Positions 1-64,000 are shown, numbered from the stretch's first letter. The stretch is 64,000 nucleotides of DNA from Blepharisma stoltei ATCC 30299 (GCA_965603825.1 CBFDEM010000001.1:623919-687918), one strand, 5' to 3'. Notes: generated by a model from the letters alone, not told the origin. Numbers and translations: made by a program.

Positions 1-102
1 TTTTCCCTAATTATGCGCAATTATCAAAGAGGAGGCATTTATCTTAATGAGAGTCTATTTCTTTTACAAAAAGATTATTTACTTATATCTAAAAAACAAC
101 TA

Positions 103-2667
103 TTATTGCATGCGATCATGGCCAATTCTATCTAAATTGACACTACAATTTGATCCTCTTGCTAGATGGTATATTGCGCTGTATTGGTGATATTTACTGC
201 TTAGCTCATCCTTGAATTTGTCGAGTGGTTGATTTCAATTCGCATCATAATTCAAAAAATTAATTTGATCCTCAGATAGCTTTGTTAAAAATGTACCAAA
301 TAGAATTGTTTCTAGCAACACTCCACCTTCGCTTAGCATTTCACTTTTTTCTTTATATAACTCAATAGGAACTCCTGGTGGTCCTTTCCAAAAAGGGCCT
401 TTAGAATCAGGAGTTTTTATGCTTATATCATAGCAGCCTGGAGTGCTTTCTTTACGAACAGCATGAGCCAACTCGTGTAAAAATACAACTTTTAGTCCAC
501 ACTGAGATATAGGGGTATCTTCACTTCACTTAGGATGAATCAATATTGTTCCTCCAAAAATAGTTATTCCAGAAATGCTATCAGGGACGTTAGCGAAATA
601 AATTCTGTTTTCACAGCTTTGTTCTAAAAATTTATATAAGTTTTCATCAAGGTCAAGAGCTTGGAACGCTTCTTCTACCACAGGAGACTTAGCTATCTCC
701 ATAAGGTCTCACAATGATGATTCAGATATGCACACTGGTGGAGTCATTATCATTTTAATAGCTATTTGATTTGCCTCATTTACATAGTTTTCATTTGCTG
801 TTCCATCTAAACTGCAATCAAATAGACGTCTGAGATGTGACACCAGATATTGCTTAGTTATTGTGTCAGTTGATGATTTAAACAGAGATATGTAAGCAAA
901 TGAATCCATGAACTCTTCAATAATTGTTTTTTGGATATTAACATAGAAATTGATATCTAAACTATGCAATTTATATTTAACCTTCAATAGTCCTTCTTCT
1001 TTAAAGATGCTGATAAGAGTTTTAATCATTATTGTTGTATCCTCACATTCCTGGAAACTAATTCTATGATAATCAAAATCGCCAAGTTTTTTATCAATAA
1101 ATTCTGTTAACTCTGACTCAAATATATAAAGTGATTCTATATTTGGATTGTCTAAAAAATTATTGTAAATCGTAAAAAGATCTTTGACTAAGGAGGATCC
1201 TTCAGTAAATTCATCAGTTTCAGGATCTATTATTGAAATTGAGGTTAGAAAAACGCGGGCATATTTATGAAGCACTTTAGGATTTTGCGATATTTCATCA
1301 ATTATCTCATTTAATTCAGCTCGAAAATTTGGAATCGCATCACAGCATAATTGGATTAATGCATCCATTTCAACTTGTAATTGTCTGGTATTTATACTCG
1401 CATAGAAATTTCTTATGAATTGCTTGATATACTGTATAGCCAATAATTCTCTTTTTTGCCTATTTTTTGTGTTCATGTAAACATAGAGCAAAAATAAATG
1501 GATATTTCATTTAGCAAGACTGTAGCTACTTGGAATAATACTTTTAAAATATTGGCTCAAAAACTTTTTATTTTTATGTGGAGTCGTGAGCTGGTAGTTA
1601 ACAATTGCTTTAAGTGGCTTCTCAAAGAGGATGCCTTCTTCTTCTATTAGTATATTTGGATGTATATTTTGTAAAAGCACTAATCCGTCATTAGGGTTAA
1701 CAGATTTAATATAGTAACTTAAAAATTTTAATATCCGAGCCATACTTTCCTTCATCCTTTCCTTCATGCTTTCCTTATTTAAATAATATTTTTTTAAAAT
1801 CCCGTTTATAAAAGAATCTGGATTTTGATATCGGAGTAAATAATGTGAAAGTATATTATCTGAAATGTCGAGATTGAAGGAAATGATCTTGTCTTCTAAA
1901 TCGTATCTAATTCCTTCAATTTCACTTACTTCTTTATTAAATAAAACCAAAAAAGCAAATTCCAAATGTTCTCTTGTTCTTAGATTTATTAAAATCCAAT
2001 CAGCACAACTTGGAAGAGGAAAATTCGGATAGCAGTCTGCTAATTTATGAATAAATGAGCAAAAGAAAGTTAAATCCATACTTTGCAAAATTGATTCTGA
2101 TTTGATACATTGAATGAATTGTTCCAAAATTCAACTCACTTTTTGATTCGAAACCTTTCAGGATTCCATTTCTTTATTATGAAATTGCACAAAGTACATA
2201 AACAGTAAGAAGTATGTTCTTCGCTCTCCATGAGTATATGTTTGCACAAAATCTTCATTTTCTTCACTAAAGCACCATCTAAAAAGCGCATTTTCATCGG
2301 CTACTCTTTGTATTTTCTGTTTGACTTGGTCAGTCACTTTCTTTGGATTTTTATTTCAAATCAGTAAGTACAAAGGAATTCAGCAATAATCATGCATATC
2401 AAGCAGCGAGAAAATGTCTGCCAAATCCATACAAATTCTCCTTCACTTATTGAGACAAATAGAGTTTAGCAGGTTGAAATATGTCCAAATTTCAGAAGAG
2501 TCTTGGATTGGCACATTAGTAAAATAGCCTTCAGCATCAGGCTTCGTAAATCCTGTTTCTACTTCAAAAATTTCTGGGTTTGCTTGCTCCAATTGGCTTT
2601 CAAACTTCGACCTGTTGCGGTTGAAAAATGCTCTTATAGATTTCTGAACTATTGCAAATGATTCCAT
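103..2667 (-). CDS. ~854-aa protein with a C-terminal zincin-like (HEXXH) metallopeptidase motif
   Basis: ORF-track pieces 2443-2667, 1507-2127, 709-1491 and 235-471 are in one frame and separated only by TGA; first TAA at 103-105. Reads VVFLHELAHAVRK (HELAH at 463-477), then TP...SEGGVLLETILFG. Confidence 0.7.
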
Positions 2668-3202
2668 ATTTATAATTGAGCGATAGCAAAATAAAATTAT
2701 TCAGCAACACACCAATATGTCGAGCTAAACCCATTTTTAAAAAGTCTAGGGGTCACTTATCGAATTATAGGGAAGTAATTAGAAATAAAATTCAAAAACT
2801 TAACTGTTTTTAATCTAAATTTTAAGAATTTTTCTTATTTTTACTTACATAATTTTGAATAAGAATGCACTCATCTAAAAATTTCTATTGAAAAAGAGGG
2901 GCTTAATATAGCTCTTTTCTTGATTTATAATAGGCAGGCTAGACAAAAGAGCTGAACTTCTAAGTGGAAATTAAAGCAAAGTTTAAAGTATTTGTTATGC
3001 TTTATGAGGAATCAATGAAATTGTGCTGCTTTTAGGCTCTTTTAAAGAAGTTCTTTTGGAGTTATATATAAATAGTATAATAAGATTTCAAATTGTAGTA
3101 AAATTATTTTCAAAGACTGCTGAAATTTATAAATAGAATATTAATTACTATATAATCTTAAGAGATCTTTTATAAAGGAACTTATGCTAATTTTCAAAGA
3201 TT

Positions 3203-5053
3203 TTAGAGTAAATCGCCAAATGGGTCTCTAGAAGATTGGACTGGTCTCGTACCAAATGAAGCTGACTTAGCTTGATTTGGTTCAAATGGATTAGAAGATT
3301 GGACAGGGAATGTAGGATTCGTAGGAAATGAAGGGTTATAAGAGCTTGAAGGATTTTCAAAAGGATTTGCAGATCTAGGCTGCTGAGGTTGTTGAGGCTG
3401 CTGAAAAGAATTGTTGTAAGGGGGGTTGCTGATGTTTGAAAATTGTTGTGGACGATTAAAAGGGTTATTTCTTGTCTCAGGAACAGAAGTGGGCTGAATT
3501 TGAGCAAATGGATCAGAGGACTGTTGCATGCCTGGATTCATCATAGGATTCATCATGGGGTTCATCATAGGGTTCATCATAGGGTTCATCATAGGATTCA
3601 TCATGGGGTTCATCATGCCTGTAAACATCATTTGGTTCATCATAGGGTTCATCATAGGATTCATCATAGGGTTCATCATAGGGTTCATCATTTGGCTCAT
3701 ATCTTGCATTTGTCCAGGCATTTGTCCTGGCATTTGTCCTGGCATTTGTCCTGGCATTTGTCCTGGCATTTGTCCTGGCATTTGTCCTGGCATTTGTCCA
3801 GGCATTTGTCCAGGCATTTGTCCCGGCATCTGTCCCGGCATCCCCTGCATCCCTGGCATCATTCCAGGCATTCCTTGCATCCCTGCTGATCCCTGTGGCT
3901 GTCCAAAGCTCGACATCACTAAATCCACCTTTGTAATCTCCGGATACATCCCTTGATTATTCTTTTTTTCTGGAGGTCTAAACCCATCCATAAATAAATC
4001 CTCCTCAATTCCTTTTCCGCTCTCCTGCTGCGTGACCTTCTGCTGTTGCTCACTTACCCTATTTCTTTCCTCATTTCTTTTCTGATTCAATCTTTCATAC
4101 TCCTCTAACGCCCTCCTTTGCTCTTCCAGCTCTTTGGGTGAATAGGACAATTCTGTTGACCTTTCACTATTTCCTTCACTCGGGGTATCTACATCCCCAT
4201 AATGTTCTTCTGCATGCCTTTTCATAGAATCAAAAATTTCTCTAGGCCGATTCACAAAAGCAGGACTCGTAAGCCCAGTAAACGGTAAACTATGAGAAAG
4301 TTCATAAAATTGCCCCAACATCCGTTGGCAGTTTTCGAACCTTTTATAGTGCTCTAAACCAGCAGCAGCTGCTTTTCCGCCAAATGTAGAAAACTTTTCT
4401 ATCATTCGGTCTGTGGCGATTAGTAAAGTCCTGTAGAGAGGGTTCGCGTCTTGGAGGACAAGAAAGGCTGCGTTTTGGGTAACTTTGAGATGATAATTTC
4501 TTATGGCCTGCTGAAAGCTTGGCCCAGATTTGACTAAGCTTTGAAGTTCGTTAAGGAGGTATCCGATTTCTCTGACCAATTCTGAGCTGTCAAGCCTGTC
4601 TATTATTTTGGTGCGGTCAGCTGGATGAGACATTAATATAGAGCCTTTACGAGAATGGTTGATAGCTTTGGATCTTATGAATGCATAATAATCTTGAATT
4701 ACTTGATTATGAGCACTCCCTCTTTCGCTGGGATCATTAAAACTCTGCATCGGCATATTCAGCTCAGCAAGTTTCCCTGAGTATCCAGGACCTACTTGGT
4801 CTATTGCTCGGTGCAGGATAATAAGAGCTTTAAGCACTGCTGCCCATTTTTGGATCATTAAACGTTGGGACAATAGCATAAAAGCAGAATCAGGCGGTGT
4901 CTGTGGGTTTTGTCCTTGCAGCGCTCATATTATGGCCTGGACGTGTTTTTCTTTTGGCGGGTCATAGTCTCCATCATAAGTAGCCTTTAAAAGAGATTTT
5001 TCGTACGGAGACTTGGCTGAAAGTGCATATATGGACCTTTTAAGGTTAGACAT
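3203..5053 (-). CDS. ANTH/AP180-CALM-like clathrin assembly protein (~616 aa)
   Basis: ATG 5053 (MSNLKR). [16 protein letters not shown] and [13 protein letters not shown] are ANTH N-terminal motifs; one in-frame TGA (4925-4927). C-terminal NPF/DPF endocytic motifs; QMPG and MMNP repeats. Confidence 0.85.
3536..3885 (-). repeat. Coding 12-bp tandem repeats, (MMNP)n and (QMPG)n, inside the ANTH gene
   Basis: Arrays of ttcatcatagg(g/a) and catttgtcc(t/a)gg with a 12-nt period are directly visible. Confidence 0.9.
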
Positions 5054-5275
5054 TATTATGGAGTTATTGAAATTAGAAAAAATCGTAGAACAATTGGCAG
5101 CCAGTATCAATAAAAAACAATAGACTTATACTATAAAGGTATTGTAAGGGGAAAAAATAATGAGATAGCTTATCATTTTATTATGGAGAAGACTTTCCTA
5201 ATATTTAGCCTGCAAATTATTTAATTTTTTATCAGATAAGCTTCATAATTTTCCCACAAGTTAACATATCTTATT

Positions 5276-6139
5276 ATGAAAATGTCACCAAGTAAGCGAA
5301 GAGCATGGACACAAGATGTAACCACTATTTAGGAAGATGACATAATCCGAGAGCTGGTATCCGAATTCGGAACTAAACGATGGTCGCTCATAGCTCAGCT
5401 GCTAACTGAAAGAGCTTCTACAAAAGACAAGCACACCAAATCCAGAACGGGCAAACAATGCAGGGAAAGATGGCACAACCACCTCGACCCAGGGATCAAA
5501 AAGAACACATGGACCAAGGACGAAGAAAATACCATTTTCAAGTACCAGAGGATCCTCGGGAACAAGTGGTCGGAAATCGCTTCTCACTTGCCAGGAAGAT
5601 CTGATAACTCCATCAAGAACCACTTTTACAGCACACTCAGGAAAAAGCTGAGGAATTACAACAGGTTTAGCTTGGGAGACGAAAGGTTCAATGGATCCAT
5701 CAAGGAGGTGCTGCAAAACCATGAACTTATGGGTGAGTTACTAAATTATCCAAGCTCTGAATACGAGATCGGAAAATGGGAAACTCCAAGGTGAAGCACC
5801 GAGGAAAGTTCTGAGGACACCGAAGAGCAGCTGGAAGCTAGCTCTAAACCTAAAACAGAAGCAGAAATTGACGACGCATCCACCATCCTCTGCTCCCTTT
5901 ATGACGCCAGAGAAGACTCTTTAACTTCCTGCCCATCCTCTCCAAGGTCAAGTGAAGCTGATTTTGGTAGTTTTGAAAGCATAGTGACTCCTACTATGAT
6001 TATCAGGGCTGCAGCTTTGGATATCAAGCACTTTGATTTTTCTGAGCCAAGCCAAAATCAATTTTCCTTTGACCATAGGTGTGGAGGCAGCCCGAAAGGA
6101 TTTCAGCTTACCAATTCATTACACATCATAGAAGCTTAA
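5276..6139 (+). CDS. R2R3-type Myb transcription factor (~282 aa, one 15-nt intron)
   Basis: AWTQD|EDDIIRELV...KRWSLIA...RTGKQCRERWHNHLDP...WTKDEE...GNKWSEIASHLPGRSDNSIKNHFYS. Intron 5318-5332; TGA at 5792-5794 read through; TAA 6137-6139. Confidence 0.92.
5318..5332 (+). other. 15-nt spliceosomal intron (gtaaccactatttag)
   Basis: Removal restores the Myb WT-x-x-ED motif; retention gives an in-frame TAG; A at position 10. Confidence 0.9.
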
Positions 6140-6204
6140 ATCTTCGCCACATTAATGTCTAAATGCAAAGAACTATCCTAATAAGTTTTCTATATGAAAA
6201 TAGC

Positions 6205-6801
6205 TTAAATACAAGAACTAGAAGAGTTGTGGTGGTCTGTAGAAGTCCTGCAGGTCGGGCAAGAGTTACGGATTTGTAGCCATCTCACCAGGCAGCCATT
6301 GTGGAAATTATGCCCACAAGGCATTTTTCTTGCTTGTTCGTTAGGCTTAAACGATTCTTGACAAATCGAGCATTCTCCTGAAACCTCCGATCCTCGGAGA
6401 ACAGGCAATGAATTTATAGTAGCTTCATTGGCAGGCACCAACCCTTGCCTTTCTTGGGTTAGTCTTGTGATCAAATTAATAAGGTCGTTAAAGCTCTGGC
6501 CTTCATCCACAAAAGCAGCATAAAAAATCACTTCAGGCTGCAGCGGAATCCTATTATTAATAACAATATTCCTATTTTCTATCATCCTCTCACTTCTTCC
6601 TGCATTTTCATTGTGCAATCTTAAATTTTGTGCATCCAAGTCAGGCACAAAGTTGCTTGGATGAGCCTCATTTTGAGGGATTTCTTCAACGAGCTCTGAA
6701 TGGCACCTTGCACATTGGAAGCTCGAACAGTCTGAATCTTGTAAATATGTACAGCGACAAGAATGGCACCAGTAATGAACCATGTGGTATTCTGAAATCA
6801 T
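6205..6801 (-). CDS. RING-H2 E3 ubiquitin ligase, RNF126/RNF115-like
   Basis: N-terminal zinc ribbon YWCHSC...CARC..ELVEEI; C-terminal CSICQE...MPCGHNFHNGCLVRWL...CPTCR. Confidence 0.88.
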   Translation of the reverse strand: MISEYHMVHYWCHSCRCTYLQDSDCSSFQCARCHSELVEEIPQNEAHPSNFVPDLDAQNLRLHNENAGRSERMIENRNIVINNRIPLQPEVIFYAAFVDEGQSFNDLINLITRLTQERQGLVPANEATINSLPVLRGSEVSGECSICQESFKPNEQARKMPCGHNFHNGCLVRWLQIRNSCPTCRTSTDHHNSSSSCI

Positions 6802-6859
6802 TTTTTATTATATCAGTACCATATTTTAAAAAAGAACCATAAGAATTTTACTTTACAAA

Positions 6860-8398
6860 TTATTCTGAATTTTGCTTGTAAAATAAAATATAAGCTTCAG
6901 CTTTTACAATTTGTGTCTCGGAAACTTGGGAAACGTGGGTGTCTGAACAATGGTACCAGGCATTGTTGTGCTTTACAAAAGCGATATAGTGCCCGCCAAG
7001 CATACTTCCTGAGTGTACAACGACCCCAAAAAGGCTGTAACGGGTGTTTTCTCCAGGCTTAATCACAAATTTGTGTATATCCAGGTCAAAGCCAAAACGT
7101 ATATGGGTCCCGATTTTTTGGAATCCTCGGCCTTTGTGGGAAAATCGCTTAAGGTGTAAAACTAGGACTTTTGGGGCTCCATATAATAAAAATGTGCGTG
7201 TGGCTTGGGTTTCCCTTTTGCATTCGTCACATTTGTAGAGGTTTTTGTTGTCTTTGAGGTCTTCACGGCACATGAAATCTTCTAGGCAGCCTAAAAGAGT
7301 ATCTGGGTCATGATAATGGCCAACTACAGGCTCATATAGCTGCTGGTCTCGGAATATTTCAGGCAGCTGCTCTGGAGGGATCAAGGTAAATTCATTATTA
7401 ACATCGTCTGATATAGGAACTTTTTTTAATGGGATTTCTAGTGAGAGATCTAAAATTGGGTCAAAAGTTCTAGACACAGTTTGACAGTTCAGGCATCTTA
7501 CAGTGCTCATAAGCTTGTTTCCAAAGGTTTGCTCAACAATATTATTAGGATCATGATGAAATTTTGTGAACTCAGTCGATAAAGCATCAAGTAGCGATCT
7601 CAGAAGCTCATGAGAATCTTGTTGGCCATATCCTCGGAATTGAGCAAAACGCTTTGTTATTGATGAATGCAAGAGCCTTGGGTTATATGGACCACGGCCA
7701 AACCGCATTTCGTTCAAGGTCTGAGCAAAAATCATATTGATCCCTCCTAGTTCTTTTTCTTCTATTGAATTAAGGTAATACTCTGCAAGAGGAACTGTCG
7801 CGTTTAAACATTGTAAGGCTGAGTTGAAAAAGCAAGTATTGCCTAAGTTATTGAGCCCTCTTACCGTAATTCTTGGTTTTTCGACTTCTCGTGGAGGCTC
7901 TTTAGTTTCTTCTTCGTTTTGGTTGATTTCTTCTTCGTCATTATCCACTTTTCTGGCTTCTGGCTTTAGCGTTTTCTTTTCTTGTACGATTTTTTTTATT
8001 TCTACTGGTGGCTTGTTCAGAATTTTTTCATCTCTCCCTTTCTTTTTGTTAGATTTAGCTTTAAAATTCATTAGCACAGTTTTTATATCATCTATCATTT
8101 CTAAAGCTCGGTCCTTTTTGCTTTCACTTTCAAATGTTTCTGCTAAATTTGACAGAGAATCGTCACACAAATAGCATCATACGTCATAAGAGTCAGTAGA
8201 AATCGCGATGGCATGCTTTTTAGTAAGAGAGTGCTTCTCAGCATGTCCTAATTGATAGCGGCCACAGCCTTGGGAATAGCAATTTAAGCAAAGTCAAGAA
8301 TTTTTCTCTTGGCAGCTTTCACACTGGCCTATATTTAAATTAGGCAAAACCTTTCTAAGCTGTTGTGGTTTTATATTTGCGAAGTGGTTGCAAGCCAT
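6860..8398 (-). CDS. Ubiquitin-specific protease with N-terminal ZnF-UBP (USP16/45-like, ~512 aa)
   Basis: ATG 8398 MACNH...CESC...W(TGA)LCLNC...GCGR...HAEKH...VW(TGA)CYLCDD. Cys box GLNNLGNTCFFNS, QQDSHE, His box HSGSMLGGHY. Confidence 0.92.
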
Positions 8399-9030
8399 TG
8401 ATAATTTTGTGTAATAGATAATCCATAATAAGAGTTTTAATTATAGTATTTCTTTATTGTGATTTACGATCATTATCATTTTCTATACTGTTTTCGAGTG
8501 TTTTTTCATCTGATTGATTTAATTAAATTAAAATTATAAAAGCAAATATAGATATAGTGTTAATAATAATCTGCATTTGTGAGAAAGTGAATGAATTTGT
8601 TTGTTTATTATAATAGAAACATCTTTGCAGTAGGCTAAGTCTTGAAATTTTATTTTTCCATTATAAAAATCTTATTATTCATATTAGTTTTCAATTAAGC
8701 CATTAAACTCTTTTAGATTGCTTCTTCAGTTAGCCTATAGACCGCTTTTTCTTGCTAATGCTATATATCTCATTTTTTATCAATTTTTTGATTACAGTTA
8801 GTCAGTCAGTGGTCATCATCATTTAATTAATATAGCTCCTTTATAAATAGCTTATTATTATATTTAAATTGACAAAATCAAAATTTTTAAATTAAGGATA
8901 CAAAATCTCTGAATTTTTTATATAAATTTTTTATAAAGCAATATCATCTTTATACCTATAAATTTGATTATTTTTTTGGAAACTAATTCAGGTATTAAAG
9001 CTTTTCTCTGTATAATAATCTGGCGATAAA

Positions 9031-9441
9031 ATGGTGGACGCTAATCTAAACGTTGATGATGCTTGTGTCGTAGCTTACAACCGCTTGAAGTTGACCAAAG
9101 ATATCAAGTTTGTCACCTATAAGGTCGAAGGTCAATCCAACGTCATTGTTGAGAGGGTTGGAGAATTGGAATCAACTTATCAAGACTTTGTCCACAGCCT
9201 CCCACAAAATGAGCCTCGCTTTGCTGTCTATGACTTTGATTATACTGCAGACGATGGAATTACATCAAAGAAAATTGTTTTTATTCATTGGTCACCTGAT
9301 AATTCCACAGTCAAAAATAAGATGATTTACGCTTCATCAAAAGAAAACTTGAAAAGAAGATTTGCAGGAATTCATAGAGAAGTACAAGCTTGTTCATTAG
9401 CTGAAGTGGAGCAAAGAGAAATCGCCCAAGCACTTAGATAA
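9031..9441 (+). CDS. Cofilin / actin-depolymerizing factor
   Basis: EPRFAVYDFDY, KIVFIHWSPD, KMIYASSKENLK ADF-H motifs; 136 aa. Confidence 0.93.
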   Translation: MVDANLNVDDACVVAYNRLKLTKDIKFVTYKVEGQSNVIVERVGELESTYQDFVHSLPQNEPRFAVYDFDYTADDGITSKKIVFIHWSPDNSTVKNKMIYASSKENLKRRFAGIHREVQACSLAEVEQREIAQALR

Positions 9442-9726
9442 GTAACTTAGTTAAAAAGAAACTTAAATGATGTAGTTTTAATGAAAGAGGAGCTTCTGTT
9501 TAGCTTGGAGCTATCAAAATCAGGAAAAACAACTACATGATCTGATTTTATGTAAAATAAATGCATTTATGCAGTAAAAAGAATAATTCTCAAGCAATAA
9601 AAGCAGGAAAAGAAGAATTTAATACTTCTTAAAGCTTGCCAAAGTGTTTTCAAAGCAGATCCAATGACATCTTAGAAAATGGAATAAATAAAAATTTCAG
9701 GAGAAGTGCCACAAAACTATAACCGT

Positions 9727-10239
9727 ATGGACAAGTCAAAGTCAGGATTTTTTATAGCTGTAATCGGCTGTTCACAAGTTGGGAAGACAGCTCTTGTAGC
9801 AAGGCTTGTAAAAGACATGTTCATAGAAGAACATCAGCCAACAATGACACAAGAGATCCAAACCACACTGTGCTCAGCAACCAAGCGACGACTGATAAGG
9901 CTCTTTTTTTTAGATCTCATCGGAAATAATTATTTCCAGTCCTTTGCGACCCCATGGATTGGGGTGTCTCAAGCTGTTTTGATGCTTTTTGATACAAATT
10001 CAATGAGCTCATTCAATCAAATTCAAGGACCCACCTCGTTGCGCTCGCTGGAAAATATCATGATTTTTCTGGTTGGGACCAAAACTGATACTGTGTATCA
10101 GCGAGAAGTTTCATATGAGCAAGCTGCTAATAAAGCGAAAGAGCTAAATGCGATTTATATAGAGATAAGTACGAAATCTAAGAAGAACTTAGAACAGATG
10201 CTAAAGATTGTTAGTCAATCTTTACTGAGAAAGTATTAA
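9727..10239 (+). CDS. Divergent Ras/Rab-superfamily small GTPase
   Basis: G1 GCSQVGKT, G2 PT, degenerate G3 DLIG, G4 GTKTD, G5 ISTK; no C-terminal Cys. First ATG is 9727; the start is uncertain. Confidence 0.72.
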   Translation: MDKSKSGFFIAVIGCSQVGKTALVARLVKDMFIEEHQPTMTQEIQTTLCSATKRRLIRLFFLDLIGNNYFQSFATPWIGVSQAVLMLFDTNSMSSFNQIQGPTSLRSLENIMIFLVGTKTDTVYQREVSYEQAANKAKELNAIYIEISTKSKKNLEQMLKIVSQSLLRKY

Positions 10240-11071
10240 ATAATTATTAAAAGAGAAAAATGTGATGAAATAATAATTATTAATTTTGAGATTTATAAAT
10301 AAAATTTTTGGTATAAGAAAGAAGCTTAACTTTAAAAATTTTCTTAAAATCATGAAATGAACTGATTATACAAGATATTTATAATTAATAAGGCTGTATT
10401 TATTATGATTAAAAATTATAATTTTTTTTGATATTATTTTTAAATAATTTATGTGTTAGCTTATTAATATTTAGCAGAGAAAATTAAATAGCTTTTCGGT
10501 AGAATAAAACTAAAAGCGAGGTTAAAAAGCAATTTTTGCTTGCTGTTCTTTCAAGAATGATCAAAATTTTTCTCATTAGAGGACAATAAATTGTTTTATT
10601 CAAAATACCAAATTGAAATATTAAATTGAAAACCTATATTTCATTTATAAAATTGATCTTTTGCGGAACAGGCTCCTTAGCTTTAATAGAATTAGCTCCA
10701 GGATGATTATAATATATTCTTCTCTTATATTTGAAAAATTTTACTTAAATTAGAGAAGGAGTTCCCAATGGCTTTTTTAACATAAAACATTTTGATGTAG
10801 ATAAAAGTTTAATTTATATACATAAAAGATAATTTAATTATATACCAGAGTTATTTAATGGAATACTTCAATTCAGTAATTAAATGGCATTTCTCATTAC
10901 ATTAGAATTAAAACTTGCGATATTATCAAGAACGTGGCATTTTTCTTTACCACCAAATATTTCAAACAGTTATAATTTGCTTTAATCTGTTCATTTTCAA
11001 AGCTACAAATCTTAACTCTTCCAAATCATCACTGTTTTTATTATTATTATTATTATAAAAATAACTACTAT

Positions 11072-14000
11072 ATGGTCTATATCCTGATTTTATTTCAAAA
11101 CTTCCTCTTCCTCGGGCTTTCTCTCCAAATTTCTCTACTCCCTTCCACAGGTGTCCCTCCGCCCAGCCGAAAGCTCGGAAATATGATTTACGATTCCTCA
11201 AAAAACCAGCTTGTTAATTTCGGAGGCCAATCTACAGACGGGTCATATTCTAACGACCTCGCTTCATTTTCTTTATCACATATGAGATGAAGCTTAATTT
11301 TGCCTTATTTATCTACAGTCCCAGACGAAAGAGCAGCATCTGCAATGTTTTATGATGACATTAACCAACAAGTACTTCTATATGGAGGGAGGACACGTGC
11401 AGGCCCTGCTGGGGATTTTTGAAGCTATAGCTTAATAGAAAACAGCTGACAACAATTATCTAGAAATGGGGATGATCCAGGCCCAAGGGCATATACAGCA
11501 CATGTGGAATATTCAAGAGGAGGAAAGAACTACTATGCAATTTTCGGAGGTCTGACTCCTACAGCAATAGATAACAGCTTATATATGTAAAAATTATGTA
11601 GTCTTAATGGGAGTGATTTTACATGAACAAAAAAGCCAACTGCAGGGAGTCCACCACAGCCAACTGAAAGTGCTGGAATTGGGTATTATAAGGATAAGTT
11701 ATATGTATGAGGAGGATTAAGCAGATTTTCTACAGAGCTGCAGGATACAAAATTGCATGTTTTTGACTTGGATTCTGAAAAATGGACACAGATTAGTGTT
11801 TCAGGGCAAACTCCACATGGGAGATTTCAGCATTTTTTGTGTGTGATAGGTGACTATTTGTTTATAAATAATGGGGAGGATTTTACGACTGGAAATTCTA
11901 TTTTTGATATTTGAAAAATTAATTTAGCAACTCTCAGCTTATGAGAAAAAGTCAATTTTGAAGACCCAGACGACATCGCCACTGATAGTGGCTCTATTAC
12001 TACAGCAGGCTCTACAATTTATTCCTTCGGCGGCACCTCAGCATCCGGCATAAACAACTCTCTTACCTCAATTGATCTTTCTGCCTCATCTATAGCCTAT
12101 ACCTTAGTTTCCGCTGAACTTCATGGCCCAGAAGCCAGAATGATGCACTCAATGCACACAATCCACACTTCTTTATGGATTTTTGGCGGAATAAACAGCG
12201 ACAAAAAATAGTAACTTCTATACAGCCTGAATGATATGTGGAAATTTGAGCTAGAAACTAATACATGGGCCAAGCTTTCTACCACTGGTGACAAGCCACC
12301 TGCAAGAGCAAGGCATGGCAGTTGCTCATCTGCAGACACTTATGTCATCTTTGGAGGGATAAATGATGATGGCTATTTAAATGATATGTACGAATATACA
12401 GTTTTAGCAAATACATGGAGAGAAGTGACTACTTCTTCTAGTAAATACCCAACTGAAAGGCATGGAGTCTGTATGGCACAAGCTGACTCTTTTATATATA
12501 TTTTTGGAGGACATACAATGTCAGGGTATTCTAATGAGCTGTGGAGGTTTGACACTATTGATAACTCATATGTGCTTTTGGATGATGGATTATCAGAACA
12601 AGTCCCAAAGCTAGCTTATACGAAATGCTTTATTAGGAATATAAATAAGGTTTATTATTTTTATATAGCCACTGGAGAAGGGGAAGATGGAGTCCCAAAA
12701 TCGATTATAAGCAGATATGATTTAAAAAATGAGGAATGGCAGCTTGTCATGGATGCAGGATATGGCTCATTTGCCTTATCTGGGGCTGGAGGAGTAAATA
12801 TTGACAATTACTTAGTCATTTTAGGTGGAGAACAGTGGAATTTTGAAGCTTTTGATAACATTTTTATGATAGATCTCGACAATAACCCAGAGCCGATTAA
12901 AATTGGAAAAGTCGAAGAGCCTACCTATGCAACTGAAATGACTTATTTTGGACAGTCTCTATATTTATTTGGAGGCGGGGATACTATTTCAAGCCTGGTC
13001 CAAAATTATATACCAAAACAATTTTTATTTGAAATTAGCCAAAGCTCTGAAGACAATTTTGCGTGACCTTGCAGCAATGGAACATATGGAGAAAAATGCA
13101 AGCCATGCCCAGAAGGGCATTACGCAGACAGTTTTGGGACAACTGAGTGCAAAAAATGCCCAAAAGGAACTTATAATACTTTTAAAGGAGCCAGAACTCA
13201 TGACGAGTGCTATCCGTGCCCTTATGGGTCTTACGCACCTAGTGAAGGCTCAAAATACTGCGATAACTGCCCAGCAAGCATGTACTGTCCAGCAGGCACC
13301 TCTTCTCCTCTACATATAGAAGACCGAATCGATTTTGTGAGCATCCAGCCTCTTTTATTCAGCGAAAGTTCCAGTACGAGTGACCAAGTTTTCAGCTACA
13401 CCTTATATATCGTTATTTCCATCTCTACTATATTGACACTCCTCCTAATTTGTCACAAACCTATACGAGACTCTATGCCGCGCCTTGACTCCTATTCAAG
13501 AAACCACGAAACCAAAGACAACCACCCCATAATTAAGCGACGAACCTCACTTGGCGGCCTTTTCAGTGTCATTTTTCTTCTTTTAGCATTTTTATATGCC
13601 TTACAAGGAGCCACAATTTATATCACAAATAACATAATTGAAGAAAAAATGCTTGAGCCTTTGGTCTCATTAGAAAATGACTATTCAGCCTTTCCTGGGG
13701 ATATTTATATTAATATCACTTTTTTTTACTATGGAGGAAACTGTGTCAGTAATGACTCTTGTGTGGCAGATTTATTGTACAGCTATGCAGATATTGAAGG
13801 AAAACTGATAGGGCCTGACTGTTCATTGGTGGGAAGAGACTGTCACGTTACTTTTGTGTGCCATGGATGTGATCTAGGGGTTGGGGCAGCTATTAATTTA
13901 TCAATGCTAGAGCCACGAAGTTATGCAAGCTTTATTTCAGTCAATATTTCGTCAACGTCTTCAATCCCAGATGAGCTAAGCTCTATTAAAATTGATATCG

Positions 14001-14548
14001 CACCTACTAGTACTTCTTTGGTATTCAGAGGCCAAAATGCTTCAAAATTTACGTTTTCGATGACACCGTCTGTTTTTCTTTCAGATGTTTCTAGGTGAAA
14101 TCGTAATCAAACTGGGTACCACGTGTCTTTGCCGCATTCGCCGACTGCAGGGTCAGCACTGCCTACAGATGAGTAAAAGTTATTTAGGATAAATTTTGAA
14201 GACTCTGTAAGGGTTTCTATCAGTCTTGATATAGGAGATGTGGTTTTGGTCACCAAAAGGTTGTTATCAGAGACATTTTTTTTGCTACTTGGGTCTTTAC
14301 TTGGGTCTGTGTTTGGGATCATACAAATTGGTGGGACCCTTATGGGGAAAACTGAGGAAATTCAGAATTTCGCAATAAAGAAATGGAAACATTATCGTCG
14401 GTTTCATAGGATTGTTGGGAATATTGAGAAGCTTAGAAATGCAGTTGAGCCGAGGGAGATTGAAAATAATACTCCATCAGCTCAGACCACTGAGGCTTAT
14501 ATATTTGATGATTTCAGAATTAAGAAAAAGAATAGAATAATAGATTAG
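11072..14548 (+). CDS. Signal peptide + tandem Kelch repeats + Cys-rich (GCC2/GCC3, ephrin-receptor-like) repeats + multi-TM membrane protein (~1143 aa, three 15-nt introns)
   Basis: Repeated FGG/YGG...W Kelch motifs (several W = TGA); CKPCPEGHY/CKKCPKGTY/CYPCPYGSY repeats; hydrophobic helices near 13400, 13570 and 14290; introns at 11587, 12211 and 14173. Confidence 0.82.
11587..11601 (+). other. 15-nt intron (gtaaaaattatgtag)
   Basis: Removes an in-frame TAA from a Kelch repeat; A at position 10. Confidence 0.85.
12211..12225 (+). other. 15-nt intron (gtaacttctatacag)
   Basis: Splicing gives the Kelch motif FGGINSDKKYLNDMW; retention gives in-frame TAG TAA. Confidence 0.88.
14173..14187 (+). 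other. 15-nt intron (gtaaaagttatttag)
   Basis: Removes an in-frame TAA and joins to the 14240-14548 ORF frame; A at position 10. Confidence 0.82.
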
Positions 14549-14590
14549 TATTATTTTATTAGTTTTAATATCTGAATGGAAAATAAATTT

Positions 14591-16750
14591 TTATTTATAA
14601 AGATATTTCAGAATTGTTTGTGTGAGTATTTCAGGAGAGCATGGCTTAGTCAGTACTTCTTCCATCCCAGATTCCAAGCATAGCCTAATATCACTATCAG
14701 AACTAAATGCGGTATATCCGATCATCGCAGGCAAAAATTTAATTTCTCCATTAAAGTACATCTCTATCACTTTCCGAGTAGCTTCCCAACCATTTAGCTC
14801 AGGCATGCTTCCATCAACAACTACAACCTTATAAGCTCTACCCATAGAATCACTTTCTTGTACTTTCTTGATTAATTCTAATCCTGTACATGCTTCATTA
14901 TAATTAACATTATTGCGTTTAAGAAGAGTCCCTAAAATCATCCTATTAAAGTCATTATCGTCTGCAATCAAAACTTGTGCATTTTTATTTTCTGCTATAG
15001 CAGACTCAAAATCAGCAATTGAGGCAGTTAAGCACTCGTCAAGTCAAACCTGAGAGTCTGAAAAATAATCATCAGAAAGTATCTGAAGATTGGGAGGAGT
15101 TTCAAAAATGTCTATTGAGAAAATAAAAGATGAGCCTTTTCCTGTCTTTGAGATGACTTCAATAGGATTTCCTCCAAGTTCTTGGACAATTTTATTTGAA
15201 ATTACAAGGCCAAGACCACAGCCATCTGGGTTTATATTTAAGCTTATATCTGAATGAAATTCTTGGAAAATCCATTGTTTCCTCGACTCACTGATTCCAA
15301 TTCCTGTGTCGTTTACCATTATTTTGAGCTTTGAATTTGTGTCAAGCAGACATACAAGCTCAACCCTTCCTTTAATTGTAAATTTTAGTGCATTACTTAA
15401 GAGATTTAGCAGAATCTGACTTAATCTCAAAGCATCCGTATATACATATTCAGGCAATTTTGGATCAATTCTTACAAGAACTTGAATTCCTTTTTTCTCT
15501 GCTTGAATTCTTATAAGTTGTAAGCAGCCGCTAATGATATCATGAAGCTTGGGTTTACTCTTTTGGACAGTAAAAGCCCCTGCTATCATTTTAGAGTAGT
15601 CCAATAAATCGTTTACAAGAGAAATCAAAAGTTTGGCTGACACTGAAACTATTTTCAGCTTTTCAAGGTGTTCTGGAGCTTCAGAGATTTTATGATCGCG
15701 CATTAATTCTTCGACTATAAATGAGATTGCGTTAATAGGAGTTCTCAATTCATGAGTTACTGATCTTAATAAAATATTCTTAAGCATATTTTCTGAGCGA
15801 GCCTTTTCAAATTGAATTAAAGCGCTTGCATCTCTAACTGTAATTAAAATGCTCTGCTGCTTTTCTCATATAACTTTTTTCCCTCTTCATATAAGATTAG
15901 AAGGCTTTGCGCTCACTCCCAGAAAAATTTCACTATTGAGAGTTGAATTTCTAATAAAATTTATATGATCTATAAGCTTATTTGATTCTGATAATTCAGA
16001 ATATTTTTTCCCTTCTAAAAACTCAATTTCAGCTAATAATTCAACCACACAGTCAATTTCGCAGCAGAGCAGCTTCGGCAAGTTGTGATTCGAAAATAGT
16101 ACTTCTTTATTTTCAGAAAGCACCAAAACCCCATCAGAAATCAAGTTAAAAAGAACACTTAATCGGCTTTCTGCATTTTCAAGATTTTTCCTTGATATAA
16201 ACCTCTCATATGATTTGGCTTTCAAGAAATAAGAATTTATATTGTATAGAAAAATAATAAGGAATGATACCATGTGGGGCGTGTAGCTTGCATCTAAAAA
16301 GAGCTCATTTATTAAGTATTTTCTGTAATGCCATAAATATAAATGTTTTGACATAATGGCACATTTCATTAGCCGAGTCTGGACAAAAGGGAGCTCAAAG
16401 CTGTTAATGAATATCAGTGATAGCATCTCAAACAAAAGTTGCTCTGATTTATATTCATTTTGGCCCTGCTTCCACAGCACAAAACAGTTAAATTCTGAAA
16501 AACTGATTGAGAATAGCGACTTAGCGAGGTAGCCTTTTCTGTCGAAATACCAAACTAGGCTGCAGCTGACAAAATGGATAAATAAGTAAGGGATGTGCAG
16601 TATAGCAATTTCAATCTTATTTGAATTAACAGTGAGGAAAACGAAAAGCAAAACCACTGCCAAGCCAAGTAAAGAGTAGGAATACCGCTTTAGGACTTGA
16701 TATTTATCGTTAACTTCTTCGTCCCACCATTGATGATAAATAGCCTCCAT
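14591..16750 (-). CDS. Membrane hybrid histidine kinase HK-A (TM sensor - PAS-like - HisKA - HATPase - receiver, ~719 aa)
   Basis: H-box SVTHELRTP, N-box QILLNLLSNALKFT, DTGIG, GCGLGL, receiver DDN...VDGSMP...TKP. Three ORF pieces in frame across TGAs. Confidence 0.92.
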
Positions 16751-17564
16751 AGAAATACTTTTATATTTATTAAATATGTACGTAATTGAAAGAGCTCAGT
16801 TATGGTAATAAAAACTAAGGACGCTACTAATAAGAACCAGTAAAATTTCCATTTAAAAATTTATAGCTCTACTGTAATAAAATTAGTAAATTAGGTTGGA
16901 ATAAAAAAATAATTTCAAAGGGTCATTCGATAGCCTTTCTGAATAGGCTATGATTTTGATTTGCCATAAAAGCTTATATTGATGCAGAAAAATGCTAATG
17001 GACTATAAAAAAGGAATTAATAGAGAAGAGACTGCTCCGCAAATAATTATATGGTCGCTTTATAGAAATCTAAGGAATTTTGGTATAAAAAAGAGAAAAG
17101 GCAAGGGTAGGCATTTAAAATTTATGATATAATAAAAAAGAAAAGGATGCAAGACTTGTACACGGATTTGAAAATTTTATAAGGTTAACAATTAAAAAAT
17201 CTCGACCAATAGAATTGTGAGATATTTAATAAAATATAGGCTATTCATATTTTTCAGATAAAAAGTAAAGTTCTACTTTTAAAAATAGCTGAAAGTCTGT
17301 AGCAGCTGCCAAAATGGACGGAGACGCAATGAGACAGATAATGAATTTTCAGAAATATTAATATTTAACAGAATTATAAATATTTTTACAAATTTTTTTT
17401 ATACAGAATTCTGGCTGCATGAAATTTTCTTAAGTGCCTATATTAATATTTGTTTGGAAATGTTAAATAAAAGTGTCTAAAAAGGATTGGATTATTCTTA
17501 ATACATTTATAATAATAGTCAGACTAATTAATAGATATAATTTATATTAACCCAGAGTTTACAC

Positions 17565-18078
17565 ATTTATTTCCCAGATTCAAATAAAGTCAAATGAATT
17601 GTCTAATCTCCGTTTAGCCTTAATTAATTTTGCACCCTATGAAAATTACCTTGCCTTTATGACAAATCCATACAGTTGGGTTACTGTTTGCCATATAAAC
17701 TCTCCAGAAGAAGAAATTAGGTTTACTGATTAAGCACTCTATGCTACTCACAAGTAATATTCTACTTGTGGATCTTTGCTAACTGCAATAAATTTGAATT
17801 TTACTATTGACTTGCGAAATTTTGAAAAAAGAATGTTGGTTTATATTCTGAAAGGGCATTTGGGAATTATCAACTCCATTGATTTTTCTCTATCGGCAAA
17901 AAGATTATATCTGGCAGCGAAGATATGACAATAAAATTCTGGGATATAAGACATTTGTATGATGATTCAAAAGAAGAACATTTAGCCTGTCTAGAGTGAT
18001 CGTTGATGAAGCGTAAGCTAATTGCTTCTGATATATCATTAGTGAAAAAAATAAAGAGTTGTTGGATTTCTTATCAAT
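17565..18078 (+). pseudogene. Degenerate 3' fragment of the pentapeptide-WD40 gene (inverted copy of ~28690-29227)
   Basis: atttatttcccagattcaaataaag...ctgaaagggcatttgggaattatcaactcc...gaagatatgacaataaaattctgggatataag matches the reverse complement of the 28677-31559 gene end; frameshifts, no 5' part. Confidence 0.82.
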
Positions 18079-18094
18079 AAAAAAATAATTAAAT

Positions 18095-20218
18095 TTATAT
18101 AAATTTTTTAATGGCTTCGATAATTTTTTCTGTAGAGCAAGGTTTTGGCAAAAAGTCTATCATTCCACACTGATAGCATAGTTTTATATCTTCTTCCGAG
18201 CAATATGCAGAGTACCCTATTATATAAGGAAGATGCTGAATTTTCCCTTGTCTGTACTGCTGATCAATATAAGACGATGCTTCTCATCCAGTCATTTCAG
18301 GCATTTCGCAATCCATGACAACAACTTTATATGGTCAATCAGAGGCATCCTTTCTTATTATTTTTTCCACAGCTATTCTTCCATTATTCGCTTCATCGTA
18401 TTCAAAATCATAAGATTTTAATGTTGATCCTAACACTTCTAAATTAAATTCTAAATCGTCCACAATAAGAATGTCTTTTTTAAAGCCTTTTGAATGAGCA
18501 TAGCTTGATATTGTTATAGGTAAAATACGCTCATTGGTGCATGTTTCGGTATTTTCAATGGACAGGCTTAAAGGCTTGTCCTCGTAAATGTTAATATTGA
18601 AATAAAAAATTGAGCCTTTTCCAGAATTGCATTTTACTTTTATGGAGTTTCCATCTAATTGATTAATCAATAGATTTGATATATATAGGCCAAATCCATG
18701 CCCTCTTGGCCCAAGATTAGGAATATTTAAAGGGTCGATTTCTTTTATCATTTTTCTTATCTCTTCTAAGCTAACGCCAGACCCGGTGTCTTCAACACAG
18801 CATTTCATCGTATTTTTTGCTGTTTTAAGACAAATGACCTCAATTTTTCCTTCCTGGGTAAATTTAAAGGCATTTCTTAGTAAATTCAAAATAATTTGAC
18901 TAATTCTTAAAGAATCGGTGAAAATCATATCTGGCAAATCCTTATCTATTCTAAAACTAATGTACAAATTCTTTTTAGCCGCTTGGTATTCAAAAAGGCT
19001 GCAAGAGCTTTTGATTAATTCTTTTAAATTGCATTGTGTTTTATGGATCGAAAAAACGCCTGTTAGTATCTTTGAATAATCAAGCAAGTCGTTTATTAAA
19101 GAAAGCATTAATGTACTTGAAATAGAAATAATCTTCAGCTGCTTTATGTCTTCAGCATTCAAAATATGGCTACTTTGTAATAATTTATTGGTAAAATGTA
19201 TAAGTGAATTTAAAGGAGTTCTGAGTTCGTGCGAAACTGAACGGAGTAATAGAGTTTTCATCTGATCACAGGCAGCTTTTTTTTCAAGCTCGACAGAGTC
19301 GGTCACATCTCTTATAGTTATGAATAGGGCTGGGTTATTTTCCCAAATCATGTGAAGAGCTTTTCATTCTAAATTCCCAGAAGTCAAGCCAAGTGTTATT
19401 TCTTCATTATGTGTGCTGCTAAGAAGATAAGAAATTTCATCTACTAAGAAATTTGACGAAGTAAAATTGGAGACCTTTTTCTTTTCACAGAATACTATAG
19501 AGCTTATCATAGCTAACAACGTGTCTGGAGCAGATCTCAATTTTTGAAGAACACAAAGATTATAAAACTCGATTTTCATGCGCTGAGAAATAATCAAAAT
19601 GCCATCAGAAAACGACTCTGTAATAATATTTAGTCGATTCTTTGAGTGCTCTAATTCACTCCTATACAAAAATCTTTCAAAAGAGACATTTCTTCAGTAT
19701 AAAGATAATAGGTTCAAGATTATAACGGCCATTGCTATTAAATACGAGGAATGCCTATATCAGACATTTTCTGAACTCTTAAACATTTGTTCATGTATAT
19801 ACCACATATAAAGGTATTTGATCACCATAACATTGAAGGCAACAATGTGCTTTAGCATTGAAAATTGAAAAATTAAGCACACCAAAAACGTCAATAGCAA
19901 TAGTATCAGTTTCTCATCCTTTAAATCATTATGAGACAAAGAGACGGAAAGGATATTAAGATATTCAGAGTACACAATTGACAGCAAAGCTTTATAGCTA
20001 GATTTGTGGTTATATGAAAATCATATAACTGGTGCTCAGATAATATTCATTATTGAACTAAGCTTTAAAGTGTCACTAAAATATTCAGAAGCGCCTAGAA
20101 AAACAAATAGAGGTCATACAACTATAGCAAAAAATGCCATAACTAAACTAAACTTTTGCAATAGTTTGTAAATTGCTTCACATTCTTCTTCCCACCAAGC
20201 TACTTGAGATTCTTCCAT
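18095..20218 (-). CDS. Membrane hybrid histidine kinase HK-B (~707 aa)
   Basis: MEESQVAWWEEEC start; SVSHELRTPLN; NLLRNAFKFT; EDTGSG; GHGFGLYIS; receiver IVDDLEFN...MDCEMP...LPKP; TAA at 18095. Confidence 0.9.
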
Positions 20219-20753
20219 TTTATTCAGATCCTTTGATAAATAAGTCAGTAAATATTACATGATAATTTAAAATTTATGGACTAAGAGTTAAAAATCAAAA
20301 AATCCTTCAGAATTAAGCTTAATATTCATAAGTTTGATAATTATGATCATAAATTATTTAATTTAATGACATATGCTAGTAGTTACTTTCAATCGCGATT
20401 AATTACCTAATTAAATTACTATTAAATTTTCACTAGACAGATATGTGATAAAGATTGCATAGCCAAAACTGAAATTTTAGCCTTGTATAGTTATTAATAA
20501 ACCTAAAAAAATTTTTTTTGAAATTGTTAAAGCAAGCTTAAAACTCTAAAGGCTAATAGATACTTGAGTACTAATAAGTCTTATAGATAGATAATCTAAT
20601 TATTGATGAAAGGATTAAAATAATACTTAAAGATCCTTGAAATTCTAAATTCTTTTATAAATTTTTATATATCAATGTATCTCTATTACGCTTAAAATTA
20701 TATAATAAAAATATAAAAATGCTGAATATTAAATATTACAAAAATTACATTTA

Positions 20754-22886
20754 TTACATATAAAATTTCTTAAGAGTACTTAGAATTTTCTCAGGAGAGC
20801 AAGGCTTTGGTAAAAACTCAACCATGCCACTTTGGTAGCACAGCTTTATGTCATCATCTGAGCAGTAAGCTGAATGCCCAACTATCTGTGGTAAATATTT
20901 AATCTTGCCTTGCCTATACAGTTGATTAATATACCTCGAAGCTTCCCACCCGTTCATTTCAGGCATTTCACAGTCCATCACAATCAATTTATACGGTTTG
21001 TCCACACAGTCTTTTTCTATTACCTTCTCAACCGCTTCTTTTCCATTAGACGCTTCATCATAATTAACTTCCCCACTTTTCAATATTGAACCCAAGACCT
21101 CCAAATTGAATTCCATATCGTCAACAATCAAAACGTCCTTTCTCTCTTCTTTTTTGGAATAAAATTTCCCTATTCTGAAAGGTAAAACATTTTCACTGTC
21201 ATTTGACTCTATTCTATAAAGAATTTCACTTGGCAAACTTTCTTCAAAAATGTCGACTTTAAAGTAAAAGGCTGACCCTTTTCCGATATTGGACTGAACT
21301 TTAATAGACTTATTTCCAAGCTGTCTGCTTAAAAGATTTGATATATAAAGGCCAATTCCGTTTCCTTTTGGGCCGAGGTTGGGGACATTAGAGGTTTTCA
21401 TAAACCTAAACGTGTTTTTCATTGCTGTTTCTTCGATTCCAATTCCTGTATCCTCAACACAGCATTTCATTAAGTTTTTTGTTGTAAGGGTGCAGGTTAT
21501 TTCAATTTTGCCTTCTAAAGTATATTTTATAGCATTGCTTACCAAGTTCAAGAGAACTTGGCTCAGCCTCATATGGTCTGTATAAATCATCTCCGGCAGA
21601 CTTGGATCAATTCTATAACAAATATACAAATTTTTCTTTTCAGCCTGAAATTTAAATAAATCGCAAACATTCTGCACAATTTCCCTCAAATTGCAATAAT
21701 TTTTATGAATTGAAAATACTCCAATCAAAATTTGTGAGTAGTCCAATAAATCGCTTATAAGAGACAGCATTTGCTGGCCTGAAATCGAAATCATCATCAA
21801 TTTTTTTACCTCTTGGTCACTTCAAGTATGTGAGCTGCTAATCAAATCTCCTGTAAAATGAAGGATCGAGTTCAGCGGAGTCCTCAACTCATGTGAAACA
21901 GAGCGCAAAAGCAAAGTTTTCATTTGGTCACAAGCAACCTTCTTTTCAAGCTCTATTCAATGATTTACATCTCTGACTGTAAGAAATACTGCTTTACGAT
22001 TTTCCCACTCAATTTGTATGGATCTTCATTCTAAATTTGACGAGCTAATTAAAGTAACTCCAAGGATAATTTCAGACTGCTGGGTGTTATTCAATAGGTA
22101 GGAAATGTCATCAATTAAATTATTCGTTGGGATGAAATTGGAGGCTTTTCTGTTTTCTATGTAATGAGCTGATTTGAGAGTCTCGATAAGGTTTTCGGAG
22201 GAAGTGCTTAATAGTTGAAGGGCTCTTGGGTTGAAGAACTCAATTGTGATATCTTGTGAAAGTATTATGATTCCATCAGAAAAGGACTCCTTAATTGTGT
22301 TTAGACGGTTTTTGGAAGTTTCTAATTCACTTCGGTATGAAAATTTTTCACAAGCGATATCTTTACTGTGGGAGTAGATAATATTCAAAAAGCAAATAAT
22401 CACAAATATCATGTGGCAGCAATAGAATATTCTAGTTTGCTCGTCTTCAAAGAAAATATCATTAATATACCACACGTACATAAACTTTAAAAGCAAAATA
22501 TTGAATAAAAGCTTGCTTTGGGTAATTGTCAGCTGAAACGAAAAAACCACAAGGAAAGCAATAGTCTCAATCAGTTGGCTTTGATCATCTTTCATAAAGT
22601 TCGCAATATAACTTAAAAGGAAATTCAGGACCTCTGAATATGAGAGTAAAACCAAAGACTTGCATTTGGCTCTCTTGGTAGAAAAAATTTTCACTATAGT
22701 GGATGAAAAGGTGCCTGTCACAAGAACGCAGATTCAGCCAGGAGAAGAATAGTATTCAAAGTTATAAATTAAAGAGAGAGTCCAAAACAGCACACTTATA
22801 AGCGTTGAGAATAAAGTAAATCTCTCTAGAAGTTTGTAATAATTTTCAACCTCTTGCTCCCATCATAAATCGTCTATTTTAGTCAT
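20754..22886 (-). CDS. Membrane hybrid histidine kinase HK-C (~710 aa)
   Basis: MTKIDDLWWEQEV start; SVSHELRTPLN; NLVSNAIKYT; EDTGIG; GNGIGLYIS; receiver IVDDMEFN...MDCEMP. Confidence 0.9.
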
Positions 22887-23530
22887 TTTTATTCTCAATT
22901 TTTACAGTCAGTATTTTGGTTTGTATTATCGGATGAAATTAATTTCTTTAAAAGGAATGCATAAAAATTATCAGACAAAAATTAAAGCTTGCTTTTAATA
23001 CTTTAAAAATATAATTATGAGGAGTTAGTATTAATTTTAAATTCCAAATATTTTATTAAAGAATATAAAATTATTTGGTTTTACGAAAATATTTATACTG
23101 TTCTTTTATAATAAAAATTGGATTGAATTAAATTTTTATTTTTAGAAAAATCAGCAAAATTCATCCTGATAGAATTCAAGGTTAGAATTTTAATAATTCA
23201 GAGATTTATAGTTAAAATTTTATAATGGGATCAACTATTCAATCATTTATGAATTTTTGCGCTAAAATTTAATAAAGCTTTTCTTTATTGAATTTCTGAA
23301 GAGCAGACTTTTATATGATGCATTAATTTATGATACTTCAAATAATTTAAAAATTCCCCTTACTTTATCATCAAGTTTTCATATTATAAAAACAGATGCA
23401 AATATCATTATTATCTTTTATTAATGCAATACAACAATTTTAATTGAAAATTAAAAAGTTGTCCATTTATTTGATGATTAAAAATAAGCTGAAGTTTCTT
23501 ATAATTACAAGTAATAAATATACCTGAAAT

Positions 23531-25065
23531 ATGGAAAAGCTCTATTCTCAATGGTGAAATGAAGAAGTAAACGAAAAATTACCAAGTTTTGAAACGATAT
23601 GCTTATTATCTGTGGTTTATCGGACTTGCCATATGGATAATATTTATTATTCTTTTCCCTCATCAGATCTTTAGCAAAAGCTCACCCTATTTTTTCATTC
23701 ATTCTACCAATTGTCTTTTGACAGAAAAGGCTATATAGCAAAATCGTGATTTTCGATTTTATTTTCTGAAATAAACTGCTATTTTTTGTGAACCCAGGGT
23801 AACTCCTTATGAAAATTCCAAGAGATATTGTTTGAGATCTTATCATTTGTGTTTATACATAGTTTTGAACTACCGTTTATACAGACAAGCTTGGCGAAAA
23901 GCCTAATTATTTCTTAGAACCCCTATAAACGCAATAGCATTTATAGCAGATGACCTTATGGTTGAGCCAACTATCATGCAAAAAGTGTCAAATTTGGAAA
24001 AACTGAGGATGATATCTTTGTCATCACAATTGTTAGTTTCCATTGTAAATGACTTGGTGGATTATTCAAAAATGCTTGCTGGGGTTTTTACTATACAAAA
24101 AGGCATATGCTTGCTGGAAAGTATTATAAATAATGTGGCGCAGCTCATCAAAATCCAAGCAGAAACGAAATTAATACAGTTATAACTAGAATTGACCCAA
24201 CTTTGCCTGAATATATTTTTACTGATTCTTTAAGACTAAGCCAAGTTTTACTGAATTTGCTAAGCAATTCACTAAAGTTTACACTTAAAGGGAAAATCGA
24301 GGTTATCTGCATCAGAGAAAATGAATCCAGGCTAAAAATCATTGTTAAAGATACTGGTATAGGCATTCCCAGCGACAAAATCCATACCCTTTTCCAAGAA
24401 TTTGAAAGTGGATATATACCTGCTATAAATCCACAAGGACGTGGGCTTGGATTATTTATTTGAAATAGAATAGCCAAAGAACTTGGAGAAAATAGCATTG
24501 AAGTCCAATCGGTTGTTGGAAAAGGTTCCATATTTAGTTTTTCTGTAAATATTTTAGATCATTATATTCAAGAAACACCAACTTATGAAGAAGACACAGA
24601 AGCAGTTCCTATTTGTGAGGATTGAATAAACTGCTTAAATGATTTTAATTCAGTTTTACATTCCAAAATAAATCCTCGTGTGCTTATAGTTGATGATAGT
24701 GACATAAGCAGAATGCTTCTTGGCAATCTGTTGAAACAAAATAATATTTACTATGAAGAAGCGTGCACTGGAATCGGGGCAACCAAAAAAGTTAAGAAAA
24801 AAAATGATATGAATCGACCTTTTAAAGTTATTGCTTTAGATGGACGCATGCCTGATCTTAATGGGTGAGACGCAAGCAGAGCAATAATTAAGATGTATTT
24901 TGATGGGGAAATTAATGCTTTGCCTGCTATGATTGGATATACTGCACTTAGCTCTGAGGCTGATATTAAGATATGCTTGGAGTCTGGAATGCAAGAATGC
25001 TTAGTAAAACCTTGTAACCGGAGACATTAGTCAAAACCATTTTAAAATATCTGAATATGCAATAA
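23531..25065 (+). pseudogene. Hybrid histidine kinase pseudogene HK-D (internal deletion including the phospho-His, several frameshifts)
   Basis: MEKLYSQWWNEEVNEK start. Frameshifts near 23580, 23720, 24180 and 25020; ...KSLIIS is fused directly to RTPINA at ~23913. Confidence 0.85.
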
Positions 25066-25670
25066 AAATAAGTTAGATTATTTTTATAGCTTTCTTTAAA
25101 GTAATGTTTTTGAAACAGATAATTAATTTTTAAAATGGTAAAACCAATCAATATGAATTGAAATTCTATGCTCTCTTTGTAAGCTTTCTCTTCTAATAGC
25201 CTCTTAACGTTAATATATGCCACTTCTCAAAAATAACTTTTCTTTTAAAATTAAAATGCTTTTCTTTGCATTAAAAATGCTGCTCATCTCATAGGTAATT
25301 GTTAGTCTTTTTATCAATTTAAATTTTAAAACATTAATTTGATATATTTTTAAAGTAAATTGGGGATGCTAACCAACAAAGAATTTAAAAGTTTAATTCC
25401 TAAGGGATTTATTTTAATTTCTTTACAATAAACCTTCAATCCCTTTAATTATATTCTAATCTAGAGTTTGCCTTTAAAAGGCTCTGTGCTATTCCTGCAA
25501 ATACTAAAAAAGAGCCTTTTTTTCTTAGACACTGATCCATTATAAATGACTATTCCAGAAATGTTAGAAAATTTCATGTTGATACTGAATTCGAAACAAC
25601 TTATGTTTTTATAAATTATGATCATTCTTTTCAGCTAATTAAAATAATAATAATATAATAATATTGTTTT

Positions 25671-27836
25671 ATGGAGGTAATTTATCATCAATGGTGGGAA
25701 GAAGAAGTAAACGAGAAATATCAAGTTTTAAAGCGATACTCTTACTCTTTGCTATACTTCTCTGCATTTATACTTTTATGTGTTATAGTTTTTGTTCAAG
25801 GCGGCATTGATATGGCTATATTACACATACCTTATTTGCTGATTCACTCCATCAGCTGCAGTCTTGTATGTTTTTTTGGCAAAAAAGGTTATCTAGCAAA
25901 ATCACTATTTTCAATAACTTTTTCTGAGCTAAATTGCCTCATATTATGAAGCCAAGGGCAAAATGAGTGGAAACCAGAGCAAATTTTATTTGAGATGCTT
26001 TCACTGATATTTATAATCAGTTTTGAACTTCCATTTGTCCAAACTCGCTTGATGAAAGGAGTCATTATATCAAAACATTTATACTTATGGCATTATAGAA
26101 AATACTTAACCAATGAGATTTTATTTTTTGAAAGAGACCACATGCCTCATATGGTATCATTTCTGATTATTTTCCTGTATAATACAAATTCTTATTTTTT
26201 GAAAAATAAATCATATGAGAGGTTTATTTCAAGGAAAAATCTTGAAAACACTGAAAGTAGACTGAGAGTTATTTTTAATTTGATTACTGATGGGATTTTG
26301 GTGCTTTCTGAGAATAAGGAAATATTATTTTCAAATCATAACTTAAAAAAACTGCTAGATTGTGAGATTGATGAGATTGTTGAATTAATATCGGAAATTG
26401 AATTTTCAGAAGGAAAAAAGTATTCACTGCTGTCAGAGTCAAATAGACTTATAGATCACATCAATTTGATCCCAAATTTAGTACTGGATACTGAGATTAT
26501 GCTTGGACTAAGTAAGTCAGAACAATTCAATCTAGAATGGAGAGGACAAAAAGTTGTTTGGGAAACACATCAAAGCATTCTAATTATAGTAAAAAATGCA
26601 AATACAATTATTCAATTCGAAAAGGCCAGCTCAGAGAATATGCTGAAAAATATTTTATTAAGATCAGTGTCCCATGAACTGAGAACCCCTATCAACTCAA
26701 TATCATTTATCATCGAAGAGCTAATGGGTGACTATGATATATCTAAAAAAGTTGAAAACCTTGAAAAACTGAAAATTGTTTCAGTCTCAGCCAAACTTTT
26801 GATATCTCTCGTAAATGATTTACTGGACTACTCCAAAATGATAGCCGGTGTTTTTGCTATCCAAAAGTCTAAATCCAAACTTTATGACATAATAAATAGC
26901 TGCTTACAGCTTGTCAAAATTCAAGCCGAGAAAAAAGGAATTCAAGTTCTTGTAAGAATCGATCCAAGACTCCCAGAATATGTATTTACTGATGCTTTAA
27001 GGCTAAGCCAAATATTGCTAAATCTCTTAAGCAATGCCTTAAAGTTTACTATTAAGGGCAGAATTGAGCTTGTGTGCTTATTCGATGCAAATTCAAAGCT
27101 TAAAATAATGGTAAACGACACAGGAGTTGGAATCAGCGAGTCAAAGAAGCAATGGATTTTCGAAGAATTTAACTCAGACATAAGTTTAAATATAAACCCA
27201 GAAGGCTGTGGTCTTGGCCTTGTAATTGCAAATAAAATTGTCCAAGAACTTGGAGGAAACCCTATTGAAGTCATCTCTCAGACAGGAAAAGGCTCATCTT
27301 TCATTTTCTCAATAGACATCTTTGAAAATCCTCCCAATCTTCAGATACTTTCTGATGATTATTTTTCAGACTCTCAGGTTTGACTTGACGAGTGCTTAAC
27401 TGCCTCAATTGCTGATTTTGAGTCTGCTATAGCAGAAAATAAAAATGCACAAGTTTTGATTGCAGATGATAATGACTTTAATAGGATGATTTTAGGGACT
27501 CTTCTTAAACGCAAAAATGTTAATTATCATGAAGCATGTACAGGAGGAGAATTAATCAAGAAAGTACAAGAAAGTGATTCTATGGGCAGAGCTTATAAGG
27601 TTGTAGTTGTTGATGGAAGTATGCCTGAGCTAAATGGTTGGGAAGCTACTCGGAAAGTCATAGAGCTATACTTTAATGGAGAAATTAAATTTTTACCTGC
27701 AATGATTGGGTATACAGCATTTAGTTCTGATAGTGATATTAGGCTATGCTTGGAATCTGGGATGGAAGAAGTACTGACTAAGCCATGCTCTCCTGAAATA
27801 CTCACACAAACAATTCTGAAATACCTTTATAAATAG
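25671..27836 (+). CDS. Membrane hybrid histidine kinase HK-E (~721 aa), inverted paralog of HK-A
   Basis: MEVIYHQWWEEEV; SVSHELRTP; NALKFT; GCGLGL; receiver nearly identical to HK-A; TGA at 25947 and 27381 read through. Confidence 0.92.
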
Positions 27837-28013
27837 TTAATTTTTCTGATTGATAGATTTAAAACACTTTTAATATAATTTAATTATTTTTGCATTTGTG
27901 ATATTAATTTGCAAATCAGCTTAGACTTTTTGGTTGAGATTAAGCATGAACCAATATCGATTAAAATTTATAAAAAGTAAGGTATTATATATGTTTTGAA
28001 ACGAAAATCTTAG

Positions 28014-28660
28014 TTTAAATTTACCCATGAAGGAAAAATCCGGCCATTTGTCTTAAAACAGCAAAAACTACGATGAAGTGTTGTGTTGGAGACACCGGGT
28101 CTGGCGTTCGCTTAGAAGAGATAAGAAAAATGATAAAGAAATCGACCCTTTAAATATTCCTAATCCTGGGCCAAGAGAAATGGATTTGACCTATATATAT
28201 TAAATCTATTGATTATTCAATTAGATGAGAACTTCATAAAAGTAAAATGCAATTCTGGAAAAGGCTCAATTTTTTATTTCAATATTAACATTTATGAGGA
28301 CTTCAAGCTATCCATTGAAAATACCGAAGCATGCACCAATGAGAGTATTTTACCTATAACAATATCAAGCTATGTCCATTCAAAAAGCTTTAAAAAAGAC
28401 ATCTTATTATCTTATGTGGACGATTTAGAATTTAATTTAGAAATGCTAGGATCCAGCTAAAATCTTATGATTTTGAATACGATGAAGCGAATAATTGAAG
28501 AATAGCTGTGGTAAAAATAATAAGAAAGGATTCCTCTGATTTACCATATAAAGTGGTTGCTATGGATTGCGAAATGCTTGAAATTAAAGAAGGAGAAGGA
28601 TCGTCTTATATTGATTAGCAGGAAAGACAAGGGAAAATTCAGCATCTACTTTATATATAA
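28014..28660 (+). pseudogene. Degenerate 3' fragment of HK-B (inverted copy of ~18215-18868)
   Basis: tttaaatttaccc...gtcttaaaacagc...KVKCNSGKGSIFYFNINIYED...DDLEFNLE matches HK-B; frameshifts, stops, missing 5' two-thirds. Confidence 0.85.
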
Positions 28661-28676
28661 ATTAAATTATTATTTT

Positions 28677-31559
28677 TTATATCAGATGTCTTTTTGAAAA
28701 GAAATCCAACAACTCCCTATTTTTTTCACTAATTACAGCTCTAGATAATGATATATCAAAAGCAACTAGCTCATGCTTCTTTAATGACCACTCTAGGCAG
28801 GTCAAACTTTCTTCTTTTGAATCATCATACAAGTGCTTTATATCCCAGAATTTTATTGTCATATCTTCGCTGCAAGATATAATCTTTTTGCCGCATAGAG
28901 AAAAATCAAAGGAGTTGATAATTCCCAAGTGCCCTTTCAGAATATAAACCAACATTCTTTTTTCAAAATTTCACAAGTCAATAGTAAAATTCAAATTTAT
29001 GGCAGCTAGCAAAGATCCGCAAGGAGAAAATTTTAATTGTGAGTAGCTTAGAGTGCTTGATCCGTAAAGTCTAATTTCTTCTTCTGGAGAGTTTACATGA
29101 CAAACAGTAACCCAACTGCATGGATTTGTCGTAAAGGCAAGGTAATTTTGATAGGGTGCAAAATCAATTGAGGCTAAATGGAGATTAGAAAATTCATTTG
29201 GCTTTATTTGAATCTGGGAAATAAATTCCCCAGTTTTAACATTTCAGAATCTAATAACTCTGCCACTGCTGGCAGATGCAAGTATATTAGAATTGCAAGA
29301 AAATGCTAGACATTTCATAGCTTCACAGTGTGCATTTTTACTTGTCGAGGAATTTATTTTGCATATCAGCTTATTTGAGTATAACTCAGCTATTTCAATG
29401 CGGCCATCAATAAAACCGAGTGCAATAAGACTTTCTCTAGAAATCACAAATGAGCTAACTCCCAGCGGATAATTTCTAACAAATTCTACAGTTGATCTAT
29501 ACAAATGAAGACCACAAGAGCTGGACAGAACAAGATAGTTTCCACATGGAGTAAAAGCAAAAATAGGATTTATCTCCAATCCAAAATACCAGTTAATTTC
29601 CCGGACCGCTTGTTTATTTTTGCAGCTTCATATTTCAATCAGGCCAGCGGCACTTTCTCTTGATATTAATGCAAATTGATCTTTATTTGGGGTCCATACA
29701 ACCATAAAAGAAGATTTTCTGATGACTATTTCTGGGTTTTTGGATGATGGGTTTTTGTATTTTCATGATATAGCATACTCATTAACTATTGCTAATTTAT
29801 CATCATTAGGAGAAAAAGCGATCTTAGGGGGATTTCAAGGTTTTATCAGAAACTGAAAGGTAAAGACCTGACTCTCGATGTCAAAAATTTGCACAAGCCC
29901 ATTCCTATTTGAAACAGCTATAAATTTTGCGCATGGAGATAGAGCTCAATCATAAAAGTCACTGGTTAAATCACTAAATAGTGTTTCTTCTTCTTTTTTT
30001 TCTAAATTTCATATAAAAATTATTTTATTGCTTGAAGCAAATATATATTTTTCATTTTGTGATAATACTGCTCAAGCGAGCCCATACTTTGATTTGAGTT
30101 TTCATACTAATTGCTTATTATTGACAGTTCTAATAACTCCTAATTTATCTATGACAGTTTTTTTCTTTGGGAGATTAATATTTCATATCAAAATCAAGCC
30201 TCAATAGCTTGTAGATATCAAGTAGTTCTTGGTAAATGCAAGAGAAATCACAGGAAAATCATGCCCACATAAGTACCTCACTTGTGTCTTTGTGTTTATA
30301 TCTCAAATTTTGATATTATTATTGCTTAGCCCCACCGCAAACCATGTACTGCATAACGAAAAAGCAAAAGAACAAATACCTTCTGTTATTCCATCAAAAG
30401 TATGGACAACCAAACCAGAAATTTTTGCATTACATAATGTTACTTTATATTGATGGACTATCGCCAAATAATTTCCACAAGGTGAATATTCACAACGGTA
30501 AACTATATGATCAGTGGGGTAGGTTTTCACTATTTCCTGGTTGCTAATGTCACATATGAAAATTTCAGTTTGGTTTTCTTTCCAGAGGACTATGTATTTC
30601 CCACAAGGAGAAAATTTTACTATATTGCCTGCAGTTTTAATAGGGCTTAAAAAGCTTTCGCTAAATTCAGCTCCAGCCAAGTAGCAGTCATTAAAATTGA
30701 CTGAGTAAAGATTTGAGTTTGCAAAGTTTACGTTCGTAAGGTCGCTTACTTTGAAATTTGTGCCGATGATAAGGGAGCTTGATAAATCTGCTCCAGGGAT
30801 TTTTATGCCTGTTAAGTTTTTATGAGATAATGAACAGCCAAGGCGGTTTAAGATTGTAATGGCGTTGCTTGATCCTTGAGATACTTCTGTAGATTCTTTA
30901 GAGAATAATACCAAATTAAATAGTCCATCCTGCAACTTTTTTGATAGAATATTTTTTAAGATGTCGCAAATCTCAGGGTATTTTTTGATGTCAATTTTGT
31001 TGAAATAAGAATCTCTAAAAATTTCAATGTTTTTCCATTTCGAAATATCTTGAGATATCAAATAAGCTAACTTCTCATCGAAATTGCGTATAGTAAATTT
31101 GCATGTTTTTTCATGATTTTTAATATAATGTATGAAATAGCACTTGCATCCAGATTGGCTGCATTTTATGCAGTACTGATTTTTTGATTTTGAAAAATCA
31201 TTAAGGGTAATATTTACCAAATTTCTTTTCTTGATGAGTCTTAAGGATAAACTGCTTCTCAATTTAATAAAGCAAGATTGTATTTCTTTATCAATTTTAT
31301 TCAGTTTAGGATTGAGTAGTGATAATTTTGATTCAGAAAAGTTTTCGAGGCTTTTATTTATTGTGGATTTATTATTTTCCTTTAATCTTTCTCGAGACTC
31401 TAAAATTGATGAGTCAAATATAGAATTAGCGATGTGAGGATATTTATTGATCTCTGACAAATGGGATTCAAAGTGATCAGCACATATAAGGGTCCCTTTA
31501 GTTGAGCAGCTGCATATTAAAAGTGGGAAACTGCTACAATCTTCGATATAGCAAGCCAT
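28677..31559 (-). CDS. Zn-finger - coiled coil - pentapeptide repeat - WD40 protein 1 (~960 aa)
   Basis: One frame across TGAs (e.g. IKI-TGA-D = WD dipeptide). N-terminal C/H cluster; SSNAITIL...IPGADLS...pentapeptides; FSPCG and LKGH...FWD repeats. Confidence 0.87.
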
Positions 31560-31974
31560 TTTTTGATTATAAAATGTTATTTAATTATATTTTTGCTTAT
31601 CTTTTAAAGCTAGTTGCTAGAATTATATTTTTCCAATCTCAAAATTTGCAATTATTAGCATCTAGTAATATATTTTTAGTTTAAGCAAGTCAAAGCAAGT
31701 AATTAAGCTGATATATTTATGCTGATTTATATTTGCTGCTCTTTTTAGCATGCTATATAAAGACTTCTGACTTCAGCTATAATCAAAATAAATTGTTTTT
31801 GGAGCAAATCTTAATGATGAGTAAAGTTTTATTGCATTATTCATCAAAGTTAATAATTTCTTCAAGCAATTTCCATTACTGTATAAAATCTCCTTGAATC
31901 TTCGAAACGTTTTTATATATTGTGATGATCCAATATTTTAAGAGTTTCAAGCTCGTTTATAAATTATTATATTT

Positions 31975-34914
31975 TTATATCAAATAATTTTTTGACTGTT
32001 TTATATCCTTTTTTGATAAGAAATCCAACAACTCCCTATTTTTTTCACTAATTACAGCTCTTGATAATGATATACCAGAAGCAACTAGCTCATGCTTCTT
32101 TAATGACCACTCTAGACAGATCAAATTTTCTTCTTTTGAATCATCATACAGATGCCTTATATTCCAGCATTTTATCGTCATATCTTCGCTGCCAGATATA
32201 ATTTTTTTGCCGCATAGAGAAAAATCAAAGGAGTTGATAACTCCCAAATGCCCTTTCAGAGTATAAACCAACATTCTTTTTTCAAAATTCCATAAATCAA
32301 TAGTAAAATTCAAATTTATGGCAGCTAGCAAAGATCCGCAAGGAGAAAATTTTACTTGTGAGTAACTTAGAGTGCTTAATCCATAAAGCCTAATTGCTTC
32401 TTCTGGAGAGTTTACATGGCAAACAGTAACCCAATTGCATGGATTCGCTGTAAAGGCAAGATAATTTTGATAGGGTGCAAAGTTAATTGAGGCTAAAGGA
32501 AGACTAGACAATTTTTTTGGCTTTATTTGAATTTGAGCAATAAAATCCCCTGTTTTAACATTTCAGAATCTAATAAAGCCGCCGCTACTGCTGGCAGATG
32601 CAAGTCTTTTAGAATCGCAAGAAAATGCAAGTAATTTTATATCTTCACAGTGTGCATTTTTACTTGTCGAGGAATTTATTTTGCATATTAGCTTATTTGA
32701 GTATAATTCAGCAATTTCAATGTGGCCATCAATAAAACCGAGTGCAATGAGACCTTCTCTAGAAATCACAAATGTACTAACTCTCAGCGGGTAATCTCTA
32801 ACATATTCTACAGTTGATCTATGCAAATGGAGGCCACAATAGCTGGACAGAACAAAATGGTTTCCATGTGGAGAAAAAGCAAAAATAGGATTTACCTCTA
32901 ATCCAAAATACCATTTAATTTCCCGGACCACTTTTTTAGTTTTGCAGCTTCATATTTCAATAAGACCGACAGCAGCTTCTCTAGATATTAATGCAAATTG
33001 ATCTTCATTTGGGGCCCACAAAACCATAAAATCATATTTTCTATTGGTTATTTCTGGGTTTTTGAATGATGGATTTTTGTATTTTCATGATCTAGCAAAC
33101 TCATTAATTCCAGCAATTGCTAATCTATCATCATTAGGAGAAAAAGCGATCTTAGGGGAACTTCAAGGTTTCATCAGAATCTGAAAGGTAAAGACCTGAC
33201 TCTCGATGTCAAAAATTTGCACAAGCCCCTTCTTATTTGAAACAGCTATGAATTTTTCGCATGGGGATAGAGCTCAATCATAAAACACACTGGTTAAATC
33301 ACTAAATTGAGTTTTTTCTTCTAGTTTCTCTACATTTCACATAAAAAGTTTTTGCTTACTTGAAGCATATATATATTTTTCATTTTGTGATAATACTATT
33401 CAAGTGAGCTCATACCTTGATTTGACTAATTGCTTATTTTTAACAGTTCTAAGAACTCCTAATTTGTCTATGACAGTTATTTTCTCTGGGAGATTAATAT
33501 TTCATATCAAAATCAAGCCCCAATCACTTGTAGATATCAAGTAGTTCTTGGTAAAAGCAAGAGATATAGCAGGACTATCATGTCCACATAAGTACCTCAC
33601 TTGTGTCTTTGTGTTTATGTCTCAAATTTTGATGTCATGGTTGTATAGTCCCACTGCAAGCCATTTGCTGCATAATGAAAAAGCAAAAGAACAAATAATT
33701 TCAGATATCTCATCACAAGTATGGACAACAGAATCAAAAATTTCTGCATTACATAATATTGCTTTATATTGATGAACTTTTGCATTACATAATATTACTT
33801 TATCTTGATGAACTATCGCTAAGTAATTTCCACAAGGTGAATATTCACAATGGTAAACTCTTTGATCAGTGGGGTAGATTTTCACTATTTCTTGGCTGCT
33901 GATGTCACATATGAAAATTTCAGTTTGGTTTTTCTTACAGAGGACTATATATTTTCCACAAGGAGAAAAATTTACTATAGTGCCAGCAGTTTTAATAGGG
34001 CTTAAACAACTTTCGCCAAATTCAGCTCCAGCTAAGTAGCAGTCATCAAAATTGACTGAGTAAAGATTTGCTTTGCCAAAATTTACGTTCGTAAGGTTGC
34101 TCCCTTTGAAATTTGTGCCGATGATAAGGGAGCTTGATAAATCTGCTCCAGGGATATTTATGCCTCTTAAGTCTCTATGAGATAATGGATAGTCAAGGCG
34201 GTTTAAGATTGTAATGGCGTTACTTGATCCTTGAGATACTTCTGAAGATTCTTTAGAGAGTAATATCAAATTAAATAGTCCATCCTGCAACTTTTTTGAT
34301 AGAATATTCTTTAAGATGTCGCAAATCTCAGGGTATGTTTTGATGTCAATTTTATTGAAATAAGAACCTTTAAAAATTTCAATGTTTTTCCATTTCGAAA
34401 TATCTTGAGATATCAAATAAGCTAACTTCTCATCGAAATTGCGAATAGTAAATTTGCATGTTTTTTCATGATTTTTAACATAATGTATGAAATGACACTT
34501 GCATTCAGATTGGCTGCATTTTATGCAGTACTGATTTTTTGATTTTGAAAAATCATTAAGGGTAATATTTACCAAATTTCTTTTCTTGATGAGTTTTGAA
34601 GATAAATTGCTTCTCAATTTTATAAGGCAAGATTGTATTTCTTTATCAATTTTATTCAGTTCAGGATTAATTAGTGATAATTTTGTTTCAGGAAAGTTTT
34701 CGAGGCTTTTATTTATTGTGGATTTATTATTTTCCTTTAATTTTTCTCGAGACTCTAAAATTGATGAGTCAAATATAGAATTAGCGATGTGAGGATATTT
34801 ATTGATCTCTGACAAATGGGATTCAAAGTGATCGTCACATATAAGGGTCCCTTTAGTTGAGCAGCTGCATATTAAAAGTGGGAAACTGCTACAATTTTCG
34901 ATATAGCAAGCCAT
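31975..34914 (-). CDS. Zn-finger - coiled coil - pentapeptide repeat - WD40 protein 2 (~979 aa), tandem duplicate of protein 1
   Basis: Near-colinear with 28677-31559, including the upstream non-coding region; ORF pieces are in one frame. Confidence 0.87.
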
Positions 34915-35364
34915 TTTTGGTTATGCAATATTATTGATTATATTTTTGCTATCTTTAAATGCTAGTCTCTAGAATTATATTTTTTTCCAATATCAAGATT
35001 TAAATATGCAATTATTGACATCTAGTAATATATTTTCAGTTTAAGCAAATCAAAGCAAGTAATTAAACCCATGCATTCCTTTGTGCTGATTTATATTTTC
35101 TACCCTCTTTCAATGTGTTATATAAAGACTTCTGACTTCAGCTTTGCACCAATATAAAATTGCTTTTGAAGAAATCTTATTATTTACTATTGAGTATAAA
35201 TGCCATTTATTAAAATCCTATAAAATATAATTGCTATGAGCGCAATAATAATTGTTTAAGCATAGAGCCAGATTTTATTTTTTAAATTAGCACACATAGC
35301 CTTATTATAAAAACGCTTAAAATTGAACCTCTTTTAAATCCTTAAATAGCACAATTGTATCGGA

Positions 35365-36185
35365 TTTAGATCCTCCTCCACACCGACCTTTAGAATGATC
35401 TCAATTCTATCCAAGAGGTATTGCTTATCCTCCAGGCTGAACTAAATTGCGAAAACATTAGCTTCAGAATGAAGATTAATTAAGCAAGACTGTCTTTTAT
35501 TGATAAGGTAAGCAGCACATATTGAAGAGAAAATAATGTTCTTAAGCTATAAGAGCCGATTAATCTCATTGGAGACATCCACGGTGAATTTTATGATCTT
35601 TTACAGCCCCTTGCATCAGATGTAGACTTTTTCGTTTCAAATATCTTTTTCTAGATGATTACATCGATTGAGGATATTTTCAGTAGAAGTTGGGCTGCTA
35701 CTATATCCACTTAAGATAAATTTCAAGCAAAATGTCTATTACCTTAGCGGAAATCACGAATCAAGGCAAATTGCAAGTCATTTCAACTTCAGAAGTGATG
35801 TCTGCACAAGTTAGATATTGAAAGCTTTGAAGATTTTCAATGGCTTGCACAGTTAAAATTTTAGCTCTCCATGGAAGATTATCACCTGATCTTGTAAAGT
35901 CCCAGATTTATCAAAATTCAATAGTTTGCAGAGCCAACCGACAGGATTATTTTTAAATATATTGTGAAGTGATCCTGTGATTATGATCAAGGAGTTTGTA
36001 CAGAAATATATGCAGGAAATGGTCTTTGAGGTATGCTCATTATTTTGAAATAACTGCACTATTTATTTTTGTTGCAAAAATCCAACTTATAGCTGTTCTG
36101 AGAGCATATGAAGTTCAGAAAGAAGGATTCAAAATGCATAGATGGTATGGAGCAAATGAATTTGCTTCAGCGAATCCGACCCTTA
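35365..36185 (+). pseudogene. Calcineurin A (PP2B)-like Ser/Thr phosphatase pseudogene
   Basis: Relics of PPP motifs in order: GDIHG (ggagacatccacggt ~35571), FL(D)DYID(W)G, LSGNHESRQ, LHGRLSP, ILWSDP, LRAYEVQKEGFKMHRW. Multiple frameshifts and stops; truncated before SAPNY. Confidence 0.82.
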
Positions 36186-36463
36186 ATAAAGAGAACTTCA
36201 ATGGATGGAGAGATTTTAAGTGAACAGAAGATAGAGAGTTTTCTATTGTTTGTATTTTTTCCCTACTATTTACAATAAATTGTCTATATCTTCTCAATTT
36301 ATTTTATACTCCATTTATTTTTATAATTTATAATCCCAAGCACTAAGCCTGGAATACCACAATCATAAAATTGAAAAATTATGAATAATTCTTCCACAAA
36401 AGTTATTGAATGAGACTTAATCTAATTATTATTAAAGCTATAGATCATTATTTATTTTATTTG

Positions 36464-39043
36464 CTAAATTCTGCATAGTTTGAAAGTGATATCAGCACTT
36501 AAAGAAGCGAACTCAAGTTTTTTATTGTTGAGAAACTGAAGAGAGTCGACTGCATTAGAATGATATTTTATTTCTTTAATCAGAGTGCCTTTCCAAGTAT
36601 TCCATACTTTGACGCAGCCATTTAAGCATCCAGTAATCAAATAATTCCCACATAAAGACACAGCCAATGAAGGTATCATCCGATCATCAACTTGAATTTC
36701 TAAAATTGTCCATTGCGCTTCAATATCCCAAAGTATAACTTGCCCACCTTTATCTGCTGAAACTAGATAATTTACAGACTGAACGAAGCTCACACATGAT
36801 AAATTCTGCTTATGGCCATCCAAAGCCAACAAATTTCTGCTAGCAAGTTCTCACAAAAGCAGTTTTTTATTATTACTTGCTGTAGCCAGATATTTCCCAC
36901 ATGGTGAAAACTTGATACAAGTTATCAATTCTGCGCTGCATTTTAAAAAAAAATAATTTGACGGAGCTGTCAGGTCCCAAACCTTAACTTCTCCGTTAGA
37001 TTGCCCAGTCGCGATAATTTTGTCGTTAAAAGTTACATCAATTGCAGAAACTTGAATACTTCCCAATATAAATTCTTTCAAAAGATACTGATTTTCGATA
37101 TCCCAAACAGTGATATAATTCCTCGAGCACAATGATATAAGGAAATTCCCAAGTTTCAGAAATTTGACATAAATAATTATTCCTTTGTTGCTTTTGAGCT
37201 TAAATTTGTTTTTCATTGTCTCAGCATCTGTAATCATGATTAAATCTGAGGTGTCTGCAACTGCAATATATTTTCCATCATAAGAAAAAGATATAGAGGA
37301 GATTTCATTGTACAAAATAGGATATTCCTCTAAAGTTCTAATGTCTAAAATTTCTATTGATTTTTCTGATATATCTGATTTCTTTACCGCTATATATTTT
37401 CCATTAGGAGAATAACAGACTGACAACATGCTGAAAAGTTGCTCATTGAATCATTTGAATTCTGAGTGACTAACTAAAAACTTGATGAATACCTGCTGTT
37501 CAGAGTAAGAGTAACCTCTCATTGAAGGTCTTAATATGTGCAAAGGATGATACTCTTTTCTAATTTCTTTATTTAGACGTCCAATTTCTAGATCTCAAGT
37601 TCTGATAACTAGATCGTCACAGCTAGATATTAAATATTTTGAGCATGGAGAAAAGGAAACAGTCCTTACAGGATCAGGATGGCTGAATAGCCATTTGCGG
37701 GAACTTATATTATCTACATAAGAAACTATTGCAGAATTGTGATGAGTTCCAAAGGCAAAGTATTTTCCACAAGAAGAAAACGCAACTGAGTCCACACTAT
37801 CTTTTGCATAGTTTATGCAGTAAGTTAGCATATATGTTTCAAGATTCCAAATTCTTAAACTCTCATCATAGCTTCCAGTTGCTACGAAATTTCCGTCCGG
37901 TGATATAGCTATTGAAGAAATGGTGTCTGTGTGGCCCGATAATTTAATAAATTGCTTTTTACCCTGAATGTCTCATAAATTTAGTATGTAATTGTTATCA
38001 GCTACAGCAAGGAGAGTTCCATCTTTTGAAAAAGAAATTGCACTAATATTTGCATTGTGCTTGAATTCTTGGAATTTAAGGCCTGTTTTAATATCATGCA
38101 TAATCACATTATCGCAGCAATCATAAGCTAGATAATTACCACAAAATGAGAAAGCGACAGAATTGACAGGATATGTGCTTATAACTGGTGGAAGCTGCAC
38201 AAACCAAGCATCTGATAAATCACAGTTGCGGAAATTAGAATCATATATATTTGCATACGAAAAATTGACTCGTTTTAAGTTGCTTCCTTGGAAATCTGTA
38301 TTTATTATGAGTGCTTCTGATAAATCTGCACCTTCAATTTGAATGCCTCTGAAATCTTTATCTATAAAATTATATTTGGAGTAATTTAAGATAGTTATAG
38401 CGTTGCTGGCTGCATATTTCACTTTTTTAGTAATTTTTGATTGCAAAATAATGCCTAAAAGCTTTTCTCTAAGCACATCAGTCATTATATCTTTGAAGCA
38501 GCCTAAAAAGTCTTTGTGGTTTATGAAATTGATTTTATTGATATAACTTTTCACTAATGAGGAAGGACTGACTATTTGGAGAATATGATCACTTAGAGAT
38601 CTGGCAAGCTTATGATTAAGCTCATTATGTCTATAGATGACACCAGAGCAAATCGCATTTGGGAATAGAAACTCGTGCTTGACTGCATAGCAGGAATTTT
38701 GTAGATCATAGCTTGCATGAATTTTTCGTTTTGGCCAATTGAGAGAAAAAACTAGGAGTTCAGCATACTTGATAATATATGCTAAAAGCCTGCTAGTATT
38801 ATCAGTGATTTTCTTATAATATGGGATCTCGTAGCACTTGCTTGATATCATATCATCATTGTTGCAACTATTGATAGGTGAGTAATTTCTTGGAAGCAAG
38901 CATACGCTTTTATGTTGGATTTTGCTTGGATCTTCTAAGTGCTTCATAAAATGCTCCTTGCAAAGTAAATGCTCATTTTCTACGCACACACAAACGAAAG
39001 CAGGAAAATTTTTACAGCTCTTTATTTCACATTGCAAGGGCAT
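36464..39043 (-). CDS. Zn-finger - pentapeptide repeat - WD40 protein 3 (~859 aa), divergent paralog
   Basis: Same N-terminal C/H spacing; AASNAITIL...IEGADLS...pentapeptides...WFVQLP; many WD40 repeats (GHTDTISS, FSPCGKYL); four ORF pieces in one frame. Confidence 0.87.
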
Positions 39044-39175
39044 ATTTGTTTTAGATTCAGAAATGAATAATTATTGTAACTTAAAGGAGAAATCCACTGA
39101 ACACTTTTGGCGAAATAATTCATTTAATTAAATCTTTAATAGAAAATAACTCACAAATAATCGAAATTTATTATC

Positions 39176-41413
39176 ATGGAACCAAGTTATGATCTCTCCC
39201 AAGACAACACCCTCGTCCTTTGCCGATTCAGGCCTCACAATGACTTTGAGCGAGAATTCTCTAGTAAAGAAATCGTGGAAATTGCCCAAGACAGCCAATC
39301 AGTGACTATCTTCCAAACAAAAGAAAAAGGAGAGCCACTCTCCTTTCCCTTTGACTACGTTTTTGATGAAAACGACACCCAGTCCACTGTATATGAAAAG
39401 GCTGCTCGGCCAATTGTAGATGGTGTAATGGAAGGCGTAAACGGCACAATTTTCGCATATGGGCAAACCTCAGGAGGTAAAACCTACACAATGACAGGTC
39501 CAAATTTTGAAGACCCAGTTGATATGGGATTAATTCCACGAATGATCACCAATGTTTTTTACCAAATCGAGAACTCCTTAGAACACTTGGAATTCACCGT
39601 AAGAGTCTCTTACAGTGAAATTTATATGGAAAAAATCAGAGATCTCCTTGCACCTGAGCATGACAATTTAAAGATAAGAGAAAATAAAATCATGGGTGTC
39701 TATGTGGAAGGAATAACAGAAAGTTACACTTCTACAGGAGATGAAGTGTTTGAATGAATGAAATACGGCACAAAAAACAGGACAGTTGGGGCGAACAATA
39801 TGAATATGAAGTCATCAAGGTCCCATGCAATTTTTTCTATGACTGTAAGCCAGACAAATAAGCTGGACTATACTACAAGGATAGCTAAACTTCATATGGT
39901 TGACTTGGCAGGGTCTGAAAAAGTATCAAAAACTGGAGCGGAAGGTCTCAGACTTGAAGAAGCGAAATTAATAAATAAATCGCTGACAACTCTAGGGATC
40001 GTCATTACTGCTCTTACAGAGTCCAAAAAGAGCCACGTTCCTTATAGATCTTCTAAGTTAACTCGGCTTCTTCAGCAGTCTCTTGGAGGAAATGGGAAAA
40101 TGTCTCTGATTATCTGCTGTTCTCCATCACTTTATAACGAGCAAGAAACAATCAGTTCGCTGAGGTTTGGAGCTCGAGCCAAACTTATTAAAAATACCCC
40201 AAAAGTAAATAGAGAATACACCCTTGCAGAGCTAAAGCTACTTTTAGCACAAGCAAGAGAAGAAATCAGGAGAAAAGACAAACGAATCAAAGTCCTTGAA
40301 GACCTTCTGAGACAAGCTGGAATTGCAATCCCAGAAATGGTTGATTTAGATGAAAGCGATTTTGAGGACGAATACAGAGATGGAGCCTATGCAGATGTGA
40401 TACAAGAGCTAGAAGATCTTAGGTCTAGGCTTTCAGAAGAAGTGGAAAATAGCTTGAAACTTAAAGAAGACGTAAAAGAAGCACAGACAGAGTCTGAAGA
40501 GTATAAAAGTGTCTATAGTGTCATGGAGCAACATATCAAATATATGGACTCCCAAATTAAAAATTTCGAAAATTCTCAAAAAGAAAAAGAAGATCTTATT
40601 GAAAAATTGACTGTTGGCAAAGAGTCATATGAGGCTGAGCTGTCTGCTATAACTACAAAAATGCTTGAGCAAGAACAAAAATTAAATGAAAGAGAAGTAG
40701 AAATAGAAATCCTAAAAAATAAGCTAAAAAACATGAAAGGTGATGTGGTACAACAGCAAAGGACTGAAGAAGACCAAAGGAATGAGGTGAAAAAAGAAAT
40801 TTATAGAAAATATACAGTAAGCCATCAGCTTCCTCCTATTAAAGAGTCTACTATTGAGTCAGTCAGTGATGAAGTCTACGATGAGCAGAAGTGACGAGAA
40901 GAAAAAAGAAAAATGATAAGAGACTTACAAAAACGTATATCTCAAGTTGTAGACCTCGAACTTGCCCTTGAAGAAGCTCGAGAAAACTATGCCACTTTAG
41001 AACTTACTATGTCTGAAGGAGAAAGAGCACTTAAAAAGAAAACTGATGTGCTTGAGCGAAATCTAGAACAACTAACACTAATGTACCATCAGCTAGCAAG
41101 CCAAAAATCAGCACTATCTGTAGACAAACAAGTCGCTGAAAGAAAAAGCCAAAGACTTCAAGAAAAAATAAGGATTCTTGAAGATCAGCTGAAAAAGGCC
41201 AATGTAGAGCTTGATAAATGCCAGCGCGAAATTAAATATTTAACAGAAACTTTTGAAAAGACCTCAAAACTAAGCATGCTAGGAAGCTCAGGCGGACTTG
41301 GAGCTATTGTCCCCAGTGGAAGAATCCGAAAATCAATTAAAGGTGGAGTTGGTTCTTTTAAGCCTCAAATCCCTGAAGTCACAAGAAATTACTCAGTTTC
41401 AATCAATATGTAA
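39176..41413 (+). CDS. Kinesin heavy chain (kinesin-1/KIF5-like, ~745 aa)
   Basis: RFRP, FAYGQTSGGKT, SSRSH, DLAGSE, HVPYRSSKLT; coiled-coil tail ending in an IRKSIKGG (IAK-like) motif; TGA at 39755 and 40892 read through. Confidence 0.92.
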
Positions 41414-41427
41414 AATTAGGCGGCTTC

Positions 41428-43092
41428 TTAAAGTAAATAAGTATGTGCTGAATCTCCTCTTGTTCTTCCTTGTGTGTGTTTAAATGGAATTCTAAGTAAA
41501 GCTTACACAACGCTAATGTCAGCTTTTTTTTCAGTCTCTTTTGTAATGGTTGCTTCGGAAACGTAGCCTCTCATGATCACTAAAAGAGTGTCAAATCCTG
41601 CCAGAGAAACGCCAAATCTTGTTATGTCTTTTATGATGCGGTTGAATGACCGTCGTTTTAGCTTCCCGCTCCTGGCTCGGAATATTTTGTCTAGATCTAG
41701 GCTTGATAATGATTTTGTTATAAAACTGATTTTATAGCATAGAGATATGCATCTCGCGTTTGAGTCCTGAGTAAAGGGTACAGTTACTGATAAAGATAAA
41801 TTGATAGCTCCAGGCTCACAATGGTTTAAAGCAAACTCTATTAGGCAGCGGATAAGCATAGAGTGCTTTTCGGAATCCCCAAGGACATAGGGAGGCAGAC
41901 TTGGAGATTTTGAGAGCTCGACGAATGAATTGATTTTGTCTGTCCTTAAAGATAGCTCCTATATTGTAATTACATCAATAATGCCTTTTACTTCTTTTTC
42001 TGGAGAAAAATTTTCACTTGAAAATTCGAATTTCCCATAGAATTGAGACTGCAGCACAAAAACCGACTGAAATCGGTATAGCACGTCTTTAGAGAACGCC
42101 ATAAGTTCTTTGCAAGGGGATTGAGACTGGCAGCAAAATTTTCTGAGCTCGAAATTCAGTACATCCAGCTTCGATCCAAAATCTTTATACAGCGAAGTCA
42201 AAAGTTTCCTTTGTTTGAAAAACTCTGAAATATCAGAAATACAAATAACAATGCATTCATCGTTATTTCACCTCAGTAATGAGGAAAACAATTGCAGACC
42301 CTCTACATCATTTTCATTTATAATCGAAATTTCTTCAAGCGTCAAGTCTTTTTTGTATGTTTTTTGCAGAAAAGCCTTAATTTTATACTGGTTGTCTTCG
42401 TCAAATAATTTCTCGAATGGCTTTCCCTTAATATCCTTACTTGATAAAATTACTGACGCTTGTTTATTGTGATCCAAAACTTTCCAATTTTTCCCAAGAA
42501 AAACAATTCCGCAAGGGAAGTTTTCTAGGAGTCCTTTTAAATCTTCCTGGAATTTGTCATCGTCTGCAATCTTGTAGTAAAATTCTCTTAATGCATTTTC
42601 TATATGTAATGCAAAGAAAAAAAAAGTGACGCAAGCGATGACGATCCCTATAACGTCAAACTCAAAGCACAGTAATAATATCAATAATTTCAAAAGAAAA
42701 GTGACGATCCACTTATATGGTTCACGAGCTGATAAAAAAACTAAATTAAAATTACCAAGAACCAAGCATGGGACGAAATAGAGACAGCTGCTTAATATAT
42801 TCGGTTTGTATTGAAGTCAAAAGCTGGCAGTTAAATAGGGAATCTGAGTTAAAATCCATGACTTTGAAGAATAATTGCGTAGCAAATACACAAATATCGC
42901 GGAAGTTGTGTAATAAATTGCAGCTGATAAATCAATATCTTCTTTAAGAGCAAGTGTAAAGAAAATTGGAATATTAAGCAGAATAATTGTATAGCTTCAT
43001 GGAATCAGTTGTTCATTCACTTTATTTTCATAGTCTTTGAATTTTAGATTGTTTTGTAAGAACTGAAAAGAGATGTCTAGGAATTTATCCAT
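41428..43092 (-). CDS. Multi-TM + PAS + degenerate HATPase-like protein (putative pseudo-histidine kinase, ~544 aa, two 15-nt introns)
   Basis: ATG 43092; TM helices; PAS-like LLENFPCGIVFL...HNKQA; LPPYVLGDSEKHSMLIRCLIEFALNHCEPGAINL aligns by eye to LPxxVxxDxxRLxQILxNLLxNAxKFTxxGxI. The 3' end is 41503 if the second intron is not used. Confidence 0.62.
41492..41506 (-). other. Probable 15-nt intron (gtaagctttacttag)
   Basis: Matches the consensus, overlaps the apparent TAA, and extends the protein to ...SVVIPFK...TAA at 41428. Confidence 0.65.
41959..41973 (-). other. 15-nt intron (gtaattacaatatag)
   Basis: Removes an in-frame TAG and joins two same-frame ORFs; A at position 10. Confidence 0.82.
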
Positions 43093-44176
43093 TTATTATT
43101 AGAAAGTAATTAAATAAATGTCTGGCTCAGATTTTAAATTGATTATCTCACAAAATATTGAAAAATGAAGAATGGGAGGATTGGATAGTTTTGTTTAAAT
43201 AATTTGGCATTAGTGGTCTAAACTGCGATTAAATGAGATTTTAATGTCATTGAGCATTTAGTGCCCTATTTTAATAACCGCATAAATTAGCAATTGGTAA
43301 AAACTGATAGAAGGAATTCTCTTAAGACCTTGCGTAAAAATACCTAAATATTGGGGAATAGGTTGCTATTGATTTTGAATTATGAGAATCTGAAGAATTT
43401 TGTGTTCTATACTGAATTGGCCTACTGATGCATTTAAATATTTTAGCATATTTATTTTTGAATATTATGACAGAATTATTTATGGGAATTGATATAGCCA
43501 TGAAAACAATGAACTAGGTATTATTAAGTGATTTTCATCTATTACGCTATCCATTTTTTTGAAATTTATTTTTGATCTCATTGAGAAGAGGTTTTTAAGT
43601 CTAAAAGTAACCTATTATTGTTTTTGTTTTTTTAAGTTGTTTGAGTATTAACCTAAACACATTCACTTTGATAATGCAGGGAATAAAATTGTCTAATTTA
43701 AACAGAATTTTTTAATTCAGAATTAAAGAAAACAGAATTTGGAAATCTATTAAATTTGAATTTTGAAATCTATTTAATTTTAATTTAGAATGCTAAAGAT
43801 TGAAATTGATAAGAAAAATACTTTTTTAACTAATATTCATGTTTTCATCTAATTTTCAAAGTTTTTTTTTCAAATTCTTCAATAGTTAATTACAATTTTT
43901 CAAAAAGAAATTTTTAGAAACTGGAGTGCATTAATATGATTGAATTGAATAGTTATATTGAATGTATACGATGTTTGCTAAAGTAAATTATATTTAAACT
44001 CGTTTTTGCATTTAGAGTGCGATGATTCTTAGCAGGCATTATAATGATAAAGCTGTTTACATTAGAAGTAATATAAATACAGCCTTAGGGCAATTTCCTT
44101 ATTAATTAATGATGAACTACTCTGCATATTCTGAAGCCAGGTTTAAAATAAAATTAAGATTCAATTAAGTTAATTA

Positions 44177-45064
44177 TTATTCGAAATGAATAATTGACCT
44201 GTCATTCAAAGGCTGCGCTTCTCTATAGTTTCCTTTCCCTCCAGCAAAGCTATGGTTTCCACTCCAATGCCGTGTGAAAAACTCCAGCTGCTCACTATTG
44301 ATTGAGTTCAGATGAGGATTCAAAAACCAAAGTACAGGCTCAAACAAAGGAGGAGTAGTCAATGACCCTTCATAGAAATACAAGCATTTCATCTTCGGGA
44401 TCATCAAATTCATATCGATAGAAGTAGGCTCTGCCTCGCTTCTGATCACATTTTCCAAGAATGGGTTTGCTCTGCCATCATTTCTAAAGAAAAACCCAAA
44501 CACAAGGAGATTTGATGGATTCGACCTTTCTTTATGCACAACGTGTAGCTCAAGGTCATATCTCTGCCCATATAACAAGTGCTCGCTGCTTGCATGGAAG
44601 TGAAACTGCGCAATGTCGAAAATACGAGGGTTTTCTTCAAACAGCGAGTTTACTAGAAGGCTGCCAAAGTTTCCTCTCACAATGAAGGTTCTTGGGTTGA
44701 ACTCCCCTTTGGCTGTATGTGGAGAATAATTGATGTTGAGGGGGAAATACCAGCGGTTCTTTAAGATGTCGGAGGCGTTAATGATTGCGTGGGGGTCTAT
44801 GTTGATTGGAGATTGATGAGGACCACATGGCCATTCATGCGCCCATTCAGCTTCTTTATGTTCGCCATACTCCCACTCGTCTTCTTCTGGAAATTTTCCA
44901 GTTTGAGTTTGGTGATGGCCGAGTAACGTCAAAAGTCTTAAAACATTGTTAACCTTGGATTCGTTGGTAAGCTTTGCAGAGTCCAATTTTTGCCTAAGAG
45001 CTTGGTTTATTTCTACGTGTGCTGCCTCACGTCCATGATCTTTGTGGTGGTGCCCGTGTTCCAT
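44177..45064 (-). CDS. Alpha-carbonic anhydrase (copy 1)
   Basis: QSPINI, QFHFH, SEH, ELHVVH, YEGSLTTPP, NYREAQPLNDR. Confidence 0.93.
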   Translation of the reverse strand: MEHGHHHKDHGREAAHVEINQALRQKLDSAKLTNESKVNNVLRLLTLLGHHQTQTGKFPEEDEWEYGEHKEAEWAHEWPCGPHQSPINIDPHAIINASDILKNRWYFPLNINYSPHTAKGEFNPRTFIVRGNFGSLLVNSLFEENPRIFDIAQFHFHASSEHLLYGQRYDLELHVVHKERSNPSNLLVFGFFFRNDGRANPFLENVIRSEAEPTSIDMNLMIPKMKCLYFYEGSLTTPPLFEPVLWFLNPHLNSINSEQLEFFTRHWSGNHSFAGGKGNYREAQPLNDRSIIHFE

Positions 45065-45501
45065 GATTGATTATAAGCCAATGCTAAAATGGCTGATTAA
45101 GTTCTAAGAAATAAAAGAAGCTATCAAATTTCATTTGAGTCGATTTTTCTTGGATATAAACAGGCAATGCTGAGACAGAGAAAATAAAGTTTGATCAATC
45201 AAAAAAACATCAATTAAACTCTTAAATTGCGATCTGAAGAGGAGTAGAAGAAAGTATTTTGGAATTATACATTTCGATTTGTGCAATAAAAGTCCCCAAA
45301 AATAATACATATATATAAATTGTTGTTAGGCACAATAATTTCAAAAGCATACGGTTTATAAGGAATAAGAAAATTTATCGAATAATTCAATTTACTTAAA
45401 TGAGCATGAGAAAGTGATTTTGAAAAGCTGTTTGTGTATTCAAGCCCAAAATATCAAATGATGTTAACAGTAGAAGAGCAACTAATGTCTCTCTTACTTA
45501 A

Positions 45502-46392
45502 TTATTCAAAATAAATTACTGCTCTCCCATTTGGTGGCTGAAGCTCTCTATAATTTCCTTTCCCTCCCGCAAAGGCAGGATTCATCCCCCACTGCCTTGC
45601 GAAAAATTCCAGCTGCTCTCTATTCACCGACAGAACATGTCCAACTACAAACCAAAGCACAGTCTCAAACGCAGGCGGTGTCGTCAGCGATCCTTCATAA
45701 TAAAACACTCCTGACTTCTGCGGAATTAATAAATTCATATCTATATAAGTTGGCTCCAAAGAGCTTCTTATCACCTGATCAATAAATGGGTTTCTGACTC
45801 CATCCTCTTTAAATACGAACCCAAGCACAGCAATATTATTAGTATTGCTCCTTTCCTTATGAACTACATGCATTTCTAAATCATATCTCCGACCGTTCAG
45901 TAAATGTTCAGAAGGTGCATGAAAGTGAAACTGAGCCTCATCAAAAATTCTTGACTGGTCCTGATGGATAAAAGAATTAACTGCGAGGTTCCCTAAATTT
46001 CCTTGGACTATGAAAGTTTTAGCATTAAAATTCCCTTTCAGAGAAGTAGGATGGTAGTGAAGTCTAATTGGGAAATGAGGCCGATGCAGGAATTCTGCAC
46101 TTTTAAAAGTGATGTCAGGGTCAATGTTGATAGGAGATTGGAAATAGCCGATGTGGCAGATCCTACACCATTCAGCTTCGTGATGAGCTCCGTACTCCCA
46201 TTCATCTTCTTCAGGCCAACGCCCAGTTTGGGTTTGGTGAAAATCCAGCGCTCTTAGGGGCTTTACTACAGCTTCAAGCTGATTTGGGTTCATAAAACTA
46301 TTTGGCTTAATTTTTGCTTCAACTGCCAATCTATGCTGGTCAGTATCATTATAATTATAGCTTGGGTAAGGAATATATTGGCCTTGATCCAT
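45502..46392 (-). CDS. Alpha-carbonic anhydrase (copy 2, tandem paralog)
   Basis: QSPINI, QFHFHAPSEH, EMHVVH, YEGSLTTPP, NYRELQPPNGR. Confidence 0.93.
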   Translation of the reverse strand: MDQGQYIPYPSYNYNDTDQHRLAVEAKIKPNSFMNPNQLEAVVKPLRALDFHQTQTGRWPEEDEWEYGAHHEAEWCRICHIGYFQSPINIDPDITFKSAEFLHRPHFPIRLHYHPTSLKGNFNAKTFIVQGNLGNLAVNSFIHQDQSRIFDEAQFHFHAPSEHLLNGRRYDLEMHVVHKERSNTNNIAVLGFVFKEDGVRNPFIDQVIRSSLEPTYIDMNLLIPQKSGVFYYEGSLTTPPAFETVLWFVVGHVLSVNREQLEFFARQWGMNPAFAGGKGNYRELQPPNGRAVIYFE

Positions 46393-46527
46393 TTATACCT
46401 TTATCTTGTTAAGATAAATTACCATTTATTCGACAAACCAATTTTCCTCTATTTCGTTAAAATTCGCTTTATTTTATGAATAAATTATGATAAGTCAGCT
46501 GATTATTCTCTTTAATATTCTATCCAA

Positions 46528-47901
46528 TTAATTTATAAAACTTCCAACCCATTCTGAGCTTCTTGGTAGCTCTTCCCTTGTTATAATATGAAACTCATCA
46601 GCAAAAGCTAAGGGATCTCTGGCTTCTAGTTTGAGTATTAAGTCCATTCTTTCCATACATACAAAAGTGCTGTTCAAGAAGTTGTACAAGTGGTTGGCAT
46701 CTGGATTTAGTGAAAGAGCGCAGAGATAGTATCTTGCAGCATTGACATAATCTTTAGAATTGACATAAGAAATCCCTATGTTAGTCCACGTTCTCACATA
46801 GTCAGGCCTAAGCTCTAATGCTTTATAATAACATTGCAGAGCCTCTTCCCATTTTCCTTGCTTTGCTATTGAAGCTCCTAAGCGATTTCATAATGCAGCA
46901 TCATCAGGTCTCAGCAATAAAGCATCATGAAAGGAATGTTCTGCATCTATTAGCTCGTCATCCAAAAATCGAAGTACCCCTAAAGCTTGGAACAAATCTG
47001 GGTCTGTTGGATTTTTATCAATTGCGTTTGAAAATGCTGCTTTAATCCCATCTTTTGTAGGCGAAAAAGGTAATTGAATTCCGCAGTATTCAGGATGGTT
47101 TTCAAGCCAAGCTTTCAAGTAACCTAAAGCTTCGTCTTCCTCATACTCATTTGTGCAACTTATACCAAGACTCATAAGCAAGTCTAAATTATAAGGATCT
47201 ATTGCGATTCCTCTTTTCATTGCTGCTATTGCACGAACGTCTTCATCATTTTCGGCATGCAGTTTCCCTAGCATGGCCCATGCTTCAGAATTCTCAGGAT
47301 TTCTATGAAGTTCGGCTTCTAGCAATAAAATTGCTTCTGGGGTAAGCCCAGTTTTTATTTTTTCTAAAGCAGCTTCAAAAGGACTGTTTTCTTCTAAAAA
47401 TGGGTTTTCCTCGTTGAATGCATACTCCGATGACTTCTTTTCCCATTCTTTTCCTCACCTTACCAGCATTTCTTGATATTCTGGATTCGCCATATCCCAT
47501 AAAGTCTCAAATTTTTCTTCTTCTTCAGCCGTGAGCCCTTCTCATACCTTTTCAAGTTCTCCTTTTTCTTCTTCTTTCCCCATATTTCATACTTCTTCAA
47601 GGCCTTGCTCGCCCTTATTTTCCCATGCAGTTTGCATTTGGTCTTCTATTTCAGCTTGATAATTAGAGGCTTGCTGTATGTGCCACTGTGCTTCTAATTC
47701 AGCTTGGTGAGGATCCATAATCCCTGCGTCTTCTCATGCGTCTTCAAAGTGATCATGCAAATCGACATTGAATTGTGAATCTATTGTGTTCATTTGTCCA
47801 GCAATCATAAGGTTTTCCATTGCTTTCATTAGTGGATTTTGGATCATTTGACCATCTGCAGAGCATGCTGCATTTCCGAATAAGTTGTTGGGAAAGTCCA
47901 T
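46528..47901 (-). CDS. PEX5: Peroxisomal targeting signal 1 receptor (~457 aa)
   Basis: N-terminal Cys...NPL (AACSADGQMIQNPL), Trp-repeat acidic region, YAFNEENPF, TPRs (EAWAMLG...AENDED...AIAAM; LW(TGA)NRLGAS; RPDYVRTWTNIGIS). Confidence 0.88.
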
Positions 47902-47976
47902 TTATAAATTTGTAAAAAATTAGCAGTAGTTTATTATAAAATTTAAAAGAAATTCGATTGATTATAAAACATTTTA

Positions 47977-50328
47977 TTATTGCTTCAGTTTCATTAATTT
48001 CGCTGAAAGTTGAGAGGCTAAATCATCAGATCTGCTTCGATCCTTTTTCACAATATACCGGTGAGCGATATCTACACTGTTCAATACTCGTGGGACAGAG
48101 CAAGTCATGTCTGATCCTCTTGGAAATGACAAATCGCTTCCAAAATCTCCAACTATTCCTTGTCCCCATCCATAAACCTTGCCACTTTTAGCTAGGCAGA
48201 TCATGTGGCTTTCTCCGCACTGAATATCAATTATCATCTCATTCCCCAAACTGTTGATTAAAGTCGGAAAAGAGACTCCTTTTACATTGATTCCTAAGCC
48301 CAGCTGTCCTTGTTCTCCATTGCCCCATACATAAATTTCTCCAGACTCTGTTAAGCAAGCTGAATATATAGATCCAGCTGACACTTTAATTGGCTTTTTA
48401 TTAGGAATTTTCAGTTCTTTTATAGCTGTCGTCATAACTCCTTCCTTCAAGTCAGAGGCTGAAATTCCTAATTGTCCATCCTCAGCCCAGCCAAAGACAT
48501 TGAGCTTCCCATTACTATCAAGCACCAATGTATGGGCCTGACCACAGGCAATTCCTTTGCACTTTTTTAATTCTCTGATTTTCATCGGAATCAGCGCGAC
48601 ATGTCCGATCTCATCTTTTGCCATTCGGGATAAGCTTATACCAAGCTGATGCACATCATTTCGGCCCCACACCCAAACTTGGCCAATTTCAGAAAGGGCG
48701 ACATTATGGTAGCCTCCACATTCAAGATAAGAAATATTTTCCTGGAATAAAGAATTTATTAATGTAGGAGTTGTGTATGAATTTGTGTCGCCATGGCCTA
48801 AGCAGCCTGAAGAGCCATAGCCCCATGTGAAAACTTTCCCATCTCTTGAGACTGCTGCACAGTGCTCAAAGCCACAAGAGATCCATTTCACAGGGTTATG
48901 GCCGAACTCCCTCAGAATTTTTGCAGAAAATAGAGTGTTTAGCAGAGAATTTTGGTCTTCTAGGTAGATTAAAGCTCGGCTTTTTCCTTCGTAGTTTGAA
49001 AATTCTAAAGTGGGAACCGTTGAAAACCCGCAGGCAGCAACTGAGAACTGTATAGAGATGACTTTAAGCTCTTTATTGTTTTTTCTCGTATCAGATCCAG
49101 AGTCTACACTTTCTTCACAGACAACTATTTTTTGTAGGATTGGGGAATTCATATCTTGATACTCAAAGTCGTTTCCTTTTTGCTGAAAAACTGCTTTAGG
49201 ATAACAGTCTTCAGTTGGAGATTGATCTTTAGCACTAGTCGCCAACTTTGCCTTGCTTGCTGTCTGCCCATTTAAAAAAAGCCTATTTGCAGCACTAACT
49301 CTTATCGACCCTTCATCCCCAGGTGGTGGACTCGCATCACTTTCAGCAATTGAAAATCTCTCAATTTTCGCTTTTTTCAAAGCTTCAATTGACCTAAACA
49401 AGAATTCGCTATTTTCTCCATCTTCTTCAGGAAGCAATTCTGCCACACAGCTAGGTGTGGTTTCATAAGCCTCATCAAGACTTTCAAAACTTTCTTTTGC
49501 TTCTTGAATTGCTATTGGCTTTATATTTCCATCAAATAAAATCTCACTTGGCTCAATGCTGTCCTGATTAAAAAGACTCTCTTCAGCTTGCATGCTGACT
49601 CTTGTGTCGAAAATTGGCCTACTATCTCTAAATGTTGTATTTTCCTCACTATCTTCATCACTTCCTAATGAACTTTCAGGGGTAATTGAATGCAAATGCA
49701 TGTCGTTGTCTTGTTTGCAAGCAAAATTTCTTTGTAATTGCATTATAATTGCTTTTGAGTTGATTGAAATTTCTTGCTTGTCGATTTCGCTTAGGACTGC
49801 TGAAGATTCCATTGAGTTTTCCATTGTAAAAGAATCCTTTGCCAGCTCATCAACGAGGTTAAAAAGCTCGACTTCGCTTTGAAGAGAGGCCCGGGATAAG
49901 AGAGCCTGAGAATAAGTGCTGCCATTGTTGATAGAATTTCTTGGGATTCCTATAGAGCTTTGGTCAGTTTCTAATGGATTAACAACATCTTGGGCGTTTC
50001 CGCGTCTGAAAGGACTTTTGTCGTGAAGGAAAGTCAAGGCTGATTTTAAGCTGATTAAGTCTGCAGATATAAAATCCTGACGATCAAGGATGGCTGTGAG
50101 GTTTCTTTCTTTTGATGAAGAAATTATTGGAAATTTGTATAGTGGATCTACTGGAAATGATTGGAATTTAGAAGGAAGATTTGGGGAAATTAATAATCCG
50201 TTGTATGTAGGAGAAGATTGAAGTAGGAGAGAAGAGAGAGAAAGGCAAGCATGATGAGTGTAGTCTTCGTTATGAGTGAGATGGGCTGATGATTTTTGGT
50301 TGCGTTGAGCTGAATATGATGGCTCCAT
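47977..50328 (-). CDS. RCC1-repeat protein with a long acidic/Ser-rich N-terminus (783 aa)
   Basis: Repeated CGxxH...G.V..WG....GQLG motifs in the C-terminal half. Confidence 0.85.
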   Translation of the reverse strand: MEPSYSAQRNQKSSAHLTHNEDYTHHACLSLSSLLLQSSPTYNGLLISPNLPSKFQSFPVDPLYKFPIISSSKERNLTAILDRQDFISADLISLKSALTFLHDKSPFRRGNAQDVVNPLETDQSSIGIPRNSINNGSTYSQALLSRASLQSEVELFNLVDELAKDSFTMENSMESSAVLSEIDKQEISINSKAIIMQLQRNFACKQDNDMHLHSITPESSLGSDEDSEENTTFRDSRPIFDTRVSMQAEESLFNQDSIEPSEILFDGNIKPIAIQEAKESFESLDEAYETTPSCVAELLPEEDGENSEFLFRSIEALKKAKIERFSIAESDASPPPGDEGSIRVSAANRLFLNGQTASKAKLATSAKDQSPTEDCYPKAVFQQKGNDFEYQDMNSPILQKIVVCEESVDSGSDTRKNNKELKVISIQFSVAACGFSTVPTLEFSNYEGKSRALIYLEDQNSLLNTLFSAKILREFGHNPVKWISCGFEHCAAVSRDGKVFTWGYGSSGCLGHGDTNSYTTPTLINSLFQENISYLECGGYHNVALSEIGQVWVWGRNDVHQLGISLSRMAKDEIGHVALIPMKIRELKKCKGIACGQAHTLVLDSNGKLNVFGWAEDGQLGISASDLKEGVMTTAIKELKIPNKKPIKVSAGSIYSACLTESGEIYVWGNGEQGQLGLGINVKGVSFPTLINSLGNEMIIDIQCGESHMICLAKSGKVYGWGQGIVGDFGSDLSFPRGSDMTCSVPRVLNSVDIAHRYIVKKDRSRSDDLASQLSAKLMKLKQ

Positions 50329-50550
50329 TTAAAAAGGTGATAATATAGAAAATCATTTGCAAGTTTAAAAATATTTTGAGAGCTAAATGATAAAAAAATC
50401 ATATTCTGTGTTGATTCAAGGAAATTTCTTATAATAGATTAATATTAAAAATAATTTTATGAGGCTCTGAAATCGAAGAAATTAAAATTAAGAAAATTTA
50501 CTTCTAAAATAAGTGATCAAACTTATAATTTTAATAAAGATAATTTGTAG

Positions 50551-53500
50551 ATGGAGAGCTCAAAAGATAGAAAAGACCAGAGAAATCTTGCACTTGAGTC
50601 AGTATTTAGAGCGTCAAACAATCAGATTAACCAAAATTTCCAACGAGCCCAAACTCATACAGCCACTAACCAAGAAGAACCAAAACAAATCCCAACAAGC
50701 AATCACAATCCTTCCAGCCACACTGAAGAACCAAAGACCAAAAAAAATCCGATGGCAGCTTATAAATCCCCGCAATCTACCCTCAAACCAGAAACTCAAA
50801 AAGCTAGAACTCCAATTGAAGGAGCCAAAGTAGCCACGCCAATAATTCCTCAAAATGAGCGAGTTGTGGAAGCAAAAGAAAAAAGTACTTCTTCGTCTTC
50901 CAGAAATTCAGTTCCAAAAATAGAGGAAAATAAATCGTTTGGAGACATTAAGCCAACTGATACGAAAGATTTAATCAATTGTACAAAAATTACAGAAAAC
51001 GAAGTTAGGCTAATTAGAGAAACTAACTTTCCAGTCAAGAAAAGCACAAAAAACCCTGAAGCAAATCCTGCTCAATCTGTTCAAGTAAAAGATTCAAGCA
51101 AATCAGAAGCACCTCCTATAAGGAAAAGCGAAGGAGAATGAAATGATCGGCATGAAGTTAATAAAGAAGAAATGAGACGGATCTTTTCAAGTGAAAGCAA
51201 AGCTTCACCAGATCGCAATCCGATAACCTCTCAAACGAGAGTTGAAGCGAAAACGCATTCTAAAGTTACTGGAAACGGACTTATTTCAAGTGAGATCATA
51301 CAATTTAAAGACAAGAACCAAGAAATTAAGCAGAATAATAGTTTTCAAGCCACTTCAACAAACCAAGTTTCTGTGAATCAGAAACCAGTTCAAATTGTTC
51401 CGCCACCTCGCCCATTAGCTTCAAACCCACCACCTCTCCCATTAGTTTCAAACCCACCACCTCAGCCAGAGAAAATGCATTTTTTTGCAAAGCCAGCTCA
51501 AATTGTTCCAAACCCTCTAAATAAAGTAGCAGATGATAGAAATATCGTTCAAAATGGCAATGTGCAGCCTCAACCGCCTTTGACAAATAATCAAATTTTA
51601 CAAGCAGGCCAATCAAAAGATAAAGCCCCTTCTCTAAACACAATTTTGGGAAAGTTGAAAAGTCCTTCTCAGGTGCCCAGCCAGCAGCCCGAAAGCCAAA
51701 CTAGTACGCCAAGTTCGTATCCTTCCTCAGCTTTCAAGCAGCAGCCAAATAGTCAAACTAGTATAACAAATCAATATCCTTCCTCCGCACCCAAACAGCA
51801 GCTAGCTAATCAAAACAATTTGTCTTCTCCATTTTCTGCTTCAGTCCCCAAGCAACAGGAACTTAACGAAAGGAATTTTGCTAATTCATCCAAAGCATCC
51901 TCGCAACACTCGCTTGATCAAAGCAATTGGTCTTATGATAATCCTTCTCCAGCACCCAGGCAGCCGCCAGAAGACAAAAGCAATTTGGTGCCGAATCAAG
52001 TTCCTTCACAAGCCAAACCGCAATCATTTCTTCAAAGCAACGTGCCTAGTGCATACTCATCTTCAACGCTCAAGCAGCAGGCAACAAATCAAACTAACGC
52101 TCCTAATCCATGCTCTTCCCCAGCCACCAAACAACAGGAACCTAACCAAAACACCTTTGCTAATCCATCCTCAGCATCCTCTCAATCATCTTTTAACCAA
52201 AACAACCGACCTTATGATAATCCTTCTCCAGCACCCGGGCAGCTGCCAGTAAACAAAAGCAATGTCGCGCCAAATCAACTTCCTTCACAACCCAAGCCGC
52301 AATCATTTCTTCAAAGTAACGCGCCTAGCTCATATTCCTCCTCAACACCCAAACAGCAGGCAGCAAATCAAAACAATGTTCTTTCCCCAGCCCTCAAGCA
52401 GATACCGCTTAGTCAAAACAACATTTATAATCCAAATCCTTCCCAAACTATCAAGGCACCACTTAGTCAAAACAATGAAAATCTGAACAATAGAAATCCT
52501 TCTCCAGCGCATATGCAGCCAATAAGCCAAAACAACTTTAAAAATGATTTTTATTCAGCTTCAAAGCCTAGCTCAGAAAGTTCCAGTAAACCCAATTTTT
52601 CATCAATTCCACGTGACATTAGCCCGATAGTCTACAATCGAGATTCATCTCCATATTCATATCCATTTGATAGATATTCAGATCCATTTGATAGATATTC
52701 AGATCCAATCCAGGACAACCCATGGTCTCAAATCCCAAATGGAGGGAAACCGCTTTATCAATTTGCAAATAACTATAGTCAGCAAGCCCAAGATAAAAAG
52801 GCTGAAATACCGAATGCATGCAGGAGCGCAAATAATTTTGATAATCAGCGTCTAAGAGATGCCAGGCCACCAATCAATATACCACCCCCACCTCTCTATT
52901 CTTCAGAAATTTCTCCATATGACAGCCAAACTAGTCCTTACGAGGACCCCCATTTTATTTCAAATCCATTCATGCCTAATAGCTTTCCCATAAAAAGATC
53001 AGTAAATTATGACGAACTCTTTAATTATGTGCTTGACTTTCAGTTTGTCAAAGCAGGGCTAGATGCTATGGACCCTCCAGAAATTCCAAGCATCTTTAAT
53101 AGCCCACATGATTATGAGAAGTGGCTGAAGCCTGCATTCTACGAAGAGTTTGATGTCTATCTGATGCGGGCTTATAATGAAATAAATAAAGCACCGTCAA
53201 TCACATCAAAGCTAGAAATTCACTCTGATTATGGGAAAATCAGGAAATCTTACTACGAGGAATCACTTCAAAACCATGATGTTCTAATAATGATTCCTGA
53301 AAGCCTGATCGGCCGTTCCAATCCTTTACAGTATATGGAATATAAGAACTTTTATAAGATTGGAATTATAAATAAGTTGCCACCCCCCAAAGGAACAAGG
53401 ATCATATGAAATAATGGGAGAGCTCTTGAGCCGTATGAAGAGGAAAACTTTCGTATTTATACCCTTGATAAGATGATTTCATCAAGCCGAGAATTTTCGA

Positions 53501-55125
53501 TTTTCCAGCTTTTTCCTTCTTTTAAGCTTCAAAATTACGTGCTATCGCCGAATCTGGCGGTAAAAGAACCATTATCGGATGAATTGTTGGATTACATCGC
53601 AACCATTCACCATGAATTCAATGAATTTCAATTTGATGCTATTAGAGAAATTCTACAGGTAACTGAAGGGATATCACTGCTTCAAGGTCCTCCTGGGACT
53701 GGAAAGACTAAAACCATTATAGGAATTCTTTCTGGATTTTTAACTAAAACTAGGCTGCGTAAGTTCCCAAATATCCTGATATGTGCGCCAAGTAACATCG
53801 CAATTGATGAAATCGGACTCAGGATAGTAAGAGACGGACTTTTTATAGGAGGCCAAGATCCTGAAAGCATTATGATCATAAGAATTGGCAAAAGAAAACA
53901 TTGGGAAGGAAAAGATAATGATAATGAAGAAGTAGACGAAATCAAGTCTATAAGGCTAGAATTTCTTATTGAGCAAAAGCTAAGAGAGCTCAATAAAAAA
54001 GATACAAGAGAAGATATTGAAAGCGTAAATAAGCAAATTAATGAATTTAAAGGATTGGTGGATTTTGATGAAGATGCAACTGAGTTAAATGTGTTTATCG
54101 AGCAATTACAGCAAGAATTAGTTCAACTTAAAAAACAATTGAAAGATTACAATGATGCTAAGAAGTCTATAAGAGCTGACTTAGTGAAAAGGGCTAATGT
54201 GGTTTTAACAACCTTGAGCGGTGCTGGCTCTGAAATGCTAAAAGCTAAAACTTTCGATTATGTAATTATCGATGAGGCTTGCCAATCAATAGAACTCAGC
54301 TCATTAATTCCTTTTCAATACAATCCCAAACATGTAGTTTTAGTAGGAGACCCAAACCAACTTCCAGCAACTATGCTTTCAGAAAAGTCCGAAAAAAATA
54401 ATTTTGGCCGCTCTTTATTTGAAAGACTAGCAACAAATGGGGCTGAATATAACTTCCTTAACACTCAGTACAGAATGAATCAAGAAATTTGTGCTTTCCC
54501 AAGCAACTGCTTTTATAATAGCAGACTGGTATGCGCTCCAGGGTTCTTTGAGAGCCGACCAATTCCAGAATGAATTAATCCTTCAGGGATTATGCTTTTC
54601 GATTTAGCATCTTCTGAAGAAAGAAAAGAAGACAGCGAGACAAGCTTCTACAACCGAGAAGAAGCAATATTTATAGAAGAAATCTACCGTTATATAAAAA
54701 CTAGATCTTCAAGCAAAAATATCGAAATAGGGGTAATCACACCCTATGCGAAGCAAACTGAAACAATTCAAACACAACTTACTAGATTTCATCAGAAAGA
54801 ATGGGAAAAGCATATAGAGGTTGGGACTATAGATGGGTTTCAAGGAAGGGAAAAAGATGTGATTATTTTATCGCTGGTAAGAACTGAAGGGATTGGATTC
54901 TTATGGAACAAAAAGAGGATTAATGTCTCGCTTACAAGAAGCAAGTTTGGGCTCTGGGTAATTGGAAAGGCGGACTGCCTAATATCTGATGAAACTTGGG
55001 GAGCATTTATTCAGCATTGCCAAAGCCAGCAGAAACTTGTAACATGCTATAGCTTTAATGATGTTGCCCATTATTTTTCAAAGGAAAGTGCAAGTCATGT
55101 TGAAAGTGATTATCATTATGATTAA
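50551..55125 (+). CDS. Sen1/senataxin-like (Upf1-like SF1) helicase with a large Q/N/P/S low-complexity N-terminus (~1524 aa)
   Basis: QGPPGTGKT, CAPSN, IIDEACQ, LVGDPNQL, QYRM, ITPY, TIDGFQGREKD, RINVSLTR; four ORF pieces in frame across TGAs at 51139, 53407 and 54571. Confidence 0.88.
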
Positions 55126-55838
55126 TATATGCGAATCTTATTAATAATATATAAATTGAGATTTAGGCTGATAATCGAAAGATAATTCAAATTTTAATCT
55201 GAAAATATGCTTTTTAAATTCTATCTAGTTTAGTGTAAAGACACTTATTGCATGCTCACTATATATAGCTTAATCATCTTTATAATTTTCCTATTTGTAT
55301 GATCTGAGGTAGACAGTGATGTACTTTGTCATCAATTATCAAAAAAGTGAGCTAGAGATATTAGCATTGAGGTTTAAGTAAAATTTAGTTAAATGAAGAC
55401 CAAAGGTAAGTTATAAAGCAATGGAACTCTTAAAGAAATTTGTTTTGAAGCGAATAGCAGTTCGCAATTCAAAGGAGAGCTATTCTTGCCTAAAATACTG
55501 AATAGGATAATATGGAGCCAAAATTTTGAAATCAACTCGAATTGCTTAATTCCCAAAAAATTTGACTGTAGAATCTCTAATTGATGAAATAAGAGATTCT
55601 CAAAGCTGTCTCAGTCAAAATTCTAACGATCAATCGTTGAATCCTCAACAATTGAAAAACAAAAGATCTGTCACTTTGAGGAGATCGAATAATAGAGAAA
55701 TAGAGAAAGAGTTAAAAGACCTTGCTTATTAAATAAAGAGATTTCTAACTATAGTAAAATATATATTTTAACACTTTTTGCAGTAATCAAAAATAGTGTT
55801 CAAATGCCTTTAAGTGGTAAAGATCCATTTATAATTTA

Positions 55839-57025
55839 ATGATCAAAAGTGAAGCAATCTTTTGTCTCTTCTACCTGACATTCCTATTCGCTTCACATTC
55901 AAAGGCTGAGAATATTAGCGATAAAATTCAAAATGACCTAAAAGACCATATATATTATCATGTATTCTTTGTTGAGGATTCTTTCAATAATATTAATTCA
56001 GCTGAGAACCTCAGATTTAAAAATGAGCCTCTGCTTGAAGCTCTTTCAAAACAAGCTTTTTCAAGACTAATTACTAATAATTTTAGCTTTGAAGAAGAAA
56101 AATCTTGCAAAAGATATTATAATGCTTTTTCAACTAAAACAAGCGAAGAATATATTTTGTTTCTTTTAGGCAAAATTAGCCAAGATGATAAGATCAGCCT
56201 AAAAAAATGCAAAAATCATAGCATTTATCTTGCATTTTTAAATATTGATGATATCAAAAACATCAGAGAAGTTCTCATAAGTAAAGATCTTAATATCGAA
56301 AACTACTATGAAAAAGAAATTCGTTTTGAGCACATAAATATAAATGAACTGATAATGATTGTAGATTCAGAAATGCTTTCCCAAGATTGCAATCCTACAA
56401 TAAGCCAATGCAAAAACTGCACTCAAGCCAGCCCTGAACTCTGTGATCAATGCAATACTGGATACTATTTAAGTTCGTTTGGTAATGAATGCTGCATTTC
56501 TCCATCTTGCAATACTTGCCCAGAAACAATGCTTGCAATTCTTGTATGCCAGGCTATTATCTTCATGATCCAAACTGTCTGCCCTGCCCAAATGGTTGCT
56601 CAATGTGTAATGGGCCAGATTTATGCCTAGGATGTTTTGATCAGCCTAATTCTATTATATCCAACAATAAGTGCTTTTGTAAAGATAAAAACGCAAGTTT
56701 TATTAATAATAAATGCGTATGCAATGGCAGATTCTTCTCTAATAATGGAGTATGCTCGCCTTGTGGAAAAGGATGTGAAATTTGCCTATCTGAAACAAAT
56801 TGTCTTGGCTGCTTTGATGATCTTGATATGGCAAATGAAGGAAATGGAAAATTCAGATGCATTTATTCGGGATATGTTTTTAATGAAACAGCTCATATGT
56901 GTGATTGCCCGAAGAATTGGATCCCTCAAGGTCTCCAATGTGTAGAAAATGATAGTGGGTCGGGAAATAATTTAGTAGTTTCATGGGCTCTATTAATATT
57001 TGCTGTGATTAGCATAGCTAATTAA
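55839..57025 (+). CDS. Cys-rich (furin-like CxxC repeat) surface protein with signal peptide and hydrophobic C-terminus; contains an apparent frameshift near 56520
   Basis: Frame 1 (55839) runs into CKNC/CDQC/CNTC repeats; the repeats continue in the 56489-57025 frame (ACNSCMPGYY...CLPCPNGC). Confidence 0.68.
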
Positions 57026-58020
57026 TAATCAGAATCTTTTCTGAGCGAATTTTGCTTTATTTAATAATACTCTGTTACCTCACTTTGAAGTAGTATGAAA
57101 AAGAATAGGCAAAAAGCATTTAGATTTTTAAGAAGGTAAATAAGTTTAGCTTACGAAGCAGTGAGCGCTACCGACCAGTCTTATATTTTGGCATATTTTC
57201 TTTTTCAATCTTACTCATTTTTACTTGCTTTCCTTACTTATTTCTTTACCCAAAAATTTCTCCCTTTTCATGGTCATTTGATTTATGGCATTCTTCATTT
57301 TCCATTTTGGCACCTGGCTAATATATATGGCCACTGATTTCTTACTGAATCTTCAATAAAAGTGATTTGTTTAAATGCTTATTGATTCCGATTCAGTTTT
57401 ATTGTTGTCATCCCTTATGGAATATCAATTTCAGGGCTATTCAAATCTTTTGCTTCTGCTTTTCTAATAGCTTTTTATTGTAATATCTTCATAAATCAGT
57501 CAGTGTTTCTCCCAAGACCTCATTATCAAAATAGATCTTGAAAAGCCTATCGGCCTTCACGAAAAATCAGATTCGCGTGAATTTCTTCCAGAAATTGAGT
57601 TCAGTTGGTAGCCATTTATAGTAATTCCTTCTTCTTTAATTCAATGGAGAGCCGAGAGTTGATCTTCAATATCAATATTCATCATTCTATTTATTTATTG
57701 CATAAAAGTTAAGTTGTGTACTATTGTCAGCATATATGCTGATTTGCCCTAGAGAATGCTAAAGCATGGGTGCCTTATTAGTTGAGCCAATGTCCTCAAG
57801 GGCGTCGAGCTCATCAAAGAGAGTATATTTAATATTGAAATAGTACTTTCCTAAAATTCTAAATGAAAGCAATAAAATGAAAAAATAACTTTTGAATTAA
57901 TAACAACAAAATTGGAAGGCTAATGAGCACACAATATTCGAGATTAGGATAAGCCAAAATTCAATTTATTCAAGCTATCAGCTAAATACTTTAAACTAGA
58001 ATGAATTGATAACTTTATAT

Positions 58021-61000
58021 TTAATAGTTATTATTAAAAATATGATCTTGAGATGAATTTGATAGATTCCCAAAATTCGGAACTTTGTCTTTGTTTTCTA
58101 TAATTTTTCCTTTAAGCTTTGCTAGTTCCATAGCGCTAATTTGATTTCCCATTGAAAATTTGAAAAACATGGTGATATCGACGACTTTATCAGCAATTAA
58201 TAAGCTTGGAAAAAACTTGCACTGAATGGTAATACCAACTGCTACTAAGATACACCACACTAAGAATTGAAGCATAAGCCATAAGATTGGAGAGTCAAAA
58301 CGTGCTAATCAATAAAGAGATGACAAAATATAATTCCATAAAATAGCTATATATGAGATAGTCAACCAAAGATTGACTCGGTGATAATTGTAAGGGCTTT
58401 GCTTAAAGCATAAAAACAGTATTAATACCAAAATGATGATGCAGAAAAGGCCATGCAAAGACTCATCATAGGGTTTTGAAGTTTTAGTTAACACAACAAT
58501 GAGAAGCTGGATAATCGTTTTTTCTATGGTAAAAAGAGGTTTTGCTTTTATATTAATGTAATCATTGGTATTCTCATAATAAATTCTAAAATAAAGAGAA
58601 AGAGGAATATAAGCAATTAAGGAAATTATTGAGAAAACTCCTCATATAAGATATTTATCGCCCCAGCAATAAGTTGCACAGTCATGCTTAATAAAAGAAT
58701 CAGAAACGTTTGGACCAATTCCTTTGTCACATTCAAAAATACTTAATATTATTGAAATCATAGGTACAAACATCATATTTCCTATTATTGGCAGCATAAT
58801 CATTGAAAGATCTCTTGCATAATTCAGTATCTTAAATGTTTTGAAAGCTAATAAAAATGCTGAAGCAACACAGTAGCAAGAAATAATCAATGCTAAATAT
58901 AAGTAGTCTCAATAAGCATCACCTGAAACATTAGAGTCAAAATGAATTACTGAATAATTACTTAACCAGGAAAGCCAAGGAAATAATCCACTTATATCTG
59001 GCCCTTGAGAAATAAATTGAAACAAATCTATAACTATAATCCCCATTACAATATAATCTTCGAAATGGGAATGGATAGGTGTTGTTAATTTTTCTATCAC
59101 TATATCTTTTCAGAATATTTTCCATAAATAAAAAGATTCAATAATTGTAATAAAAATAAATGAGATAGTAATTGCATATAAAATTCCAGCACCTCTTTCA
59201 GAATGAGAAATATTCCGAGCAGGAAATGGGCAATCATTTTCATATGTTACTAAGTCACTTGGTGCAATTGTAGTGTTATCATACCATATAATTTCAGAAT
59301 AAAAAGTAATCAATTGAGAACTACTAGCATCATATTGTCCTACAAGTTCTTCATACATGAATTGCTCTTTTTCATTTCATTTTAAGTTAAAAATCACAAT
59401 TGTAGGTATGCTTCTCTGATTGCCCTCCGGCTCAATCGATATTGACCCAGAGCATCCTAAAAATTTTTGTTTTCTAAGATTTTCATTCATTACTTGGTGA
59501 TCATTCACGTTTTGGCCTTGCTTTATAGTAAACTCTATTCCATTTAGAAGCAGAATTGTCGCATCAAATGCTAAGCAGCGAAAATCTGTCTCATTTCCAT
59601 ATTCTTTTATAAACCCGTTTTTTATTTTTTGTCCATACTCACCAATCCATTCGCCTTGGGCAGTTATAACTGTACCATACAGCAGCTCAATAATTTTTCT
59701 TTGTTGAACTAAATCAGTTTCCCACACAATAGAATAAGCGAGCCTTGCATTAGATAAAAATAAAGCGTCGCCCCTCCTTAATCCTGCGTCATAAAAACTT
59801 TCAACTATATAAAACCAAAAGGGAGGAGTTAAAAAGATAACAAAAAGTCTCACTTTTAAGCTAATTATTTTAGCAAATCAGTTTTTTCATTTAGGATACT
59901 CATCTTTAGTGTAAAACATGTCCATAGTTCGAAGATCAGGACTATTTGCAATTTTCATATTATTTTTTGCGATTTTTTCCACAAAATAATTATAAGTCCC
60001 TAAATTATCTTCGTCGTAGATGATAATAAAATGTTTCCAGCCGAAAACTCCTGCAAGATTTAAGATGACGCCTGTGTTAAATCTTTCATCTTTCGTTACA
60101 GTCATAAATTCAGGAAAAGATGATTTGTTTTGCGAAAGACTTGATATGGCATATGGTGAAACGTTAGGTATCGAATAATTTAAAGACCTCAATGCATATA
60201 TATAGCCGATTGCCATAAAAGGATATGGGGATGTTAAAAACCCCACCCCAGGAGTATTGAGCAACTGAGAAAAGCAGGAATATGCATAACCATAATCATA
60301 AATTGACACTCCACAGTCGCAAACGGAAAAATCTGGCGCGAATAAACAATCTGCCTTCTTAGCACCTGCCGAAAGGAGTCTTGAGACTTTTTGGAAGGAG
60401 GGTAGCGTGCCCGCAGGATTTTCCAAATTTGGTAGAGCAGCAGAGTCAGGCTAAGCGATAAAGCCTCATTTACTTGACAGTTTTGTACCTACAGGGAATA
60501 AGTCTAGCAAGGCCAGAGATACCAAATAGATAATCATTTACGATTACTATTCAGCAGCGGAGCTGCCCCAGGCCTTATGGCCTTTTAATTAGCCAGTTGT
60601 CAAGTCTAGTCTGCTTATCTTTTTTCAGTTTCTTTTATTTCATCCTCATTCCTTTGGTTTTCTTTTGCTCTTGCTACTAGCACCTTCTTGTGGAACCGTT
60701 TTATTGCCAGGTCTATCCTTTTCAGCTCTACTTCTTTTCCTTTTCCCACCATCTGCCTAAACTTTTCCTCAATCTCCCAACCCTGAAGCGCCAATTTCAC
60801 ATTGTCGTGCTTCCTTCAGCGGGCAGGGCCCATAGCAAACCCTTATGAACTTTTTCCCACTTATTTTTTCTATTTCACCTAACTATTTTGGATGCTTTTC
60901 TCTTTCTTCAAGTAATTTTACCACTTTTGGTGTTTTTCACCCTGACGACCGACTCTCCTAATTGCCAAGTATCATAAGTTCCAGTGCTCCAACCGCTTTA

Positions 61001-62945
61001 ACCTTTTTTCCTTCTTTTGCCTTTTTTGCCCTTTTTACCTTTTTTTGATTTTTTAAATTTACCATTTTTGCCTTTTTCACCTCTTTCAATTTTGCTTCGC
61101 CTTGTCCGCTAGGTTCCACTTCTCTACAAATTTCTTTACCCTCATCTTGTCTTTCGCTAACTGTTTTCGTGCAAATCTCTGACGATGACAACTCTCGCTC
61201 ATCCAAAACCTCATCTTCAAGTCTTGCAGCTCAGGCCAGCAGTTTTTCCTCCATCTCTCCTTCTGCTTCCCTATGTATGTCCTCAACTTCTTCCCTTTCA
61301 TCTTTATCGTCTATATCAGCTTCATCCATTTCATCCTCAAATTCCCATAGTTCATCTTCCAACTTCTCTAGCTCATCAAACGCCTCATCAATTTCTTTTT
61401 CAGAGTCAGCAGCAATTACTGCAAAATCTCCAGCTATACGCTGAAGTAGCTTTTTCTCAGTTTCGAGTATTCACCATTTTCTCTGCCTCACAAATAAATA
61501 GTACCAAATAGATAATCACTTGGCCATCCAGCGTTATATCAAGGGATGCTCTGGGCTAAAATTTTCATCTTGGCCGACGGCCTAATCATTATAAGTAACC
61601 CCGTTTTGTCCAGTATCTTTAATTTCGGATTGCGAGTTCATGCCCTCACCTGGGAGGAGCAAAGGAGTGAAAGGCCGTGCTTAGGCTGGCAAGCAGTGGC
61701 AGAGCGGAGCAAAGGCGTGAAAAAGCATTATAGCTTACCCGGAGTTATCCTATAATAATCGAAGTTAAAAAGTTAAAACACTCCGCAGTCGGTATCAACT
61801 ACTTTTATTTTAAAGTTGTCCAATGAATGCTTATTTTCCCACAGTTCTAAAGCGTAAAGCTCTCCATAAACAAATTTTAATGTTGAATTTTCAGACAAAC
61901 TCCCTGGATTTGAAGTCCCATCAGCGATTCATATAGCAATATCTGTAGTAGGAGAATTTGGAATTTTTGAAGAATTTCCTGGATATACTAAAGGCTTTAC
62001 TAATGTCAAAATTCCATTAAAAATATTTCCTACTAGAAGATTTTCACTATTTTTGGTATTGATTAGAGTAAAATTGGACAGTGGGTGATGATCCTCTGTA
62101 TTTTTACTTAGAAACTCTCTGAGGGCTAAAGAGTCATATATTGAAATAAAACTAAGAATTTGTTTTAAAAATTTCACAAATGCTAAGCCTTCATAATTAT
62201 AATAGCTATCAGCTAATTCTAGTCCTGATTCGCAGTAACTAACAACCCCATTACCATAAAGTCCCCAAAACCCTTTATTTCCTATAATGGCTCCAGTCCC
62301 AATATAAAGCAAATTGCTCTTTTCTAAACTTTTTAATAATAATTTTGTACTTTCCCCCCTATTTAGAATTACAATATTTCTTATCCCAGAAGCTTGAACT
62401 ATTTTCCCAATAAATAAATCTGCCAAGCTTTGATCATTGCTGTTTGAGAAATAAAATCATTGATAATTCTTATTGGAAAAATAATTTAAAAATCCGTCAT
62501 CTTCGCTATAAGTTTGGTCAGAAACTACAATGAATGTTTCTCAATTTAAATAGGAAACAATTGAAATCAAAGCTCCAATCTGATCCTTCAAAGAATTATG
62601 AATAAAAAATTCCCACTCTGAGTATGTGCTCGAAGTTTCTATAATAGAAGCGATAATAAAATGTTTTTCTTCTGCTAGCTCTTTTATAAGCTCAGATAAA
62701 GAGGCGCTATAAGTAAGGTCGAAAACTATATTTGAAACATCTGTAGCCAGCTTTAGATCTTCGGAGGTTTCTATATAAGTTACATTAAGGTCAAGTTGAC
62801 CTTGAAAATTTTGAAGTAGCAAAGAAGAGATTTTCAAAGCAAGTTCTAAATTTGTGAAAGAACTATAAAGAATATTAGCAGTAAGCTGAGATTTGACAAA
62901 AATAGCCATAAAGAGTATGATTCGTAAAAACTTGGATACTAGCAT
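58021..62945 (-). CDS. Receptor-like protein: signal peptide + two periplasmic-binding-protein/ANF-receptor (Venus flytrap)-like lobes + multi-TM domain (~1150 aa), interrupted by an insertion
   Basis: LISIVSYLNW and LNLAGVFGWKHFIIIYD helices; LSQNKSSFPEFMTV; AFDATILL; KFLGCSGSISIEPEGNQR; then several TM helices. Both halves are open with TGA=Trp and join in frame (DTDCGV|SIYDYG) if 1472 nt are removed. Confidence 0.75.
60306..61791. mobile_element. Outer insertion flanked by a 14-bp target-site-like direct repeat
   Basis: acactccacagtcg (60306-60319) and acactccgcagtcg (61778-61791), one synonymous mismatch; ends in aagttaaaaagttaaa; visibly more GC-rich than the host gene. Confidence 0.82.
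60520..61518 (-). mobile_element. Inner nested insertion flanked by a perfect 17-bp direct repeat; decayed coding relic, possibly a 5'-truncated non-LTR retroelement
   Basis: taccaaatagataatca at 60520-60536 and 61502-61518; purine-rich, broken minus-strand ORFs (60615-61480); GC hairpins near the minus-strand 3' end. Confidence 0.68.
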
Positions 62946-63504
62946 TATACACGCTACTTAAAAATATTCAATTCCATTTTTAGTTGATTTTCGATAAATT
63001 TTTAATTATGAGTTTGATTTTTCCAAAAAAAGGTTTGAAATTAAATAAGTATCTTCAAAATAATTTTATTAAATTTTTTAACTTCTTTCCTAAGCATTAT
63101 TTATAACTCAATAAGTGTTTAAATAATATTTCCTTAAAATTCTTTTGATGAATTATTCTTTATTTTTAAATTGGCATATTGGATGTTAATGTTACTTTTA
63201 CTAAACTTTAATCATCCTCTTAATTTTAAACTAAATTTTATATTGAGATAGAGGGGCTTTGATTGCTAAACGAGAATTTCTTTATTTTTTTTTAAATTAA
63301 AAAGGGCTCGATTGCAGCATTTGGTTAATAGTTTATTTTTAAGTAAAATGCTAGAAGTAACCAAAATTGAAATTTTCTTAATTTATAAATTTATAATCCT
63401 TTAAGTGCAAATTTATTTATAATTAAAATTTGAATTTTATTAATTAAACAGCTACTGTGAATATTTAAAAATATTAACTGTTGGGCTTATCAAAATTTAC
63501 ACTA

Positions 63505-64000
63505 TGTGTTAGGGTGTTAGGGTGTTAGGGTGTTAGGGTGTTAGGGTGTGTTAGGGTGTTAGGGTGTTAGGGTGTTAGGGTGTTAGGGTGTTAGGGTGTT
63601 AGGGTGATTAGGGTGTTAGGGTGTTAGGGTGTTAGGGTGTTAGGGTGTTAGGGTGTTAGGGTGTTAGGGTGTTAGGGTGTTAGGGGTGTTAGGGTGTTAG
63701 GGTGTTAGGGTGTTAGGGTGTTAGGGTGTTAGGGTGTTAGGGTGTTAGGGTGTTAGGGTGTTAGGGTGTTGAGGGTGTTTAGGGGTGTTAGGGTGTTAGG
63801 GTGTTAGGGTGTTAGGGTGTTAGGGTGTTAGGGTGTTAGGGTGTTAGGGTGTAGGTGTTAGGTGTTAGGGTGTTAGGGTGTTAGGGTGTTAGGGTGTTAG
63901 AGGTGTTAGGGTGTTAGGGGTGTTAGGGTGTTAGGTGTCAAGGTGTTAGGGTGGTTAGGGTGTTAGGGTGTTAGGGTGTTAGGGTGTTAGGGTGTTAGGT
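63505..64000 (+). repeat. Telomere, (TGTTAGGG)n = (CCCTAACA)n, ~60 units
   Basis: 8-bp repeat runs to the window end with the G-rich strand pointing 3' outward; CCCTAACA is the Blepharisma macronuclear telomere unit. Confidence 0.96.

Follow-up and report, generated by a model that had tools for sequence, protein, structure and literature searches.

The window, a stretch of 64,000 nucleotides, forms the right-hand end of contig 1 in the somatic (MAC) assembly of Blepharisma stoltei, in which UGA is read as tryptophan. The last gene ahead of the right telomere of this contig is a receptor gene on the minus strand, and it is interrupted by an insert lying between two copies of a 14-bp repeat. 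From the telomere inwards, the locus is composed of the following features.

63506..64000, plus strand: telomeric repeat (TGTTAGGG on the plus strand, that is CCCTAACA), ~560 nt past the receptor start codon
61779..62945, minus strand: upstream half of the receptor gene (389 codons counted from its first ATG), ending in ...VVDTDCGV
61778..61791, minus strand: upstream copy of the 14-bp target-site duplication, CGACTGCGGAGTGT
60320..61777, no strand assigned: whole insert, 1458 nt
60306..60319, minus strand: downstream copy of the 14-bp target-site duplication, CGACTGTGGAGTGT
58021..60318, minus strand: downstream half of the receptor gene, with the remaining ANF_receptor domain and a hydrophobic C-terminal region

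The upstream half starts with a signal-peptide-like N-terminus and, in the present DNA, reads a single F after ...VVDTDCGV and then a TAA within the insert. The downstream half covers codons 60318-58024 and ends at a TAA stop (58023-58021). With UGA as tryptophan, neither half holds a TAA or TAG, compared to 88 and 50 in the other two frames, and once the insert and one repeat copy are left out the two open halves give 1150 codons. For the profile and word searches the halves and their UGA-free pieces were used separately, and they were concatenated for codon counting and paralog alignment. A significant match to ANF_receptor (PF01094) was obtained (E = 1.4e-11, 44.5 bits for a cut-off of 25.4), with profile positions 37-155 lying directly past the junction and a second part covering positions 174-350. 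Given that the match begins at profile position 37, ten residues past the junction, the domain is split by the insert. This match, together with paralogs that are continuous across the junction, places the host gene in the ANF_receptor family. A word search of proteins with the 143-aa piece adjoining the junction returned solely the 131-aa annotated protein of the paralog. The C-terminal region is probably multi-pass and membrane-spanning, as judged from hydrophobic stretches read in the translation of a region without any Pfam match.

The closest paralog (G000 C1:9694-12243; 89% DNA identity) is gapless across the junction and holds the 14-mer once, which is to say that it displays the empty site. 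Its alignment to the left flank reaches 61778 and that to the right flank starts at 60319, with an overlap of exactly 14 bp between them (C1:11397-11410); hence the 14-bp repeat is not a chance match. An intact paralog likewise reads TDCGVSVYD without interruption at the insertion point. The two copies of the repeat differ by one mismatch, C/T, at a CpG, and the 14-mer contains no TA. The insert ends are neither TA nor TTA, and no terminal inverted repeats joining the two ends were found. The G+C content of the insert is 39-44% compared to 28-31% in the flanks, and the insert is present as a single copy in the 41.5-Mb MAC assembly.

The insert is nested, with a 962-nt inner element located within a 476-nt outer element.

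61522..61777, no strand assigned: outer element, segment A, 256 nt, with an internal direct repeat of ~50 nt
61502..61521, no strand assigned: inner element duplication, first copy (17 bp perfect at 61502-61518; 20 bp with one mismatch)
60540..61501, minus strand (sense): inner element, 962 nt, with a unique 5' body and the 3' end of a resident LINE lineage
60961..61527, minus strand: open frame of the inner 5' body, acidic, then lysine-rich; annotated publicly as a 189-aa protein
60575..60880, minus strand: decayed LINE ORF2 C-terminus, IDxAIKRFH ... LDNWLIKRP, then stop
60540..60590, minus strand: LINE-type 3' UTR, two hairpins, then a short A-rich end
60520..60539, no strand assigned: inner element duplication, second copy (17 bp perfect at 60520-60536; 20 bp with one mismatch)
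60320..60519, no strand assigned: outer element, segment B, 200 nt

Both duplications fall within the variable length, about 7-20 bp, of target-site duplications, and for the 14-mer the unoccupied homolog carries a single site. An earlier note on this DNA had proposed a foreign insertion of 1472 nt with a 14-bp repeat of retrotransposition size, later re-invaded, whose exact removal would restore an in-frame gene free of TAA/TAG. The present boundaries agree with it (1458 + 14 = 1472), as do the perfect 17-bp repeats around the inner element, the gapless paralog and the G+C contrast; with regard to the foreign origin, the inner part at least derives from a non-LTR retroelement, and the genome-wide check for further copies that the note had suggested returned the whole insert once.

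The relationship of the inner element to LINEs is seen at its 3' end. Its C-terminal ~100 codons match the ORF2 ends lying ~1 kb downstream of RVT_1 in four MAC LINE copies, and the ORF2 remnant is colinear with the copies on contigs 25, 43, 45 and 60. In tblastx of the inner element against ~0.2 Mb of LINE loci, E-values of 9e-5 and 5e-4 were obtained, and the spacing from AIKxFH to the stop is 37 residues in the inner element and in the MAC LINE copies alike. The remnant, which is partly annotated as a 72-aa protein, shows one frameshift within an A-run and more frame breaks upstream. Moreover, both 3' UTR hairpins are common to the LINE copies, with compensatory changes, and the ORF2 stop codon (TAA, 60575-60577) is held in the loop of hairpin 1. 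At its end the inner element has a short stretch rich in A/T, the ends of its relatives being (GATA)n or an A-run, and a second short copy of the inner 3' end, with an A-tail, is found on contig 35. Judged from its sequence, then, the 3' end of the inner element is that of a LINE. With just two copies of the inner type in the MAC, it is not a proliferating family there. The frame of the 5' body matches no Pfam family and, low-complexity matches aside, neither DNA nor protein relatives of this body are present in the MAC genome at E < 1. A processed pseudogene was also considered and rejected, as no such relative is present in the MAC genome that could be a potential parent of the 5' body.

The outer element (476 nt) has no relatives in the MAC genome. 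DNA alignment to LINE 3' ends gave nothing above shuffled sequences, a comparison that the inner element, a true relative, failed likewise; the LINE 3'-end homology, in ORF2 C-terminus and 3' UTR, is thus found for the inner element only. Adjoining the 14-bp repeat, the outer element displays a 17-nt A-rich end on the plus strand (61761-61777), and neither this end nor the short A/T-rich end of the inner element is a clean tail. From the length of the duplication and this A-rich end, the sole basis for the assignment, we infer a retroelement identity for the outer element.

No reverse transcriptase or endonuclease coding was found in the insert. Indeed, its open frames have no RVT_1 or endonuclease match in Pfam, and tblastx against the RT regions of 30 MAC LINE loci gave no match, so that the insert is considered non-autonomous. 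An Rfam search of both strands at E up to 1 returned zero family matches, and hence no SINE head of the tRNA, 5S or 7SL type and no self-splicing intron. A cut-and-paste DNA transposon or MITE was rejected given the lack of terminal inverted repeats and the unsuited 14- and 17-bp duplications; to our knowledge, duplications of these lengths fit no DNA transposon superfamily.

The public MAC+IES record shows the insert at 100% identity, with zero IESs called inside. The depositors' annotation presents the locus as four separate genes and no model spans the insert, the upstream protein (378 aa) being annotated from the second ATG (62909) and the downstream one (731 aa) from the first Met past the insert. 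The receptor gene itself carries the excision scars of three IESs.

62108..62110, no strand assigned: TTA excision scar of a 345-nt germline-limited IES in the upstream half, with BogoMITE-type terminal inverted repeats
59870..59872, no strand assigned: TTA excision scar of a 313-nt IES in the downstream half
58948..58953, no strand assigned: excision scar of a short, 77-nt IES in the downstream half

These three, which belong to nine IESs in the surrounding 17 kb, are excised cleanly, and two of the three are BogoMITE-like (the terminal inverted repeat used for comparison was taken from PMC9942856). The nine have terminal repeats of 2-11 bp, with lengths of 9 bp and 11 bp among them, and a G+C of 22-41%; the insert, at ~41%, is at or above this range and shows no similarity to any of them. 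As in ciliate IESs, including the non-TA ones of Blepharisma, the insert is bounded by repeats, lies in a gene and can be removed exactly to restore the frame. In contrast to IESs, which are defined by somatic absence and germline presence, it is part of the MAC assembly and appears without change in the MAC+IES record, its repeat is without TA and it has no inverted ends of the kind used by a PiggyBac-type excisase. A non-TA IES, as proposed in the earlier note, would be no novelty, since 6,566 Blepharisma IESs (about 16%) have non-TA terminal repeats (PMC9942856).

The receptor family comprises more than 150 paralogs, and five close ones are open over more than 1000 codons. Several matches are fragments or carry in-frame TAA/TAG; hence decayed family copies are probably common. 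The closest paralog is itself truncated, with one TAA and three frameshifts in 668 codons compared to none in the 1150 codons of the interrupted gene. This fragment lacks the insert as well as the three IESs of the gene, which implies that all four arrived after the duplication. When amino-acid changes were polarised with five outgroup paralogs, 32 fell on the branch of the interrupted gene and 33 on that of the dead paralog, and these counts provide no evidence that the interrupted copy is better conserved.

Taken together, the locus is probably the outcome of two successive insertions of the target-primed type, the gene being most likely a young pseudogene in its large family. The 476-nt outer element would have entered the ANF_receptor domain at a conserved TDCG motif, with duplication of 14 bp, after which a 962-nt non-autonomous derivative of a resident LINE lineage would have entered the outer element and duplicated 17 bp; alternatively, a composite nested beforehand could have been copied in as a single unit. 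The insert would then escape the genome-editing machinery in most, or all, somatic copies, while the three ordinary IESs are cleanly removed. With the insert retained, the somatic gene is cut into a 390-residue N-terminal product (annotated with 378 residues) and a downstream frame of 731 residues, which begins past the insert and so is without the N-terminal signal-like sequence of the gene. We infer the retrotransposition mechanism of the outer element, the germline inheritance of the insert and the loss of function.

Against a young pseudogene it can be said that both halves are fully open over 1150 codons, that the insert looks decayed, the 14-bp repeat already having one mismatch, and that partial excision has been published for some somatic LINE loci. 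If the changes in insert and repeat had arisen in place, lesions would be expected in the gene too, and under neutrality a complete lack of disabling lesions has a probability of 0.0015-0.31, a value that varies with the way in which repeat mismatches and indels are counted. However, the decay of the insert may pre-date its arrival in the gene, and the argument of the earlier note, that an intact gene beside a decayed insert indicates selection, is consequently a weak one.

An unlikely explanation, though the first to be weighed after the young pseudogene, is that a fraction of the somatic copies in the polyploid MAC lose the insert, either by the genome-editing machinery or by recombination at the 14-bp repeats. 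In that case some intact receptor would be produced, with the gene kept under selection, as an "IES in the making". The lack of lesions relative to the four in the paralog fragment and the precisely in-frame removal at the repeat are consistent with this, as are the published partial excision of some somatic LINE loci of Blepharisma and the 6,566 IESs with non-TA repeats (PMC9942856), and the 9-bp and 11-bp terminal repeats of IESs close by. On the other hand, the insert is in the MAC consensus, no IES is marked in or around it in the MAC+IES record, the assembly displays no alternative insert-free contig and no annotated model spans the insert. Furthermore, the repeat is without TA and the insert without inverted ends, the branch amino-acid change is equal to that of the dead paralog (32 versus 33), and a simply recent insertion also predicts an intact frame. 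The switching on and off of the receptor that the earlier note had attached to such excision is, as is the partial excision itself, pure conjecture. The stricter form, in which the retro-type insert is deleted exactly at the 14-bp duplication in a share of somatic copies and the receptor gene, partly functional, stays under selection, is somewhat more doubtful still. If true, a retroelement without transposase-type ends would have been caught being recruited into ciliate DNA elimination, and the two cleanly excised MITE-derived IESs of similar age in the gene would represent an internal control.

It is improbable that the insertion is polymorphic, i.e. present on one germline allele or in this strain only, the cell or population also having an intact allele. 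The intact frames and nearly perfect repeats fit a recent event, and it has been mentioned that part of the population may lack some LINE loci (PMC9942856), but the assembly has just one form of the locus. For this to be so, the assembler would have retained the insert-bearing form.

An assembly artefact, with two paralogs joined via a repeat or foreign DNA spliced in by the assembler, appears very unlikely. The gene adjoins a telomere and is one of a family with more than 150 similar members, and the divergence from the paralog is somewhat unequal between the halves (dS of 0.23 and 0.17). However, this difference is small (50 and 26 synonymous differences), a misjoin would not yield a duplication of exactly the 14 bp that are single-copy in the paralog, the nested second duplication of 17 bp is likewise not expected, and the insert is unique sequence rather than a repeat confusing to the assembler.

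Finally, splicing of the insert from RNA as an intron can practically be dismissed, for beyond the frame restored by removal nothing speaks for it, no GT...AG pair at or beside either repeat joins in frame as read from the sequence, and neither an annotated model nor an Rfam match, self-splicing introns included, is present. Introns in the Blepharisma genome are reportedly nearly all 15-16 nt.

Among known systems, internally deleted or non-autonomous derivatives of LINEs and SINE-like elements whose 3' tail comes from a LINE are exemplified by UnaL2/UnaSINE1 of eel, in which the 3' stem-loop is recognised in the stringent manner. As in that type, the inner element lacks its own reverse transcriptase, carries at its 3' end the conserved hairpins of a LINE and is flanked by a 17-bp duplication; these features would be explained if a partner LINE had mobilised it in trans. 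Unlike in that type, no partner was detected whose 3' end is nearly identical, the inner homology being at the level of protein and structure only.

Somatic LINE-derived sequence has already been published for the MAC of B. stoltei (Seah et al. 2023, PNAS, PMC9942856), with three families, and the insert is of this kind of somatic retroelement. It is found in the same genome, is retained in the MAC and has an inner end as in the resident APE/RT copies. In contrast to the published elements, it has no reverse transcriptase or endonuclease part, its inner 5' body and entire outer element are without MAC relatives, and it is a nested insert within coding sequence, the exact empty site being present in a paralog. 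In the published model, foreign DNA without excisase target sites stays unexcised and is deleterious within genes (PMC9942856). Since this model predicts such an outcome, the locus illustrates it and overturns nothing.

The value of the locus is that of a natural comparison, as after one duplication a single coding sequence gained two MITEs together with a nested insert of the retro type. The BogoMITE IESs, which are MITEs of Blepharisma derived from Pogo/Tigger, invaded the same gene twice after the same duplication event and, unlike the insert, display TTA duplications, C-rich inverted ends and clean removal. The MITEs, with TTA ends and inverted repeats, are erased somatically, whereas the retro-type insert, with its long duplications, stays and breaks the gene. 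Given that the exact restored junction is known, the locus is suited to testing whether retroelements begin to be excised. With regard to the public annotation, the 189- and 72-aa "proteins" are retroelement remnants and the 378- and 731-aa ones are the halves of one gene.

The window ends in ~ 500 nt of TGTTAGGG telomere repeats (CCCTAACA on the opposite strand), and UGA, though not UAA or UAG, is read through in its genes, which fits the somatic (MAC) genome published for Blepharisma stoltei, as do the names given by the depositors to related proteins and a public record of the same DNA. The MAC assembly comprises 41.46 Mb in 64 contigs, and contig 1 has the window at its right end. The last receptor gene before the telomere lies on the minus strand: its upstream half runs from an ATG at 62945 to VVDTDCGV at 61779, where F and TAA follow, while the downstream half restarts at 60318 with DCGVSIYDYG and ends with TAA at 58023-58021. 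Over the 1150 codons of the two halves no TAA or TAG is present, as against 88 and 50 in the remaining two frames. The interruption is made up as follows:

61791-61778, minus strand: upstream copy of the 14-bp repeat, CGACTGCGGAGTGT
60320-61777: insert, 1458 nt, separating the receptor-gene halves
60319-60306, minus strand: downstream copy of the 14-bp repeat, CGACTGTGGAGTGT
60320-60519 and 61522-61777: outer element, 476 nt

The two 14-mers differ at one site, C/T at a CpG. The ANF_receptor (Pfam) match of the gene (E = 1.4e-11) starts at profile position 37, ten residues past the junction, and therefore the ligand-binding domain is cut by the insert, at the conserved TDCG motif.

More than 150 members of the receptor family are present in the MAC genome; the one most similar to the split gene is a fragment at contig 1, 9694-12243, towards the other end of that contig (89-94% identity). 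In the alignment with this paralog fragment the left flank reaches 61778 and the right flank begins at 60319, both flanks sharing exactly 14 bp (contig 1, 11397-11410), and the restored junction context aligns over 228 nt with no gap. Furthermore, another, intact paralog reads ...TNTDCGVSVYD... uninterrupted across the junction point. Such an empty site is not what a misassembly would yield. Given the open halves and the empty site, the claim of the earlier note that a direct-repeat-bounded insertion splits one receptor ORF is confirmed: the insertion is real and has clean boundaries, is nested and of retro-type, and persists in the somatic genome within one gene of a very large receptor family.

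The G+C content of the insert is 39-44% compared with ~ 30% in its flanks; no Rfam family matches it and no terminal inverted repeats were found. A genome-wide search for other copies, as suggested in the earlier note, shows the insert to be single copy in the MAC. Its re-invasion by a second element, proposed earlier, is borne out, as the direct repeat TACCAAATAGATAATCA at 60520-60536 and 61502-61518 brackets a 962-nt inner element.

Judged from its sequence, the 3' end of the inner element is LINE-derived. Indeed, its last ~ 100 codons (minus strand) align colinearly with ORF2 C-termini from MAC LINEs on contigs 25, 43, 45 and 60, in which the RVT_1 match is ~ 1 kb upstream of this motif. 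The common pattern is IDxAIK(R/T/L)(F/Y)H, 37 residues, (K/R)(I/L)(T/D)xW(M/L)xxxP and a stop codon, which is placed in a hairpin loop and followed by a second hairpin. The first hairpin is GGCC-ATAA-GGCC in the inner element and GGTCC-ATAA-GGACC or GCCC-ATAA-GGGC in its relatives, with compensatory two-sided changes retaining pairing in 5 of the 12 predicted pairs. LINE 3' ends with the stop-in-loop hairpin are located at:

L030:355-400, LINE copy
L034:352-398, LINE copy
L055:2838-2884, LINE copy
L002:1509-1562, locus on contig 35
window 60540-60590, minus strand, inner element

At the resident LINE 3' end, a 5-6-bp hairpin holds the ORF2 stop TAA in its loop of four bases and is followed by another hairpin and a (GATA)n or A-rich tail, and this structure, with its compensated stems, may be a recognition element of the reverse transcriptase. 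A second, very short copy of the inner-element 3' end is found on contig 35 at 15375 (15359-15408, L002:1487-1588); it shows 88% identity across 50 nt and less similarity upstream of these, with an A-run at its end and AT-rich surroundings.

The decay ascribed to the insert is evident in the ORF2 remnant of the inner element, which has one frameshift within an A-run and further breaks upstream. The 5' 620 nt hold an open frame, acidic and then lysine-rich, which matches no Pfam family and has no MAC relatives. Four genes are called here by the depositors, encoding 378 aa (upstream half), 189 aa (60958-61527, minus strand, the low-complexity frame of the inner 5' body), 72 aa (60615-60833, minus strand, the ORF2 remnant) and 731 aa (downstream half, from the first Met past the insert). 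Searches of the MAC genome found no relatives of the outer element. The proposed retroelement origin stands for the inner element 3' end; the outer element may be retro-derived, as judged from its duplication of 14 bp and an A-rich terminus at 61761-61777.

The MAC+IES record was reached via two neighbouring UGA-free proteins. Its contig 1 (GCA_914767885.1) measures 891 kb compared with 688 kb in the MAC assembly and follows the window collinearly except for nine additional segments (IESs) within the final 17 kb. Those in the split gene are:

62108-62110: IES 1, 345 nt, TTA ends and C-rich inverted ends
59870-59872: IES 2, 313 nt, TTA ends
58948-58953: IES 3, 77 nt

The inverted ends of the 345-nt IES match the published BogoMITE terminus (PMC9942856). 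The block 59870-62110, whole insert included, is the same in both records, and no IES is called within it in the MAC+IES record. Across the entire homologous stretch the paralog fragment has neither IESs nor insert; therefore both MITEs and the retro-type insert entered the split gene after the duplication. The MITE IESs are absent from the MAC whereas the insert is kept; the soma is thus cleared of transposon-type insertions, whose ends are recognisable, but retains the retro-type one. Such retention is what the germline paper proposed for foreign DNA without excisase target sites, and insertions of this class have already been published for this species (PMC9942856).

An excision through the direct repeats that would turn the receptor on and off, as the earlier note suggested, is conjectural, and the evidence at hand makes it the less likely reading. 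An insertion in the soma alone would be unlikely, given that the element is nested and diverged while each sexual generation builds a new MAC. Splicing of the insert is also unlikely, since on reading of the sequence the repeats offer no GT...AG pair that would join the halves in frame.

Between 58948-59872 and its counterpart in the MAC+IES record (L059:13827-14751) one base differs, in the terminal repeat of the 77-nt IES (TACTGA in the window, TAGTGA in the record). Two further IESs lack inverted ends but carry terminal direct repeats of unusual length: one of 404 nt (scar 56508-56518, L059:10681-11084) with 11 bp, TGCAATACTTG, and one of 200 nt within a helicase gene (scar 53805-53813, L059:7262-7461) with 9 bp, TGATGAAAT. 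These could be old insertions of a different kind, excised at their own duplications.

The earlier note had taken the intact gene beside a decayed insert as a sign of continued selection. The paralog fragment (L005, L017 and L060) covers a 560-nt upstream region and the first 668 codons and is annotated as two proteins of 338 aa and 131 aa. Its frame is shifted by three deletions, interrupted by one change of UGA to UAA and cut off at codon 668, compared with no lesions in the split gene. The suggested dN/dS comparison, made with this fragment, gave a ratio of 0.30 (dN 0.061, dS 0.21), and its identity to the window is nearly equal in non-coding (90.5%) and coding (89.8%) sequence. With five intact outgroup paralogs, 32 amino-acid changes were polarised to the split-gene branch and 33 to the fragment branch (6 and 8 at outgroup-invariant sites), and therefore the split gene is not measurably better conserved than the fragment. 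Insertion age was taken from the repeat mismatches (1/31 with a 17-bp inner duplication, 2/34 with a 20-bp one), the stop-creating share of possible substitutions being 4.0% and the indel:substitution ratio, from the upstream non-coding alignment, 7 to 52. The probability of zero lesions under drift since insertion is then 0.0015 to 0.31. Moreover, the insert may have decayed before it reached the gene, if it was copied in whole as a nested composite that was defective beforehand. The intact reading frame thus fits a recent insertion and speaks at most mildly for continued selection.

The paralog searches also hit the left ends of contigs 1 and 23 (positions 1-36000) in parallel: across 35 kb or more the hits correspond, their coordinates shifted by 14-18 nt and most of their scores identical. 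The two ends may represent alternative forms of a chromosome, or an end that was collapsed or duplicated.
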